This document shows, in pieces, positions 1 through 64,000 of a stretch of DNA of 64,000 nt. Position 1 is the first letter of the stretch. Each line of letters opens with the position of its first letter. This stretch comes from a virus. The notes below the pieces were generated by a model, which made no database searches, had not been told where the DNA came from, and saw only the letters and a program-made list of their open reading frames with translations. The stretch lies in the IMG/VR virus record IMGVR_UViG_3300032251_000001, positions 1 through 64,000 of that record; one strand, written 5' to 3'. The position numbers and the translations under genes were made by a program.

Positions 1-12
1 TAATCTTTTCAT
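1..12 (-). CDS. 5' end of a gene running off the left edge (partial)
   Basis: CAT at 10-12 preceded on the minus strand by GGGAGGAG (13-20). Confidence 0.5.
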
Positions 13-201
13 CTCCTCCCTATTAATATTTTTTATTTAAAAATTTAGTAAACATGTATATATTTTAGAATTTATTTATTATTATATATTTATATTTACT
101 TTTATTTTATCTTTATTATAATATATATTTATATTATATTTCTAAATATATAGTATTATATTTATTTTTTATTTTATAGAATTATTTTATATCTTAGATA
201 T

Positions 202-213
202 AACATATAATTA
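202..213 (+). promoter_or_regulatory. late-type promoter AACA-N6-TA
   Basis: AACA TATAAT TA, 63 nt upstream of ORF 276. Confidence 0.6.
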
Positions 214-275
214 TATTATTGATGTAATAATATGATATTATATAAAATAAAATCTATGAAAGGAGTAACACTAAT

Positions 276-650
276 ATGAATGGTTTACTATTAAACGAAG
301 ACGTTAAAGGAACTGTTGAAGGAGATGACATTCTTATGTCTGAAGCTACGTCTTTGGGTTTATCTGAAGAAGATGCGTCTTTACTTCAAGAGCGTTCTAT
401 CGTCAAACTTGACAAAAAAGCTAAGCTTTCTCAATTAATTAGTCGTTCAACTACTGTTGCAGCGAAAGAAGCTAACGACCCTCTTTACAAGAAATTGGAA
501 AAGGTTAATAAGCAGAGAATGAAATTAAAGAAAGCTATTGACAAAAAGTACGCTGCAAAAGGCAGAAAGAGAGCTAAACAAGTTCTTAAAGGTATGGGTA
601 AAACTAAATCTGATATGCCTAATCGTGACAATGCTAAGATTGGTAGATAG
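276..650 (+). CDS. small putative internal head protein (acidic propeptide plus basic C-terminal half)
   Basis: AAGGAG RBS; N-term MNGLLLNE, LxE motifs (LNE, LQE), Lys/Arg-rich second half; late-type promoter. Confidence 0.55.
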   Translation: MNGLLLNEDVKGTVEGDDILMSEATSLGLSEEDASLLQERSIVKLDKKAKLSQLISRSTTVAAKEANDPLYKKLEKVNKQRMKLKKAIDKKYAAKGRKRAKQVLKGMGKTKSDMPNRDNAKIGR

Positions 651-769
651 TCACAAATTTTATATGTTCCAAGAGTTATTTAAAACTAAGTTAACACACA
701 TTTTTTATATAAGGGATACTATCATAACGGTAGTATCCCTTATGTTAATCTCTATCTTAGTTTCAAATA

Positions 770-785
770 TATATTATAAGAATGA
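770..785 (+). promoter_or_regulatory. early-type promoter TATATTAT-N5-TGA
   Basis: TATATTAT AAGAA TGA, 30 nt upstream of the RNAP beta'-C gene. Confidence 0.7.
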
Positions 786-814
786 CATAAAAACAAAAGA
801 GAGGTAAGGTATTA

Positions 815-2686
815 ATGAAAAACTATGACTTAGCACAAATCATTAAGAGTGATGAAGATTACAATTCTTTAAAGAAAAATCTCATCAAACAAGTACTAGA
901 AGATTTTAGTACAAGAGAAGAAATTGTTGAAGTAAGTATCAATGATTTCAACTTAGAGATGAAGCTTTCAAACTTTATTTCAAATCTTATTTCGTTAGAA
1001 CCATTTAGAATCTTAGATATTGAATTGTCTTCTGATTTCATAATTGATTATGAGAACTTTAACAACTCAATGTTATCTACGTATTTTACTAAGATTATTT
1101 ATGAATCTGATGGAACGAATTACAAAGAGTTAAACACTGCTATTGCAAATGTAGTAGAAACCTTATCAGACTTATCGGGTGAGTTTAATGTATTATATGG
1201 GAATACTATGAACTTACACAGTCTTATTGAGTTAGCTGACAGAAATGAAGCTTTTGCTGAGCTAACATCATTTAAGATACCAGATGGTTTACAATTTGAT
1301 GAAATTGAAGGACTTCTTAAAACAAAGACAGGTGAGTTAGTAGATATTCTTAGTGAAGATACTAATGTTTTAAGTAACTACATCAATAGTAAAACTGGTA
1401 TTAACATTAAACAAATGGCACAATCAATTCTTAATGTAGGATTGAAACCAGACTTGGAAGGTAATGTTATTCCACGTCCAATCAACACAAACTATATCCA
1501 AGGTCTTAGAGATGTTTATGACTTCTTTGTAAATGCAACTGGTGCTAGAAAAGCATTAATTACAAACTACAAACAAGTTAAGAAGTCAGGTTATCTTACA
1601 AGAAAGCTTTCATTATTGATGATTGATTCAGTTTTATCTCCTTCTAAAGTAGATGATTGTGGAACTCATCACTATATTAAATGTTTTATTGAAGATGAAG
1701 ATACTTTAAAAAGAATTAATGGAAGATGGTTTGAAGCTGGTGGAGAATTAAGTATGATTGATTTTCATCATGCTGAAGTAAGTACTGATTTAATCGGTAC
1801 AACTATTAATCTTAGAACACCTATTACTTGTGCTTGTGAGGATGGTGTATGTTTTACATGTTATGGTGATAATTTAGCAAAGTTAAATCAAGATTTACAC
1901 ATTGGTATTCTATCAGTACTTTATCTTACAGAGAAGCTTACACAGATGTTATTATCTGCAAAGCATTTACTTCAAACAAGAAGTATTAAAATTGAGTGGA
2001 GTGAAGTATTTATGCAGTTATTTGCTGTTGATAGAAATATGATTATGCTTAATGAAATTGAAACAAGAGCTGATATAATTGTAGAATATGATGATATGGA
2101 AGTTGATGATGAAACTAATAAACGTTATACTAAGAAATTTATAGTGAAACGTGGTAATAATGTCATTGATGTTGAAAGTCCTGTAGCATTGTATTTATCT
2201 GAAGAAAGTGAAAAGAACATACAGGAAGTTTTAAAAGACAATGAAGATGTTTACATTTTACCTATTGCAACATTCAGTCCAGACAGTGTTATATTCAACT
2301 TTGTAATGGAGAACAGTGAGCTATCTGCTTCACTTCAATCTATTTTAGAGTTAATTGAAACTAATGGTCATTTAGGTCTTACATCTATACATGATATCTA
2401 TAATAAGTTTATTGAATTATTAAACGAAAGTAGTATATCAATTAATAGTGTTCACATTGAGATGATTCTTAGAGAACTTACTAGAAATTCTAAAAACTTG
2501 ATTGAGAGACCAGATTTCAATGAGGATAAATTCCCATCTTACTCAGTACTTAGAATTACTGAAGCTATTCTTAAGAGTCCTAGTCCATCTGTAAGTTTGG
2601 CTTTCGAGCAAATTAAAAAGCAATTAACCGAGCCAGATACATTTGAGAAAAATGGTTCTTCATTATTGGATGAACTATTTAAGTAA
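815..2686 (+). CDS. rpoC: phage multisubunit RNA polymerase beta' subunit, C-terminal part (probably non-virion RNAP, phiKZ gp74-like)
   Basis: GARKALITNYKQVKKSGYLTRKL (bridge helix, cf. [23 protein letters not shown]); DCGT, LRTPITC and CFTCYG Zn site; LTEKLTQMLLSAKH trigger-loop region; no NADFDGD, so the subunit is split. Confidence 0.93.
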   Translation: MKNYDLAQIIKSDEDYNSLKKNLIKQVLEDFSTREEIVEVSINDFNLEMKLSNFISNLISLEPFRILDIELSSDFIIDYENFNNSMLSTYFTKIIYESDGTNYKELNTAIANVVETLSDLSGEFNVLYGNTMNLHSLIELADRNEAFAELTSFKIPDGLQFDEIEGLLKTKTGELVDILSEDTNVLSNYINSKTGINIKQMAQSILNVGLKPDLEGNVIPRPINTNYIQGLRDVYDFFVNATGARKALITNYKQVKKSGYLTRKLSLLMIDSVLSPSKVDDCGTHHYIKCFIEDEDTLKRINGRWFEAGGELSMIDFHHAEVSTDLIGTTINLRTPITCACEDGVCFTCYGDNLAKLNQDLHIGILSVLYLTEKLTQMLLSAKHLLQTRSIKIEWSEVFMQLFAVDRNMIMLNEIETRADIIVEYDDMEVDDETNKRYTKKFIVKRGNNVIDVESPVALYLSEESEKNIQEVLKDNEDVYILPIATFSPDSVIFNFVMENSELSASLQSILELIETNGHLGLTSIHDIYNKFIELLNESSISINSVHIEMILRELTRNSKNLIERPDFNEDKFPSYSVLRITEAILKSPSPSVSLAFEQIKKQLTEPDTFEKNGSSLLDELFK

Positions 2687-2696
2687 CTAACAATAA

Positions 2697-2730
2697 CATA
2701 TACCTCATTTTGGGGTATATGTTTCTATTT
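2697..2730 (+). terminator. intrinsic terminator
   Basis: CATATACC(TC)...GG GGTATATG stem followed by TTTCTATTTT. Confidence 0.6.
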
Positions 2731-2748
2731 TATTAAAGGAGGTGTACA

Positions 2749-3054
2749 TTGAAAAAGATTTACCAGATAACTGACGATAAGGAACGTCTAAAATTTATGA
2801 ATTACCGTTTCTTTCAAGCTAATGGTTATAATGAAATCAACCTAAAAGAACTTGGATACACTTTGGTTGCAAAGACAGATTTAGAAGAAATGGAAATAAT
2901 ATTTAGAGAATCTAATACAGGTAATGTTAATGGCTGTATAACTTTAATTGCTGAAGGAATGCATTCACTATCAGTATCAGATATTATTATAGACCAAGAT
3001 GAACAATCATGGTTCTGTGATTCTATTGGATTTACTAAAGTAAAGACATTATAA
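2749..3054 (+). CDS. hypothetical protein
   Basis: TTG start with AAGGAGGTG RBS. Confidence 0.8.
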   Translation: MKKIYQITDDKERLKFMNYRFFQANGYNEINLKELGYTLVAKTDLEEMEIIFRESNTGNVNGCITLIAEGMHSLSVSDIIIDQDEQSWFCDSIGFTKVKTL

Positions 3055-3066
3055 AGGAGGTACTCT

Positions 3067-4506
3067 ATGATTGACTTAAGACCTAGTCATATAAATATAA
3101 CTAATTATAATAAGTCATCAAAGCTTGAAAAGAGTCTTTCTGTATGGAATCCTGCAACATTCTCTATATCATTTACAGCTATGTATTTAGATGACGATTT
3201 AAATTTAGTTGTACCAGGAGGATATGACCTAGCCAAACTTAGACAAATATTACCTAGTCATAAAGTGGTTGACAATCGTAAGAAACACTCGAGATTTCTT
3301 AAGATGGTTGCAAAGTTAAAATTTAAACCACGAACTAAAATGCAAGAGAACGCTCTTCATTTCTTAAAAGGTGATACTAGATTCTTTGGTTATGCAGTTG
3401 ATGAAACCCAGAAGATGTTATGTTTAAAAACAGGTGAAGGTAAGACATTTTGTTCAATAGCTTATATAATTAGTAAAGAAAAAATGCCACTAATTATTGT
3501 AGATATGGATAAACTTACTGAACAATGGAAAGAAGAATTTTTAAAGTTTACAGATATAAAGGAAGAAGAAATATTTACTATAGCTGGAGCATCATCTATA
3601 AAGAAATTACAAAAACTTCCTTTTATGAAACATAAGTATAAAGTATTTATTGCAATGCATAGAACATTAGCTGCTCATGGAAAGAACAATCCTTACAACA
3701 TTGACAAATTATTTAAACATCTAGGAATAGGTATTAAAGTTATTGATGAAGCTCATGTAGAGTGGGGAAATACTTTCTTAATAGATGCAGTTACAAATAT
3801 ATCTGAAACACTTTATCTTACAGCTACTCCTAGTAGAAGTAACCAGTCTGAAAATGTTGTGTATCAAAATATGTATGGTGATATTGTAAGTTATGGTTTA
3901 GAACACAAGTACAAGGAGAAGTATCAAACTATTATATATACTTCATGGAATTCACATCCATCACTAGATGTTCAATCTAATATGAAGACTAGAAATTATG
4001 GCTTCAATATTAACGGATATAGTGATTATTTACTTGAGGATGTATATGATGCATTTTTCACATTAATTACTGATATTTTAGAAATGTGCTATGCAAGTGG
4101 TACTACTCCGAAGCTAGCTATTATGTTCCAGAAGACAAATTTAATTCAGAAAGTATATGAGGATTTAAGTGAACTTTATCCAGATAAATCTATAGGAAGA
4201 TTTTGTGTCATCCCAGGAGTTAAGGATAAAGCTAAGGAACTTGATGCTGATATAATTTTAACGACAACAAGAGGGTTTAATAAGGCTGTACATGTTGAAG
4301 GACTAGAGTGTATAATAAATACAGTTCCACTTTCATCTCAGACAATTATTGAACAAATCGTTGGTAGGTTGAGATATTTAGAAAATAAAAAAACTATATA
4401 TTTTGACGTGACGGATGAAGGCTTTAAGAAATGTAAAGAGCAAAGAACTTATCGAAAGAAAATTCTTAGTGTATTAGCAAAAGAAGCCTTTAAAATAAAC
4501 TTATAG
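3067..4506 (+). CDS. superfamily 2 (DEAH) helicase
   Basis: Walker A LKTGEGKT, DEAH, TATP, QIVGRLR; follows the beta'-C gene as phiKZ gp75 follows gp74. Confidence 0.92.
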   Translation: MIDLRPSHINITNYNKSSKLEKSLSVWNPATFSISFTAMYLDDDLNLVVPGGYDLAKLRQILPSHKVVDNRKKHSRFLKMVAKLKFKPRTKMQENALHFLKGDTRFFGYAVDETQKMLCLKTGEGKTFCSIAYIISKEKMPLIIVDMDKLTEQWKEEFLKFTDIKEEEIFTIAGASSIKKLQKLPFMKHKYKVFIAMHRTLAAHGKNNPYNIDKLFKHLGIGIKVIDEAHVEWGNTFLIDAVTNISETLYLTATPSRSNQSENVVYQNMYGDIVSYGLEHKYKEKYQTIIYTSWNSHPSLDVQSNMKTRNYGFNINGYSDYLLEDVYDAFFTLITDILEMCYASGTTPKLAIMFQKTNLIQKVYEDLSELYPDKSIGRFCVIPGVKDKAKELDADIILTTTRGFNKAVHVEGLECIINTVPLSSQTIIEQIVGRLRYLENKKTIYFDVTDEGFKKCKEQRTYRKKILSVLAKEAFKINL

Positions 4507-4518
4507 GAGAGGTGTATA

Positions 4519-5604
4519 TTGGACTTTGATAATTATGAAAAGATAGAACGTTTACTCCTACAACCAGCAAGATTTCTTAAGTTTAAGAATGTAGTAATGC
4601 TTGGTAAGAAGAGTGCTAACAAAGAAAAGATACAACCTATATATGAGAAATCATATAACAGTGGCAAGTACAGTAACTATAATAGTTTGAAGACAATACA
4701 CTTAGATACTTCTGACTTCTTTACGATTGCATATAATCGTGATAAAGTATTTGAAGAAATATATTTAAGTTACCCACATTTGTCTAAACTTATTAAAGGT
4801 TTTAGAGAAGCAACCGATATCTTAAATGGTGACGTTGAAGATGGAAATGGAAACACTATAAATATATTTACTGAAATTAATGGTGAATTATATCTCAATG
4901 AAAAATATGCTGATTTGAATGTTAAGGTAGGTGGATTAATTGGAGGAAAGAGTATTGTCTTAACCTTTGATGTTCTTAAAAATGACCTTGATGGTAGAGA
5001 AATGAAAGGTGCATTACTTTATATAGGTACTGACACTAATATTGTTGAGTTGAATGAAGATGCTTTAAATGGAATATTATATTTCTTAGAGAACTTTAAT
5101 CTTCTTTTATGTAGTCAACACAGTTTCTCAACAGCATATGAGTATATTGAAAGTAAAGGTGTAACAAGAAGTTCAACACCAAGTAGTAAAACTTATGCAA
5201 GTCCAACTGGTTCTAAAAGAAGTAAACAACCAAGAAGTAAATCATCTAAGAAAAATGTATCAACTATGTTTGAGGATGACGAAGATGAGGACATTATAGT
5301 TAAAAGTAGTCCAAAATCTGTAATAGATGAAAATGACATTGTTGTACCAGATAATGCTGATGAAAGATATACTGATGAGAATCTTTCAAAGATTCTTAGT
5401 GGTGAAAAAGAAAAAATTAAAGTCAATAAATATGTTGATAAGAATGACCCTAATGATTTACCATTTTATGATAGTAGAATTGAGGAAGTTGAAGATGACG
5501 AAGATGATGGAAATGGATTACTTTCTAACACTGGTGGTGGAACTTCGATAATTAATTTAGCTTCAATGGTGCAAGGTATGGAAGAACTAGATAATGAAGA
5601 ATAG
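4519..5604 (+). CDS. hypothetical protein with basic then acidic low-complexity C-terminal tail
   Basis: TTG start with GGAGAGGTG RBS; 361 aa ORF. Confidence 0.8.
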   Translation: MDFDNYEKIERLLLQPARFLKFKNVVMLGKKSANKEKIQPIYEKSYNSGKYSNYNSLKTIHLDTSDFFTIAYNRDKVFEEIYLSYPHLSKLIKGFREATDILNGDVEDGNGNTINIFTEINGELYLNEKYADLNVKVGGLIGGKSIVLTFDVLKNDLDGREMKGALLYIGTDTNIVELNEDALNGILYFLENFNLLLCSQHSFSTAYEYIESKGVTRSSTPSSKTYASPTGSKRSKQPRSKSSKKNVSTMFEDDEDEDIIVKSSPKSVIDENDIVVPDNADERYTDENLSKILSGEKEKIKVNKYVDKNDPNDLPFYDSRIEEVEDDEDDGNGLLSNTGGGTSIINLASMVQGMEELDNEE

Positions 5605-5620
5605 GGGGTAACTAACTAAG

Positions 5621-6244
5621 ATGGCATCTAAGAAATATGTTATGATAACAAATGAAACAAACTTAAGAGAATTTTTAGGAGAGATTCCAGAAGCTCCTAA
5701 GTTAAATGAAGCTTATATACATGATGATATTATTTATGCGTTCCGAGGTAAATATGATGAAGATACCAATGCTGGTATTTACATTGAAGATGGAGATTTT
5801 GTAATAGTTGAATATACTGAAGGTGAAGAAGTTACAATGGATGATGTTGTTGATAAAGAATTAAGTAATGTAGATTCATTATTCAATAATATTGGTAAGA
5901 TGGCAGACCAGAAGAAGAAAAGTGGTAAAAAGACTACAAAATCATCTTCATCTAAAACTAAACCTAAAAGAAGAAAGACTAATAAACGAATTTCTAAAGA
6001 TGAAGTAATCTTAATGGAACTTTATCCAGAAGATGACGATATGGTTAGACTTCTGAAAGAAACAATTAATGATGAAGGTATAACAATGCAAGACATATAT
6101 GATAAGTTTAGTGATGACAGTAATGGTTACAACTTATATTATGGTCTTACAACTAGAAGTACAATTAGTTACAAATCTATTGTAAAATGGTGTGAAGTTC
6201 TTAATAAAGAATTTAACATGTCAATTAAAGACATAGATGATTAA
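5621..6244 (+). CDS. hypothetical protein, possible C-terminal XRE-like helix-turn-helix
   Basis: GITMQDIY...GYNLYYGL...ISYKSIVKWCEVLN pattern after a Lys-rich linker. Confidence 0.55.
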   Translation: MASKKYVMITNETNLREFLGEIPEAPKLNEAYIHDDIIYAFRGKYDEDTNAGIYIEDGDFVIVEYTEGEEVTMDDVVDKELSNVDSLFNNIGKMADQKKKSGKKTTKSSSSKTKPKRRKTNKRISKDEVILMELYPEDDDMVRLLKETINDEGITMQDIYDKFSDDSNGYNLYYGLTTRSTISYKSIVKWCEVLNKEFNMSIKDIDD

Positions 6245-6249
6245 AAAGA

Positions 6250-6288
6250 AAGCTATATATCAATTAAGATATATAGCTTATTTTTTTT
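6250..6288. terminator. bidirectional terminator between convergent genes
   Basis: AAGCTATATATC-AATTAA-GATATATAGCTT flanked by A-run and T-run. Confidence 0.85.
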
Positions 6289-6883
6289 ATGCTTCTTCTA
6301 CTTCAGGGTTAGTTTCAAGAACTAACTCTTTCTTAGCTGTAGCATTCTTACATTCTGAGAAATCTACTCCTCTATTTGTAAGGATAGTTTCAGCTTTAGC
6401 ACCTGTTAAGAAGTCCATTGTATAGAAAGCTTCTGCAGAAAGTTCTTCATCATCTTCAATGATTTCTACTTCTTCAGTTTCTTCAACAACTTCTTCAATT
6501 GTCTCTTCTACGATAACTTCTTCGTCTTCTGACTCTTCAGTTTCTTCAACAACTTCTTCAATTGTCTCTTCTACTTCTACTACATCATCATTAGATGGTG
6601 TGATAGTTTCGATAACTTTGTCAGTTCCCTCTTCAGTAACAGGAATAGTAGGTGTATTATCATTACTTACAACCACTTCTTCTACCACTTCATTAGTTGG
6701 TGGAATAACTGCTTTAACTTCTCCAATAAGATTATTTCCTTTAACCACTTTAATATCATAACCTAATTTCTTAAGTAAGTCATATTGTGATTTAAGAACA
6801 TATATTGGAGTTAGAACTGGACCATTACCAATTCCTGGTATATGTCCATGTTTGTTAATTATTACTCTAACTTTTTGTGCCAT
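6287..6883 (-). CDS. acidic protein with internal repeat and possible C-terminal HeH/LEM-like domain
   Basis: Glu/Val-rich middle with duplicated VEETIEEVVEETEE; C-term KAETILTNRGVDFSECKNATAKKELVL. Confidence 0.6.
   Translation of the reverse strand: MAQKVRVIINKHGHIPGIGNGPVLTPIYVLKSQYDLLKKLGYDIKVVKGNNLIGEVKAVIPPTNEVVEEVVVSNDNTPTIPVTEEGTDKVIETITPSNDDVVEVEETIEEVVEETEESEDEEVIVEETIEEVVEETEEVEIIEDDEELSAEAFYTMDFLTGAKAETILTNRGVDFSECKNATAKKELVLETNPEVEEA
6471..6574. repeat. 41-bp perfect direct repeat x2 (6471-6511, 6534-6574)
   Basis: TCTTCAGTTTCTTCAACAACTTCTTCAATTGTCTCTTCTAC repeated at 63-nt spacing. Confidence 0.9.
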
Positions 6884-6892
6884 AATATCCTC

Positions 6893-7156
6893 CTAGAATC
6901 CGTCACTATCAGTATCTAACAATTCTTCATCTTCTACGTCAGTATCTCCATCATCAACAGAGTCATCTGTATCGTCAGAATCTTCGAACTCATCATCCAT
7001 ATCAAAATCATCATCTAAATCAGTTCCTTCTGATAATCTTTCAATGAAATCATCTTCAGTAGAATCTAAAATATCCTTAAAGTTTTCCTGTTCTTCTTTA
7101 AGTAATTCTCTTTCCTTTAACGTTGTGTTAAGGTCATCAAACATAATTTTTACCAC
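6893..7156 (-). CDS. small highly acidic protein, probably virion assembly-related
   Basis: GAAAGGTGG RBS; Asp-rich; late-type promoter 7171-7182. Confidence 0.7.
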   Translation of the reverse strand: MVKIMFDDLNTTLKERELLKEEQENFKDILDSTEDDFIERLSEGTDLDDDFDMDDEFEDSDDTDDSVDDGDTDVEDEELLDTDSDGF

Positions 7157-7170
7157 CTTTCATATGATTT

Positions 7171-7182
7171 TATTAATTTGTT
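7171..7182 (-). promoter_or_regulatory. late-type promoter AACA-N6-TA
   Basis: minus strand AACA AATTAA TA. Confidence 0.6.
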
Positions 7183-8377
7183 ATTCACTCAAATCACTTT
7201 TATAATCTTTTAATATATAAAGAAGACATGGTACAAGTAAAAACTCAGACAACTTCGGAATAAAGTTGTAGTTGTTTATTGTATCTAAAAAATCTTCATC
7301 TATTGTTAAATTATCATTAAAGTAATTGATGATAATATTTTCTATAAAGAATTCTTTGTCATCAACGTATAACTCATTATTGATAACATTATCTATAAAT
7401 TGCAGATTGTGAGGTACTATAGTGTTAGTTAAACCTGTAAGGTTACTATAATAGCACTGATAGTAGTCTTCATAGTCAAAGAAAAACGGTGTTGTTTGGT
7501 CGTTTATTTCAACTAATGTAAAATCTTCAGATATAAGTAATTCTTTATTCTTTGTTTCTAATGCGTAATATATTGTTCTTTCATACAATTCAAAAAATGT
7601 AGAATTGTCTTTTAAAATGTCTTGAATGTATATAGTATCCATAACTTTCTTTCTATCAACTAAAACATCTGTATTGATTGCAAATCTAACTATATACTCA
7701 TTATACATGTTAAAACTATTATACTTATATAATAGAACATTAAATGAGTTACTCATAAATGCAGTAGTGTAAAACTCAAGCATCTTATCATACAACTTAT
7801 CAATATATTGTAAAGTAAGACTAGATTCTTTAGTCAAAATAGAATCAACTTCAGTACCAAAAACATCTGATACTTGAACAAATTCAGTTTCAATTTGCTC
7901 TTCAATCATTCTTTGCTCTTCTCTTGAGAGCATAAAGCTAATTTTGTAATATTTCTTACCATTAATCTTGTCAAACTGAACATCAGTTACCTTAAACATA
8001 TATTTTTCAGTATTGTATTCTATAGTAAAGAAATCATCTGGTAAAGGTTTGATAGTATCTGGTAATATTACTGCATCACCTTCCACTTCACTATCTATAC
8101 CAAATTCATCATCAACTATATTATTTACACCTAATTCTTCTATACCATATAAAGTAAAGTTTTCAATTCTATCAAATTTAATAGGAGATTCTGCTCCAAC
8201 TACTTCTATAACAGCTTCAAGACCTTGGTCTGATTTTGATGCCAATGAATTTTTGTGATAATAAGTTACAAAGGTAGGAACACCTTCTAAATACTTACTA
8301 AACTCTGAAGTAGCTAACGATTGATAGAGTTCAACATTTTTGGATAAGATTTCCTTATCTTTTAGTAATTGACCCAA
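7181..8377 (-). CDS. virion structural protein, possibly neck/head-closure (T4 gp14-like)
   Basis: TTG start with GGAGG RBS; beta-rich N-term FVTYY...EGDAVILPDTIKPLPDDFF...YMFKVTDV; assignment from recalled similarity. Confidence 0.5.
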   Translation of the reverse strand: MGQLLKDKEILSKNVELYQSLATSEFSKYLEGVPTFVTYYHKNSLASKSDQGLEAVIEVVGAESPIKFDRIENFTLYGIEELGVNNIVDDEFGIDSEVEGDAVILPDTIKPLPDDFFTIEYNTEKYMFKVTDVQFDKINGKKYYKISFMLSREEQRMIEEQIETEFVQVSDVFGTEVDSILTKESSLTLQYIDKLYDKMLEFYTTAFMSNSFNVLLYKYNSFNMYNEYIVRFAINTDVLVDRKKVMDTIYIQDILKDNSTFFELYERTIYYALETKNKELLISEDFTLVEINDQTTPFFFDYEDYYQCYYSNLTGLTNTIVPHNLQFIDNVINNELYVDDKEFFIENIIINYFNDNLTIDEDFLDTINNYNFIPKLSEFLLVPCLLYILKDYKSDLSE

Positions 8378-8426
8378 TTAAATTGCCTCCTTTCTAATTG
8401 AATTATTAATAATTAGTTCTAAGAAA

Positions 8427-8455
8427 TAACCCTATAGACATAATCTATAGGGTTA
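8427..8455 (-). terminator. hairpin terminator
   Basis: TAACCCTATAGA-CATAA-TCTATAGGGTTA downstream of ORF 8462-8890. Confidence 0.7.
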
Positions 8456-8461
8456 TGAATC

Positions 8462-8890
8462 TTATTTCTTTATTTTAGGCTTTGCTTTGGGAGCAACTTT
8501 AGGCTTAGCAGTTTTCTTCTTAGTATTCTTCATAGCACGTTTATATCTCAAGTCAGACATTTGCTTAGTAATTCTAGCTTTTTCTTGAGGGTTCTTAGCA
8601 CGAAGTTTTCTAATTTTAAGTCTCTTAAGTCTTTCAGTAGTTGCATCTTCATCAAGAATAACACCTAAAGTCTCAACATCTAAATTATGTGACTCAGCGA
8701 TAAGTTCAAGAGTTTCTTCAACTTCCATATCAAGAATACCATAATGTTCCATAACTGCATCTAAATCAGATTCAGACATCATGAATACTCCATCCATTTC
8801 AACCAATCTTACATTATCTTCAGAAAAAGTTATTCCTTCAACTTCATCTAAACCATTTTCTAAAAGTTCTTCTCTTTCATCATACATCAT
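8462..8890 (-). CDS. putative internal head protein (acidic N-terminal two-thirds, basic C-terminus)
   Basis: LLE, LVE, LDE motifs then RLKRLKIRKLRAK...KPKIKK; late-type promoter 8910-8921. Confidence 0.6.
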   Translation of the reverse strand: MMYDEREELLENGLDEVEGITFSEDNVRLVEMDGVFMMSESDLDAVMEHYGILDMEVEETLELIAESHNLDVETLGVILDEDATTERLKRLKIRKLRAKNPQEKARITKQMSDLRYKRAMKNTKKKTAKPKVAPKAKPKIKK

Positions 8891-8909
8891 TTATTTCTCC
8901 CTTCATATT

Positions 8910-8921
8910 TAATCTTTTGTT
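8910..8921 (-). promoter_or_regulatory. late-type promoter AACA-N6-TA
   Basis: minus strand AACA AAAGAT TA. Confidence 0.65.
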
Positions 8922-8924
8922 TTG

Positions 8925-11900
8925 TTACTCATCTAATATACTACCAACTTCATTTTTTAACTCTATAAGTACTTTATTAAGCCATAACTGATTGAAAACA
9001 TCAGTTGTCATTCTACTGACAATTGAAAGTGGGGATACAACTGCATCTATCTTTTCCTCTTCACGATATGATGAATATGGTTCTTCACCTTCATCAGTAA
9101 CCGTTGCAATAATAGATTTAAGTGCAGTATTGAATGCAATCTTGTCTCCTACAAATAAATGGTCTTCATATCTGACGTAGAGTTCAATCATAATACCATC
9201 AACATCTTCTCCACCAATCTTGTCATTGTTAACTTGCTGAGAAGGTGGGAATATAAATGAATTTTTCTCATAATGTTCACCATAAGTATCTTTAACAATC
9301 TTCTTCTTAGAATTAATAGAAGAGTTGTAACTTTTGATTAACTTTTGAACTGATGGCTGGAAATCTTCCAAAGGTCGGTTATAGTATATTTTAATATCTA
9401 CAACTTCACCAGTATATTTAGTAGTAACCATATTCTTACTCATCTCTTCAATTACTTCACTGAACTCATCACCTAATTGGTCTAGTAACTTGTTAGCATC
9501 AGCTTCATCAAATGAGTGTTCAAATATAATAAGTTTATCTCCAGTTTTAACTTTAGTTCCCTTTTTAACAAGGAAATCAATGTTAGTATTAACACCAAGG
9601 TTAACTGGTTTTTTCATTGTAATTAAACTAGCCATATTCTTTGATAATTTTGGTGTTGATAAACAACTATCTTCATAGGTATAATCGCCAGAAGCAATAG
9701 CTACTTTAGATAAATGACCTGTTACATAAGTTGTATCATCTTTACCACCGTGGAAATATTGAGGATTCTTGGCAATAATATTACCCTTCTTAAATGAAGC
9801 ACCCTCTTTAACAGATGGTTCTTTTTTGTTAGTAATCCAGAAACCACCATTACTGTTCTTAGCTTGAACAGGTGATAAGTCAACTGTATCCATAGTTCCA
9901 TCTTTATATCTTATAATCATTAATTCATTCTTTTCATCAACCTTCTCTACCTTACCATCTTGAGTCGCTTTGAATACAAAGTCATTACCAAGAATATGTG
10001 GAAGAGTTTTTTCCATACCACTACCAAATAAAGGTTTATGTTGAACTTCAGTTGGGATGATGTGTTTAGATTGTGTAACTTGCATACCAACTCTAGGAGG
10101 GTCTGCATGTGTAGAAGTAAATGAACTTAGTAACTCAGCAGGTGTTAACATATCACCAGCTTTTAAATCTTTAACAGTAACATCAGTATCAATGATACCT
10201 CTATTGTTGATAATTTTAGGATTATATGTCATCTGTCTAACCATACCAACCTTTGCAGAATCGGGAGTATTTAGACCTAAGAATCCTAACATTGTTTTAT
10301 CATATGAACGCATCTGTGTTGTAAATGCATCATCTAAGTTAGTACCAGATAAACCTTTATAAGTACAGTTACCAATCTTCTCAGCTTCAGCAATAGGATT
10401 AAGAATACTGTATTCATCAACTAGAGGACTCTCAATAAGTTCTCTAATTAATCTATCTTGTGGAACAGTTACTTTAATAGGATGACCAGCTTTAGAAGTA
10501 TCTTTATAAACCTTATATTGGTTAGCTAAGATATTGTATATTCTAGCATTAATGATTTCATTACTACGAATTCTGTAGTTCTTCATATCATTCAATTCTC
10601 TGTATCCTGTATTTTCTAACAAAGTATTTCCATAAAGTAATAAATCAACTATGTTAGTTGGTAAATCTAATTCGGATAGAATGTCTTTAGTAATAGGGTC
10701 TATTATTAAAGTTAAGAAGTTTTTAAGACCTTTAGTCATATTAGCAGAACCATACATTTCTGAAAACAGTCTTGTATAAGTTTCATCTTTACTAAACTCC
10801 TCAAAAGTATATTCTTTAGTGTTAGCTTCAACTAATCCATTTAATAATAATGGATATCTTAAAGGGTTAATAGGATAGTATAAGTAACCATCTTTAAATG
10901 TAACCACATTCCATTCAGCCTTCTCTTTAGGAGTTAATCTTCTTCTTTTTTTATTAAACTCATAAGGTACTTCATATCTTACAAGTGTTTCTTCTAAACC
11001 ATTATAAAGACCTAATAATAAAATAAGTGGAACTTTCTTACCAAGTATAGATGCTCTTGAATAAACAAAACGTTTACCTGTAGAATTCTCCATAACTTTA
11101 GCATAGTAATCTTTTCCAGATACTTCACTCATTAATTCAATTAAACATTCAGTGATAGAGTTATACATAAATGTCTTTGTAACTTTAGTTCCCTTTTGTT
11201 CTTTAGAATAAACTTTATTGTCTTTCTTGTCGATAATAATTAATTTCTTACCAATGTATCCAACAACGAATTCATCTTCAGCAACAGCAGTTTCTATATC
11301 ATTAACTATACCTTTAGTTTCTACTTCATCAATTATATCTTGACGATTAAATCTGAAATAGTATTTACCTATGGTAAGTTTCATTAAGAATTTAGAGAAC
11401 TCATCATACTCAAGTGTACTTAGAAATGTCTTATTTACAAGACTATTATCACCTAGTACTGCCTTGATGTTAGTATCTTTAGGGTTTGCAATAATATGCT
11501 TTTTAAACTTCTCTACATTAGGGTCAAGCTTTTGACCGTAACGCATTAAGAACATCTTGTTGTAGTTAGTTGTAATCTGAACTGCATCAGTCTGTTTAGA
11601 AGTCGTTTTAACTATTGGCAATAAGAATAATTGTTTAGATATAGCTTTCTTACCACCGTTTAGGTACATAAATCTTTCGTCAATAAGTAGTGGAACATCT
11701 AACTTAAATGTATGTTTGACACCATTAGCATCTTCATAATTTACTGTCATTGTCTCCTTTTTATTAAACTCATCAGAAGTATCTTCTCTAGTAATTTTAG
11801 TGATGTACATTGGTAAATCTGGGTCATCATTGAAGGCTGAGATTACAGCTGCTAAGTCTTTTTCTTTCTGATTTTTATTATAACTTACATCAAAATCATT

Positions 11901-13082
11901 TAACTTAGAAACTTTAATTTCATCATGAATGGTATCTACAGGCATTTCTGTGATATCAATTGATTTAGCATCAAAGTCAGCAAGTAAATCATCTATCTTA
12001 GTTTCACCTAAAACAACTTTTGATTGCTTAAGTTCTAATCTATTAATAGCTTTATCTCTTGCTTTCTGTTTCTTAGCAGTAGCCTTTTCTTCTTCTATGT
12101 CTGCTAAGTAATTCATGAACTCTTCATTATTTTCTAATTCTTTTTCTAATTCTTTTTCATCCATACCATCTTTGTGTTTTTCATCCAATACATCATCAAT
12201 CTTGTCTTCAAGTTTCTGTATATCAGCTTTATCTTCACCAGTTATAGCATGAATCTTAGGGTCTAAATGTAATCCCTTTTTAATCTTATTCATTACACTT
12301 TTCTTAAGATTATCTTTCTTACCTTCTAAAGTTTCTTCTTCTACAACACTTGGGGTGTTTATTTCATTCTGATAAATCATTAATTCATCTGGTGATAAGT
12401 CACCGTTAGTTTCTAATTTATTTAGAATATTTAAGAAGTTTTTAAATCTTGGGAAGTTTACTGAACCTATATTACTCACTTTAAAGAACATATTTTGTTT
12501 AGGTGAGTGAAATATAAACTTTATTCCAGCAAAATCACTAGGTTGCATTAACTTATAATAAATCATATCATAAATTAATTTAGCAGGATTATTAGCTTTA
12601 GAACTTTCAAATCCATCATTAAGTTTAATGTATAATACTTTCTCACCATAAGTTACTTTACTAAGTAATTCAGCTAAAAATGCTTTATACATTCCAAGTC
12701 TTGCCTTTCCAGATGTTCTAACAAATTCAAAGAAAGCATCATTCTCAAACTTCATATCATAATAGAAGTTAAGATTATTTAATTGCTGAATCTTTGGTTT
12801 AGCTAGTGTAACACTTGAAATATCAGACTTGGCATTTTTAAGTATTTCCATTTGATTCTGTCTCTTATTTCTCTTTACTATACTTGAGTTAAATACCTTT
12901 GGAGTATAATAAGCTCTTATATATTGAGAAACAAATAAACTAGAATCTATAAACTCATTTATATCATTGTCATTTGATAAGTAGTAAATAACAGTATCTT
13001 TTCTTTTATTTTTACCGTTAGATATCAATTGCTTATCTTTATAGATATATAAATCTTTAAGTTTATCTAAAGTAGTTATCAT
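8925..13082 (-). CDS. rpoB: phage multisubunit RNA polymerase beta subunit (probably virion RNAP, phiKZ gp178-like)
   Basis: FMYLNGGKKAISKQL, NTPDSAKVGMVRQM, HADPPRVGMQVTQSKH, KPLFGSGME, YTYEDS, VGDKIAFNTALKSII, VSPLSIVSRM match RpoB regions; long N-terminal extension; late-type promoter. Confidence 0.93.
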   Translation of the reverse strand: MITTLDKLKDLYIYKDKQLISNGKNKRKDTVIYYLSNDNDINEFIDSSLFVSQYIRAYYTPKVFNSSIVKRNKRQNQMEILKNAKSDISSVTLAKPKIQQLNNLNFYYDMKFENDAFFEFVRTSGKARLGMYKAFLAELLSKVTYGEKVLYIKLNDGFESSKANNPAKLIYDMIYYKLMQPSDFAGIKFIFHSPKQNMFFKVSNIGSVNFPRFKNFLNILNKLETNGDLSPDELMIYQNEINTPSVVEEETLEGKKDNLKKSVMNKIKKGLHLDPKIHAITGEDKADIQKLEDKIDDVLDEKHKDGMDEKELEKELENNEEFMNYLADIEEEKATAKKQKARDKAINRLELKQSKVVLGETKIDDLLADFDAKSIDITEMPVDTIHDEIKVSKLNDFDVSYNKNQKEKDLAAVISAFNDDPDLPMYITKITREDTSDEFNKKETMTVNYEDANGVKHTFKLDVPLLIDERFMYLNGGKKAISKQLFLLPIVKTTSKQTDAVQITTNYNKMFLMRYGQKLDPNVEKFKKHIIANPKDTNIKAVLGDNSLVNKTFLSTLEYDEFSKFLMKLTIGKYYFRFNRQDIIDEVETKGIVNDIETAVAEDEFVVGYIGKKLIIIDKKDNKVYSKEQKGTKVTKTFMYNSITECLIELMSEVSGKDYYAKVMENSTGKRFVYSRASILGKKVPLILLLGLYNGLEETLVRYEVPYEFNKKRRRLTPKEKAEWNVVTFKDGYLYYPINPLRYPLLLNGLVEANTKEYTFEEFSKDETYTRLFSEMYGSANMTKGLKNFLTLIIDPITKDILSELDLPTNIVDLLLYGNTLLENTGYRELNDMKNYRIRSNEIINARIYNILANQYKVYKDTSKAGHPIKVTVPQDRLIRELIESPLVDEYSILNPIAEAEKIGNCTYKGLSGTNLDDAFTTQMRSYDKTMLGFLGLNTPDSAKVGMVRQMTYNPKIINNRGIIDTDVTVKDLKAGDMLTPAELLSSFTSTHADPPRVGMQVTQSKHIIPTEVQHKPLFGSGMEKTLPHILGNDFVFKATQDGKVEKVDEKNELMIIRYKDGTMDTVDLSPVQAKNSNGGFWITNKKEPSVKEGASFKKGNIIAKNPQYFHGGKDDTTYVTGHLSKVAIASGDYTYEDSCLSTPKLSKNMASLITMKKPVNLGVNTNIDFLVKKGTKVKTGDKLIIFEHSFDEADANKLLDQLGDEFSEVIEEMSKNMVTTKYTGEVVDIKIYYNRPLEDFQPSVQKLIKSYNSSINSKKKIVKDTYGEHYEKNSFIFPPSQQVNNDKIGGEDVDGIMIELYVRYEDHLFVGDKIAFNTALKSIIATVTDEGEEPYSSYREEEKIDAVVSPLSIVSRMTTDVFNQLWLNKVLIELKNEVGSILDE

Positions 13083-13108
13083 TGATATGCCTCCTTATAT
13101 TTATTAAT

Positions 13109-13120
13109 TAATTTATTGTT
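13109..13120 (-). promoter_or_regulatory. late-type promoter AACA-N6-TA
   Basis: minus strand AACA ATAAAT TA upstream of the beta gene. Confidence 0.65.
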
Positions 13121-13150
13121 GTAATAGAAAGATAAAATAAAATTTAAATA

Positions 13151-13166
13151 TATATTATTTTAGTGA
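13151..13166 (+). promoter_or_regulatory. early-type promoter TATATTAT-N5-TGA
   Basis: TATATTAT TTTAG TGA upstream of the 55-aa ORF. Confidence 0.7.
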
Positions 13167-13205
13167 AGTAAGCTATTTAATAATATTATATGAGGAGGTT
13201 TAACT

Positions 13206-13373
13206 ATGAAGAATTACGAAGAAAAGGTACATGAAACACATTCAATTGTAAATGATATTTTATCTGATTGTGAAAGAGGTAAATGTACATGGAAAGAAGG
13301 AGTTCAACAATTAGCAGCTGAGGCTGAAGGTTTAAATAACTTCTTAAATCAAGATGAAGATGAATGTAAGTAG
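13206..13373 (+). CDS. 55-aa hypothetical protein (not in ORF track)
   Basis: GAGGAGG RBS; MKNYEEKVHETHSIVNDILSDCERGKCTWKEGVQQLAAEAEGLNNFLNQDEDECK. Confidence 0.75.
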   Translation: MKNYEEKVHETHSIVNDILSDCERGKCTWKEGVQQLAAEAEGLNNFLNQDEDECK

Positions 13374-13401
13374 TAACAATATTTGATTGAAGTTTCAAGA
13401 A

Positions 13402-13673
13402 TATATTATTATTGTGACAAAAGTAATTAACATGTATTATTCGCTTTAGTTATAAATAAAAGATATATAGTTTTATTTGTAACTTTCAACTAGATACTAA
13501 TGTATTTCATTTCAAGTGATATCAATCTGTCAATGATTTTTAAACAAAAAAATTAAATTTCGTAACAGATATATAACTTTGAAGTGTTGTTTTTAAGCTG
13601 TTAAAAATGAACTTAAAAACAAACATATATCATAGTAGTGAAAAAGCTTGTTAATAATTTTTATATGTTCCAA
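13402..13673 (+). promoter_or_regulatory. stack of promoter-like motifs upstream of the histone/HU-like gene
   Basis: early-type 13402-13417 and 13626-13641 (TATATCAT variant); late-type 13564-13575 and 13618-13629; TTTTATATGTTCCAA at 13659-13673. Confidence 0.6.
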
Positions 13674-13741
13674 AATGTTGACAGTAATTTCACTGTTGAT
13701 AAAGCCAACCACAAATCTAATTAGAGAAAAGGAGAAACACA

Positions 13742-14518
13742 ATGGCAATTAAGAAGAAAGTAGCACCTAAAAAAGTAGCACCTAAGAAAGCTGCACCAGT
13801 AGAAGAAGTAGAAGTTGAAGAAGAAGAAGTTGAGGTAGAGGTAGAAGAAACAGAAGAAGAAGCTGAAGAAGAAGAAGTTGAAGAAGAAGCTGAAGAAGTA
13901 GTTGCTCCTAAGACAGTTAAGAAAGCTGCTCCTAAGAAAGCTGCACCTAAAAAAGCTGCTCCTAAGAAGTCTTCTAAGACTACTAAAGCTGCTCCTAAGA
14001 AGACTACTAAAGCTGCTAAAGCACCTGCTGCTCCTAAGAAGACTTCAAAGATTAACTTAAAGACTGCTGCTAAGACAGTAAGTGACAAGTTCAAGATTCC
14101 TTCAAGAAAATCTGCTGATGATAAAGCTCCTCGTTGTACTCAAGAAGCTTTCACTCAAGAATTCTTAAATAACTTAATGGCAACTGGTTTATTCGAGTCT
14201 GCTCCAACAAAAGTTATGGTAGAGAAGTTACAAGAAGCTTACGGTTTAACACTTGCTGAAGTTACTAACAACGCATCATTCTTTGACAAGTATGCTGATA
14301 TCTACTACAAGAATGTTTCAGTAGATACTCGTGTTTACAACCCACCAAAGTCTGACTTTGAAACTGTAGTTCAAAATCACTTTGAAGTTAAAGTTCAAAA
14401 AGTTATTGGTGACAAGTCTCTTATCACATTTGATGGTGCTATGGATGATGAATCTGGTATCTTTACAACTACTGACGGTGTTGAAATCGTTATTCATGAG
14501 TTTGAAGAAGAAGAATAA
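13742..14518 (+). CDS. histone H1-like (APKK repeats) plus acidic tract plus HU/IHF-like DNA-binding protein
   Basis: VAPKK/AAPKK repeats flanking a Glu-rich block; C-term RVYNPPKSDFETVV resembles the HU arm RKGRNPQTGEEIEI. Confidence 0.65.
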   Translation: MAIKKKVAPKKVAPKKAAPVEEVEVEEEEVEVEVEETEEEAEEEEVEEEAEEVVAPKTVKKAAPKKAAPKKAAPKKSSKTTKAAPKKTTKAAKAPAAPKKTSKINLKTAAKTVSDKFKIPSRKSADDKAPRCTQEAFTQEFLNNLMATGLFESAPTKVMVEKLQEAYGLTLAEVTNNASFFDKYADIYYKNVSVDTRVYNPPKSDFETVVQNHFEVKVQKVIGDKSLITFDGAMDDESGIFTTTDGVEIVIHEFEEEE

Positions 14519-14527
14519 AAAATATGA

Positions 14528-14559
14528 AAGCAATAGACTAATGTCTATTGCTTTTTTTT
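14528..14559 (+). terminator. intrinsic terminator
   Basis: AAGCAATAGAC-TAAT-GTCTATTGCTT plus T-run. Confidence 0.85.
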
Positions 14560-14584
14560 ATTTGCAAAAATAAGGAGGAATACT

Positions 14585-15211
14585 ATGGATATATTATTTA
14601 ATAATGTATTAACATTTGAGTTCAGGAAGTATGTACAGAGTAAATTCAAAATATTCATGAAGTATGAAAAGTTTGAGGATATCAATGTTGATTATATTGA
14701 CAATAAATTATTTGTAAAGCAGTTAGACAAGTATTTATTACATACTATTGAAGAGATTGAAGAAGCACATACGGAGTATAACCATACAGGATTATCAAGT
14801 GAGTTTGTAGAAGAACTTACAGATATACTTTCATATACAGGTACAACATTATCATTTATTACTGAAAATCTAATAGCTAACTTCTCTGGAGATTCAGTAA
14901 ATGAACACATGATTATTAAAAATACTCACTATAATAGTGATTATGTTGAAGGTTCTCTATTAGCTATTATGAGTAAAATTATTAGCTGTAGAAAAGTATT
15001 CCCAGAGAGAAAATGGCACAAACCAGCACCAATATGTACATCTGTAGAATTAGAAGGTAGACTTGAAGAGATTTCTATGCTCCTTGAGTCAGCTATGGAA
15101 ATAACATTATCTCTGTTAGTATCCACTAGTAACAGAGTTAATATAAATTATGAAAAGATTATTAATGAGAAACATCAATTAATAATTGATTTACCACTAG
15201 TTAAAGAATAA
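14585..15211 (+). CDS. all-alpha (MazG/dimeric dUTPase-like) dNTP pyrophosphatase
   Basis: IEEIEE and VEELTDIL acidic metal-binding motifs; ERKWHK resembles the KWWK motif of dimeric dUTPases/dCTPases. Confidence 0.55.
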   Translation: MDILFNNVLTFEFRKYVQSKFKIFMKYEKFEDINVDYIDNKLFVKQLDKYLLHTIEEIEEAHTEYNHTGLSSEFVEELTDILSYTGTTLSFITENLIANFSGDSVNEHMIIKNTHYNSDYVEGSLLAIMSKIISCRKVFPERKWHKPAPICTSVELEGRLEEISMLLESAMEITLSLLVSTSNRVNINYEKIINEKHQLIIDLPLVKE

Positions 15212-15213
15212 TG

Positions 15214-15253
15214 AATAAGGATGATTCTATATGAATTATCCTTATTTTTTTTT
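15214..15253 (+). terminator. intrinsic terminator
   Basis: AATAAGGATGATTC-TATAT-GAATTATCCTTATT plus T-run. Confidence 0.85.
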
Positions 15254-15290
15254 GTCATTATTATAAAAAATAGACACTTCTTGATTTGTA

Positions 15291-15302
15291 AACAAAAGAT
15301 TA
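15291..15302 (+). promoter_or_regulatory. late-type promoter AACA-N6-TA
   Basis: AACA AAAGAT TA upstream of the tape-measure gene. Confidence 0.7.
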
Positions 15303-15333
15303 ATGACTATAAAAAGAAAGAAGGTGAAAATAG

Positions 15334-18300
15334 ATGGGTTATATTAAGAACGTTGCTAAATCATTTAAATATGCTGCTCCTGCAGTCGTTAAGCAATTAG
15401 TTCCTCATGTAGCTTCCAATTACTCTCAGAATAAAGACTTATTTACTCAAACTGGTCGTATGTTAGTTGACCATAAAAAATTAGTAGATAGAGGTATGAA
15501 GTTCTGGGATAAAACTGGTGGTGAACTTGGTAGGAACGTTGCTTCCGATTTAAAAACTGGTAATCTTTATAATAAAGAACGTCAAGATAAAGTATTAGAT
15601 AAAATGCTTGGTCTTGATGGTGATGACGATATGGATTTCGGTGATATGGATGCTATGTTTAGTGACATGGACGATGGTGATGCAGACTTTGGTGAAGGTG
15701 ATGACCATTCAGAATCTAGTTCAGATTCTGGAAATGTTGAAGTTACTAATAATAAAAAGTATGTAGCAGATAATCGTAGAGTAGTAAACAAAGTAGCAAA
15801 TGTTAGCAACGTAAGAGTCCAACAAGGTGGAAATGAAGGAATTGAAATTAAAAAACTTGGTGGATTGAATATAATGCTTAATGATAGATTAATTGGTGGT
15901 ATGGAAACTATGTCTGGTCAAATGGCACAGATGTCTGAGTTTACAATGTCAGCCACTAATGATTTCTATAAGAAAAGTATGGAGTATTACACAACTTCTA
16001 CTGGTCTTCTCGGTGAAATATCTTCAAATATTGAGAGCGTAGGTTCACATTTAGAGAAACATGTTGAATTCTTTGGAATGAATAAATCTAAGTCAAGTAA
16101 GAAAGAATCTGACTTTGAGCGTGTTATAACGCCTGAAGGTGCTGTTGATATAGGGGAATATCTTAAAACTATTAAGAAAAACATGAATGGTGACGGAACA
16201 GGTGAAACTGTTAAACAGATGTTCCAAGCTTATGTTGCAAACCCTATTGGTGAAATCTTAACTGATGTTATATCAACTAGATTACCTGATGCTTTTAAAA
16301 AGGCTGCTACACAATTCAATGAAGTTGTTGCTGGTATACCAGCTGCATTTGTTTTAAAGATGAGTACTTGGGCAAATGATGATGCAAGTAATCCAATTAA
16401 GAAAATAATTGGAAAAGTCTTTGGAATGGGTACGAAATGGAAGACAAATAGTAAACTTGGTGATTATGAAAAAGGTTCTATAGCTTTTGATGGAGTAACT
16501 AAAAAAGCTATAACTCAAGTAATTCCTAATTTATTAAGTAAAATTCTTTCAGCTATTTCGGGTAAAGGTGAAATGGTCTTTGACTATGAATCTGGAAAGT
16601 TTAAAGATAAAAAAGAAACTCTTGCAAGAAGAGATAAGAGTATAGAAAATATGTATTCAATAAACTCTGAAGGTCAAGAGAAAGTACTAAAAGGTATAAT
16701 GAAAAAAGAAGGATGGGATGCTGAGAAAAATGTTGATGAAATAACTCAAGCAACTAAAGAACTTGATATCCTATTTAAAACTTATGCTAAACGTGGTCAA
16801 GATATTAAAAAAGACCTAACTCAATATGATGTAGGTACTAATGGTTTTGGTTCAGTAAGTGACATGGTATTAAATAGAACTAATCAACATTTACAAGATT
16901 CTATTGGTACAGATAGTGCTTATGGTTTTAATCTTTCTAGAGATATAGCAGATGCTAAATCATCAGCTACTAGATTTTTTAATAATGAAATGAAGGGTGT
17001 TGAAAATGGTTCAGCTCAAGCTAGATTAGATGGAGACCTTGATAAGTCTTCTGCAAGTTCTAGTGCAATGTTCTCAAATAAAAATTCAAGCTCTATACCT
17101 GAGTATTTACTAGAAACTATCTCATTACAAGAAAAAATGGTAGGACTTTTAAGTTTACTTGTAGATTGTTGCCCTGGTGGTGATGGTGGTGGAAGTGCTA
17201 AAGCTCAAGCAATTGTTGCTGGTAAGGCTGATTACAAATCTATTGTAGGGAAAATTAATACTAATAGAAAATCTCTTGAATCTGGAAGAGCTGAAGCTAT
17301 ACAACAACAAATCTTCTTAGAAGAGCAACAAAAAGATGAAGAAGAAAAGAAAAATCAATCTGATAGGGATAAAGCTGCTGGAACTGTTAAAGATAGAGTT
17401 AAAGGATGGAAAGATGCTATATTAAATCCTATATCTGATATCTTTGAAGGTGATGGAAGTATTAAGAATAAATTAGGTAAGATATTTAGTTTACCATTTA
17501 CCTATCTAGAAAAAGGTTTAAAATCTGCTTCTAAAACAATGGCTCAATTATTCTTTGGTAAAGATACTAAAAGTAAACTAGGTTTATTCTTAAAAGGACT
17601 TAAAGATAGTATCACTAATCCTTTCAAGAATTTCTTCTTTGGTAAGCGTAATAAAGATGGTGTACTCGAAGATGGTAAAGAAGGATTTATCAACAAAGCT
17701 GTACATTGGTTTGACAAGGATGTTAAACAACCTATTTCAAACTTCTTATTTGGAAAATCTTCTAAAGATAAGAATGGTAATCTTATTAAAGAAGGTGGTT
17801 TATTCAATAAAATTAAAACTAAGTTTGATGATAAAATATTAAACCCTGCAAAGGCATTTTTATTTGGCAGCACTAAAATTGATGAGAATGGTAAGAAGAT
17901 TAAAGATATTGGTCTTGTAAACAAGATGAAAGTAAAACTAAATCAAGCTACTTTCCACTTCAAGAAAATGCTTATTGGTAAAGATGCTGATGGCAATGAT
18001 GCTGCTAGAAAAGATATACATGAAACAAGTGTATTAGACTCATTAAAGATGAGACTTCAAAAGACTACTGATAAACTTGATACTTGGTTGTTCGGTGAAA
18101 AAGACAAAGATGGTAATAGAATTGCCGAAGGTCTAATTAATGAAGACTTTAAGAAGAAAATGATGGGTGCTGGTATTGGTTCTAAACTTGGTGAGTTAAT
18201 TATGCCTGGATATGGTAAGTACTTAGGTGCTGTCTTAGGTGTGGTTCATCAGACTGAAGTAGTTCAAGATTTCCTTTATAATAAAGAGAATGGTGTTGTT

Positions 18301-21300
18301 ATTAAGGCTGGTCGAAATATTCAGAAGTTTGCTAAGGATACTGCTATTAAAGCTGATAAGTATTTCTTTGGTGAGAAATCTGAAGATGAAAATGGTAAAG
18401 TTGTTCGTGAGGGTGGAGTATTTAAGGGAGTTAGAAACTTCTTTAATGATGAAATTCTTATGCCTACTAAAACATATTTATTTGGTCACTATAGAGATAT
18501 TGCTGGTGAGACATTTAGAACTGGTGGTATGTTTGACGTAATTAAAGGTAAATTTGAAGGTCTGTACAATAAAAGTAAAGACTTCTTATTTGGTAATAGT
18601 AAAAAAGATGGGGAAGACGGATGGTTCAATAAAGGATTTAAATATACTAAAGAACATATTCTAGACCCTATCGGTAGAAAGTTAAAAGAAACATTTAACG
18701 ACTTAACTTCTTTCTTTAAAGAAGAAATTTTCAAACCTATGAAAACTGTGTTTAGACCATTCTGGGAAGAATTCAAGCATCAGTTTACTAACATGAGAAA
18801 ATGGGGAGAAAAAGTAATCAAGTCTATGGCAGATAGCTTAAATGATAGATTTGCTGGATTCTATGGTAAATCATTTGGTGAAATGTTTAAGGAAAAGATT
18901 ATTGACCCTATGAGTTCTGCTCTTGAAGGAATTAGAAAGTCATTATTAAGTATTTTCAAAACTGTATTTAAAACACCTGTAAACATCTTAACTGATGCTG
19001 CTGGTAAACTTAGAGAGCGTCATGCTGGTCTAGGTATTGAGTACGGTAAGAAAGTATCGGGTGAACATTTAGCAGATAGTGCTTTTGGTATTAAAGTTAA
19101 GAACAAAAAAGAAAAGATTTCTATTAAAGATAGAATGAAGACTGCTAAAGAAAACCGTAAGAAAGAAAAAATAGATTTAAAGAACGAAACTATAGCAGCT
19201 AAGAAACAAGCTACAAATACTGCAAATATTTCTACACATGCTACAAAACAAACATCATTGCTTGAGAGAATTTTAAGTTCTATATCAAGAGCATTTGACC
19301 CTAAAGCTAAAAGTCCTAAGAGTGCTAAAAGTATCCGTAAAGATAAACAAAACACTTATGAAACACTATGGGGAGAGAACTCTGATGCGTTTAAGGCTGA
19401 AGGTTTAGACTCTTCTAATGGTTCTAAGTTTGGTGGAGATGGTAATAAAGTGCCTAAATCAAATTTAAAATCAAAATCAAGTGTTTCATCTACAGGATTG
19501 TCTAAAGCTGGAAATGTGGCAGAAATAGCTAACACTATGGATAATGTTGCAGATAATGCTCATGATGCGGCTATGTTAGCGGCTACAAGTAAGATGGCAC
19601 TTGATGCTAAACAATCTAGAGGATATCTAGGTTTCATTAGACGTTACCTACCTGCAAAATGGGGTAAAATATCATTTAAGAAATTATTAGGTGGTGGTAA
19701 AGGTCTAGGTGGAGCAGATGAACTTGAAGAAATGGCAAAGAGTAAAGGTCTAGGTGGTATATTTAGAGCTGTTTCAGCTCCATTTAGAATAGTTGGTAAG
19801 GCACTTGGTGATGTTGCAAAAGGTTTAGGTGGAGTATTAAAGAATATTCTTAAGATTCCTACTGCATTGTTAAATGGTATTGGTGAAGTCATATCAGGTA
19901 TTGGACCAGCATTAATTAATGGTATTGGTCATGTAGTAGAAGGTCTAGGTAGTGTTGTTAAAAATATTCTTACAGGAGCTAGTAGCTTACTTGAAAGTAT
20001 TGCATCATCTTTAAAAGGTGTAGCTGAAGGTTTAGGAAAAGCTGTTGGTAGTCTTATAGAAGGTTTTGGTTCACTTGTTAGTTCAATAGGTAGAGCTGTT
20101 GGTTCATTAATTGAAATGGCAGTAAACGCTATACCGTCAGTCATATCTGGATTAGCTCAATTAGGTGGAGGTTTACTTAATGGAGCAGGAAAAGCTGGCT
20201 CTAAGATAACATCTAAAAAAGATAGTAAAGATAAAGTAGGAATGGGATTATTTGGTAAGAATAAAGTTATGAACGTCAGAATTGTAGACGTTGAAACTCA
20301 ACCTCCAACCAAAGCACTAGCTGTGTATATAGTTCCACCTCCACACAAATTACCTGAAGCTACTATTAAAGCATTAGGTGATACTGCAGCTAAAGTTGAC
20401 AAAGCTAAGAAGAAGTTTGAAAAAACTAAAGTTGGTAGTAAGCTCAAAAATGCTACAGATAAACTTAAAGATAAGCTTGCTAAGAAAGATAAAGAAGGTA
20501 ATATAGTTAAGCGTAGATTTAACATCTTTAAGAAAAAATCAGAATCTCAATTACGTAATGATAAACAAAAAATGTATGAAAAGATGATGAAAAAGTCTGA
20601 TAGAAAAGCTGGTATTGATAAATTAGCTAAGCAAAAAGCTACTGAAGCTCGCAGATGGGAAAAGAAAGATAAGAAAGAAAAGAGTGCATTAGAGAAAAAA
20701 GGTATTAAAGATGCATTTAAGAAAGAAAAAGAAGAAAAGAAAAAACGTAGTAAACAAGAAAAAATGTATACTAAGTTAATGAAAAAGTCTGACGTGTTAG
20801 CTGAAAAAGAAAGAGTAAGTAAGTTAACTAAAAGTGAAAGAAAAGGCGAGAAAAAAGCTAACAGACTTCAAGAAAAGAAGCAAAAGAATTATAACAAACT
20901 TGTTAGAAAAGCTGATATGAAAGCTGGTCGTTCTAATGATAGAAATACAAGTGCAACAAAGATTGAAAATGCTAAGAATAAATTAGCTAATAGTGGTGGA
21001 GTTCAAGCTGTAAAAGCTAAAATTCAAGCTAAGAAGGACAAGAAAGCTGCTAAGAAGTTAAATAAAAAGAAGTTAACTTTTGCTGAAAGAACTGCTAGAA
21101 ACACAGGTGCTATTAACAAAGGATTCAAGAAACTTGGTGGATTCCTTAAGTTCTTATTCCCTGTTGTTGCTGGAATATTAAAGTGGTTCAAATCAACTAA
21201 ACTTGGTGCAATAGTTGCTAGAGGTGTTAGTAGTCTTGGTGGATTAATCTCTAAAGCTGTTGGAACACTGATTAATGGTATCGGAACTGTCATAGGTGGT

Positions 21301-23811
21301 TTATTTAAAGCTGCTAAATGGATTGGTGGTGGTGTTGTTAAGGCTGGTAAGTGGGTTGGTGGAAAAGCTCTCACTGCAGTTAAAAGTGGACTTACTACAG
21401 TTGGTGGAGGTTCTGCTGCTACAGGTGCTGCAGGTCTAGGATTAATAGCTGCTGGTGGTGCTGTTGCTGCTCATGACTATGCTAAAGCAAAAGAACGTGG
21501 TGAAGAAGGTCTTAAACTTGCTGGTAGTACTTTAATTGGTAATGCTGGTGATACAACTAAATCAATGCTACTTAATGGAGCTAAACAAGCTGCTAAGTGG
21601 GGTCTAGTTGGTGCTGGTATAGGTACTCTTATTCCAATCCCAGGTGTTGGTACATTACTTGGTGGTGGTATAGGTGCTTTAGCTGGTTTTGTTGCTGGTA
21701 TGTTCGGTTCAGACCCTGGTCCAACTATTGAGAAGATTAAAGGTGCTTTCTCAGGAATTGGTGATATGTTTAAATCATTGTGGAGTAACTTTGATGGTGT
21801 TATGGACAAAATTGGTCCAAACCTTAAGGCAATATTTGCAATGATAGTTAACCCAATTGGTACTTTATTTGGTAGTTTCTTTGGAAATTATGAAGATAAG
21901 AGTTTCATTCAAAAGATTATTTATGATGGTTTTATTAAAGTTAAAGCTGGATTATTTGATATTATTGATAAACTTACTGGTGGTTTTGCTACCAAGTTAA
22001 CTGAGTCTAAACCTTACAGAGTTATAATGGGTAGTATCCAACTTATAGGTACTGTTGTTAAGAAGACAATGGACTTCCTAGTAGGAGTTCTTTGGAAAGG
22101 CTTCAAGTGGGGTATTAGTACTATAATTAAAGTTCTTAAAACTACATTTAAAGTTATAGGTAAGGTTGCTAAAACCTTATGGAAGGTTGCTAAATTTATA
22201 TTTGGTATACCTAAATTTGTTAGAAGTACAATCAAGAAATATTTACTTAAACCTTTAGTTAATTTCTGGAAAGATAAAATTGCTCCAGCATTTGAGAAAG
22301 TTAAAGATTATTTTGGAGAGATTATTAATAGATACTTTGGTCCAGAAACTATAATAGGTAAAGGTATAGCTGTAATGAGTAATGTAATAAAGGGAATTGT
22401 TGATGTTATCGTAAAGGTAGCTAATGCTATAATCAAGGCTATCAATAAAATTCCTGGAGTTAAAGATATGGCTAAAATTGTTGTAGATAAAGCAGAAGAT
22501 GCTTATGACCAAGAAGCAGCTCAACAACAAGCTCGTTTAGATGCAATGAATGCTGAAGATAAAGCAAAAGAAGCAAGTGCTGCTGCTGAAGCTGGTGTAT
22601 CTAATGTAGACAATTCTGTAACAAATACTGTAAATAATAATAGTGAATTTGGCGAGTATGGTGCTAATGCTACTGAAGAGTATGGTATAAATACGAGTGG
22701 AGAGAGTATGTCTTCAGCAGGCTTCTCAGCTACTGACTACTTTGGTCAACAGCCTGGATTTAGAGGAGTTTCATCACCTTATGGTATGAGAATTCATCCT
22801 ATTGAAAAAGTTGAGAAAATGCACAATGGTATTGACTTTGCAGCTAATACAGGTACTCCTATTGCTGCTCCTATGGGTGGTAGAGTATTTGATGCTAAGT
22901 ATAAATCTACTGGATTCGGTAGACGTGTTGCACTTGTTGATGATAACGGTAATACACATATATTTGCACATCTACACAAAAACTTTGTTAATGCTGGAGA
23001 TATAGTAAAGCCTGGTCAAATTATTGGTGAGGTAGGTTCTACTGGTGGTTCTACTGGACCACACCTTCATTATGAAGTAAGAAAAGGTGAGGGATATAGT
23101 AAAGGTAGTTCAATTAACCCTAATAACTACCTATCAGGTGGTAACATGGGTGCTATGGCTGGTGCTATGGAAAGCTTTAGTACAGGTGGAACAGCTAGTA
23201 CCACTAAGAAATATTTAGATACTGATTCTGTTATGGCTAATGTATTTGGTTATAAGCAAGGTATTGATGATATCATGAATGGTGGAAAAGATACAACTTC
23301 TGGAATTGATTACTTTAGTAAGTCTACAGACACTTATGTTAATGGTGACACTACTGCCACTACTAATCTTAATGCAACTGCTTCTGTAGAGTATTCTCCA
23401 TCTACTGCAACATTAAAGACACAAGACAATATGACTCAAACAGTATCCGAATTGGCAACGGCAACAGCTGTTAGTAACGAACTTAATGCTAAGCAAGATA
23501 GTTCATCATCGTTTGCATCAATGATTGCGTTGTTACAAGAGATTAATCAGTCTAATCGTGAAATTGCTGACAAAGACGTTGTAGTGAATGTAGAAGTTCC
23601 TCAACACAGAGTTAGTAATAATAATGCGACAGAAACTAATTTAACTTCTAATAATGATGGTAACAATGATAATAATGGAAATGATGTTAAAGTTACAAGT
23701 CAAAATATATTTACACCTGTTCAGAATGAAATTAATTCTTATAATGAAGGTACATCAAAGAGTGCTTATGGGCTTAATGGTAAGACTAAAGTTATAGCAA
23801 TGGGTGTTTAA
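15334..23811 (+). CDS. tail tape-measure-like protein with C-terminal M23 peptidase
   Basis: 2825 aa; xxLFG repeats; 11-residue Gly/aliphatic periodicity; M23 motifs HNGID and STGPHLHYEV at about 22771-23085. Confidence 0.85.
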   Translation: MGYIKNVAKSFKYAAPAVVKQLVPHVASNYSQNKDLFTQTGRMLVDHKKLVDRGMKFWDKTGGELGRNVASDLKTGNLYNKERQDKVLDKMLGLDGDDDMDFGDMDAMFSDMDDGDADFGEGDDHSESSSDSGNVEVTNNKKYVADNRRVVNKVANVSNVRVQQGGNEGIEIKKLGGLNIMLNDRLIGGMETMSGQMAQMSEFTMSATNDFYKKSMEYYTTSTGLLGEISSNIESVGSHLEKHVEFFGMNKSKSSKKESDFERVITPEGAVDIGEYLKTIKKNMNGDGTGETVKQMFQAYVANPIGEILTDVISTRLPDAFKKAATQFNEVVAGIPAAFVLKMSTWANDDASNPIKKIIGKVFGMGTKWKTNSKLGDYEKGSIAFDGVTKKAITQVIPNLLSKILSAISGKGEMVFDYESGKFKDKKETLARRDKSIENMYSINSEGQEKVLKGIMKKEGWDAEKNVDEITQATKELDILFKTYAKRGQDIKKDLTQYDVGTNGFGSVSDMVLNRTNQHLQDSIGTDSAYGFNLSRDIADAKSSATRFFNNEMKGVENGSAQARLDGDLDKSSASSSAMFSNKNSSSIPEYLLETISLQEKMVGLLSLLVDCCPGGDGGGSAKAQAIVAGKADYKSIVGKINTNRKSLESGRAEAIQQQIFLEEQQKDEEEKKNQSDRDKAAGTVKDRVKGWKDAILNPISDIFEGDGSIKNKLGKIFSLPFTYLEKGLKSASKTMAQLFFGKDTKSKLGLFLKGLKDSITNPFKNFFFGKRNKDGVLEDGKEGFINKAVHWFDKDVKQPISNFLFGKSSKDKNGNLIKEGGLFNKIKTKFDDKILNPAKAFLFGSTKIDENGKKIKDIGLVNKMKVKLNQATFHFKKMLIGKDADGNDAARKDIHETSVLDSLKMRLQKTTDKLDTWLFGEKDKDGNRIAEGLINEDFKKKMMGAGIGSKLGELIMPGYGKYLGAVLGVVHQTEVVQDFLYNKENGVVIKAGRNIQKFAKDTAIKADKYFFGEKSEDENGKVVREGGVFKGVRNFFNDEILMPTKTYLFGHYRDIAGETFRTGGMFDVIKGKFEGLYNKSKDFLFGNSKKDGEDGWFNKGFKYTKEHILDPIGRKLKETFNDLTSFFKEEIFKPMKTVFRPFWEEFKHQFTNMRKWGEKVIKSMADSLNDRFAGFYGKSFGEMFKEKIIDPMSSALEGIRKSLLSIFKTVFKTPVNILTDAAGKLRERHAGLGIEYGKKVSGEHLADSAFGIKVKNKKEKISIKDRMKTAKENRKKEKIDLKNETIAAKKQATNTANISTHATKQTSLLERILSSISRAFDPKAKSPKSAKSIRKDKQNTYETLWGENSDAFKAEGLDSSNGSKFGGDGNKVPKSNLKSKSSVSSTGLSKAGNVAEIANTMDNVADNAHDAAMLAATSKMALDAKQSRGYLGFIRRYLPAKWGKISFKKLLGGGKGLGGADELEEMAKSKGLGGIFRAVSAPFRIVGKALGDVAKGLGGVLKNILKIPTALLNGIGEVISGIGPALINGIGHVVEGLGSVVKNILTGASSLLESIASSLKGVAEGLGKAVGSLIEGFGSLVSSIGRAVGSLIEMAVNAIPSVISGLAQLGGGLLNGAGKAGSKITSKKDSKDKVGMGLFGKNKVMNVRIVDVETQPPTKALAVYIVPPPHKLPEATIKALGDTAAKVDKAKKKFEKTKVGSKLKNATDKLKDKLAKKDKEGNIVKRRFNIFKKKSESQLRNDKQKMYEKMMKKSDRKAGIDKLAKQKATEARRWEKKDKKEKSALEKKGIKDAFKKEKEEKKKRSKQEKMYTKLMKKSDVLAEKERVSKLTKSERKGEKKANRLQEKKQKNYNKLVRKADMKAGRSNDRNTSATKIENAKNKLANSGGVQAVKAKIQAKKDKKAAKKLNKKKLTFAERTARNTGAINKGFKKLGGFLKFLFPVVAGILKWFKSTKLGAIVARGVSSLGGLISKAVGTLINGIGTVIGGLFKAAKWIGGGVVKAGKWVGGKALTAVKSGLTTVGGGSAATGAAGLGLIAAGGAVAAHDYAKAKERGEEGLKLAGSTLIGNAGDTTKSMLLNGAKQAAKWGLVGAGIGTLIPIPGVGTLLGGGIGALAGFVAGMFGSDPGPTIEKIKGAFSGIGDMFKSLWSNFDGVMDKIGPNLKAIFAMIVNPIGTLFGSFFGNYEDKSFIQKIIYDGFIKVKAGLFDIIDKLTGGFATKLTESKPYRVIMGSIQLIGTVVKKTMDFLVGVLWKGFKWGISTIIKVLKTTFKVIGKVAKTLWKVAKFIFGIPKFVRSTIKKYLLKPLVNFWKDKIAPAFEKVKDYFGEIINRYFGPETIIGKGIAVMSNVIKGIVDVIVKVANAIIKAINKIPGVKDMAKIVVDKAEDAYDQEAAQQQARLDAMNAEDKAKEASAAAEAGVSNVDNSVTNTVNNNSEFGEYGANATEEYGINTSGESMSSAGFSATDYFGQQPGFRGVSSPYGMRIHPIEKVEKMHNGIDFAANTGTPIAAPMGGRVFDAKYKSTGFGRRVALVDDNGNTHIFAHLHKNFVNAGDIVKPGQIIGEVGSTGGSTGPHLHYEVRKGEGYSKGSSINPNNYLSGGNMGAMAGAMESFSTGGTASTTKKYLDTDSVMANVFGYKQGIDDIMNGGKDTTSGIDYFSKSTDTYVNGDTTATTNLNATASVEYSPSTATLKTQDNMTQTVSELATATAVSNELNAKQDSSSSFASMIALLQEINQSNREIADKDVVVNVEVPQHRVSNNNATETNLTSNNDGNNDNNGNDVKVTSQNIFTPVQNEINSYNEGTSKSAYGLNGKTKVIAMGV

Positions 23812-23822
23812 GGAGGTACTAA

Positions 23823-25337
23823 ATGGGTTTATTTAAGAAAAGTGAAGTTAAGAAAAAACTAGAAATAATGAGAAAGGCTGGTTGGGATGCAGTATCAAAT
23901 CCCAACCTTGTTATTGAAGATGCCAAAGAATTTGGTCTACTTGATGAAGATAGTTCATTCTTCTATGAGATAGGTGTAGATGTATTTGGTGATGAATTAA
24001 TGAAAGTATGGTTTGGTGGAGAAGAGTCAGGTTATGGCTCTAATCCATTTGAACCTAATGAGTTTCTAGGTCAGCCACCGAGTTTTATAACTTCGGCTGA
24101 CCCTATGAAACGAGTTTATGGAAAAACAATCATGGCAGATATGCCTATGGTTAACTTAATTCCTGGTAGACCTCAATTTTATGCTTATGATAAAGCTATA
24201 CGAGTTAAGTATGGTAAAAATGGTAAGAATATTAGTGAAAAAGAATTACTAAATCTTATGGCTAATTTTGATGAAGGTGGGGATGATAAAGGTGGTATAG
24301 TTAGATGGTTATCTGATAGTGCAAAGAGTAATACATCTAACCGTGATTTAAGATACTATGGTTTTAGACCAACCTATGCAGACTATTTTGGTTATGCACA
24401 ACTATTGTTATCAACTGTAGCTGTAAAAATGGGTATATCTAACGGATTATACAACTTTAGAAATGAGTACTCAAAAGATTTCTATACATCTGGCTTGAGA
24501 TTTTACGCAGATAAGAGTACTTCTGTAACTGAATCGGCTAGTAATAATTTTGGTGCGTCTATGTTAGAGGGTGCTACTAAAGCAGTCTCAAGCACTATGA
24601 GAGAATTACAATTTCTTTTAGGTATTGATGTACACAAAAAAGATGCTCAAAATGTATCTTCAATGAATGATACAGTAAGAAAACAAATTGATGACATTTC
24701 ATCAAATGCAATATTTGATAAATTAACAGATAGTAGAAAAACAGTAAGTACAATTATGGGTGGTTCAAATATGCTCTACCCACATGTTTGGAAAGATTCA
24801 ACATTTGATAGAAGTTATAGTTTATCATTTAGATTTGTATCACCTTATGGTGACAAAGAGTCTATTTTCAAATATATTTATACACCTTTCTTATTATTGC
24901 TTGCATTGTCACTACCAAGACAAGATACACTTGCTGGATATTATAGTCCATTTATAGTTCGTGTAGATAGTCCTGGATACTTTACATGTGATATGGGTGT
25001 TGTAACTAGTCTTACATTTAAAAAGGGTGGTAATGATGGTTTATTTACTAAAGATGGATATCCATTAGAAATGGAAGTAAGTTTAAATATTAAAGACCTT
25101 TATCCTACTCTTATGGCAACTTCATCATATGCTGTTTTACGTCACAATATAGGATTGTCTGGTTTCTTAGATAACATGGCAACCTTAGATATTGAAAGAC
25201 TTGCAGATTTAGACCATCTTAAAGAAACAATTGCAATGAAGGGTGGTAATATTACAGGTTTCTTCAATAAGAAAATTCAAGGTATAGAGTCAGGATTATC
25301 TGAAAATGTTGGAAAAATATTCAGGGTAGTTAAATAA
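23823..25337 (+). CDS. baseplate/tail-tube junction protein (T4 gp48/gp54-like)
   Basis: follows the TMP; FDRSYSLSFRF...SPFIVRV...GVVTSLTF...LEMEVSLNIKDL tube-like beta pattern. Confidence 0.55.
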   Translation: MGLFKKSEVKKKLEIMRKAGWDAVSNPNLVIEDAKEFGLLDEDSSFFYEIGVDVFGDELMKVWFGGEESGYGSNPFEPNEFLGQPPSFITSADPMKRVYGKTIMADMPMVNLIPGRPQFYAYDKAIRVKYGKNGKNISEKELLNLMANFDEGGDDKGGIVRWLSDSAKSNTSNRDLRYYGFRPTYADYFGYAQLLLSTVAVKMGISNGLYNFRNEYSKDFYTSGLRFYADKSTSVTESASNNFGASMLEGATKAVSSTMRELQFLLGIDVHKKDAQNVSSMNDTVRKQIDDISSNAIFDKLTDSRKTVSTIMGGSNMLYPHVWKDSTFDRSYSLSFRFVSPYGDKESIFKYIYTPFLLLLALSLPRQDTLAGYYSPFIVRVDSPGYFTCDMGVVTSLTFKKGGNDGLFTKDGYPLEMEVSLNIKDLYPTLMATSSYAVLRHNIGLSGFLDNMATLDIERLADLDHLKETIAMKGGNITGFFNKKIQGIESGLSENVGKIFRVVK

Positions 25338-25366
25338 ATTCAATTTTAATAAATAAAATACTGAAT

Positions 25367-25378
25367 AACATAATTATA
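25367..25378 (+). promoter_or_regulatory. late-type promoter AACA-N6-TA
   Basis: AACA TAATTA TA upstream of rusA. Confidence 0.55.
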
Positions 25379-25407
25379 ATAAATATTATGTAGGGAGGTA
25401 ATAGAAT

Positions 25408-25971
25408 TTGTTTGATAAAAGTTTTGAAGATTTAATAGATATTGAAGATTATACTGATAAGGAACTTGAAAAAATACAACGTATAATAGAACAAGATGAA
25501 GATGAAAATCCTTTATATGAATTAGAGTTAGTTTATAGAGGACAACCAAAAGCAGCTCCAAGACCTAAAGTCAATAGAGCTAATGCAACAATGTATGACC
25601 CAGGTCAAAAGGATAAGAAAATGCTTAAATCATTTATCATAGAACAATTAGATGACATTGATAATTTTAAGTTAATCGAAGGTGAAATTGATATTGAACT
25701 TAAGATATATATCCCTATGATTAAGTCTATTAGAGATAGTAAAGTAAAACGTTATTTAGCTGAATCTGGAAAGTTAAGACCCTTAACAAGACCCGATATA
25801 GATAACTATGAAAAGACTGTTTATGATGCTATTAATGGTGTTGTCTTTGTAGATGATAGTCAGATAGTTGACGTTAGAGCAGAGAAATACTATTCAATTA
25901 TACCAAGAATAGAAATAAAATTAACATATCGAGAAAAACCACTGAAATGTTCAATAAATAAAAAGAAATAG
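25408..25971 (+). CDS. rusA: RusA-family Holliday junction resolvase
   Basis: RPDIDNYEKTVYDAINGVVFVDDSQIV matches the RusA catalytic motif. Confidence 0.92.
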   Translation: MFDKSFEDLIDIEDYTDKELEKIQRIIEQDEDENPLYELELVYRGQPKAAPRPKVNRANATMYDPGQKDKKMLKSFIIEQLDDIDNFKLIEGEIDIELKIYIPMIKSIRDSKVKRYLAESGKLRPLTRPDIDNYEKTVYDAINGVVFVDDSQIVDVRAEKYYSIIPRIEIKLTYREKPLKCSINKKK

Positions 25972-25982
25972 GAGGAATACGA

Positions 25983-26501
25983 ATGGAAGAGAACAAAATT
26001 GAAACCTCTTCATTACTAAGTCCAGAGGACTATAAGTTAATGAGTGAGATTAAGACTATTAAGAAACACATTATGTCATATATTGACCCACAAGTACTAG
26101 TAGACACTCTTAGAACTATAATTAATGACTCTAAAGTAGTTTCATTTAGAAGTAGTCGTGCAGAAAAGTTCATCAATATTAATAAACCTCTATTTTCAGT
26201 TGAAGTTGACAGAAGTCAATGTATTGAACTTTATCCAACAGAGCAATTCTCGACAGAGAAACAAGAGGCTGAATACTTTACGAATGTTATTCATGAAGAA
26301 GTTATAAATAGATTCACTACGTTCCTAGTGGAATCAATTTCAGATGAATCTGATTTAACAGAGTTCCTTAATAAGCAAGAAATATTTAAAGGTATCTCTA
26401 ATGAAAATATTGAAAACACTGCTGGAATGCTTACATCTATTTTTGGTATTAGAATGGATAATGAAGATATGAGTAAGCTAGCTTTTGAATTCTTAATTTA
26501 A
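25983..26501 (+). CDS. hypothetical protein
   Basis: GGAGG RBS; 172 aa ORF. Confidence 0.8.
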   Translation: MEENKIETSSLLSPEDYKLMSEIKTIKKHIMSYIDPQVLVDTLRTIINDSKVVSFRSSRAEKFININKPLFSVEVDRSQCIELYPTEQFSTEKQEAEYFTNVIHEEVINRFTTFLVESISDESDLTEFLNKQEIFKGISNENIENTAGMLTSIFGIRMDNEDMSKLAFEFLI

Positions 26502-26509
26502 AATAAAAA

Positions 26510-26548
26510 TCCCAATAGACTTATTATAGTCTATTGGGAATATTTTTA
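26510..26548. terminator. bidirectional terminator
   Basis: TCCCAATAGACT-TATTAT-AGTCTATTGGGA between convergent genes. Confidence 0.85.
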
Positions 26549-27463
26549 TCTCATATATGATATTGTTCTTGCATAATCTTGAGCATTTTTAGCACTTACT
26601 GAAATAAGCTTACACGTTGATAATGATTCTAAAATTGTGTAATGAATAACAGCTTCAGCCATTACATTGTCCATATTAAGGTCATTGTGTGATAAGCCAT
26701 CTTCATCAATATTTTCAGTCTTTTGGATTGAAATACAAGATTCAATGATACCTCTAAATAATGTTTTATCCTTATTTCTTTTATTGATATAAGAATGTCC
26801 ACTCTCTTGAGCTATTTCATCATCTTCTTTATTGATTTCAGCTAATTGTTTTTCACTAGCAATTACGTTAGTTACTTTATTCTTAACTATAGTAGATATC
26901 TTTTCAATATCTCCTTTAATCTCTTCATCAGCTTTAATCTCTTCAATTACTTCTTCTTTTTCTTCACCATCAGATTCAAGTAATACACCTACATAATCTT
27001 CTACAAGGTTGTACATTTCTCTCATTGATACTGATGCACATTTCTTAAAAGAATCCTCAGTAATAAGTTCTTGTTTAAATGATTCTTTAAGAAAATCTCT
27101 AATGTTTAAATTAATTCCTGCACCATTTTCTTCTAGATACCCTTTATCAAATACTAAACTATTAGTTATAGTTTCAGACATAATGTATACAAGTACGTCT
27201 TCAGTTAAACTCTTTCTAGCTTCAAGTCTAGCAGCCATTTCTCTTCTTCTAGAAGTTTTACTATAGTGTCCAGCATTCCCCATAGTGATTTCTTTCTTTA
27301 ATTCTAAAGTACCTCTAGCACTTTCTGAAAGAAATTCTTGATTGTCTCTTGTTTCTCTTAAAGCTTCTATAGCAGCAGCTCTGTTATTTCTTTTCTTACT
27401 TCCAAAGTTAGTATCCTTTGAAGGAATAAGTTTATTCATTTCTTGATAACTTCTCATAGTCAT
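26546..27463 (-). CDS. putative head (virion) protein with several xxE-S processing-like motifs
   Basis: AAGGAG RBS; FLSES, LTED, LLES, AQES, IIES; co-transcribed with baseplate genes. Confidence 0.55.
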   Translation of the reverse strand: MTMRSYQEMNKLIPSKDTNFGSKKRNNRAAAIEALRETRDNQEFLSESARGTLELKKEITMGNAGHYSKTSRRREMAARLEARKSLTEDVLVYIMSETITNSLVFDKGYLEENGAGINLNIRDFLKESFKQELITEDSFKKCASVSMREMYNLVEDYVGVLLESDGEEKEEVIEEIKADEEIKGDIEKISTIVKNKVTNVIASEKQLAEINKEDDEIAQESGHSYINKRNKDKTLFRGIIESCISIQKTENIDEDGLSHNDLNMDNVMAEAVIHYTILESLSTCKLISVSAKNAQDYARTISYMR

Positions 27464-27474
27464 AAGACTCCTTT

Positions 27475-30090
27475 CTAAATATAATTGATAAATATACTAG
27501 GGTTAAATTCGTCATCAGATATATCATAATCTTCTTTACTCATAGTAATATTTAAGTATTCTGGTACATAGTTAATTAACTGTTCTTTCGTTAAGTTCTC
27601 AACATTAGGATATTTATTTAATACTTTTTGTTCTGTTGTCCCATTAAGGTCAATGAACTCAATATATTTTATCTCCTCAAATCCATTTTCTAAAGCTTGT
27701 AACAAGTTTGATATTGCTAATATTGAGCTAGATTCATTAACATCTTCTACAAAATCAATAATGAAGTTCTTTATATCTAAATCTAATTGCTTATTAAATG
27801 AAGTAAATAACTTTATATTTAATGTAATAGATGTATTCGTTGTTTTAGATGTGTAATGTGTTGAATTACCAAAGGTGTTAAAAAACTTAATGTCAAAGGA
27901 TGTATTATTTTCAAGTCTATTAAAGTTCAACATCAATAAATATGAGTACGTATTTAATAGTGAATACAATCCAATGTAATTTTCATAATTGATAAAGTAA
28001 TGATGACCAACAACTGGAATAGATTTAATCATATCATATCCATCACCTTCATCTTTAATAGTAAGATTAGACTCTATAATACTATTCATGGATAAGTATA
28101 AGTTAATGTTGCTTTCAGTTGAAAGTATTGTAGCCACACAGTAATCCTCAATATTTGGAATCTTATTAAAATCACCAAACTTAGTAGTATCATCAATACC
28201 ATTATAAAGAATACCAATGTCTACACTTATGTTCTCATCAACCCAACACTCATGAATAAGTTCACCTGTATTTATATCTTTAACACAATCAATCAAACAT
28301 ATTCTATTTTGGTCATCATAAGTATTATTTGTGGTCAAAGTACCTATATACTCTAAACTTTCTTCATTATTTAAAATTAAGTCAAAGTATCCATACAATA
28401 TTCCATCTTTCTTAAGGATAGATTTTATTTCTAATTCTCTATCGTTGTAATCTAATTCAGGTGTACCTACAACGGCTTCAGTTTTAAGTGTAGTACTAAG
28501 ATTTAATGTAAATTGATAATCTTCTGTATCCATACTATCTCTTACAATATCTAAATAATTAACGATAAATTCAGCATTTACAATAGAGTTAACTGAAGTG
28601 TACTCTAATGATGCTCTTCTATCTACCATATCATTCATAATTGCAACTCTAGGAAACGGGTCATTTCTAACTTCTAATAAGAAAGGTGTTACGTAAATAT
28701 GATTACCTTCAGCTTCGAAAGTGCTTATATCTTCAGTTCTACCTAACAATCTATAAACTTCAGTTGTAGTGTCAAATACAATAGTACTTCCAGTAGGAAT
28801 TACATATGTATCTTCTTGTCCATCAATTTCAATAAGTTTTAAATCAATGGTATTAGTTGGAACTAATAAACCTGTAGAATCTTTTAGTAATAAATAGCTA
28901 CCAAACATACGTTTAATAATATCATCACGCTTTCGAATAAATAATAATTTACTATCGTTAACAGATTCCCTTCTAATAAGTTCATTAAAAAAGTTGTTCA
29001 AATCAGATTCAGTAATAAGGTTTTCTCTTGCAAGGAGTTTACTTATAAGTTCAGTCTTTAGTTCTTTTAACGTAGGTCGGTCTTTACCACCTGTAGAATC
29101 AGTTGAAGGAGTTACTGTAATTGCAATATCTGCTAAATTTTCATCATTGAAAGTGAAGTTTATATCACCTGAATATGCAAAGTTACCAGCACTACCTAAA
29201 GTTGTATACATTTCTATAGTTAAATTAGAATTAAACTGTGGTCTAAAACTATTAGGTGCATTTGAAAAGTACACTTGTAAATTATCAATGTTATCGTATG
29301 AATAATAACAATATTTAGATTCATCTGGTACAAACGTATTGTTAAAGAATGGTGTTAAATATTCTTTCTCACCATTACTTAAAGTATATAATACTTTAAA
29401 ATAAGCAATTTGATTAGCAAAATCTGAATTAAAGTAAAGTGTTTCTGAAACATCTTCTGAATAAACATCAAACGTTACTGTAGATTTCTCTACTTGCCAT
29501 ATATCAACTAATAAGAATATTATTCCATCTTGAATCCACATCTTAAGATATGGTTGAACTAAATTACTTAAAGGAGACTCTCCATCAGTAATATCATACT
29601 TTGCTGAGAAGGCATAATCGTCACTATCTTCAATCTTACGACCAGTAATAATTATATCATGTTCTAACATAAACTTAAAAGTTCCTAAGAAGAATTCACT
29701 ATCTTTAGTAATTTTAAATGTTAGAACTCCTGTATTAAAATCAAGTTCCCCTTTATCTATAACATTAGATTTCTCTATTGCAAAATTTACTTTCATAGAT
29801 GCTGGTGTAGCATCTAATATACTATAATTGTACATTTTAGCATAATTATAAATACTACTAGGTTTGGATGCAGTATTTAAGAAAGACTCATCATACAATG
29901 CATTTCTTTGATACGCACCATCTCTGGTTGCTCTTGCCATAACTTCATTAATGTAACCAAATAAACCAACCTTTAATGTATTAATATTGTCCATATCAAG
30001 GTATTTTGGACCAATTTGACTTAGCCATTGTTCATGTAGGTCATAACTTTCTGAAGCTATAGCTATTGGTTTTATGTTATCTATAGCCAT
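27475..30090 (-). CDS. baseplate wedge protein (T4 gp6/BaseplateJ-like)
   Basis: 871 aa; FLNTA...SIYNYAKMYNYS...ATPA, TLGSAGN, STGGKDRPTLKELK, ITESDL patterns. Confidence 0.7.
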   Translation of the reverse strand: MAIDNIKPIAIASESYDLHEQWLSQIGPKYLDMDNINTLKVGLFGYINEVMARATRDGAYQRNALYDESFLNTASKPSSIYNYAKMYNYSILDATPASMKVNFAIEKSNVIDKGELDFNTGVLTFKITKDSEFFLGTFKFMLEHDIIITGRKIEDSDDYAFSAKYDITDGESPLSNLVQPYLKMWIQDGIIFLLVDIWQVEKSTVTFDVYSEDVSETLYFNSDFANQIAYFKVLYTLSNGEKEYLTPFFNNTFVPDESKYCYYSYDNIDNLQVYFSNAPNSFRPQFNSNLTIEMYTTLGSAGNFAYSGDINFTFNDENLADIAITVTPSTDSTGGKDRPTLKELKTELISKLLARENLITESDLNNFFNELIRRESVNDSKLLFIRKRDDIIKRMFGSYLLLKDSTGLLVPTNTIDLKLIEIDGQEDTYVIPTGSTIVFDTTTEVYRLLGRTEDISTFEAEGNHIYVTPFLLEVRNDPFPRVAIMNDMVDRRASLEYTSVNSIVNAEFIVNYLDIVRDSMDTEDYQFTLNLSTTLKTEAVVGTPELDYNDRELEIKSILKKDGILYGYFDLILNNEESLEYIGTLTTNNTYDDQNRICLIDCVKDINTGELIHECWVDENISVDIGILYNGIDDTTKFGDFNKIPNIEDYCVATILSTESNINLYLSMNSIIESNLTIKDEGDGYDMIKSIPVVGHHYFINYENYIGLYSLLNTYSYLLMLNFNRLENNTSFDIKFFNTFGNSTHYTSKTTNTSITLNIKLFTSFNKQLDLDIKNFIIDFVEDVNESSSILAISNLLQALENGFEEIKYIEFIDLNGTTEQKVLNKYPNVENLTKEQLINYVPEYLNITMSKEDYDISDDEFNPSIFINYI

Positions 30091-30105
30091 TAAATGACTC
30101 CTTTC

Positions 30106-31872
30106 TTAAATGAATATCAATTTATATCTTAATTTACCATCATTAAATTCTGGTACAATAAAAGGTGAACTTCCCATACCTGATTCGCTACCTATACCTT
30201 CTAATGGTACTTCAAATTTACTAGTCATATCTCCAATATTACCTGTTTGAGAATACGTGTTATCATATACTTGACCCATATCTCTAATCTCAGTACTATC
30301 GTCTGACATTACAATTCTATTAAAATCTTTTAAAACGTCTGGTTCTAAATCTTCTTTATAAGAATAAGCATATTGTACTTGATTACGTATAACTGATTGA
30401 GCTCCTTTCTCACCACCAAAAGCACTATATGGAACTGATATGGGCATTACACCTGTATATTTTGCCCAATATTTTAAAGTTCTACCATCTGGTTCAGTTG
30501 TAAAGAAATACAATGAAGACATGTAATCAATCTCTTTAAATTCAACTATGTCTGGGTCTGGTCGTAAATTACCATTTCTAATCTTATCAATATAATCAAC
30601 CCAACATTTATGGATTAAAGTAATCATAGCGTCCTCAGTTTCATCATAAGATATAGAGAATGTTCCACCATTAATACTATCAATGATATTTACAGGTTGA
30701 GTTATTTTGTAACCTTTCCATGTTTCATAAGTTTCTTTAGTTCTCATTACAACGTCTTGAGTATCAAAACCTTTATAACGATTAGTGAGCATTCTAATAA
30801 ATATACCACTATTGTTAGTATTTCTTGAGTTAAGAACTTCAAGAACTTCTGGTTTGTATAATTGAAGATAAGTAAAGAAACTATCACTTGCAGTATTTTC
30901 TTGACCTGTTTTACCAACATCACCTAAATTAATCTTAGGCTTAGTTATAAACATATATTGAAAACCTGTATAAGAAAAATCTGTTCTAGTTCCATAATGT
31001 TGATATTTATCAAATAAATCATTTAAATTATAAACAGCTTCTGCAGAACCATTTGTTGGATAAGTTAATCCTTGGTCATTAGCTTCATTAAGATTAGGTA
31101 AAACTCTATATAATTCATTATAATCTCTGTCATCTGAAAATTGAACATTTTTAAACCTTCCTAGACTCTCAGCTCTAAAAGCTACTCTTTTTCTAGGTGA
31201 TGGAGCTAATAATTTAACGTTAGGGTCAATACTGTTACTCAACAACTCAGCTGTAGTATCATTCCATTCAACAATGGGTTCACCAGTTATATCGTCAGTA
31301 GTACCATTATTTAAATTGACATTTTTATCACCATCTGTAGATGGTTTAATATTTATTTTATTACCTACATGGATAACATTTTTATTAGTTATTTGTGGGT
31401 TTAGAGCTAGTATTTCTTCAAGAGTTAATCCATGAGCTCTTGCTATAGACCAAAGAGTGTCTCCAGATTTAACTATATAAAAATCTCCACTTGAAGCAGT
31501 TACAGAACTACTAGGAGTCCAAGATGTTTTTTTAGATTCTAATTCTTCTTCATGCTTCTTTTGCATTTCAGCATTATGCTTCTTTAGATAAATCATTTCG
31601 TCTTCAATATCCATTAAAGCTCCAACTGCCAATGCTTCATTATGAGCAGCTTCCTTTTCATAATGTTCAGTCATTCCATTATAATAACCAAGTTCTTTAC
31701 GTTTTTCAGCATCAAGTTGTGCTTGTATCATTTCAGTCATTCCATTATAATAACTATAATTAGCTGCAGCTATAGCAGCTGCTTTCTTATCTGCTTCAGC
31801 TTCTGCTTTCTTCTTTGCTGCTTCTGCAGAACGTTCATGTAATACGTTTTCGGATTGTTCTGGTCTTGGCAT
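30106..31872 (-). CDS. LysM-domain plus tail-tube/tube-initiator-like virion protein
   Basis: LysM YIVKSGDTLWSIARAHGLTLEEILALNPQI at about 31350-31480; C-term KYWAKYTGVMPISVP tube-like motif. Confidence 0.7.
   Translation of the reverse strand: MPRPEQSENVLHERSAEAAKKKAEAEADKKAAAIAAANYSYYNGMTEMIQAQLDAEKRKELGYYNGMTEHYEKEAAHNEALAVGALMDIEDEMIYLKKHNAEMQKKHEEELESKKTSWTPSSSVTASSGDFYIVKSGDTLWSIARAHGLTLEEILALNPQITNKNVIHVGNKINIKPSTDGDKNVNLNNGTTDDITGEPIVEWNDTTAELLSNSIDPNVKLLAPSPRKRVAFRAESLGRFKNVQFSDDRDYNELYRVLPNLNEANDQGLTYPTNGSAEAVYNLNDLFDKYQHYGTRTDFSYTGFQYMFITKPKINLGDVGKTGQENTASDSFFTYLQLYKPEVLEVLNSRNTNNSGIFIRMLTNRYKGFDTQDVVMRTKETYETWKGYKITQPVNIIDSINGGTFSISYDETEDAMITLIHKCWVDYIDKIRNGNLRPDPDIVEFKEIDYMSSLYFFTTEPDGRTLKYWAKYTGVMPISVPYSAFGGEKGAQSVIRNQVQYAYSYKEDLEPDVLKDFNRIVMSDDSTEIRDMGQVYDNTYSQTGNIGDMTSKFEVPLEGIGSESGMGSSPFIVPEFNDGKLRYKLIFI
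31666..31754. repeat. 23-bp perfect direct repeat x2 (31666-31688, 31732-31754)
   Basis: TTCAGTCATTCCATTATAATAAC, encoding YYNGMTE twice. Confidence 0.85.
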
Positions 31873-31905
31873 AATATATACCTCCTTCTTTTTATATTTT
31901 TAAAC

Positions 31906-31917
31906 TAATTATTTGTT
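31906..31917 (-). promoter_or_regulatory. late-type promoter AACA-N6-TA
   Basis: minus strand AACA AATAAT TA. Confidence 0.65.
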
Positions 31918-31945
31918 GATTATTAATTAATTAAAGAAATAAGTA

Positions 31946-31961
31946 TATATTATTTAAGTGA
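31946..31961 (+). promoter_or_regulatory. early-type promoter TATATTAT-N5-TGA
   Basis: TATATTAT TTAAG TGA. Confidence 0.65.
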
Positions 31962-32088
31962 GATGATTATGAAATGGACGTACCTTAATTTCTTTTACAG
32001 TCAAGATAAATTCCTACATACACTATAGTCCGTGTCTGCGTGTAGGCATAGTTCACTCAATCTTATATAAAACTAGATTAGTGAGGTA

Positions 32089-32271
32089 ATGAATATGACA
32101 AAAAAAGAAGCAAAAGAACAGTTAAAGAATGCTAAGTTAATAGTACAAAATATGGTTGAATTAAACAGTACTTTAGACTTTACTCCAGAAAAAGAACCTG
32201 TGAGAAGAGTTAGAAAACTGGAAAGTTCAAGCAATTGTATAGTTGGCATTCTTGAAGTACTTTTATACTAA
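32089..32271 (+). CDS. small hypothetical protein
   Basis: GAGGT RBS; 60 aa (58 aa if the start is 32095). Confidence 0.6.
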   Translation: MNMTKKEAKEQLKNAKLIVQNMVELNSTLDFTPEKEPVRRVRKLESSSNCIVGILEVLLY

Positions 32272-32378
32272 TGAAGATATATAAGAAAAAGAAATTATTG
32301 GTAGATGGCGACTAGGATGAAATACTCCTAGTTGTACGGACTTACTTTATAGGTTTATTTTTTTTTGTTTACTTTAGC

Positions 32379-32390
32379 AACAAAATATTA
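32379..32390 (+). promoter_or_regulatory. late-type promoter AACA-N6-TA
   Basis: AACA AAATAT TA. Confidence 0.7.
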
Positions 32391-32421
32391 AACTAAATAT
32401 TTAGAAAGGAGACAAATTTTC

Positions 32422-33762
32422 ATGTTAAGAGACGTTGTAGATTTAGTTAAAGAACTTAAAAATATAGCAGATGATATTCCTGAAGATAAAGTAGCACTTA
32501 ATCGTATCCTTAAAGCAGCGACAGGTGGTAATTTATCAAAATCTGTTACTAGAAGAGCTAAGAATAATCTTTGTCAGTTCCCATTATTAATTAGTAGTGC
32601 AGCTGAGAAAGAAAGTGTTCCTATGTGTACTAAAGCTTTGGAGCGTGAGTATTCAACTCTGTTAAGATTCGTTATTGGACAAGATGATATTATTGATTTA
32701 AAAAACTTTGATAAGAAATCTTATATTAAAAAGTTACACCAAAATAATAATATTCATCCATCAGCAAGTTATATTTCTGACATAAACGAATTTTTAGAAA
32801 GTAACATAGTTATTCTGAATAAAGAAGAACTTAGACCATTTATGGAGGACTTTAAGTCTGGTAGTATTAATGATTTAACTATCAAAAATTATGAGGTTAT
32901 AAAAGAATCACTAAAGATTAATAGTGATATTAATTATTATGCTGAAGCTGATGAAGAGATGACAAAAGATGAATTAGATTATCATAATAAAGTAATGGAC
33001 ACTCAACTTAAAGCAGCTCAACTTCAAAAGACAAACGCTGAACAGCAAAAAATTAGCAGAGACATTAAAAAGTTAGACAATGAACGTTCTAAGGATTATA
33101 AAACTGGCATCACTACAAATATTGTAGATTTAGATGTTAAGAAATCTAATGAGTTAATGCCTACCGTTATGGAAGTAATGGTTGAGTATAAAGCTGGTGA
33201 TACATTTAAAACAACTAATCTTTTATTAGGTGTTAAGTGTGTAGCACATGTTATACCTACTGAAGAGATGGTTTACTTTGTAAGTAAGTCATTAAGAGAG
33301 AATAGATTTGCATTTAGAACTATTCAGTGGACTACTGGTGAAATTAAATTCTGGAAAGACTTTGTATTATCATTAGATAGAATTAAAGCTGAAGCTTCTA
33401 AGAGTAATAAATCATCTATATGGTGGTCATTCTTAAGAGGTAGAGCTAAGAATTCTAAATTCAAAGGGTTACTAGGTAAAGAAGGATTTATTCCTAATAC
33501 TACATTAGCATTAACAATGTCAGAAGTAGAATTCCTTAAGAACAATGAAGGTATTGATTTATTTAATGCAAGTACTGCACATAAGTTAATGAATATATTC
33601 TTCTTATTAAGAGTAATGATATTGGATGATATTGATGAAGTAGCTTACATGTTTGATGAAGAACAAAGAACTTGGTCTCATTACTCATACAACCAGCTTG
33701 AAAAAGAGAAGAGTTCTTCTAATAAAGACCTTAAATCTCTTGTAAGCTTAATTAATAGATAG
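32422..33762 (+). CDS. virion structural protein (phiKZ-like conserved type)
   Basis: AAGGAG RBS; late promoter; heads a structural operon; internal FLES/IKES motifs. Confidence 0.55.
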   Translation: MLRDVVDLVKELKNIADDIPEDKVALNRILKAATGGNLSKSVTRRAKNNLCQFPLLISSAAEKESVPMCTKALEREYSTLLRFVIGQDDIIDLKNFDKKSYIKKLHQNNNIHPSASYISDINEFLESNIVILNKEELRPFMEDFKSGSINDLTIKNYEVIKESLKINSDINYYAEADEEMTKDELDYHNKVMDTQLKAAQLQKTNAEQQKISRDIKKLDNERSKDYKTGITTNIVDLDVKKSNELMPTVMEVMVEYKAGDTFKTTNLLLGVKCVAHVIPTEEMVYFVSKSLRENRFAFRTIQWTTGEIKFWKDFVLSLDRIKAEASKSNKSSIWWSFLRGRAKNSKFKGLLGKEGFIPNTTLALTMSEVEFLKNNEGIDLFNASTAHKLMNIFFLLRVMILDDIDEVAYMFDEEQRTWSHYSYNQLEKEKSSSNKDLKSLVSLINR

Positions 33763-33773
33763 GGAGGAAAATT

Positions 33774-34712
33774 ATGCAACCATTTAGAAATATTGATAGT
33801 CTTCTTAAACCTATTCTAGTTCAAGAAGGTGTAGATGTTATTAAATATAACAAGTTAACTGAAAGTGATAAAAATGAAATCTCTAAAGACTTAGTAGCGA
33901 GAGTTTACAAGTCTATTAAAGACAAAACACTTCAGATAGATTACAGCTTTATTGAAAAGTCTAAAGGAGACATTACTAAGATTCAAAATTATGCAGACCT
34001 TGAAGGTTCTATTAATTACCTACAAAACATGTATAACAATGATACAAATGCACCAAAAGAAATAAATGACTTAAAGAAGACTCTAAACAATCTTAAAAGA
34101 TATACAAGAGACTTTACGACAGGATATAAGAAGAAAAATGAACTAGTTATGTTCTACTATAACAATGTGGTAGCTTCATTAATTAGTGCAACTTCATTTA
34201 TCATAGCAACATCTGTAGATTATATTAAGGACACTATGAAAGATATGAGACCAGTTTTCAAGGCTAATCTTAGTAAGAATAAATCTGCTAATTTATTCCT
34301 AGAAAATATTCGCTCATTCAATAGTATGGTTACTAAAGGTCATTTTAAGACTTTTGTAGATAATGCTAATAATGTGGATAACCTTGTAGGTCTGGGATTA
34401 ACTGCTTTCTTAGCTATAGCAATTGCTATATTCTGTATCCGTGATGCAGTATACATTTTCTTCTATAGTAGAAATAGTGTATCTGAAAACTTATTGAACT
34501 TAGCATATTTCGTTAACCTTAACGCAAATGCAGCTTCACAAAAAAATGGAAAAGCTAAAGGTAAACAAGAGAAAATTGCTAAACAACTAATTAATCTGTC
34601 AGATAAAATATCAGTTGAGCAAAAGGTATCTACTAAAAAAGCTGAACATGATATGAAAATTGAAGAGAATGATACAGATGCATATGTTGCATCAGACGAT
34701 GATTTACTATAA
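33774..34712 (+). CDS. virion structural protein
   Basis: GGGAGG RBS; lies in the late structural operon; hydrophobic segment GLGLTAFLAIAIAIF. Confidence 0.55.
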   Translation: MQPFRNIDSLLKPILVQEGVDVIKYNKLTESDKNEISKDLVARVYKSIKDKTLQIDYSFIEKSKGDITKIQNYADLEGSINYLQNMYNNDTNAPKEINDLKKTLNNLKRYTRDFTTGYKKKNELVMFYYNNVVASLISATSFIIATSVDYIKDTMKDMRPVFKANLSKNKSANLFLENIRSFNSMVTKGHFKTFVDNANNVDNLVGLGLTAFLAIAIAIFCIRDAVYIFFYSRNSVSENLLNLAYFVNLNANAASQKNGKAKGKQEKIAKQLINLSDKISVEQKVSTKKAEHDMKIEENDTDAYVASDDDLL

Positions 34713-34730
34713 TTAAATAGGAGGATTACT

Positions 34731-35651
34731 ATGTTTTTAAATGAAAATACAGATAATTCATATTTAGAAGGTGTTAATGAATTCGAAGGTAAATATACTG
34801 GAGAATTCGAAGAAGCATTTGAAATATGTCTTGAATCTGAAAGAGAATGGCATAATCTTGAAATGAAAATGACAAGAGCAGAACATACTGCAATTGTTAA
34901 TGAAGACACTGCTTTAATGGAAGGTGCTGTAGGCGACTTCTTTGCTAAAGCTAAACAATGGTTTATTACTTTAGGTAAGAAAATTAAAGAATTCTTTAAA
35001 CGTCTTATTGAAAGAATTGGTGTATTCTTCATGAATGCTAAAAAGTTTGTTGCTAAATATGGTAAACAATTAGAGAAGTTAGGTAACAATGAGATTAAAG
35101 GTACAATTAAAATGTATCCATCTATTGTTAAAAATTCTATAGACCTTGGTGCTTTAGATAGTTTAGGTTCTGATGAACTTAAAGAAATTGAAACAAAAGC
35201 ATACAGTGTTGAAGAAATTAGAGAGGAATTAAAGATTCCTTCAACTTCTGAAATGGCAGAAATTATTCTTGGTGGAGAAAAATCTGAAGAGACTATTACT
35301 TCATCTATTGTTAAAACTGCATTAGGAATTCTTAGAGATGAAGCTGTAATTAAGAAAGAATTAGCTCAAATTAACTCTGACGCTGAAAAAGAAATTAAAA
35401 AAGGTATTAAAGAATGTGAAGCTGCATTAAAAGGCAACATCAGTGACCCAGAAAGAAGTAAATTAAATAGAGTTGTAAGTAACTCTAAGAACTGTGCTTC
35501 TTTAGTAAATACAGTATTAGGTCAACTTGGTGGACTATATTCTAAATTAGCATCAAATTCACTTTCTATTTGTAAGAAGGCTTGGACTTCTAGAAAAGGT
35601 GAAAACATTAAGCAAAAAGGATATGAAGAGTCTGTACTTGACATGTTCTAA
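34731..35651 (+). CDS. internal head protein, paralog A
   Basis: MFLNEN...ALMEGAVGDFFAKAKQWFITLGKKIKEFFKRLIERI amphipathic motif typical of phiKZ-like inner-head proteins. Confidence 0.7.
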   Translation: MFLNENTDNSYLEGVNEFEGKYTGEFEEAFEICLESEREWHNLEMKMTRAEHTAIVNEDTALMEGAVGDFFAKAKQWFITLGKKIKEFFKRLIERIGVFFMNAKKFVAKYGKQLEKLGNNEIKGTIKMYPSIVKNSIDLGALDSLGSDELKEIETKAYSVEEIREELKIPSTSEMAEIILGGEKSEETITSSIVKTALGILRDEAVIKKELAQINSDAEKEIKKGIKECEAALKGNISDPERSKLNRVVSNSKNCASLVNTVLGQLGGLYSKLASNSLSICKKAWTSRKGENIKQKGYEESVLDMF

Positions 35652-35733
35652 AACAAAATATTATTGTTAGTTATATATTTGATTTACGAGTTTATTTATT
35701 AAATAAGTAAATAAACTTGTAAACAAATATTTA
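35652..35733 (+). promoter_or_regulatory. two late-type promoters (35652-35663, 35722-35733) flanking an inverted repeat
   Basis: AACA AAATAT TA and AACA AATATT TA; TTACGAGTTTATTTA...TAAATAAACTTGTAA between them. Confidence 0.65.
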
Positions 35734-35778
35734 AATAGTGTATACTAAAATTATATAATTTGAAAGGAGAAATATACT

Positions 35779-36678
35779 ATGTTTTTAAACGAAAATAATG
35801 ACTCTTATCTTGAAGGAGCAAACGAGTTTGAAGGTAAATATACTGGAGAATTTGAGGAGGCTTTTGAGATTTGTTTAGAGTCAGAGAGAGAATGGCACAA
35901 TCTTGAAATGAAGATGGCAAGAGCAGAACATACTGCAATTGTTAATGAAGATACAGCTTTGATGGAAGGTGCTGTAGGCGACTTCTTTGCTAAAGCTAAA
36001 GCTTGGTTCATTGCTTTCGGTAAGAAAGTTAAAGAATTCTTCAAGAGATTAATTGAAAGAATTGGTGTATTCTTCATGAATGCAAAGAAATTCGTTGCTA
36101 AGTATGGTAAGCAATTAGAGAAGTTAGGTAACAATGAGATTAAAGGTACAATCAAAGTGTATCCTCAAGTTGAAAAAGGAACTCCTTCTTCAATCGCTGC
36201 TCCTACTACTTTAATTCCAGATGGTAAGAAAGATGCTGAGGAAATCAGAGAATATCTTAAATTACCTACATCTACTGAAATAGTAGAAGAAATGCTTGGT
36301 GGAGAAAAGTCTGATGAAAAGATTACTTCTTCTATGGTTAAAGGTGCATTAAAGATTCTTAGAGCGGAAGCTGACTTCAAAAAAGGTTTAACTGCTGTTA
36401 TGACTTCTACTGAAAAAGCTGTTGCTGCTGGTATCAAAGAATGTGATTCAGCTAAGAAATTATCATCAGGTGACCCTGAAACTTCTAAGATTAATGATTC
36501 AATCAGTAACTTAAAGACTGTATCATCTGTTCTTAATAGTGTATTAGGTCAAATGGGTGGTGCTTATTCTAAATTAGCTTCTAATGCTCTTTCTGTTTGT
36601 AAGAAAGCTTGGAACTCTAGAAAAGGCGAAAACATTAAGCAAAAAGGATATGAAGAGTCTGTACTTGACATGTTCTAA
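35779..36678 (+). CDS. internal head protein, paralog B
   Basis: near-identical to paralog A over the first ~125 aa and the last ~25 aa. Confidence 0.7.
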   Translation: MFLNENNDSYLEGANEFEGKYTGEFEEAFEICLESEREWHNLEMKMARAEHTAIVNEDTALMEGAVGDFFAKAKAWFIAFGKKVKEFFKRLIERIGVFFMNAKKFVAKYGKQLEKLGNNEIKGTIKVYPQVEKGTPSSIAAPTTLIPDGKKDAEEIREYLKLPTSTEIVEEMLGGEKSDEKITSSMVKGALKILRAEADFKKGLTAVMTSTEKAVAAGIKECDSAKKLSSGDPETSKINDSISNLKTVSSVLNSVLGQMGGAYSKLASNALSVCKKAWNSRKGENIKQKGYEESVLDMF

Positions 36679-36690
36679 GATTAATAAATT

Positions 36691-36730
36691 AAAGAGTATA
36701 ATACATTATGTATTATACTCTTTTTTATTT
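36691..36730. terminator. bidirectional terminator
   Basis: AAAGAGTATAATACAT-T-ATGTATTATACTCTTT plus T-run. Confidence 0.85.
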
Positions 36731-36732
36731 CT

Positions 36733-38076
36733 TTAACTTGTAACAGGTAACTTACTAAATGCACACATTCCATTCATATTAAATAACTTAACTTCATTGT
36801 TATTAGTGTTAGATTCAAGTGAATATGAATATATTATATTAGTAAGATGATAACTGCCAGTGAATAACTTGTAATCTTTATTAGTGTATTCAATGTAATA
36901 ATTTTTATTAGGAGTTATAACATCTAAATCTAATCCACTTACAGGTAATACTAATTCATGAATATTTCTAGCAGTGTCAGTAATGAATTCCTCTTCATTA
37001 TATGGATTTGAATAATTATTATAGTATAATCTTTGCTTCTTATTACCTACATTACTATTAATCCCACCTTTAGATTCACTTGTAAGACCAGCTTTCCAAC
37101 TACCATCACCAGAACGGTTCTCAGGTGTTCCACAGTTGTTAGAAAGAAATTTAATAGACTCTCCCTTTATCTCTCTACTACTTACATCTTTAACTTCATT
37201 ATTACCCACAGTTGGTAATTCTATAACATATCGGTTATTAGGTTTATCATTAGCACTACCATTTTTATTCATACTTTTATCACGTTTATCATTTAAATAA
37301 ACATAAACATTTCTATGTTCCCCAGAAACACCAACTACTTCTTTGTTATAAACATCCTTTGATAGTAGATAATATTTATTAAAGTCAAAGTATATTCTAA
37401 TACCAGAACTATAAATACCATATACTTTTTGTAAGTATTCAATAGTATTAGTTAGGTTGAGACTTGGTAGTATAACTTGTTTGTAAACTTTAACATTGTC
37501 GGGTTTGTTAAATAAAAGTTTTTTACTAGATGCTACTCTACCGTAACAATAATAAATTACATCTTCCATAGTAACATTATTTAATATAGCACCAATTAAA
37601 CTCTTATTAACTTCAAGTAATTCTTGAGGCATCATATCTAATGTTATTTTATAATCATTATCTACAGCAGTTTCTTTATTTCTAACTTGGTCTACTACAT
37701 TCATATCCATATCTATAGGTAATAATATTTTATTATTAACAAACCTTTCAGACATGCTAACTGATGGTTTATCTTCTTCAGTTGCCTTACATCTTTTAAT
37801 ATTTATCTTAAACTTAATCTCTTCAAAATTTCTTTGAATGTTTAACATATCTGGTCTATTCATTATTAATTCAGCTTGAATCACTGGATATACATATTCT
37901 TCATATAAAGAATGAATAGTTAATCTAACTATTGCGTCTTTCAATTCTAAATAACTATTATCTGAATTAAATATACATCCAAATGATATTTCATACTTAT
38001 ATTGATTTAAGTCAAAGTTAATTGTATTATCATTGGACTGTGGACTACCTATTAAATCGTTATTACTTCCAGCCAT
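36733..38076 (-). CDS. virion structural protein, possibly baseplate hub (gp27-like)
   Basis: GGAG RBS; 447 aa beta-rich protein; assignment is inference. Confidence 0.45.
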   Translation of the reverse strand: MAGSNNDLIGSPQSNDNTINFDLNQYKYEISFGCIFNSDNSYLELKDAIVRLTIHSLYEEYVYPVIQAELIMNRPDMLNIQRNFEEIKFKINIKRCKATEEDKPSVSMSERFVNNKILLPIDMDMNVVDQVRNKETAVDNDYKITLDMMPQELLEVNKSLIGAILNNVTMEDVIYYCYGRVASSKKLLFNKPDNVKVYKQVILPSLNLTNTIEYLQKVYGIYSSGIRIYFDFNKYYLLSKDVYNKEVVGVSGEHRNVYVYLNDKRDKSMNKNGSANDKPNNRYVIELPTVGNNEVKDVSSREIKGESIKFLSNNCGTPENRSGDGSWKAGLTSESKGGINSNVGNKKQRLYYNNYSNPYNEEEFITDTARNIHELVLPVSGLDLDVITPNKNYYIEYTNKDYKLFTGSYHLTNIIYSYSLESNTNNNEVKLFNMNGMCAFSKLPVTS

Positions 38077-38116
38077 TTAATCATCTCCTTATCAAAAAAA
38101 AGAGGAAGAATCCTCT

Positions 38117-38374
38117 TTAAGCTAACTTCTTTAACAATTCTTCTACAAGGTTTTTAACCTTTATAATTTCAACTCTGTTAACATTACGTGGAGTACCATC
38201 AGGTTTGTCAAATACTTCTAATTGATGGTTTATTGCATTACTAATTTCATTTACATCTTTATCTATGAAATCAAGTATTCTAGTATGTTCTTTTTCATAT
38301 ACCATAGTTTCCGTATGGATATTTCTAATAGCTCTATAATCTTTTTCTATTCTACTATTACTCATATTCTTCAC
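38117..38374 (-). CDS. hypothetical protein
   Basis: GGAGGGTG RBS; followed by AGAGGA-AGAA-TCCTCT hairpin and T-run. Confidence 0.7.
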   Translation of the reverse strand: MKNMSNSRIEKDYRAIRNIHTETMVYEKEHTRILDFIDKDVNEISNAINHQLEVFDKPDGTPRNVNRVEIIKVKNLVEELLKKLA

Positions 38375-39503
38375 CCTCCATTAATTCTTCCAAATGTATT
38401 GGATATCTTGTATAATACTGGTCATTGATTTCTCTTAAAGACTTAGCATCAATAAGGTCTACAATAGTATTGTCTAATTTCAATTTATCTGCAATTGAAA
38501 GGTGTGAATATATAGTTGGTAAATCTAATAAATTATAATTCTTTCTTAAAATAACTTTATCCTCATCAGATATTAATTCTCCAATATCATCTATAAAACT
38601 CTCTATATCATAATTGATATTTGATAAAGTTCCATCATTGATATGTTTTTGAATGAAGGTAGCTGCTCTTACAATACCCATTCCTTTAATACCATCCATG
38701 TCGTATTTCTTAATACCAGACATAGCTAATATAATTGTAATGAATGAAGGTAACAATCTTATCTCATCAATCTTCTTTGATTTAGAAAATTTCTTTAGTA
38801 AGTTATCGTTATCAGCTACAGTACTCTTATCACTTTTTGCAGACATAACGAACGTATCTTCAAAAGCTAAAGTATTTAGTAATTGTACATCATCATTAGT
38901 ATAAATAATAGAAAACTCATCTGGGTCTTGTTTCATTATAAAATGATATGGTACAATGTTAGGGTCAATCTTTCCAGTATTAAAGAAATGAGCATGTGGA
39001 ATGTACTTAGTTATCATTTCAGCAACTTCAAGATTCTTTCTAAGAACTCTATTAAGAGTCTTAAATTCAACAGTATCATCTACACGCTTAGTATAGAATG
39101 AGTGTTTATAATCTGGATGAAGGTCTACATGGTACTCACTTTTATCATGTGAATAATAGAAAAAGAAGTTAGTATACATTCCTTTCCTTGAATAAAAATA
39201 ATGTCTATAGTGTGCTATAAGATTAATTAGTTCACTTGATATCATAAACTTCTCATGAGCATTTATTGATGAAAACTGTTCCATAACTGTTGGTGTATAA
39301 AGGTTATTTAACATTGAATATACGTCAATAAATATATTAACAATTTCTTTATTCGGTGGTATAACGTGATTTAATAATTTATTCAGAGTTTCATACTTTA
39401 TTTTTTTACTTATCATTATCTTCTCTATATCACTTCCACCTCTATGAATGTCATCACGTTGTACATTCTTTTGTGGTGTCCTTGATAGTTTACGTATTCC
39501 CAT
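38358..39503 (-). CDS. 5'-3' exonuclease/FEN-like (PIN plus H3TH) nuclease, divergent
   Basis: IFIDVYSML first Asp motif, YTNDD, LAMSGIKKYDMDGIKGMGIVRA H3TH-like motif. Confidence 0.6.
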   Translation of the reverse strand: MGIRKLSRTPQKNVQRDDIHRGGSDIEKIMISKKIKYETLNKLLNHVIPPNKEIVNIFIDVYSMLNNLYTPTVMEQFSSINAHEKFMISSELINLIAHYRHYFYSRKGMYTNFFFYYSHDKSEYHVDLHPDYKHSFYTKRVDDTVEFKTLNRVLRKNLEVAEMITKYIPHAHFFNTGKIDPNIVPYHFIMKQDPDEFSIIYTNDDVQLLNTLAFEDTFVMSAKSDKSTVADNDNLLKKFSKSKKIDEIRLLPSFITIILAMSGIKKYDMDGIKGMGIVRAATFIQKHINDGTLSNINYDIESFIDDIGELISDEDKVILRKNYNLLDLPTIYSHLSIADKLKLDNTIVDLIDAKSLREINDQYYTRYPIHLEELMEGEEYE

Positions 39504-39511
39504 AATTCCTC

Positions 39512-39865
39512 CTAATATCTTATTACTTTATATGGTAATTTAAATCTATTTGCTACTTTAATCATATGTTTACTGCCATCACTTTTACCATCCCAGAATA
39601 TTATAACACCATCAGCAATTTTACCCATTTCTATATTTCTAGAATAACCAGCTCCATCACCAAATCTATTCCAATCTGCTGGAAATCTTTGCACTTCTAA
39701 ACCATACTCATCTGCAAAGTCTTCACCTAGAGAATCAGCACCTTCAGCACATCCAGATATTATAATTAAATCGCTACCAAATGCTTCATAAAATGGTATA
39801 ATCTTATTTTTTAGAAGGATATAATCATTAAATTCTCTTCCACCTGCAATAACTAGTTTAAACAT
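39512..39865 (-). CDS. SLOG-family (YspA/DUF2493-like) protein
   Basis: KLVIAGGREF, ISGCAEGADSLG, FPADW...GAGYSRNIEM; start moved to ATG 39865, which overlaps the upstream stop (TAATG). Confidence 0.85.
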   Translation of the reverse strand: MFKLVIAGGREFNDYILLKNKIIPFYEAFGSDLIIISGCAEGADSLGEDFADEYGLEVQRFPADWNRFGDGAGYSRNIEMGKIADGVIIFWDGKSDGSKHMIKVANRFKLPYKVIRY

Positions 39866-40020
39866 TAATCCATGAACTGGAAATAGAAAGCACATAAATC
39901 ATTCTTATGACATCTATGACAAAACTTAGGGTCAGTCTTTGGTTGGAAACCATCACATTTATCAAACATTTCTTTTAACTCTTCATCTGTTAATTTTACA
40001 TTTACATTATTTAAACTCAT
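39865..40020 (-). CDS. 51-aa Cys-rich protein (not in ORF track)
   Basis: GGAGAAGGA RBS; MSLNNVNVKLTDEELKEMFDKCDGFQPKTDPKFCHRCHKNDLCAFYFQFMD; stop overlaps the SLOG start. Confidence 0.75.
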   Translation of the reverse strand: MSLNNVNVKLTDEELKEMFDKCDGFQPKTDPKFCHRCHKNDLCAFYFQFMD

Positions 40021-40321
40021 AATCCTTCTCCTTTACACTATCATAATATGAATTATGGATATTTATAAAATCATCTTTAAGTAACCCATAAAAAGCTCCT
40101 CGTTGTTTATTTGTTAAGTAAATATTGTGACGACAGTCTAAATCAAATATGATTCTTTTACATACATTTTCATATCTATCATTATGTAATTTCTTATTTA
40201 TAGCAAACTTAGCTATTTTTAATATCTCTTCAGCTGAATATTTATATATAAACCTTGATGTAACAATTTTTAATTTACTAATTGGCATACTATATAAATC
40301 AACACACCTTAAATCTAACAT
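40007..40321 (-). CDS. hypothetical protein overlapping the end of hicA
   Basis: GGAGG RBS inside hicA; 104 aa. Confidence 0.7.
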   Translation of the reverse strand: MLDLRCVDLYSMPISKLKIVTSRFIYKYSAEEILKIAKFAINKKLHNDRYENVCKRIIFDLDCRHNIYLTNKQRGAFYGLLKDDFINIHNSYYDSVKEKDYEFK

Positions 40322-40530
40322 CTTTCCTCCAGTCCATGTTCTTTAAACATCCTTCGAATTAATGGTCTTGATACTTCACCAGCTCTATTAGGTAATATAA
40401 ATGCTTTTTTAATATTATCTTTCTTATATTTAACATGTGTACCTGTTTGACTAACTTTTTCATATCCATTTTGAGTTAGTATTTTAACAACTTCTCGGTA
40501 TTTATAACCTTTCATCCTATCACTTGCCAT
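40315..40530 (-). CDS. hicA: HicA-family mRNA interferase
   Basis: REVVKILTQNGYEKVSQTGTHVKYKK...ILP...GEVSRPLIRRMFKEHGL, with catalytic G(S/T)H His retained; GGAGG RBS. Confidence 0.85.
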   Translation of the reverse strand: MASDRMKGYKYREVVKILTQNGYEKVSQTGTHVKYKKDNIKKAFILPNRAGEVSRPLIRRMFKEHGLEERC

Positions 40531-40548
40531 TATTCCTCCTAATAGTTT

Positions 40549-40812
40549 TTAACATAGTACCTCCAAATCCATTTGATTTAATTCTTGACATACATAGAAG
40601 TTCTTTGCAGGTCTAACTGCAAAAGTTGTAAATGTATATCTAGCACTATTAGGTAAAATTATTCCTAATATATTACACCTACATGCATGACATCCAATCC
40701 CACTTACACTAGTTACTTTAAATAGTCTACCAATATCGTCAAGTACTATCATACCTTCTTTAATTTCTAATTCGTTTGGTAAATATTCCATTTTATAATA
40801 TTCTCCTTTCAA
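40549..40812 (-). CDS. hypothetical protein (start probably ATG 40791)
   Basis: first gene after the early-type promoter; CHACRC motif. Confidence 0.65.
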   Translation of the reverse strand: MKGEYYKMEYLPNELEIKEGMIVLDDIGRLFKVTSVSGIGCHACRCNILGIILPNSARYTFTTFAVRPAKNFYVCQELNQMDLEVLC

Positions 40813-40824
40813 AAGTATAATATA
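40809..40824 (-). promoter_or_regulatory. early-type promoter TATATTAT-N5-TGA
   Basis: minus strand TATATTAT ACTTT TGA. Confidence 0.7.
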
Positions 40825-40833
40825 TGTTTAAAA

Positions 40834-40860
40834 GAAGAATAGACACAAGGTCTATTCTTC
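40834..40860 (-). terminator. hairpin terminator
   Basis: GAAGAATAGAC-ACAAG-GTCTATTCTTC at the end of the PC4-like gene. Confidence 0.75.
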
Positions 40861-41106
40861 CATTGACGCTTCTAGAGCGTTTATAATACTTTCTAAACCT
40901 ATATCATGTAGGTCTTTTAATTTAGCTAGATTAAGAGTAGTTCCTTTACCCATTCTATCTTCATCTCTATTCCAATCACGAATATCAATAACAGGTGTCT
41001 TACTATTTCCCCAAGTCATAATATTAACTTCTTTTTGCCATCCTTTATTACTCTCACCAAGAGTTCCTAGTTGGTCTATAATTGTATATTTTACTTCTTT
41101 AGCCAT
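40852..41106 (-). CDS. YdbC/PC4-family ssDNA-binding protein
   Basis: GWQKEVNIMTWG...IDIRDW...RMGKGTTL. Confidence 0.88.
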   Translation of the reverse strand: MAKEVKYTIIDQLGTLGESNKGWQKEVNIMTWGNSKTPVIDIRDWNRDEDRMGKGTTLNLAKLKDLHDIGLESIINALEASMEE

Positions 41107-41140
41107 AATTATCTTCCTTTCAATTTTCAGTAATTTGTAT

Positions 41141-41152
41141 TATTTTATTGTT
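41141..41152 (-). promoter_or_regulatory. late-type promoter AACA-N6-TA
   Basis: minus strand AACA ATAAAA TA. Confidence 0.5.
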
Positions 41153-41175
41153 GCATCAATAATTAAAAGTTAAAA

Positions 41176-41210
41176 AATAAAAAAGGTATACTAAATTAAT
41201 AGTATACCTT
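41176..41210 (-). terminator. terminator downstream of tRNA-Asn
   Basis: AAGGTATACTA-loop-TAGTATACCTT followed by a T-run on the minus strand. Confidence 0.8.
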
Positions 41211-41221
41211 ATAAAGATTAA

Positions 41222-41298
41222 TGGCTCTCCCAACAGGATTTGAACCTATGACACATCGGTTAACAGCCGATTGCTCTACCGAACTGAGCTATGGGAGA
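41222..41298 (-). tRNA. trnN: tRNA-Asn(GTT) with encoded CCA
   Basis: TCTCCCA TA GCTC AGTTCGGTA GAGC A ATCGG CTGTTAA CCGAT GTGTC ATAGG TTCAAAT CCTGT TGGGAGA G CCA; all stems pair, discriminator G. Confidence 0.97.
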
Positions 41299-41305
41299 AT
41301 ATATA

Positions 41306-41621
41306 ATGAATGTCCTTAGATACAATAGTTTCTAAGATATTGATAGGTGTACCTTTCACTCAATTAAAAGTAGAGTTACTTAGCTATCTCTTAGTACTTA
41401 ACTATACACTTAACGTTAAGAACTTTAATAGAACACTCTAGACGAGGTTACTTACTAAAGTAACTATAATATCTAAGGACATTCATAAAATAAATATACT
41501 TGGACTCTCATGTCCATAAAAACTCTCATGTTAAGTATATTATATGAAAGGATGTGATGAGGAAGCTCTTATAACTCTACATTAAATGTAAGTCCCTAAC
41601 TATCCAACATCACATCCCAAC
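41306..41621 (-). ncRNA. candidate multi-domain structured ncRNA upstream of tRNA-Asn
   Basis: three consecutive domains closed by perfect 10-, 9- and 17-bp inverted repeats; no ORF or RBS; late-type promoter 41621-41632. Confidence 0.6.
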
Positions 41622-41632
41622 AATTACTTGTT
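41621..41632 (-). promoter_or_regulatory. late-type promoter AACA-N6-TG
   Basis: minus strand AACA AGTAAT TG, with the predicted +1 a few nt before the first stem. Confidence 0.55.
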
Positions 41633-41658
41633 ATAAATATATTTTTAAAACAAAAAAA

Positions 41659-42231
41659 TTACTTCTTCACTCTGTCTGGATGATAATTCTTTACTTTACC
41701 ACGATATATAAATTGGAAATTTTTATTCGTTGCAAAGTCATAAGGACTAACCTTCCAAGCAGGTTTTTTGAATATCTTTATACCATTGGATTCAAATAAC
41801 CAAGTTACAAATTGAGAACAAAAGAACTCTTTATTACTTTTAGTTATTTGCTTACCTGTAAGATAACTAATTAATCCTTTAAAACTATATTTGTACTCAT
41901 CTCTATGAGAATACATAGCTTCAGCTTTTTGTTTCATACTTTGGAAGTGAACAATAGGTACATTAATTCTATATAATGAGAACGTAGCATCTGGTGCATA
42001 ATTCTCATATAAGTTTTCAATATTAATTCCACCATTCATATTGAAACCATACATATTATTTAAATTTTTATCAAATGATATTGATGCATGATTGTATGGT
42101 GTATTAGTTACATTAGTTATAACCTTAGCAACTCTAGATTTTGTATTAGATACAAGAACATATATTGGTTGCATATCTCTTACATCTTCATAAAAAACGT
42201 CTACACCAGATTCTAATAATAATCCAGTCAT
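41659..42231 (-). CDS. permuted papain-like amidase (YaeF/YiiX, C92 family)
   Basis: PYNHASISF (His) precedes FFCSQFV (Cys), then SPYDF; N-term MTGLLLES. Confidence 0.85.
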   Translation of the reverse strand: MTGLLLESGVDVFYEDVRDMQPIYVLVSNTKSRVAKVITNVTNTPYNHASISFDKNLNNMYGFNMNGGINIENLYENYAPDATFSLYRINVPIVHFQSMKQKAEAMYSHRDEYKYSFKGLISYLTGKQITKSNKEFFCSQFVTWLFESNGIKIFKKPAWKVSPYDFATNKNFQFIYRGKVKNYHPDRVKK

Positions 42232-42243
42232 ATAATAATCCCC

Positions 42244-43221
42244 TTATCTACCCTTCAATTGCTTTTTAAACCAAGGGTCATTCTCCATTCTTTCTCTAGC
42301 TTCATCAAACCAAGGGTCATTCTCCATTTCTTTATGAGCTTTGTTAAACCAAGGATTAGCATCAAAATACATAGAGACAATAGATAATCTTTCATCACTA
42401 CATTTGTTTGAAATTTTCTTATAAGCAACTAACTGTTTGTTAGATATAACTATTCTACCTTGAATTAAAGACAATTTTTGTTGTAATCTTTTTGCAGTTT
42501 CAGTGTCATTTTCTTTTTCAGCTTTTGATATTTTAGAGTTATACATCTTTAAGTATTTCTCCCATTGACTTAATCTTTTTAAAACACGTTCAGTTCCAGT
42601 TTCAATAGCTTCATCAATTTTATCTAACTCTTTTGTAATTTCAAATACACTTGCATCTTCGTTTCCTTCTTTTTCAACTTGAAGTAAGTCTTCCATAGCC
42701 TTTTCTAAAGCTATACTTTGTTCTTCAATTATTTCTTTTTCATCAATAAAATCTTCAATAAAATCTTCACTTTCAGCATATAATCCTTTATCAACTTTAT
42801 CAACAGTTACATTACTAACAGCTTCTACTGATTTTGATAGTTCTGAAACTGAAGTCTGTTTAGTATCATTTTTATTCTTTTCAGCTACAGTGTTAGAAGT
42901 TTCTTTCAATGTCTTAGTTTCTTTAGAAGATTTTTTAAATAAGTTAAAGAATTTTTTAATAAGTCCTATAATCCAATTGATAAACCTTTTAATAAGTTCT
43001 TTAATTTTTCTAAAGAAATCTCCAACAATATTTTCATAAAGTAATGTATCTTCATTAACTATAGATTTATACTCACCAACTATTGTAGCTTCAGTTAACT
43101 CAAGAATATCTTGTTGAAATCTGTACATAAAGTTTAATTGTTCTGTCAATATTTCTGCAAGCAAAATGTCACTAGTTAGTTCAACACTACTTTCATTGTA
43201 ATAATTATTATCTAAAAACAT
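42244..43221 (-). CDS. internal head protein, distant paralog of the 34731/35779 pair
   Basis: IVNEDTLLYENIVGDFFRKIKELIKRFINWIIGLIKKFF; C-terminal 13-aa repeats. Confidence 0.7.
   Translation of the reverse strand: MFLDNNYYNESSVELTSDILLAEILTEQLNFMYRFQQDILELTEATIVGEYKSIVNEDTLLYENIVGDFFRKIKELIKRFINWIIGLIKKFFNLFKKSSKETKTLKETSNTVAEKNKNDTKQTSVSELSKSVEAVSNVTVDKVDKGLYAESEDFIEDFIDEKEIIEEQSIALEKAMEDLLQVEKEGNEDASVFEITKELDKIDEAIETGTERVLKRLSQWEKYLKMYNSKISKAEKENDTETAKRLQQKLSLIQGRIVISNKQLVAYKKISNKCSDERLSIVSMYFDANPWFNKAHKEMENDPWFDEARERMENDPWFKKQLKGR
42268..42354. repeat. 39-bp period tandem repeat encoding (EM/RM)ENDPWF
   Basis: AAACCAAGGGTCATTCTCCATT at 42268 and 42307, partial copy at 42346. Confidence 0.85.
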
Positions 43222-43226
43222 TTTTA

Positions 43227-44015
43227 TTAATCCTCCTTATTCTTTCTTTCCATAAGATATTTAATAAATGTAGTATAGTTCTTATCAACAATCTTAATAT
43301 AATCTATTTTAGATTTCTTTAATATCTTATCTTTAATAACTTCTTTTTCTTTTTCTCTTTTTCGCCATTCATGTTTATTACTATTTTTATTACCTGTATC
43401 ATCAAAGTCAGAACCTTTAATTTCAATAATTAAATCTAGACTAGTAATGTATACATCTGGTATATAAAATCTAACTCGACCATCCTTATCTTTATAATCA
43501 AAGATTTGAGGTGCTGGCATCATGATGTCTTCAGGATTTTCCCAATTCATAAAGTGTTCCATGAAACCTAGGAAGTCTTCTTCATAACTGCCAGTATATG
43601 TAACTTCATGACCATTATCCCATTTGTATGTTCCAGAGATACTTCTATTAGCTAACATTTCTTTTTGTTTCTCAGGGTCATCTAATAAATGTTCTTTACC
43701 ATACTTATTTTTCATTCTTTTTTTAAATTGCTCTCTGTACTCAAGTCTTTCTTTTTCACTATGGAAACGTTCATAACGTTCAGTTTTTTCATTCCATTCA
43801 GTGGGTTTACCACTCATGACACATCTTCCACCAGTCTTCTTATTTCTATGATTGAAATATACTTGTGATGCAGACATATTACCCATAGCTTCTTTATGTT
43901 CTTCTTCCATATGTTGATATAAAGCTTGTTTAGCATCTTTAACTTGGTCTTTATTTTTAGCTATATATTTTTTATCACATAATGGACATTTAATAACTAT
44001 CTTATCACTAGCCAT
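43227..44015 (-). CDS. Zn-finger plus TnsA/T4 gp4-like PD-(D/E)XK nuclease (head completion-like)
   Basis: CPLC...LYQHMEEEH C2H2 finger; GSYEEDF, YIPDVY, IIEIKG. Confidence 0.75.
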   Translation of the reverse strand: MASDKIVIKCPLCDKKYIAKNKDQVKDAKQALYQHMEEEHKEAMGNMSASQVYFNHRNKKTGGRCVMSGKPTEWNEKTERYERFHSEKERLEYREQFKKRMKNKYGKEHLLDDPEKQKEMLANRSISGTYKWDNGHEVTYTGSYEEDFLGFMEHFMNWENPEDIMMPAPQIFDYKDKDGRVRFYIPDVYITSLDLIIEIKGSDFDDTGNKNSNKHEWRKREKEKEVIKDKILKKSKIDYIKIVDKNYTTFIKYLMERKNKED

Positions 44016-44044
44016 TGAAATACCTCCTTATTGTAGTAATATCT

Positions 44045-44056
44045 TAATAGTATGTT
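44045..44056 (-). promoter_or_regulatory. late-type promoter AACA-N6-TA
   Basis: minus strand AACA TACTAT TA. Confidence 0.65.
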
Positions 44057-44090
44057 AAAAAAAAATAAGCACCTGTAAAGATGCTTATTT
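44054..44090 (-). terminator. intrinsic terminator
   Basis: AAATAAGCA-loop-TGCTTATTT with a T-run on the minus strand. Confidence 0.7.
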
Positions 44091-44098
44091 AATATTAA

Positions 44099-44953
44099 TT
44101 AACCATTATAGTTAACTTGTGTAAATATTTGGTCAGATAACTGTGACTTACCTTTTTTCTTTAACTCTTTGTTAATTGTAGATAAGATTGCATAAGCCAT
44201 ATAGTGGTCAGTTGGAATACGACTATTATATTTGATATTCTTAAAATCAGACTGTGTCTTATTACACTTTAACATTAAGTTTTCCATATCAGCATTATAT
44301 AATGCTTCCTTAACATCTGCATAATTTTCTTTAACAAAGTCTTTATAAGTTTTAACAAATACAGACATTCCACCAATATACTTTCCTAATGCAGCTTCTC
44401 TTCTACCTTTCCATGCGTCTTTTAATAATTTGAAAACATTATTAAGATGTCTTTCACCTTCGATACTATAAATATCATAAGGTTTAATTAATGCATAGAT
44501 TGAGTTCACTTCTTTATTAGATTTGTCTTCATCCCAATTTAAAGTGAATCCATACTTTTGAACTATGTCATTGAACTTAACTAAGTATGGGTCGCCAGCT
44601 CTATATCTTGCTTTAAGTTTAGCTCTGTTAGATGGTTGCTTTTGCTCTTCATTTAAGTAAACGAATAAGAATGCTTCTTCATTAACTGTAAGACTTTCAT
44701 TAAGTACTTTACATAACATTTCAGTTTTCTCTAAATAAAGGTTAGCAGCTACAGTATGTTGCCCATCCACTATTGCAATATCTCCATTAGCTCTAACATT
44801 TAGAACTGGTGGATTCTCAGCAATAGTTAAGTAATTCTTTGCAATCCTCTCAACTCTAGCCATATCCAATGGACGTTGGTAAAGTTTGTCAGATGTTAGA
44901 TTAGTGATATCCATTAATTTTACTTCAAATTCTGTGTTAAATTTTGTTTTCAT
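44099..44953 (-). CDS. ParB/Srx-like N-terminal domain protein (DUF6551-like)
   Basis: YQRPLDMARVERIA...PPVLNVR...IVDGQHT. Confidence 0.75.
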   Translation of the reverse strand: MKTKFNTEFEVKLMDITNLTSDKLYQRPLDMARVERIAKNYLTIAENPPVLNVRANGDIAIVDGQHTVAANLYLEKTEMLCKVLNESLTVNEEAFLFVYLNEEQKQPSNRAKLKARYRAGDPYLVKFNDIVQKYGFTLNWDEDKSNKEVNSIYALIKPYDIYSIEGERHLNNVFKLLKDAWKGRREAALGKYIGGMSVFVKTYKDFVKENYADVKEALYNADMENLMLKCNKTQSDFKNIKYNSRIPTDHYMAYAILSTINKELKKKGKSQLSDQIFTQVNYNG

Positions 44954-44985
44954 AAAGCCCTCCTCAAGGTTTTAGTTTATTATTA

Positions 44986-45001
44986 TCAGTTATATAATAT
45001 A
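44986..45001 (-). promoter_or_regulatory. early-type promoter TATATTAT-N5-TGA
   Basis: minus strand TATATTAT ATAAC TGA. Confidence 0.7.
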
Positions 45002-45088
45002 TGTATGATTTTCATTTATTTACAAAAAAATTTATATGTTTCAAAAAGGACTAACAATAACATAAATTATACTTTTATTGAAAGGAAG

Positions 45089-45526
45089 GTGATTGTCATA
45101 GATGCATTTGTTCAAATTCTAAAGAAAGAATATTCATTAAATGTTGATGATTTTAATGAAACTGAATCTTCTACAGACTTAATAGCATTCGCTAGGTTGA
45201 TACAAACTCTTATAATATTAGAACCTTATACATATCCTAATATGCCAGATATGGGAGTTGGTATTGCTGATTATCAGTTTGAGTTTTTAGATGAAGTTAC
45301 TTTAAATAGACTCAAAGTGAGTATCAATCAGCAAATAGAAGAATATCTACCAAATAATATAATAAAGGATACTGTAATTGAAAAGTTACAAAGTAAAGAT
45401 AATAAAACTAATACTATAGGTATAATGTTTACTCTTACAAAAAGTATCAAAGGTAAAGATGAAATAATATTATTAATGAATAAAAAAATAGAATCTTCTA
45501 AAGTAATATCTGAAATAATATTTTAA
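45089..45526 (+). CDS. baseplate gp25/GPW-like protein
   Basis: LIQTLIILEPYTYPNMPDMGVGIADYQFE gp25 pattern; GTG start 45089 after AAGGAAG chosen over 45005; late-type motif 45053-45064. Confidence 0.7.
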   Translation: MIVIDAFVQILKKEYSLNVDDFNETESSTDLIAFARLIQTLIILEPYTYPNMPDMGVGIADYQFEFLDEVTLNRLKVSINQQIEEYLPNNIIKDTVIEKLQSKDNKTNTIGIMFTLTKSIKGKDEIILLMNKKIESSKVISEIIF

Positions 45527-45607
45527 TAAAAAAATTAGTTTAATAACTATATATTAAATTTGTATTATTAATACTAATAATAAAAACCACTAAAAAGGAG
45601 AATTAAG

Positions 45608-46831
45608 ATGTCTGAAAATAATAACCAAGAGAAATCAATCCAAGATAAGATTCCATCAAGTCTTCATGACAAATTCAATATTAATCCAGCACAAGGGAAT
45701 GAGGAAGTTGTAGTTCAAGCTCCTAACACATCTGATGCTGTTATTACACAACCTGATATTGAAGTTGAGGAGCATATTACTAATGTTGATTTAGATAGTA
45801 AATTAGATACAATGATAAATTCTAATGAGACTTCAAAGATTGAAACTGTTGCTGCAACTGTTAAAGTTAAATCATATAACCCATTAGATAATATTGTAGT
45901 TGACCTTAACAACCTTGAGTTTGTTGAAAAGACTGCATTCAATCAACAAGATGATTATGATGAATTATTTAATAAGAAGTCTGTATTTGATGTAGTTGCC
46001 TGTCAATCTGCATATTCAGCTTCAATGAGTGCATTCAACATGAATGACATTAACTCTATCACTAATTCAAATGTAGATAGATATAAGTCTCGTCAAAGAA
46101 TGTACAAAGCTGTTTATAACCATATTGAAGCTATGTCTATTCCAAAGCCAGGATTTAATGAATGGTTATCTATTACATCATTTGGTGACTGGGATACATT
46201 GTTATTTGGTATCTACGCTCAAACATTCCCAGAAGATAATGATTTTGATATCAAGTGTGGTCACTGTGGAAAAGAAACACCAGTTACTATTGATAACAAT
46301 ACTCTTATCACTGTTAAAGATGAAAAAGTTTATGGTAAAATTAAAGAAGTTGTTAGTGGACTTAAAGACCCTGCAATGTTAGTAAACAATTCACAAGTAC
46401 ATAAGTATGAGAGAGTTATGTTGAAAGATAGTAAGTGTGTTGTAGAAATTCAAACACCTTCATTGTATGATTATTTATCACTTATTAAGAACACTGATGA
46501 AAAAGTTTTAGAAAACTATGCTGAAACAGTTAGTATCATGATGTTCATTAAGAACTTCTATATCCTAGATGTTGCTGCAACTAAAGCTACAGGTAAAGCA
46601 AGATTCTCACCAATCAGCACTACTGGTACAGAGATGTTAAATACTCTTACTAAGTTATCTGTTGTAGATGGTAAGCAATTAGAGAAAGCTATTGAAGCTA
46701 GAATTGAAAAGTTTGCTATTAACTACTCAATTAATAATGCTACTTGTAACCATTGTAAGGATACTTTAGAACCTATCGCAGTTGACTTAGAAACGTTGCT
46801 TTTTACACGAATCAACAAGGACCAACAATAA
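45608..46831 (+). CDS. baseplate hub/tail assembly chaperone (T4 gp26-like)
   Basis: AAGGAG RBS; paired CGHC and CNHC Zn motifs; follows the gp25-like gene. Confidence 0.6.
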   Translation: MSENNNQEKSIQDKIPSSLHDKFNINPAQGNEEVVVQAPNTSDAVITQPDIEVEEHITNVDLDSKLDTMINSNETSKIETVAATVKVKSYNPLDNIVVDLNNLEFVEKTAFNQQDDYDELFNKKSVFDVVACQSAYSASMSAFNMNDINSITNSNVDRYKSRQRMYKAVYNHIEAMSIPKPGFNEWLSITSFGDWDTLLFGIYAQTFPEDNDFDIKCGHCGKETPVTIDNNTLITVKDEKVYGKIKEVVSGLKDPAMLVNNSQVHKYERVMLKDSKCVVEIQTPSLYDYLSLIKNTDEKVLENYAETVSIMMFIKNFYILDVAATKATGKARFSPISTTGTEMLNTLTKLSVVDGKQLEKAIEARIEKFAINYSINNATCNHCKDTLEPIAVDLETLLFTRINKDQQ

Positions 46832-46872
46832 AAGACAAAAGAAAGTCTAATGCTGAATTTATAGTGTCAGTT

Positions 46873-47037
46873 ATGGAACTATTTGCTGGACAGCTTGATA
46901 TTGATGATATCCTTCAAAAAGACTTACCACTTATTAATGAAATGATAGTTGCTAAACAAAAGCAATTAGCTGAGAAAGAAAAACTTAGAAAAGAAATGGA
47001 AGCCAAGGCTACTAGAGATAGCAGTGGTAGAAAATAA
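46873..47037 (+). CDS. small ORF (54 aa) in the -1 frame of the upstream chaperone; frame open from 46786
   Basis: MELFAGQLDIDDILQKDLPLINEMIVAKQKQLAEKEK...; no SD before the ATG. Confidence 0.6.
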   Translation: MELFAGQLDIDDILQKDLPLINEMIVAKQKQLAEKEKLRKEMEAKATRDSSGRK

Positions 47038-47092
47038 TGATAACTCCTTTTTAGATTGTAAAAATGGATGACGGTCTATCAAGGAGGTACTT

Positions 47093-47476
47093 ATGTCAAT
47101 TGAAATTTATAATATGTTGGTGGATTTAGACGATAATTGTCTATCCAACCGAAATTTTATCTTTAGCTTGCAATATAGTCATAACGGTTTATTGTTAACC
47201 CGATTAATTGAAAATATAGAAAATGAAATTGAGAAAAATGTTATCATTCTAAGTGGATTTAAAAGTAGTCATATAAGTGGAATAGATTTTTTAAATGAGC
47301 AAGAACAGTATTTTGAATCCTGTACTATATCTTTTGAAGATTGCCTTGTTGAGGATGTTTTAAAGGAAATAAATGAATTAGAGTTGGTTAAGAAACTATG
47401 TCATACAGTTGTAATTAATGATGACAATTCTATATCACTTTTTCTAGATACTGAGAGAAGTAAAGAAGAAAATTAA
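47093..47476 (+). CDS. hypothetical protein
   Basis: AAGGAGGT RBS. Confidence 0.75.
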   Translation: MSIEIYNMLVDLDDNCLSNRNFIFSLQYSHNGLLLTRLIENIENEIEKNVIILSGFKSSHISGIDFLNEQEQYFESCTISFEDCLVEDVLKEINELELVKKLCHTVVINDDNSISLFLDTERSKEEN

Positions 47477-47482
47477 TATATG

Positions 47483-47520
47483 GTGGTAGAACTTATTATA
47501 GGTTCTACCACTTTATTATT
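47483..47520 (+). terminator. intrinsic terminator
   Basis: GTGGTAGAAC-loop-GTTCTACCAC plus T-rich tail. Confidence 0.8.
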
Positions 47521-47533
47521 TAAAGATTATTTG

Positions 47534-47545
47534 AACATTAAGATA
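47534..47545 (+). promoter_or_regulatory. late-type promoter AACA-N6-TA
   Basis: AACA TTAAGA TA upstream of the chaperonin. Confidence 0.6.
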
Positions 47546-47565
47546 ATACAACTTAGGAGGATAAC

Positions 47566-49266
47566 ATGGAAGATTATTTAAAATCAAATATAGTGGGTAA
47601 AGAAACCACTAAAGAACAAATATCAAAATCACTATCATTTATTAGTGATAGACTAGCTAGTACTCTTGGACCATATGGTGGACCAACTATAATTCAAGAT
47701 AGACACTTACAACATTTTATGTCAAAAGATGGATACACTGTTTTAAAGAATATGTATTTTGATGATGACATCCCAAGAACTGTTCTTGATATTATTAAAA
47801 GAATTAGTAAGACTTTAGTTAGAACTGTTGGTGACGGTTCAACTTCATCTGTAATAATTGCAGACAATCTTTTTACAACTATTAATGATATATTGGATGA
47901 ATATAGTTTAGCTGCTAAAGATATGGAAAATGTACTAGATATTGTATGTGTAGAATTATCTACAATGATTTCAAACTTAAGCACACATATTACATCTGAT
48001 AACCAAGATGAAATACTTACTAAAATAGCTTCAATCTCAACAAATAATGATAATGAGAGTGGTAAATTCATATGTAAGTTATTTAATGAAATTGGTGTTC
48101 ATGGTAAAGTAAGTATCGAGAAGAGTAAAAGAGAAGAAACGTATTACAACTTAACATCAGGTACAGAGATTAAGCGTGGTTATATTGAACCAGTTTATGC
48201 CACTGAAGCTGATAAAACTACATGTAAGTATGAAAATGTAAATATATTTATGTGTAATGATACAATGCAAGATGATGATATGGATATGGTTGCAGATTTA
48301 TTAAATGATGTTTGCATCCAAAAAGATGAACCATTAATATTCATTGCTAAAGATTATTCACATTCAATGAAATCACTATTCTTTGCTAACAAGATGAGAT
48401 ATAAAAAACTACCTTTAGTGGTTATTGATATTTCGTTAGCAAGTAATGATTCTAGAAATAGATTTGATGATATAGCTTTCTTAACTAGTTCAGTACCTTT
48501 TAATAAAAGAGAAGGTGAAGAGCTTGAAAATGGTAAGTTTGATATCAATAGATTGGGTTATTGTGCTAAGATAGAAGTAAATGAAACTACATCTAAGTTA
48601 ATTGATGGTGATGTAGATGAAAAATCTGTAACTGAAAGAACTGATAGTTTGATTAAGTTACTTAGAGAATTAGAAGTTAGAAATGACCATATTGATAGAG
48701 AAAATCAAATTTATGAACTAAAGAGAAGAATTGCAGTTCTTAGTGGTTCTATGGCTGTAGTTTATGTAGGTGGTAATACTGAAGCTGAAAAAGAAACAAA
48801 GAAATTCTTAGTAGAAGATGCAGTATATGCATGTCAATCTGCTTTAGAATATGGATATGTAGTAGGTGGTAACTTATCAATACCTAGAATATTATCTGAT
48901 GATAAAAACTTTAATAGTATTATTAATACTCTTAAAGAAGAATTATCTTATATGTCAAACCGTAAAAACTTTGATATAAATAAGTTTTGTAATGGTGTAC
49001 TATCAAGTATTAAACATTCATTTGAGTATGCATACTCAAAAGTACTTAGTAATGCTAACTTATCTGAAGATGACATAGTTGAGATTATAGAAGGTTGCAC
49101 TAATAATGACTTTATCTATAACTTAAAGATGCACAAGTATGAGAATGATGATGTTACTATGGTAATAAATTCAGTTCAGACAGATATAGAGATACTTAAG
49201 GCAACATTTTCATTAATAGGACTTCTTGCAACTAGTAATCAATTTCTTACTATAAATACTAATTAG
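47566..49266 (+). CDS. groEL: phage GroEL-like chaperonin
   Basis: TLGPYG, SKDGYTVLK, VGDGSTS, EDAVYACQSALEYGYVVGG. Confidence 0.93.
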   Translation: MEDYLKSNIVGKETTKEQISKSLSFISDRLASTLGPYGGPTIIQDRHLQHFMSKDGYTVLKNMYFDDDIPRTVLDIIKRISKTLVRTVGDGSTSSVIIADNLFTTINDILDEYSLAAKDMENVLDIVCVELSTMISNLSTHITSDNQDEILTKIASISTNNDNESGKFICKLFNEIGVHGKVSIEKSKREETYYNLTSGTEIKRGYIEPVYATEADKTTCKYENVNIFMCNDTMQDDDMDMVADLLNDVCIQKDEPLIFIAKDYSHSMKSLFFANKMRYKKLPLVVIDISLASNDSRNRFDDIAFLTSSVPFNKREGEELENGKFDINRLGYCAKIEVNETTSKLIDGDVDEKSVTERTDSLIKLLRELEVRNDHIDRENQIYELKRRIAVLSGSMAVVYVGGNTEAEKETKKFLVEDAVYACQSALEYGYVVGGNLSIPRILSDDKNFNSIINTLKEELSYMSNRKNFDINKFCNGVLSSIKHSFEYAYSKVLSNANLSEDDIVEIIEGCTNNDFIYNLKMHKYENDDVTMVINSVQTDIEILKATFSLIGLLATSNQFLTINTN

Positions 49267-49269
49267 AGT

Positions 49270-49297
49270 ATGGAAGACTTCGGTCTTCCATCTTTTA
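49270..49297 (+). terminator. intrinsic terminator with UUCG loop
   Basis: ATGGAAGAC-TTCG-GTCTTCCAT then CTTTT. Confidence 0.8.
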
Positions 49298-49310
49298 ATT
49301 TGGATGGAGG

Positions 49311-49505
49311 ATGAAGATGTTAGATAATGAAAAGTTACTTAGAAAGATTGAAGAATACTTATTAAATGTTGAGAAACTAGATTGGACTTTTGCACTATGT
49401 TCAAGTACTGAATGTAAACTTGATTATATGAAAGACCAATGCCCTGAAGAATATGAAAGGATGGTTGAGGTTATCAATGAGGAAAATAAACTTACCAAAG
49501 TTTAA
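49311..49505 (+). CDS. small hypothetical protein
   Basis: GGAGG RBS (start 49311 or 49317). Confidence 0.65.
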   Translation: MKMLDNEKLLRKIEEYLLNVEKLDWTFALCSSTECKLDYMKDQCPEEYERMVEVINEENKLTKV

Positions 49506-50205
49506 GAACGATACTGTATTTACAATGGGTCAATTACTTCAAAACCCTACTGGAAAAGGCTCATCAAATATGGCTTCAAGAGCAAGAATTATAGAAACTT
49601 TAGAACACAAGTATTATATGTTGCTTCGAAAGAATAATTCCTTTGATTATAAGGTTTACTCTGAAGAAGAGAACTATATCTTTGTATTCAAAATACCATC
49701 AGAGAGTAATAGTGAATTATTTTATGATGTAGTAATTGAATTAAAACCATTAACTGATGATGCTAAAAATGGTAGAAATGTAACTGACTACAATATTTCA
49801 GTATTTAGTAATTCACCTCATTTTACATTTACATATACTTATGTAATGAATGATAACGGATTATTAGTTGATTGGTGTAAATCTAAGTGTCATGATATGG
49901 CATTGACTGTTAAACCAAATACTAAGAACCCAGTAGAACAATATGGTTTCGAAAAGAGTATTTATTACGCTTGCTTGTTTATACGAGAAAATAAACTATA
50001 CAGTAAAGCTACTCTTAAGAAAATAGCAAGTAAATTCCATAAAGCTAAAGTGCTTAAGGATATAGCTTCAGATACTGCTAAAAAGAAAGAATATGATTCA
50101 CTAAAGAAATCTAGCAAGAAGAAAGGGTCTTCAAAGAAAAAACCTATTAAAGAAACAAAACCAAGACGAAGACCTAATTTTAAGAATATCCCTACTGAAA
50201 AGTAG
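49477..50205 (+). CDS. hypothetical protein with basic C-terminal tail
   Basis: ATG 49477 after GAGG preferred over 49453; SNSPHFTFTYTYV motif. Confidence 0.75.
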   Translation: MRKINLPKFKNDTVFTMGQLLQNPTGKGSSNMASRARIIETLEHKYYMLLRKNNSFDYKVYSEEENYIFVFKIPSESNSELFYDVVIELKPLTDDAKNGRNVTDYNISVFSNSPHFTFTYTYVMNDNGLLVDWCKSKCHDMALTVKPNTKNPVEQYGFEKSIYYACLFIRENKLYSKATLKKIASKFHKAKVLKDIASDTAKKKEYDSLKKSSKKKGSSKKKPIKETKPRRRPNFKNIPTEK

Positions 50206-50233
50206 GGGTGTTTTTTATCCCATTTTTTAAATA

Positions 50234-50249
50234 TATATTATGATAGTGA
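50234..50249 (+). promoter_or_regulatory. early-type promoter TATATTAT-N5-TGA
   Basis: TATATTAT GATAG TGA. Confidence 0.7.
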
Positions 50250-50363
50250 ACTTTAATTTTATAACTATCTAAGGAGGGCTTAATGGATACAGTAGTAGGA
50301 GATTAATTAGGCATTATCAAAAACGACAACTATATATTTAAAAAACAAGGAGGAACTAAATTT

Positions 50364-52568
50364 ATGAACAGTACTTTATACAAGAGCAGAGTATTAATTG
50401 GTAACAAGGAGCATGTTGTAGTAAATGTTAATTACAAGCAAGAAGAACAAATGAAAGAAACAACGGTGGATAGATTACATCATATTCACATGTTAGACCG
50501 TTCATGGTCAATGAGTAGAGATATTGATAAACTTATTGATAACGTTCAAGAGACATTTGATATGATGGCTGATAATGATATCATTTCAGTAATTTGGTTC
50601 TCTGGTGCTGACGAATGTAAAACATTACTTAAAGGTGCATCAAAGTCTATGGCAGAAGATGTTAAAACTTTATTAGACACTATTAGAAGTTGTGTTGGAA
50701 TTACTTGTTTCTCAGAGCCACTTAAAGAAGCATCTACAATCGTTGACGAGCTATCAATGATGTGTTCAAACTTCAGTGTTACATTATTTACTGATGGTTG
50801 TGCTGTAGTACCTTGGTCTTACGAAGAAGAGAAAAGAAGAATTGTTGAGCAATTAGATATTCTTAGTGACAAGGTAATGGCAGTAAATACTATCGGATAT
50901 GGCTACTACTATGATGAAGAATTACTAAAAATGATTGCTGATAGCAGTATGTTTGGTAAATTCATTCACTCTAATAAGATTGCTGATTATACTGAAATCT
51001 TCAGTCATAACTATGAGATACTATCTGATATGGTATCTGAATGTGTTGAAATTGGAACTCAACTTAATGATGTTCTTTACTTAACACCTAACAACACTAC
51101 TCTTAAGAATGGTGACGTTCAGTTAAGATTCTTAAACAAAACTAAGAATCAGTTCTTTATTATTTGTGATTCAGAGTTTGTATTCTCAATTAATGGAGAG
51201 TCAGTTAGCTCAGAAACAATCACTAAGAAAATTCCTAAAGCATCATTAAGAAACTTCTACTATGCTTATGCTTATGAAAAGTATTATGCTGGTGAAAGTG
51301 ATGTTGCATTAGATTGTTTAATTCAAACAGGAGATAAAGGTCTTATTGATAGACTACTAAATGCTTTCACATCAGATGAGAGAGCAGATTACCAAAAGTC
51401 TCTTAGAGAAGCAGTATTCAAGAATAGAAGAAGATATAAAGATGGTGAAGTGGATGCTTCTTACGTTCCAGCTAAGGATGCATTCTGTATCATGGATTTA
51501 TTCAGAATCCTTTCAACAGGTGAAAACTTCTATGTTCCAAATGAATCTAACTATAAAAGAGTTGGATTAAAAGTTGATGATAAGTTTAACTTATTCACTG
51601 CAACTAAAGACCAAGTTATTGAAGCACCTCTTGATGATTTAGTATTTAATACTAAGCATTTGAACTTATCTATTAGAATGATGATTAATGGTACAGTTCA
51701 ACTTAATCCAAGAGAAGCTAAGAAAGTAGATTTACCATTGAATGTTCCAGCTAGAAGTTACAAAACTCATACAATCATCAATGATGGAAATCTTAATGTT
51801 GAGAAACTTACAGTTAGAGTTGATGATGAAACTCAACAAAAACTATTAGGTCTTAAGACTCTTCCAGAAGATTTATACATTACAACTCTTGAGAACGGAA
51901 ATGTTTATTTAGAGTTTGATTTAAAGAAACTTCCTTTAATCAATAGAATGTATGCTGAAATTGATGATGTTGAAGACGTTTTAAGAATGTCAACAAGAAT
52001 TGAAACACTTAAGGCTAAGCAAAAAGTTCTTAGATATTATGAAAGTGATATTAAAGCTCATTCAGCTGCTGCAAACAAAACAGGTGAATTTAAGTCTTAT
52101 AATAAAGACCAAATCAATGTTCTTAAAGACCACGGAATCAACTACAAAGGAGATTACCAAGGTGGAAGTAGACAAGTAGCTGATAGAGTTCAAGAAGATT
52201 TCTATGAAGTAAGATTGTTAGAATTCACTCTTAAAGGATGGTCAGCTCTTCCTAAAGTTGATGATGTACTTTCTAAGAAGAAAAAGAATGCTCCAGCAAT
52301 GGCAATGCTTACTGAATGTAATACTCTTATGGATGGAGACCTAATCAAAGCTAATAAAGCTAATAGTCTTGCAATTGATAAGAGACTTTCTGAAACGAAA
52401 GATGAATTAAAGAAACTTAGAATGGACTTAGACATTGTTAAAATGGCTAAAGTTCTTACTGGTGGCTGGTGGAAAGGTCTTGAAGTAGATACTAAAGGAA
52501 ACTTTACTTATACTGATGGTATTAATACACTAGTTATTAAAAGTGATAGAATTAAGAAATTCTATTAA
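50364..52568 (+). CDS. von Willebrand factor A (vWA) domain protein
   Basis: MIDAS motif LDRSWSMS, later T and LFTDG. Confidence 0.85.
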   Translation: MNSTLYKSRVLIGNKEHVVVNVNYKQEEQMKETTVDRLHHIHMLDRSWSMSRDIDKLIDNVQETFDMMADNDIISVIWFSGADECKTLLKGASKSMAEDVKTLLDTIRSCVGITCFSEPLKEASTIVDELSMMCSNFSVTLFTDGCAVVPWSYEEEKRRIVEQLDILSDKVMAVNTIGYGYYYDEELLKMIADSSMFGKFIHSNKIADYTEIFSHNYEILSDMVSECVEIGTQLNDVLYLTPNNTTLKNGDVQLRFLNKTKNQFFIICDSEFVFSINGESVSSETITKKIPKASLRNFYYAYAYEKYYAGESDVALDCLIQTGDKGLIDRLLNAFTSDERADYQKSLREAVFKNRRRYKDGEVDASYVPAKDAFCIMDLFRILSTGENFYVPNESNYKRVGLKVDDKFNLFTATKDQVIEAPLDDLVFNTKHLNLSIRMMINGTVQLNPREAKKVDLPLNVPARSYKTHTIINDGNLNVEKLTVRVDDETQQKLLGLKTLPEDLYITTLENGNVYLEFDLKKLPLINRMYAEIDDVEDVLRMSTRIETLKAKQKVLRYYESDIKAHSAAANKTGEFKSYNKDQINVLKDHGINYKGDYQGGSRQVADRVQEDFYEVRLLEFTLKGWSALPKVDDVLSKKKKNAPAMAMLTECNTLMDGDLIKANKANSLAIDKRLSETKDELKKLRMDLDIVKMAKVLTGGWWKGLEVDTKGNFTYTDGINTLVIKSDRIKKFY

Positions 52569-52861
52569 TGTCGTCTTATCCATTAAGACATTCTGTAGAG
52601 GAGATGAAGGAGATGATTACAGACCATCCTCCTTCGACTTTTGCAGGAAGTAGAGAGCAATGGAGAGTTTATCAAATGGATATATTCACCACACAAGAAC
52701 TTGTAAGACTATTTGATAGTGTTACTGAAGATGACAATCCTTTCATATTTATATCCCTTATGAGATATAGAAAGACATGTAAGGAACTTTTAGAATTATT
52801 TGAAAGTGGTGAACATAATAACCTTTACATTAAACGAAAGTATATTGAATGTAGTCTTTAA
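52568..52861 (+). CDS. hypothetical protein
   Basis: TAATG overlap with the vWA stop. Confidence 0.65.
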   Translation: MSSYPLRHSVEEMKEMITDHPPSTFAGSREQWRVYQMDIFTTQELVRLFDSVTEDDNPFIFISLMRYRKTCKELLELFESGEHNNLYIKRKYIECSL

Positions 52862-52866
52862 GGGAG

Positions 52867-53322
52867 GTGAAGGTTATTAATAATAATAACTATTTAGGAA
52901 TAAGTCACTCTCAATTATGTGACTTGGAAAATGATGTATTGAATGGAGTACTTCCAATCAAAAGTATGTTTGAATTACTTAAAGAAACAATAAACAATGT
53001 TGAATCTATTCAAGACAACATGATAGAAATAAACAATAGAGTGTCTATGAACGAAGCAAATATATTTGAAGTTCAAAGAAGTGTTATAGAACGTGTTATA
53101 TATGACCATGTAATGACATGTATAAGTAAAAGTGAAGAATTAGAAGTACTTGAAGAATTTTTAAATGAAATAAATGATATAGTTAGTGCAACTATTATTA
53201 TGCAACCATATGTATTTAATTTAGAAAGTGTGGAAAAATTAATACATGATGGTAGATGTAGTGACCTACTCAAGAAATTATATCTTGAAGTAGAACTTAA
53301 AAAAGTAACAAAAGGAGACTAG
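52867..53322 (+). CDS. hypothetical protein
   Basis: 151 aa ORF in operon, AGGGAGG upstream. Confidence 0.7.
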   Translation: MKVINNNNYLGISHSQLCDLENDVLNGVLPIKSMFELLKETINNVESIQDNMIEINNRVSMNEANIFEVQRSVIERVIYDHVMTCISKSEELEVLEEFLNEINDIVSATIIMQPYVFNLESVEKLIHDGRCSDLLKKLYLEVELKKVTKGD

Positions 53323-53323
53323 T

Positions 53324-53479
53324 ATGACAGAAAGTGAAGTCCGAAAAGAAAAAATAACACTTCTTAAAGCAATGGAAGATTGTTGCCAAAGAATGCTTTC
53401 AAATCCAGAGGATTCAAATTATGTCAAGATGCAATCTGATAAACTTGATGAGTACTTTAATAAGTTTAAAAGTCTATAG
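53324..53479 (+). CDS. 51-aa hypothetical protein (not in ORF track)
   Basis: AAGGAG RBS; MTESEVRKEKITLLKAMEDCCQRMLSNPEDSNYVKMQSDKLDEYFNKFKSL. Confidence 0.7.
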   Translation: MTESEVRKEKITLLKAMEDCCQRMLSNPEDSNYVKMQSDKLDEYFNKFKSL

Positions 53480-53500
53480 TCATTTAAATTAAACAAAAAA

Positions 53501-53542
53501 AGTTAGACCTAACACAATATTAGGTCTAACTATTATTTTTTT
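53501..53542 (+). terminator. intrinsic terminator
   Basis: AGTTAGACCTAA-CACAATA-TTAGGTCTAACT plus T-rich tail. Confidence 0.85.
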
Positions 53543-53551
53543 CTTTAAACA

Positions 53552-53567
53552 TATATAATATAAATGA
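53552..53567 (+). promoter_or_regulatory. early-type promoter, TATATAAT variant
   Basis: TATATAAT ATAAA TGA. Confidence 0.55.
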
Positions 53568-55069
53568 CAAAAATAGAGAAAGGGTGTTGCAAATTGGCGT
53601 TAAAGACTATGACAAGCTGTAGAAACGGTGGTAAAGAAATATTTATTGACTTCGAAGAAATTTTTCAACGTGAAGTAGAGGATAAAGATTTATGTACATT
53701 CTCACTATCGAAGAGACGTACTTATGTAAATATAAGTAGTTCAATAAATACAACATTAAATGAGATATTCACCTCATGTAAAGATGAAATCGCAATCCCA
53801 TATCTGTCAATCAAGTATAAGATGTTAGATAGTTCAATTGAATTTGATGAGGAAGATATTATTAATGATATCTTCACAGACCTACTTAATCAAACAGTGT
53901 TGAATGAAATTGACAACTATGTAGAAACTAACTATTCAGTTAATCTTGATGGTGACAGTAATCGTTCCAAGACAGTAAATGAAGAGCTTCAGTTTACTGA
54001 TGAACATGCAAAGATTATATTAAAAGCTTCGAGAGCTATGAAACTTTTAATACCAGTAATGTCTGATTTTGTTGATATAACTGGTAACAGTAAGAGTGAT
54101 AACTTCTTCTTAGACGTATTCACTAGACTATTTGATTTATTCATTGATAGGGAGATTAATATAACTAACAAGTTGTATAAGTTAATTGATTCAAGAATAG
54201 TTCAAACGCAATACAGTGATAAAGTAATGTGGTCGTACCTTAAAAATATGGCTATTGATACTCACATATTGACTAGAAACTTTTATAAGAAAGTTATAGT
54301 TAATATATTACCAAAGCTTGAGCCTGATAAAAGTATTGTAAGTTATTTACATGCAGTAATAAAGAACTTTATTACTTATCAGTTTAGAGTTAATTACAAA
54401 TTATCTTTTAAACCTATGAATTTAAATCAAACAGATAGTGAAGGTCTTACAGACTTTGATAAACTTGAAGTTAATATGATTCGTATTGATGAAGGTAAAT
54501 CAATCATTAATAAACTATCAATAACTACTCAAATTAGAAATCTAATAGATGTCTTTGAGATGGAATTATCTCAAGATGAAATAGATTATTATAAGGAGTT
54601 TGTACACATTAATAAAGTACAGACAAACTTGTTATTCTTATTCTTTGCAAGATATATGGGTAGTTACAACACAATTTATGGTTGTTCACATGATGAGTAT
54701 ATAGTATTACTTATTATGATGAGAAAGTGGTTGATTGAGAACAACTTCCCTGTACTGGCTGAATATCTAACTGCCATACCAGAGAAATTGAATGAAAAGA
54801 AATCTATCAATAAAAATAAGTTCTTGAAGAGACTTATGGAAAGTAAGAAATATAAATACTTGTATGAAGGTAAATATAAGTTTATTCTTAGTAATCTTGT
54901 TGATAGTGGTGTAATAATTAAAACAATCTCTAATCTGAAATCTAATAAGTTCCATTGCTTACCAACCTATGAAGAATCTATAGATATGGAAGTAGTTGAA
55001 CTACATGAAATAGAAAAGAAGATAGAAGAGATATCTGATGAAGTATTAAGTTTAATAGAATTAATCTAG
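53564..55069 (+). CDS. probable sigma-like promoter-specificity subunit of the non-virion RNAP (AR9 gp226/phiKZ gp68-like); true start probably TTG 53594
   Basis: ILPKLEPDKSIVSYLHAVIKNFITYQF resembles sigma region 2.3-2.4; ~490 aa helical protein; early promoter; AAGGGTG SD before the TTG. Confidence 0.6.
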   Translation: MTKIEKGCCKLALKTMTSCRNGGKEIFIDFEEIFQREVEDKDLCTFSLSKRRTYVNISSSINTTLNEIFTSCKDEIAIPYLSIKYKMLDSSIEFDEEDIINDIFTDLLNQTVLNEIDNYVETNYSVNLDGDSNRSKTVNEELQFTDEHAKIILKASRAMKLLIPVMSDFVDITGNSKSDNFFLDVFTRLFDLFIDREINITNKLYKLIDSRIVQTQYSDKVMWSYLKNMAIDTHILTRNFYKKVIVNILPKLEPDKSIVSYLHAVIKNFITYQFRVNYKLSFKPMNLNQTDSEGLTDFDKLEVNMIRIDEGKSIINKLSITTQIRNLIDVFEMELSQDEIDYYKEFVHINKVQTNLLFLFFARYMGSYNTIYGCSHDEYIVLLIMMRKWLIENNFPVLAEYLTAIPEKLNEKKSINKNKFLKRLMESKKYKYLYEGKYKFILSNLVDSGVIIKTISNLKSNKFHCLPTYEESIDMEVVELHEIEKKIEEISDEVLSLIELI

Positions 55070-55109
55070 GAGTTTTTCTCCTAGATTTTCTTTTTTAAGG
55101 AGGAATTCA

Positions 55110-55703
55110 ATGCCAAAAATAGGTAAACGAAAAGTAACAGATGAACCTGTTAAAAAGAATGAAACTAGAAGCTTTGAAGACCAATTAGACCAAGGAAAAG
55201 AATTTGAGGAGAAACTTCTTGATATATTTAAGAAAACTTTTAAAACAGTTCAAACAGCTGATGACATCCATATGTGTAAGTTCCCAAGAAAGCTTAAAAT
55301 TAAAATTGGAGACTACGAATTTTATAAGAGTACACCTGACTTAATTATTAATGATAATGGGGAAGGAGTGTTTGTAGAGTTAAAGTCTTTCAATAGTGAA
55401 TTACTAAATGATAAGTATAAAGGTAATAGTAAAGCTATAGCCTTGAGGGAAGACCAATTAGAAGAGTATTATACTATACAGCGAAGTACAGGTTTAAATG
55501 TGTGCTTAGTAGTTATAGTAATGCAGCCTAAAATAACATTATATGGTATAACTATAGAAGATTTTCTTGAACATCATTATGAAGAATACTATTCAAACAA
55601 AAATCACAAAATTTACTTTAAAACTTTAGAGAAACATTTTATTGAATTGAAGAAAGAAAGTGAGATGGTAGATTGGATAATTCAACACTTACAAAGCAGT
55701 TAA
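55110..55703 (+). CDS. PD-(D/E)XK nuclease (RecU/resolvase-like)
   Basis: GKEFEE, TPDLII, FVELKS. Confidence 0.7.
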   Translation: MPKIGKRKVTDEPVKKNETRSFEDQLDQGKEFEEKLLDIFKKTFKTVQTADDIHMCKFPRKLKIKIGDYEFYKSTPDLIINDNGEGVFVELKSFNSELLNDKYKGNSKAIALREDQLEEYYTIQRSTGLNVCLVVIVMQPKITLYGITIEDFLEHHYEEYYSNKNHKIYFKTLEKHFIELKKESEMVDWIIQHLQSS

Positions 55704-56707
55704 CAACAGAAATAGAAACTCATATATATCCTTATTACTATAACACTGCAAAGACTGAAATTAGTATAAGATGTCCTTATTGTGGTGATAGTTTAAAGAG
55801 TAGTAAGTCAGCTCATTTATATATTGAACTTCGAAATGAAGACATGCATAGGTGGTATTGTCAAAGATGTAGTGAAGGTGGGATAGTTACACCTAACTTT
55901 TTAAAGGATATTAAGATACACAACAGTGATTTAACATTGAACTTCTTTACACAAAACTCTAAGATTAAATATACTAAGGGTAAGAAGAAAAGTATGACAA
56001 TGTTTGCAAAAAAAGAATTAACATTTCCACAATTGAAATCGACTGATAAAGTCGTAAAACATTTATTATATCTGAATGATAGAATAGGAGTTCCTATAAG
56101 TGAAAAGGAAGCTAGGGAGAAGTATCGAGTAATACTAAGTTTCAAGGATTTTATTTTACACAATGATATTTCTACTTTTACAGTTGACAAGAAAATGTTG
56201 AGACTTATCGATAGACATTGTATAGGATTTTTATCTTATGACCAGTCACATATTGTGTTCAGAAGTCTTGACCCTAAGAAAACTTATTTTAGATATCACA
56301 TTTATAATGTATTCGGAAACTATAATGATACAAAGAGATTCTACTCAATCAATTCAGATATTGATGTGCTTAAATTGAAACTTAATGTAGTTATAGCTGA
56401 AGGTACATTTGATATTATAGGTGTATATGAACATTTCTACAAAGGTACTGAACTAGATAATCACTTATTCCTGTCAGTTAATGGTAAAGGATATAATCTA
56501 ATATTTCTACATTTAGCAAGATTAGGATTTTTAGATATGAATATAGAAATATATTCTGATAAGGATGTTAATTTAAATTTCTATAAGAATATGAAAAAAT
56601 ATAGTGATATACTAAAGAACATGAAAGTTAAAATTTACTACAATAAAATAGGTAAAGACTATGGTGTTACTAGAGAAGAGATAGATTTAAAATATTCAAT
56701 TATCTAG
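55673..56707 (+). CDS. DNA primase (Zn-binding domain plus TOPRIM)
   Basis: CPYCGDS...WYCQRC; IAEGTFD and YSDKD TOPRIM motifs. Confidence 0.85.
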   Translation: MDNSTLTKQLTTEIETHIYPYYYNTAKTEISIRCPYCGDSLKSSKSAHLYIELRNEDMHRWYCQRCSEGGIVTPNFLKDIKIHNSDLTLNFFTQNSKIKYTKGKKKSMTMFAKKELTFPQLKSTDKVVKHLLYLNDRIGVPISEKEAREKYRVILSFKDFILHNDISTFTVDKKMLRLIDRHCIGFLSYDQSHIVFRSLDPKKTYFRYHIYNVFGNYNDTKRFYSINSDIDVLKLKLNVVIAEGTFDIIGVYEHFYKGTELDNHLFLSVNGKGYNLIFLHLARLGFLDMNIEIYSDKDVNLNFYKNMKKYSDILKNMKVKIYYNKIGKDYGVTREEIDLKYSII

Positions 56708-56743
56708 TAAGACCTTTGGTCTTTTTTTTTTTTAGGAGGATAT

Positions 56744-57238
56744 ATGACTACTATACTTGAGTTTATATTTGTGGAACATACAAATGAACTGATATACTTA
56801 TTACTAGTTGCATTTATGTCACTAGTATATACTAAAAGATTTAAAAATAAAACTTTAAAGATGATGAAGAACAATCAATCAACTTTAATTGCTAACAACA
56901 CTAAGCTTAATTTTGATAAAGATATTGAATTCTTATTGTATCTAATATCATACAAGTGTGAACATACAAAAAAATTTATGCTTGATGCAAAAAATGTTAC
57001 TAGTACTTCAATACTTAATGATGGTGACTTATCTAATAATGTAGATTTAGTTGTTATTAATGTAACCAAAATGATTAACAATAACTATAGAATTATATTA
57101 TATAGATATTTTACCCCAGAAGGACTAGTTGAATTTATAACTGAAAACGTACTATATACTTTAACATCAGATATTGTTAAATTAAATCATCATAAAATAT
57201 CTAAACTTCATACTACAGTAAAGACCGAAAAAAAATAA
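56744..57238 (+). CDS. hypothetical membrane-anchored protein
   Basis: GGAGG RBS; N-terminal hydrophobic helix LIYLLLVAFMSLVY. Confidence 0.7.
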   Translation: MTTILEFIFVEHTNELIYLLLVAFMSLVYTKRFKNKTLKMMKNNQSTLIANNTKLNFDKDIEFLLYLISYKCEHTKKFMLDAKNVTSTSILNDGDLSNNVDLVVINVTKMINNNYRIILYRYFTPEGLVEFITENVLYTLTSDIVKLNHHKISKLHTTVKTEKK

Positions 57239-57242
57239 GAAT

Positions 57243-57277
57243 AGCTAACCCATATAACGTGGGTTAGCTTTTTATTT
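57243..57277. terminator. bidirectional terminator
   Basis: AGCTAACCCA-TATAACG-TGGGTTAGCT between convergent genes. Confidence 0.85.
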
Positions 57278-58199
57278 ATGCTTTGAAAGAATTGATAATG
57301 TCATTAATAATAACTTTAATCTCATCTTCAGTCTTACCTTCTTTAATAGCTTTGTTCTTAGCTTTGGTAATCTTTGTTTTTTGAGCTTTTGTGAAAGCAT
57401 CAGCCATGTCAGTATTAGGTGTTTCTTTAACATCAGTAGACTCACCATCAAAAGATTCAGTTTTTTTACTTAATTCTTCTTTTAAAAATTCTTCAATGAA
57501 TGGTTTAACAATACTTAATTCACCAAAGTCTACAGATGCTAACTGTTCAAGTGAATTGAACATACCAGATTCTTTAAGTGGTAAAAGAACATTGTTTAAG
57601 ATTGATGTTAGAGCAGGTTTAACGAATTCAAGTTCACCAAAGTTCTTAGAATTGATTTCATTGATAATTTCATCAAGTAAATCTTCTTTAGATTCTTGCT
57701 CTTCTTGTTCTTCTTTTTCTAAACCTAAGTATTGATTGATTGCTTTGACAACATTTTTATTTGCCCAATCAATATCTTCTTTAGAGAAGTTCTTTCCATA
57801 AAGTTCCATCATCTCATTGTAAGTACAATGTTTAGCAACTAATGCAACTAAAAACCTACTGTCTGTGAAAGTACGACTTTTAATTACTTCAACAAATTGT
57901 TCTTCACTTAGAATACCAACTGGTCTTTTTGATACTTCCCTAACACTTTCATTTTCTAGAATGAGTGTTGAAACTACTTTTTTATTAGGAACAAACTTAA
58001 TGAACTTTTCTGATGTTGGGACTGAAGAAGTTCTTTCTAAATCTTTTGAACTGATAGTCTTATGCATCTTGTTTCCTAATACTCTTGAACATTTTCCCAT
58101 ACCTGTAAAGCTGTTGTACCCGATAATTTCATGAATTCCGTTTAACATAATATTGTCCTCCTTAAGAACTGTTAGTTTACAATGAACGATATTGTCCAT
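57276..58199 (-). CDS. hypothetical early protein
   Basis: 307 aa; early-type motif 58218-58234 upstream; the start could be 58132 (GGAGG). Confidence 0.7.
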   Translation of the reverse strand: MDNIVHCKLTVLKEDNIMLNGIHEIIGYNSFTGMGKCSRVLGNKMHKTISSKDLERTSSVPTSEKFIKFVPNKKVVSTLILENESVREVSKRPVGILSEEQFVEVIKSRTFTDSRFLVALVAKHCTYNEMMELYGKNFSKEDIDWANKNVVKAINQYLGLEKEEQEEQESKEDLLDEIINEINSKNFGELEFVKPALTSILNNVLLPLKESGMFNSLEQLASVDFGELSIVKPFIEEFLKEELSKKTESFDGESTDVKETPNTDMADAFTKAQKTKITKAKNKAIKEGKTEDEIKVIINDIINSFKA

Positions 58200-58217
58200 T
58201 GCTTTAATTTATTATTA

Positions 58218-58234
58218 TCAAGATTATAATATAT
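58218..58234 (-). promoter_or_regulatory. early-type promoter (N6 spacing variant)
   Basis: minus strand TATATTAT AATTCT TGA. Confidence 0.55.
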
Positions 58235-58266
58235 GATTAAACTATACATTATTACGTTTTTTTAGA

Positions 58267-58278
58267 AACAATAAATTA
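58267..58278 (+). promoter_or_regulatory. late-type promoter AACA-N6-TA
   Basis: AACA ATAAAT TA. Confidence 0.6.
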
Positions 58279-58285
58279 ATATAAT

Positions 58286-58993
58286 ATGAAAGAAGGTGAG
58301 TATATGAAAATGCCAAAAGTTATTCCTTCTGACGGGAACATAGACTTTTCTATCAAAAATAAAGATATTGGTGAACTAGTTCCTAGACAGTTTGGATTTA
58401 CAGAGGTAAGTGATTCAAAAGCTTTTAACAAGTTTATTAAAGAAATTGAGAAGTTTGTAAGAGGTAGTGTTGAGTATAGAGGATATATTGGTTATCTTAA
58501 AGAAGAACTAGATATAACTACATGTACTTTTTTACCTAATGTAGATATTAGTGAAATTAAAGGAGTAGGTATTGAATTTCATCATTACCCATTTACTCTA
58601 TATGATATATGTTCGACTGTAGTTATGAAACGTGCAAATATGGGTGAACATTGCTTAAGTGCTTTTGTTATAGCTGATGAAGTTATGAAATTACATTATG
58701 AGAACAAAGTGGGATTAGTTCCGTTGTCTCAAACAGTTCATGAATTAGCACATAGTGGTGAAGTATTTATTAGTATCGATAAAGTCTTTGGTGATATTAA
58801 ATCATTCGTCCAAGAATATAAAAATGGTATTGAAGATGAATTAAAAACTCAATTAAAACATCTTATCACTTTAAGTAAAAAGACTGCTGAAGATTACAGA
58901 CCTGAAGTTCTTGAAAAGAAAGCAACATATCTAGAAATGGATAATATTGATAATGTAGTTAAAAGAAAAGTTAGAAAAATTAAGTTAGCATAG
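58286..58993 (+). CDS. HNH-like protein (start probably 58304)
   Basis: C..., IEFHH, LVPLSQTVHELAH pattern of a betabetaalpha-Me fold. Confidence 0.5.
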   Translation: MKEGEYMKMPKVIPSDGNIDFSIKNKDIGELVPRQFGFTEVSDSKAFNKFIKEIEKFVRGSVEYRGYIGYLKEELDITTCTFLPNVDISEIKGVGIEFHHYPFTLYDICSTVVMKRANMGEHCLSAFVIADEVMKLHYENKVGLVPLSQTVHELAHSGEVFISIDKVFGDIKSFVQEYKNGIEDELKTQLKHLITLSKKTAEDYRPEVLEKKATYLEMDNIDNVVKRKVRKIKLA

Positions 58994-59030
58994 GAGTTAA
59001 TACCGAAAGGTATTAACTCTATTTCTATTT
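58994..59030 (+). terminator. intrinsic terminator with GAAA loop
   Basis: GAGTTAATACC-GAAA-GGTATTAACTC plus T-rich tail. Confidence 0.85.
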
Positions 59031-59037
59031 ATAAATA

Positions 59038-59053
59038 TATATTATAGTATTGA
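59038..59053 (+). promoter_or_regulatory. early-type promoter TATATTAT-N5-TGA
   Basis: TATATTAT AGTAT TGA. Confidence 0.7.
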
Positions 59054-59071
59054 GATTAATGGTTAAAATAT

Positions 59072-59863
59072 GTGAATAACATTATTATAGGAGGATTTAA
59101 TATGGAAAAAATGGTAGAAGGTCTAGTAGTAGTTAAAGCAGCACCTATTAACTACATAGAAGAAATGGGTATTCCTTATAAGAAGAAAACTATCAATTAT
59201 AAGGTAAAGTATGATGATGGTAAGTTAAAAGACATTCAATATGAAGGTTGTTTAATTACTAAAGAACAAGCATTACATTTAGATGTATGTGGATACGTTC
59301 ATCATACAGATTTAAAGTTGAAAAAGATTGAAGAGAGAATTATTCTTTATTCAGATGGTGGTTCATTTAATAATGGTAATAAAAATCCAGACTTACCTAC
59401 ATTTGGAAGTTATGCTTCATTTATAACAATGGATGGTGAGCTCATTCATGAAGAACCTATAGTTGGTGGTGAAGAAGAATGGACTAATAATATAGGCGAG
59501 CTAACAGGTGCTATTAAAGCATTAGATACGTTATTTGAGTACTTCGATATTGAAAAAGGTACTGAAATAACTCTTATAACTGATAGTCAATATGTTACTA
59601 AAGGTATTTCTGAATACATGCATGGTTGGAAGAAAAACAAATGGAAAAACAATCAAAAGAAAGTTGTAGCTAATCTTGAATTATGGAAATATTTAGATAG
59701 TCATTATTTAGGTAGAGACGATGAATTTAATCTTAGAGTTCAATGGACTAGAGGGCATACTGATGGAAGTGATATTCATAGTAAGTTCAATCAAATGTGT
59801 GATGATGGTTGTGGTGAAGTTATTAATGAATGGTTAGAGTCTAAAGGACTACCAACAAGATAG
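59072..59863 (+). CDS. rnhA: ribonuclease HI with N-terminal extension (start probably 59102)
   Basis: YSDGGS, TNNIGELTGA, TDSQYV, WKKNKWK, VANLELW, WTRGH, NQMCD. Confidence 0.92.
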   Translation: MNNIIIGGFNMEKMVEGLVVVKAAPINYIEEMGIPYKKKTINYKVKYDDGKLKDIQYEGCLITKEQALHLDVCGYVHHTDLKLKKIEERIILYSDGGSFNNGNKNPDLPTFGSYASFITMDGELIHEEPIVGGEEEWTNNIGELTGAIKALDTLFEYFDIEKGTEITLITDSQYVTKGISEYMHGWKKNKWKNNQKKVVANLELWKYLDSHYLGRDDEFNLRVQWTRGHTDGSDIHSKFNQMCDDGCGEVINEWLESKGLPTR

Positions 59864-59872
59864 GAGGTAATT

Positions 59873-60589
59873 ATGAAATCAAACTGGCAAGAGTTAGTAG
59901 CTTATGAAATTCCTTTATCATTAGAAGAAATTTCTGAAGAGATTGAGAGTAATAAAAGTGAAATAGGTCATATAACTTATGAACTTAAACATGGTAAGAA
60001 AACAAGTAATATAGTGCAAGAAAGAAAAGAAGCAAGAATTGAAACATTAATTGAAGAGATAAGTTCTTTAAATGAATTAACTATAAAAACTGAAAGAAAG
60101 ATTGTAGTTTTATGTGGTCCACCAGATATTGGTAAGTCTAGCTTAGAAGAAAAACTTATTGAAGAAAGATATGGTGAGATTCATAAATTACCTCAATTAA
60201 CAACTAGAAAACAAAAAACATTATCTGATAACAAGTATTTGTTTATAGAAGACCATACCTTTGAAACTTTAATTCAGAAAGATGCACTTATTGGTGTTGC
60301 ATATGATTCATCTGCTAAATATGGAACTATACCAGATTTCAAAAACAATTGTATTAATACTGTTATATTATCTCATAGAGGACTTCAACATTTATTTGAT
60401 AGTATGGCTGATGGCGATTTAATTGCAACTGTGGTAGTTCTAGGTATAACTAACAGTTCAAAGGATTATGATGATGGAGAGATTTTAGCATTCTCTAATT
60501 ATATTTATGATATGGATGCTAATGAAGATTCATCACTTCCATCAATTAATGGCATTATGGAACTATTAAGAGAAATTAGATTTATTTAA
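59873..60589 (+). CDS. guanylate kinase-like nucleoside monophosphate kinase with N-terminal coiled coil
   Basis: P-loop GPPDIGKS, LTTR, YGT motifs. Confidence 0.7.
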   Translation: MKSNWQELVAYEIPLSLEEISEEIESNKSEIGHITYELKHGKKTSNIVQERKEARIETLIEEISSLNELTIKTERKIVVLCGPPDIGKSSLEEKLIEERYGEIHKLPQLTTRKQKTLSDNKYLFIEDHTFETLIQKDALIGVAYDSSAKYGTIPDFKNNCINTVILSHRGLQHLFDSMADGDLIATVVVLGITNSSKDYDDGEILAFSNYIYDMDANEDSSLPSINGIMELLREIRFI

Positions 60590-60602
60590 GAGTGAGTATG
60601 CA

Positions 60603-61442
60603 ATGCCACTCAAGAGGAGAAACTTTATGAAAATGAATATGCTGAAAGTTGTATTAGTAGTATTGTTTGCATTATTTGTTATGAATAGCGTGGTTATTGT
60701 GTACTTAGCTTTACAATTTAAATCAGATATCAGAGTTGCAGAATATGTACATGATATGGAAACATCTGAACATGATGAACGAATAACTGCAATATTAAGT
60801 AATATTGAAGAACATGAGAAAGACTTTGATAGACAATTTGAAGAAACTAAAAAAGAATTGCAAGATATTGAATTTAAAATAGAAGAACTTAGAAGAGGAT
60901 ATGAATTGATATATGATACTAAAGGTAGATTATTCTTAGAACATGTTGATGATGATAAAATTATAGAATTAACTAATATAACTACATCTTTTAATGTACT
61001 TCAACCTTCGTCTATTACAGCATATGAATTAGATATGATACTTGAAGGTTCTGGTCTTGAAGGGTTAGGGAAAGAATATATTGCAGTTGAAATGAACTAT
61101 GGCATCAATGCATTGTTTATGGTGTGTAAGGATATACATGAATCAAGTTGGGGTAATTCAGATTTAGCTAAATATAAAGATAATATATCTGGTTATAAAG
61201 CATATGACCATGACCCATATAATAGTGCAACTGACTTTACAGATATTGGTGGGAAACCTGCATGTATAAGAACTGTTGCAAACTCATTATTAAAAAATTA
61301 CTTAACTGAAGGTGGAGATTATCATTATGGATATACCATACAAAGTATAAATAGAAGCTATGCATCAGATAATAATTGGGGTAATTCCATAGCTAGATTA
61401 ATGAGAGATTTAAATGAAAAAATTATAGAATCAACAAATTGA
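60603..61442 (+). CDS. membrane-anchored GH73 glucosaminidase
   Basis: N-terminal TM, coiled coil, YGINALF...HESSWG catalytic Glu, YASD motif. Confidence 0.85.
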   Translation: MPLKRRNFMKMNMLKVVLVVLFALFVMNSVVIVYLALQFKSDIRVAEYVHDMETSEHDERITAILSNIEEHEKDFDRQFEETKKELQDIEFKIEELRRGYELIYDTKGRLFLEHVDDDKIIELTNITTSFNVLQPSSITAYELDMILEGSGLEGLGKEYIAVEMNYGINALFMVCKDIHESSWGNSDLAKYKDNISGYKAYDHDPYNSATDFTDIGGKPACIRTVANSLLKNYLTEGGDYHYGYTIQSINRSYASDNNWGNSIARLMRDLNEKIIESTN

Positions 61443-61469
61443 TAATGTTAAAAGTATTGGAGGTATTTA

Positions 61470-62246
61470 ATGACATTTAATTTTGAGAAACATAATTATT
61501 TGAACACATCTATATTGAATCTTAAAAATGTTGTTATACGAGAGTACGATATGAGTGATGGAGGCTTTTCAATAATTAAGGCTAAGCAACTATTACCAGA
61601 GAGTACTATAAAGTACTTATCAAACTTATCTAAACTTGATAGACATATTCAGATAGGTAAAATATCCAAACATGATAAAGACTTATCAAAAGCTTTACTT
61701 GATGGATTTACTGAAGCTAGAAAAAAATTTATAGATAAGAATAACATAGATACAAGCATCATTTTAAGTGTTAAGAAGGATGCAATATATCTAGTAAATA
61801 AATTAGCTAAAGTAACTGAATTTGATGGAATTAAATTTAGTCTAAAGAATCAATATTCATCTTATTATTATATCAATGGTAAAGAGTTTTATTACTCATC
61901 ATGGAGAAATGAACTAGATGTAAAAGGACTAGGTAAAGAAGTAGTAGCATCTCAAAAGGATTACTTACTCTATACAATTAAAGAGATAATGCGTCTAAAT
62001 GAGAAGAAAGATAAATGTTATATGGTTAAAATACTTAAGGATGTTCGCAAAGAATATTTAAATCTTGAATTGGACTTTGAATACTACAGAGAAATGAATC
62101 CAGAAAATTCTTTTAAACTTAAGGAATCTATAGGTGAAAATATCTGTGGCTTAGAAAGTCTTAAAGATGGAAGAATACTTGATGATATCAATATAGTATT
62201 TAACTATATTAACTATATAATACCGTTAATCGGTTTAATAATCTAG
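61470..62246 (+). CDS. divergent family B DNA polymerase palm-like fragment
   Basis: EYDMSDGGFSII (motif A-like), LSVKKDAIY (motif C-like), LDVKGLG. Confidence 0.45.
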   Translation: MTFNFEKHNYLNTSILNLKNVVIREYDMSDGGFSIIKAKQLLPESTIKYLSNLSKLDRHIQIGKISKHDKDLSKALLDGFTEARKKFIDKNNIDTSIILSVKKDAIYLVNKLAKVTEFDGIKFSLKNQYSSYYYINGKEFYYSSWRNELDVKGLGKEVVASQKDYLLYTIKEIMRLNEKKDKCYMVKILKDVRKEYLNLELDFEYYREMNPENSFKLKESIGENICGLESLKDGRILDDINIVFNYINYIIPLIGLII

Positions 62247-62259
62247 GAGGATTAAGACA

Positions 62260-62700
62260 ATGGCTAAAAAGGTAATTGATTTACAAGAAAAGAAACAAGA
62301 GAATGAAACAGTAGAATTAAATGAGCAAATGTCTCCAGAGCAAGCACAAGCTGCTTTCTTAGCAGAGTTAAAGCAATTTGAAGGAACTGAAGTTCCTAAG
62401 TTATCTTTAACTACACCAGAAGGACACAAGGTAGTATTTGTTAACCCAGATGAAGCAATCATTTATGGTTCAGAATATCAAAAGCAAAATCCAGAAGTAA
62501 TTGGGTTTACTCTTGAAAGTATCTTCTCTGTTCATACAGGTATGGCAATTACTATCAATCCAATCATTAGAGATAATGAAGAACAGGCATTAGATTTTGT
62601 TAAGCCAGAATTATTAAAAATCATCTTTGCTCAAACAATGCAAGCAAAAGAAATGATTGAAAATGGTTTAGCCAACTTAACAAAAGGTCAACCACAATAA
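62260..62700 (+). CDS. hypothetical protein
   Basis: GGAGG RBS. Confidence 0.8.
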   Translation: MAKKVIDLQEKKQENETVELNEQMSPEQAQAAFLAELKQFEGTEVPKLSLTTPEGHKVVFVNPDEAIIYGSEYQKQNPEVIGFTLESIFSVHTGMAITINPIIRDNEEQALDFVKPELLKIIFAQTMQAKEMIENGLANLTKGQPQ

Positions 62701-62710
62701 TATAAAATTA

Positions 62711-62745
62711 AAGTATAACCTTCATTGGTTATACTTTTTTTGTTT
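62711..62745 (+). terminator. intrinsic terminator
   Basis: AAGTATAACC-TTCATT-GGTTATACTT plus T-run. Confidence 0.85.
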
Positions 62746-62769
62746 TCGTAACTAAGTTTATTTCAATTA

Positions 62770-62785
62770 TATATTATAATTTTGA
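62770..62785 (+). promoter_or_regulatory. early-type promoter TATATTAT-N5-TGA
   Basis: TATATTAT AATTT TGA. Confidence 0.7.
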
Positions 62786-62824
62786 TAACATAATCTAAAC
62801 TATTTTTATTGGAGGGCTTAAACA

Positions 62825-63580
62825 ATGAAAGAAAACAAAAACTTATCAAATCAAAATGTAGTACTAAGAGTTATGGAAAGACAAGCAAAAAGAAGGAAGT
62901 TATTAGTTTCAGTGTTCCTTATCGGTTGTATTACTGGAGTTATACTTACTTCAATAGTTGTAATTATTTTAGCATCAATATTTAGTAACAATCATCAAGA
63001 ACAATTGTCTGAAGAAGTATTAGATAAACCTGTAGTTATTCAATTAGCAATTAAAACTGCTGCAGAGGAAGTTAATATAATAGACTCAATTGAAGTTGTT
63101 GATGAAACACCATATTACATAAGCTATATAGAATCAAAAGGTGTTGAAAAAGAACGTGCAACACTTATTGTTGAATCTATCCTAAATGTTGGTGAGGAAG
63201 TTCCATTATCACTAATCATTGCAATGATAGAAAAAGAAACAGATTTTAGAAATATTCCAGCATATGACCCTAACGAAGATAGTATGGGTTATGTTCAAAT
63301 GCAATCTTCTACAATTAAATGGTTGAAAAATTTATATCCTGAATTACCTAAGATTAATTCTCAAGAAGAGTTTCAAGCAACACCATCAGCACAAATGAAA
63401 TATATGGCAAAGTACATTGAATATGCAACAGAAAAGTTTGATAACAATTTTACGTGGGTGGTATCAAGCTATAACATGGGAGTTAACAACGATAAAATTA
63501 ATAAGAGTTATGTAGACGAAGTATTGTCTCATAAAATTAATTTAGAAACGTATGTAGCTTCAGAACAAGACATTAAATAA
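62825..63580 (+). CDS. membrane-anchored lytic transglycosylase (SLT domain)
   Basis: TM LLVSVFLIG...; IIAMIEKETDF catalytic Glu, SMGYVQM, SYNMG. Confidence 0.85.
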   Translation: MKENKNLSNQNVVLRVMERQAKRRKLLVSVFLIGCITGVILTSIVVIILASIFSNNHQEQLSEEVLDKPVVIQLAIKTAAEEVNIIDSIEVVDETPYYISYIESKGVEKERATLIVESILNVGEEVPLSLIIAMIEKETDFRNIPAYDPNEDSMGYVQMQSSTIKWLKNLYPELPKINSQEEFQATPSAQMKYMAKYIEYATEKFDNNFTWVVSSYNMGVNNDKINKSYVDEVLSHKINLETYVASEQDIK

Positions 63581-63622
63581 TGACACTATGAAACTAAAAC
63601 TAATCCACGGAGGGCTTAAAGA

Positions 63623-63937
63623 ATGAAGATTGGAACTAACAAAGAATGTAATGATAAAGATAGGATGAAGTGTACTAATTCAGTATTTATAAATTGTGAC
63701 TTAATGGTTGATGCGTATATCAAACAATGTTGTGATACAATTGTTATTGGAAGTAATAACCCAGATTTTGAAACACTTGAATTTATGAATGCAATAAGAG
63801 AATCATTACTAGGTATACCTAATCTAGATGTAAGTAATATCTTAGAATGTTTTAATAATGATGTATATTTTACATGTGATATGGAATATGACTTTTTAGA
63901 ATCAGTTATTGAAAAAGTAACTAAAGAATTAAGTTAA
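63623..63937 (+). CDS. hypothetical protein
   Basis: GGAGG RBS. Confidence 0.75.
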   Translation: MKIGTNKECNDKDRMKCTNSVFINCDLMVDAYIKQCCDTIVIGSNNPDFETLEFMNAIRESLLGIPNLDVSNILECFNNDVYFTCDMEYDFLESVIEKVTKELS

Positions 63938-63942
63938 AATAA

Positions 63943-63981
63943 AGAGTATAACCAATTAAGGTTATACTCTATTTTTTTTTT
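63943..63981. terminator. bidirectional terminator
   Basis: AGAGTATAACC-AATTAA-GGTTATACTCT plus T-run. Confidence 0.85.
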
Positions 63982-64000
63982 AAACATCATCTTCATCCAT
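63980..64000 (-). CDS. 3' end of a gene entering from the right edge (partial)
   Basis: ...MDEDDV-TAA converging on the terminator. Confidence 0.45.
   Translation of the reverse strand: MDEDDV

Follow-up and report, generated by a model that had tools for sequence, protein, structure and literature searches.

A strongly folded gene-free stretch beside the sole tRNA gene of an AR9-like jumbo phage, a candidate tRNA-linked RNA

The DNA analysed here (the window) comprises positions 1 to 64,000 of an IMG/VR virus record of 135.8 kb, with a GC content of 29% and an estimated completeness of 53%; an identical copy of the stretch under study is carried by a 233-kb ENA contig. On the minus strand of the window, two intrinsic terminators (44090-44063 and 41210-41183) enclose a transcription unit of roughly 2.9 kb. 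The upstream one (44063..44090, minus; a 12-bp stem, then a T-run) lies behind a ParB-like gene, where it ends the preceding unit and marks the upstream operon boundary. It is followed, in this order, by a late promoter motif of the type used by phage AR9, three genes encoding proteins of 262, 325 and 190 aa, a structured gap, a tRNA gene and the second terminator (41183..41210, minus; an 11-bp perfect stem, then a T-run), which ends the unit. The late motif, AACATACTATTA (44045..44056, minus), precedes the endonuclease-like gene (262 aa) by 29 nt. It is high-scoring, belongs to the 35 gene-proximal instances from which the weight matrix described below was built, and is likely to be the main promoter of the unit. 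The last protein gene (41659..42231, minus; 190 aa), after which there is no terminator, weakly resembles the C92 permuted-papain amidase family. The label ‘amidase’, given to it in a preliminary description of the locus, has as its basis a sub-threshold Pfam C92 match (E = 0.003). Beyond the second terminator, the next late promoter motif, AACAATAAAATA (41141..41152, minus), starts the following unit 34-35 nt before a PC4-like gene. Elsewhere in this part of the window we identified a homolog of HicA-type toxins (40315-40530, minus; 71 aa; PHROG 353, E = 4e-12, and Pfam HicA_toxin on the ENA contig), which sits in a unit behind an early promoter at ~40824 and whose end is overlapped by the next ORF (104 aa).

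The tRNA gene encodes a tRNA-Asn(GTT) with its CCA (41222..41298, minus; covariance-model score of 67 bits) and is the sole tRNA gene in the 135.8-kb record. It is separated from the upstream ORF (41659-42231) by a gap of 360 nt, in which no minus-strand ORF of at least 30 aa is present, the best minus-strand mini-ORF being 14 aa long with, by eye, a poor SD. A hidden protein on the plus strand was considered and rejected, as the 43-aa ORF found there has no PHROG match. The preliminary description, according to which the gap lacks an ORF, the tRNA-Asn starts 7 nt after the last stem and a terminator follows the tRNA, holds in these points. Between 44045 and 41210 the search for terminators returned nothing but a weak 5-bp hairpin inside the second of the folded domains described below. 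As no terminator separates the three upstream genes from the stretch, it may be an operon spacer or a 3' UTR rather than a gene of its own. Furthermore, given the bracketing terminators and the strong promoter at 44056-44045, it is very likely that the stretch is transcribed late together with the tRNA-Asn, regardless of whether any internal motif fires.

By its sequence signatures, the source of the record is an uncultivated jumbo phage of the AR9/PBS1 type, an assignment that is based on a PC4-like protein match, an AR9-like early-promoter word and an enrichment of the AR9 late consensus. The PC4-like protein, encoded just downstream of the tRNA-Asn unit, is 53% identical to AR9 g093. The early-promoter word, TTTCAAATATATATTAT-N6-G, is found at many gene starts of the record. 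It is close to the AR9 word AAATATATATTAT-N6-G, extended by TTTCAA on its 5' side and by GA at the start site, and examples within the window lie at 770, 13151, 40824, 50234 and 59038. In AR9, the late promoter consensus is AACA-N6-T[A/G], the last base being the start site (PMC5312081). Within 120 nt upstream of genes in the record, we counted 45 matches to this consensus in sense orientation versus 13 in antisense orientation, and the phage thus uses late promoters of the AR9 type.

Three perfect inverted repeats had been noted in the gap, of 10 bp (41550-41559/41608-41617), 9 bp (41493-41501/41533-41541) and 17 bp (41306-41322/41470-41486), and all of them are indeed present. The 10-bp and 9-bp repeats are not rare on their own, with ~0.2 and ~0.5 expected in the gap by our own arithmetic. 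For a repeat of 17 bp, the expectation is ~0.03 genome-wide (again our own arithmetic, from 29% GC). This repeat ranks second-longest among the perfect inverted repeats of the 135.8-kb record. No other long repeat combines a complex sequence with a large loop; almost all of the remaining ones are intergenic hairpins of the terminator type with short loops. The 17-bp repeat is nested in a 34-nt repeat with 85% complementarity (41300-41333/41459-41492).

A comparison of the fold with shuffled sequence, as the preliminary description had proposed, showed that the stretch folds far better than chance: the 327-nt minus-strand RNA reaches -97.6 kcal/mol compared to -66.5 ± 4.3 kcal/mol for dinucleotide shuffles (z = -7.24), and 0 of 100 shuffles were as good. 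For the individual domains, we obtained z-scores of -4.3 (domain 1), -1.9 (domain 2) and -5.9 (domain 3). The excess of structure is therefore carried by domains 1 and 3, domain 2 not being significant alone.

Domain 1 (41549..41618, minus) is predicted to consist of an 11-bp closing stem (10 Watson-Crick pairs and one G-U pair) round a bulged hairpin, with a pair probability of 0.99. In domain 2 (41493..41541, minus), the 9-bp repeat forms a closing stem with one G-C pair, of which 8 bp are present in the minimum-energy fold (pair probability 0.77). This stem encloses two copies of ACAUGAGAGU, which present an identical AUGAGA loop twice. The inner hairpin of this domain (41501..41516, minus; 5 bp) has an AUGAGA loop, ends in a U-rich tail and resembles a weak attenuator or terminator. 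Domain 3 (41300..41492, minus) has a long closing duplex capping a three-way junction (pair probability 0.99), from which hairpins extend at 41461-41422, 41420-41397 and 41394-41332. The duplex comprises 18 bp (41486-41469/41323-41306) and a further 6 bp (41467-41462/41330-41325) with one mismatch in between, so that, as modelled, it would offer the near-perfect duplex of about two helical turns, at least 20 bp long, that is expected of an RNase III stem. The pair probabilities given are means for the closing stems, taken from the fold of the whole predicted precursor (41621-41178), in which all three domains form alongside the tRNA cloverleaf and the terminator.

We also compared the two strands. 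The plus strand folds at -84.6 kcal/mol versus -96.9 kcal/mol for the minus strand (z = -6.8 versus -7.2), and only 8 of the about 113 pairs in the leader are G-U pairs. Given this near-equal fold of the plus strand and the small number of G-U pairs, the strand asymmetry that would mark structure at the RNA level is weak. In addition, gene-free regions of the source genome and of its relatives often contain strong hairpins, and structure alone is therefore not specific.

Two other gene-free regions of the same genome, both outside the window, deserve mention in their own right. The region at 111448-112103 (656 nt) lies between two minus-strand genes, contains perfect hairpins of 11-13 bp, reaches z = -9 in 180-nt windows and carries minus-strand late-type motifs at 112077-112066 and 111879-111868; at E up to 1 Rfam returned nothing for it, and it has no similarity to the stretch studied here. 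The second, at 81463-81668 on the plus strand, is a 206-nt leader of the gene at 81669-81968 that folds at -61.6 kcal/mol in sense orientation versus -39.1 kcal/mol, with z = -6.1 for a 180-nt window. It ends in a terminator-like hairpin, matches no Rfam family and could be a cis-regulatory leader.

The preliminary description had also placed a late promoter of its own in front of the stretch. A candidate of this kind, AACAAGTAATTG (41621..41632, minus), does match AACA-N6-T[A/G], though only minimally, with G41621 as the predicted +1. To judge its context, we used a weight matrix built from the 35 gene-proximal instances in the source genome. The motif scores 5.1 bits (5.06), compared to a leave-one-out median of 11.4 and a 10th percentile of 6.2 for the gene-proximal instances, and 52% of the consensus matches inside coding regions score as high. 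By our own arithmetic, ~0.4 chance matches are expected in a gap of 360 nt. Thus, the match to the AR9 consensus at 41632-41621 stands, its context score being equalled by about half of the in-gene matches, and we treat an internal promoter at this position as a possibility, not as a finding. The promoter word AACAAGTAATTGTT (41619-41632) is palindromic, and for this reason there is also a match to the late consensus on the plus strand (41619-41630), which aims antisense into the upstream gene.

No RNA family had been recognised in the stretch, and the search of Rfam 15 agrees with this: with gathering scores and at E up to 10, the tRNA is the only match. The best matches other than the tRNA are at chance level (SNORD2 with 22 bits versus a threshold of 37, microRNA models with 16 bits), and as far as Rfam 15 includes them, 6S RNA, GOLLD, ROOL, T-box, phage pRNA, ribozymes and introns gave no match. 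A blastn search (word size 11) of 50,697 phage records returned matches confined to the tRNA part, and the 135.8-kb record holds no second copy of the stretch. Pattern scans of IMG/VR with the arms of domain 1, the arms of domain 3, the tRNA body, the apex of domain 1 and the twin AUGAGA hairpins returned nothing or two GC-rich chance matches. Scans of JGI metagenomes with the tRNA pattern and the arms of domain 3, and of 185,579 species genomes with the arms of domain 3, gave zero matches. In a look-up of sequencing runs, there was no RNA run among those listed for the stretch. Two gut DNA runs contained 4% of the sampled words, and nearly all of their contigs covered 41228-41296 only; these are tRNA-Asn look-alikes of other organisms, accompanied by a few short pieces of low identity on flanking bins.

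The neighbouring genes, for which homologs are available, allowed us to look at matching positions in related phages. The upstream gene has homologs with 44-51% identity, and in the four closest contigs a convergent gene follows it directly, with no tRNA; for the PC4-like gene, the closest relative is 64% identical. Three complete jumbo phages from IMG/VR share the upstream gene at 34-36% identity and have no tRNA anywhere in their records, indicating that the cassette is dispensable in the wider group. A DNA search of four IMG/VR jumbo relatives yielded no match to the stretch, and a covariance model of domain 3 picked up only short generic hairpins in them, as did single-sequence covariance models of domains 1 and 3 in the whole records of AR9, S6, PALS_2 and LPJP1. 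The conservation in related phages that the preliminary description had looked to was thus not observed, no homolog having been found in any collection searched. On these sequence comparisons the cassette is specific to one lineage, and we regard the stretch as an unproven, one-off candidate RNA rather than as a new RNA family.

The closest parallel comes from AR9 itself, a member of the same phage group, in which the sole tRNA is likewise a tRNA-Asn(GTT). Two late primary starts have been mapped for this tRNA, a very strong one at 208874, 31 nt upstream, and a weaker one at 207979, 926 nt upstream (Lavysh et al. 2017, PMC5312081, Table S3). The start at 207979 was assigned to the tRNA-Asn by the authors from dRNA-seq data, and the tRNA was scored as late, with a level far exceeding those of the other genes listed nearby (PMC5312081). 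We found that positions 207979-208468 of the AR9 genome (KU878088.1) are free of genes and unannotated over ~490 nt, contain no ORF of more than 45 aa and fold with z = -5.4. This stretch is 98.5-99.3% conserved in PBS1, Internexus and Goe21 and belongs to no Rfam family. Hence, in both phages a late motif of the form AACA-N6-TA/G is followed by a long, gene-free and structured stretch upstream of tRNA-Asn. However, the AR9 leader has no similarity to the stretch studied here at the level of sequence or covariance model, an ORF of 119 aa (g243) lies between it and the tRNA, and a much stronger promoter is located 31 nt before the AR9 tRNA, with none so near in the phage studied here. Moreover, the AR9 start site is experimental, whereas ours is predicted.

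In the Staphylococcus jumbo phages S6 and PALS_2, a tRNA-Asn stands alone in a gene-free gap of 873 nt, and in S6 its flanks fold at z = -6.5 and -5.9. Directly 3' of the S6 tRNA-Asn, we noticed helices resembling an acceptor and a T-arm, as in a decayed or odd tRNA, for which ARAGORN makes no call.

Structured RNAs that travel with phage tRNAs are known from other phages. The stable RNAs of T4 (species 1 and 2) are small structured RNAs that are co-transcribed with a tRNA operon and excised by host tRNA-processing enzymes; they differ from our candidate in being ~120-140 nt long, in originating from a multi-tRNA cluster and in belonging to a phage transcribed by the host RNA polymerase. GOLLD and ROOL measure roughly 600-800 nt, compared to ~320 nt for the stretch studied here. 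Both are large structured RNAs, often phage-borne and often located near tRNA genes (PMC5737381, bioRxiv 10.1101/2024.12.08.627333). In contrast to them, the stretch matches no Rfam family even when E is raised to 10, their conserved cores are missing from it, and no multimeric cage is implied.

In phage K, tRNA genes have two abundant long non-coding RNAs as neighbours, one of them transcribed from the tRNA promoter (PMC9241854). Like lnc001 and lnc002 of this phage of Firmicutes, which occupy gene-free gaps adjoining tRNA genes, our candidate is a gene-free stretch beside a tRNA in one terminator-bounded unit. On the other hand, the phage K RNAs are longer (635 and 1154 nt) and were shown by RNA-seq, and phage K belongs to another family and uses the host RNA polymerase; it is absent among the matches listed in the blastn search of phage records with the stretch. 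A further set of orphan RNAs, ncRNA001-004 of the jumbo phage PA5oct, ranges from 236 to 619 nt, with similarity only to one near-identical isolate (PMC7318152). These RNAs differ in having been found by RNA-seq and in not being described as tRNA-linked; their source, a Pseudomonas phage, relies on the RNA polymerase of its host. Taken together, the parallels from AR9, S6 and PALS_2, phage K and PA5oct indicate that a structured, lineage-specific RNA accompanying a phage tRNA is of a known kind.

The reading that we favour, and to which we give about an even chance, is that the stretch is a strongly folded non-coding spacer or 5' leader RNA, co-transcribed with the sole tRNA of the phage and freed by RNase P, with a duplex in domain 3 that is suited to protecting its 3' end or to being cut by RNase III. 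It would be transcribed late as the 3' part of the ~2.9-kb unit from the promoter at 44056-44045, perhaps also from the weak motif at 41632-41621. The host RNase P would then cut at 41298/41299 and free the tRNA-Asn, and such a cut at the 5' end of the tRNA necessarily frees the upstream stretch as well. The 3' end of the upstream fragment would lie 7 nt past the ~25-bp duplex of domain 3 (18 + 6 pairs, one mismatch), which should block 3' exonucleases. The same duplex would be long enough for RNase III, and a cut there would excise the 147-nt interior of domain 3. Depending on the promoter used, the product could be either a stabilised 3' end of the three-gene mRNA or a free, stable RNA of ~320 nt. 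The sequence shows the anatomy, the excess of structure, the boundaries of the unit and the use of AR9-type promoters in this genome, and from it we infer the transcription of the RNA, both cleavages, its stability and any function other than cis-acting processing or stabilisation.

An RNA of about the same extent could also be a product in its own right, as the preliminary description proposed: an independent stable late ncRNA of ~320 nt, transcribed from its own promoter at 41632-41621 and released from a tRNA precursor. It would act in trans, perhaps as a sponge or decoy for a host or phage factor. The AR9 late consensus placed 4 nt before domain 1, the tiling of the gap by three independently closed domains and the twin identical AUGAGA loops would suit such an RNA, and orphan abundant ncRNAs of 236-1154 nt do occur in PA5oct and beside the tRNAs of phage K. 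However, the context of the promoter scores no better than matches within genes, domain 2 is not significantly structured, neither an Rfam family nor a homolog was found in the collections searched, and no target, partner or conserved motif was found, and we consider this explanation unlikely. The structure might instead be a matter of the DNA, with the palindrome being left over from a small mobile element that had inverted terminal repeats, or from an inverted duplication, and the hairpins having no selected role as RNA. Indeed, the 181-nt module with its perfect 17-bp terminal inverted repeats resembles a miniature inverted-repeat element in size and shape, the two strands differ little in how well they fold, relatives have no cassette at the matching position, and the perfect Watson-Crick stems suggest a recent origin. 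Yet miniature inverted-repeat transposable elements are recognised by several copies and a target-site duplication, and here the module is present in a single copy in the 135.8-kb record, its arms occur nowhere else in IMG/VR, JGI metagenomes or the 185,579 species genomes, and its flanks show no visible target-site duplication. There is also no transposase, integrase or reverse transcriptase gene nearby, and the cumulative GC skew makes no origin-like turn at the stretch, which leaves an origin at the level of the DNA with a low probability in our view.

A further explanation views the stretch as a stack of hairpins that would pause, attenuate or terminate transcription by the phage RNA polymerase, tuning the read-through from the upstream genes to the tRNA. 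It draws on the weak terminator-like hairpin with a U-rich tail within domain 2, on the predominance of intergenic, terminator-type hairpins among the long perfect inverted repeats of this genome and on the second gene-free region, 111448-112103, which is equally packed with strong hairpins. Against it, domains 1 and 3 are not followed by U-runs, domain 3 is a long-range stem round 147 nt that is unlike any terminator in the genome, and the actual terminator is located downstream of the tRNA, so that we deem a stack of this kind very improbable. Several other identities were tried and rejected: a decayed tRNA array (no additional match to the tRNA model at E up to 10), a replication origin (GC skew without a turn, no iterons), a type III antitoxin (no tandem repeats), and a retron, integration site or guide RNA (no partner gene nearby).

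The features first noted in the stretch are real and statistically solid, but the claim of a new multi-domain ncRNA with its own promoter exceeds the evidence; what we describe is an orphan example of a structured RNA linked to a phage tRNA. As it is a single, unconserved sequence from an uncultivated phage, both our confidence and the reach of the conclusion are limited. A bolder version, in which the whole stretch or the 181-nt domain 3 excised by RNase III is a trans-acting stable late RNA of one AR9-like lineage with uracil-containing DNA, and in which the AR9 leader and the region at 111448-112103 are further, unrelated examples, appears to us quite a long shot. If it were true, it would mean that AR9-like phages habitually make abundant structured RNAs alongside their single tRNA-Asn.

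We believe that, if the RNA is real, it would enlarge by one new sequence the small group of phage RNAs associated with tRNA genes, which includes the lnc RNAs of phage K, the stable RNAs of T4, GOLLD and ROOL, and would extend this tRNA-linked pattern to the AR9/PBS1 group, whose members transcribe with their own RNA polymerases. Since AR9 is cultivable and has a mapped late start with a folded leader of ~490 nt, a structured late RNA linked to tRNA-Asn would be approachable in that phage.
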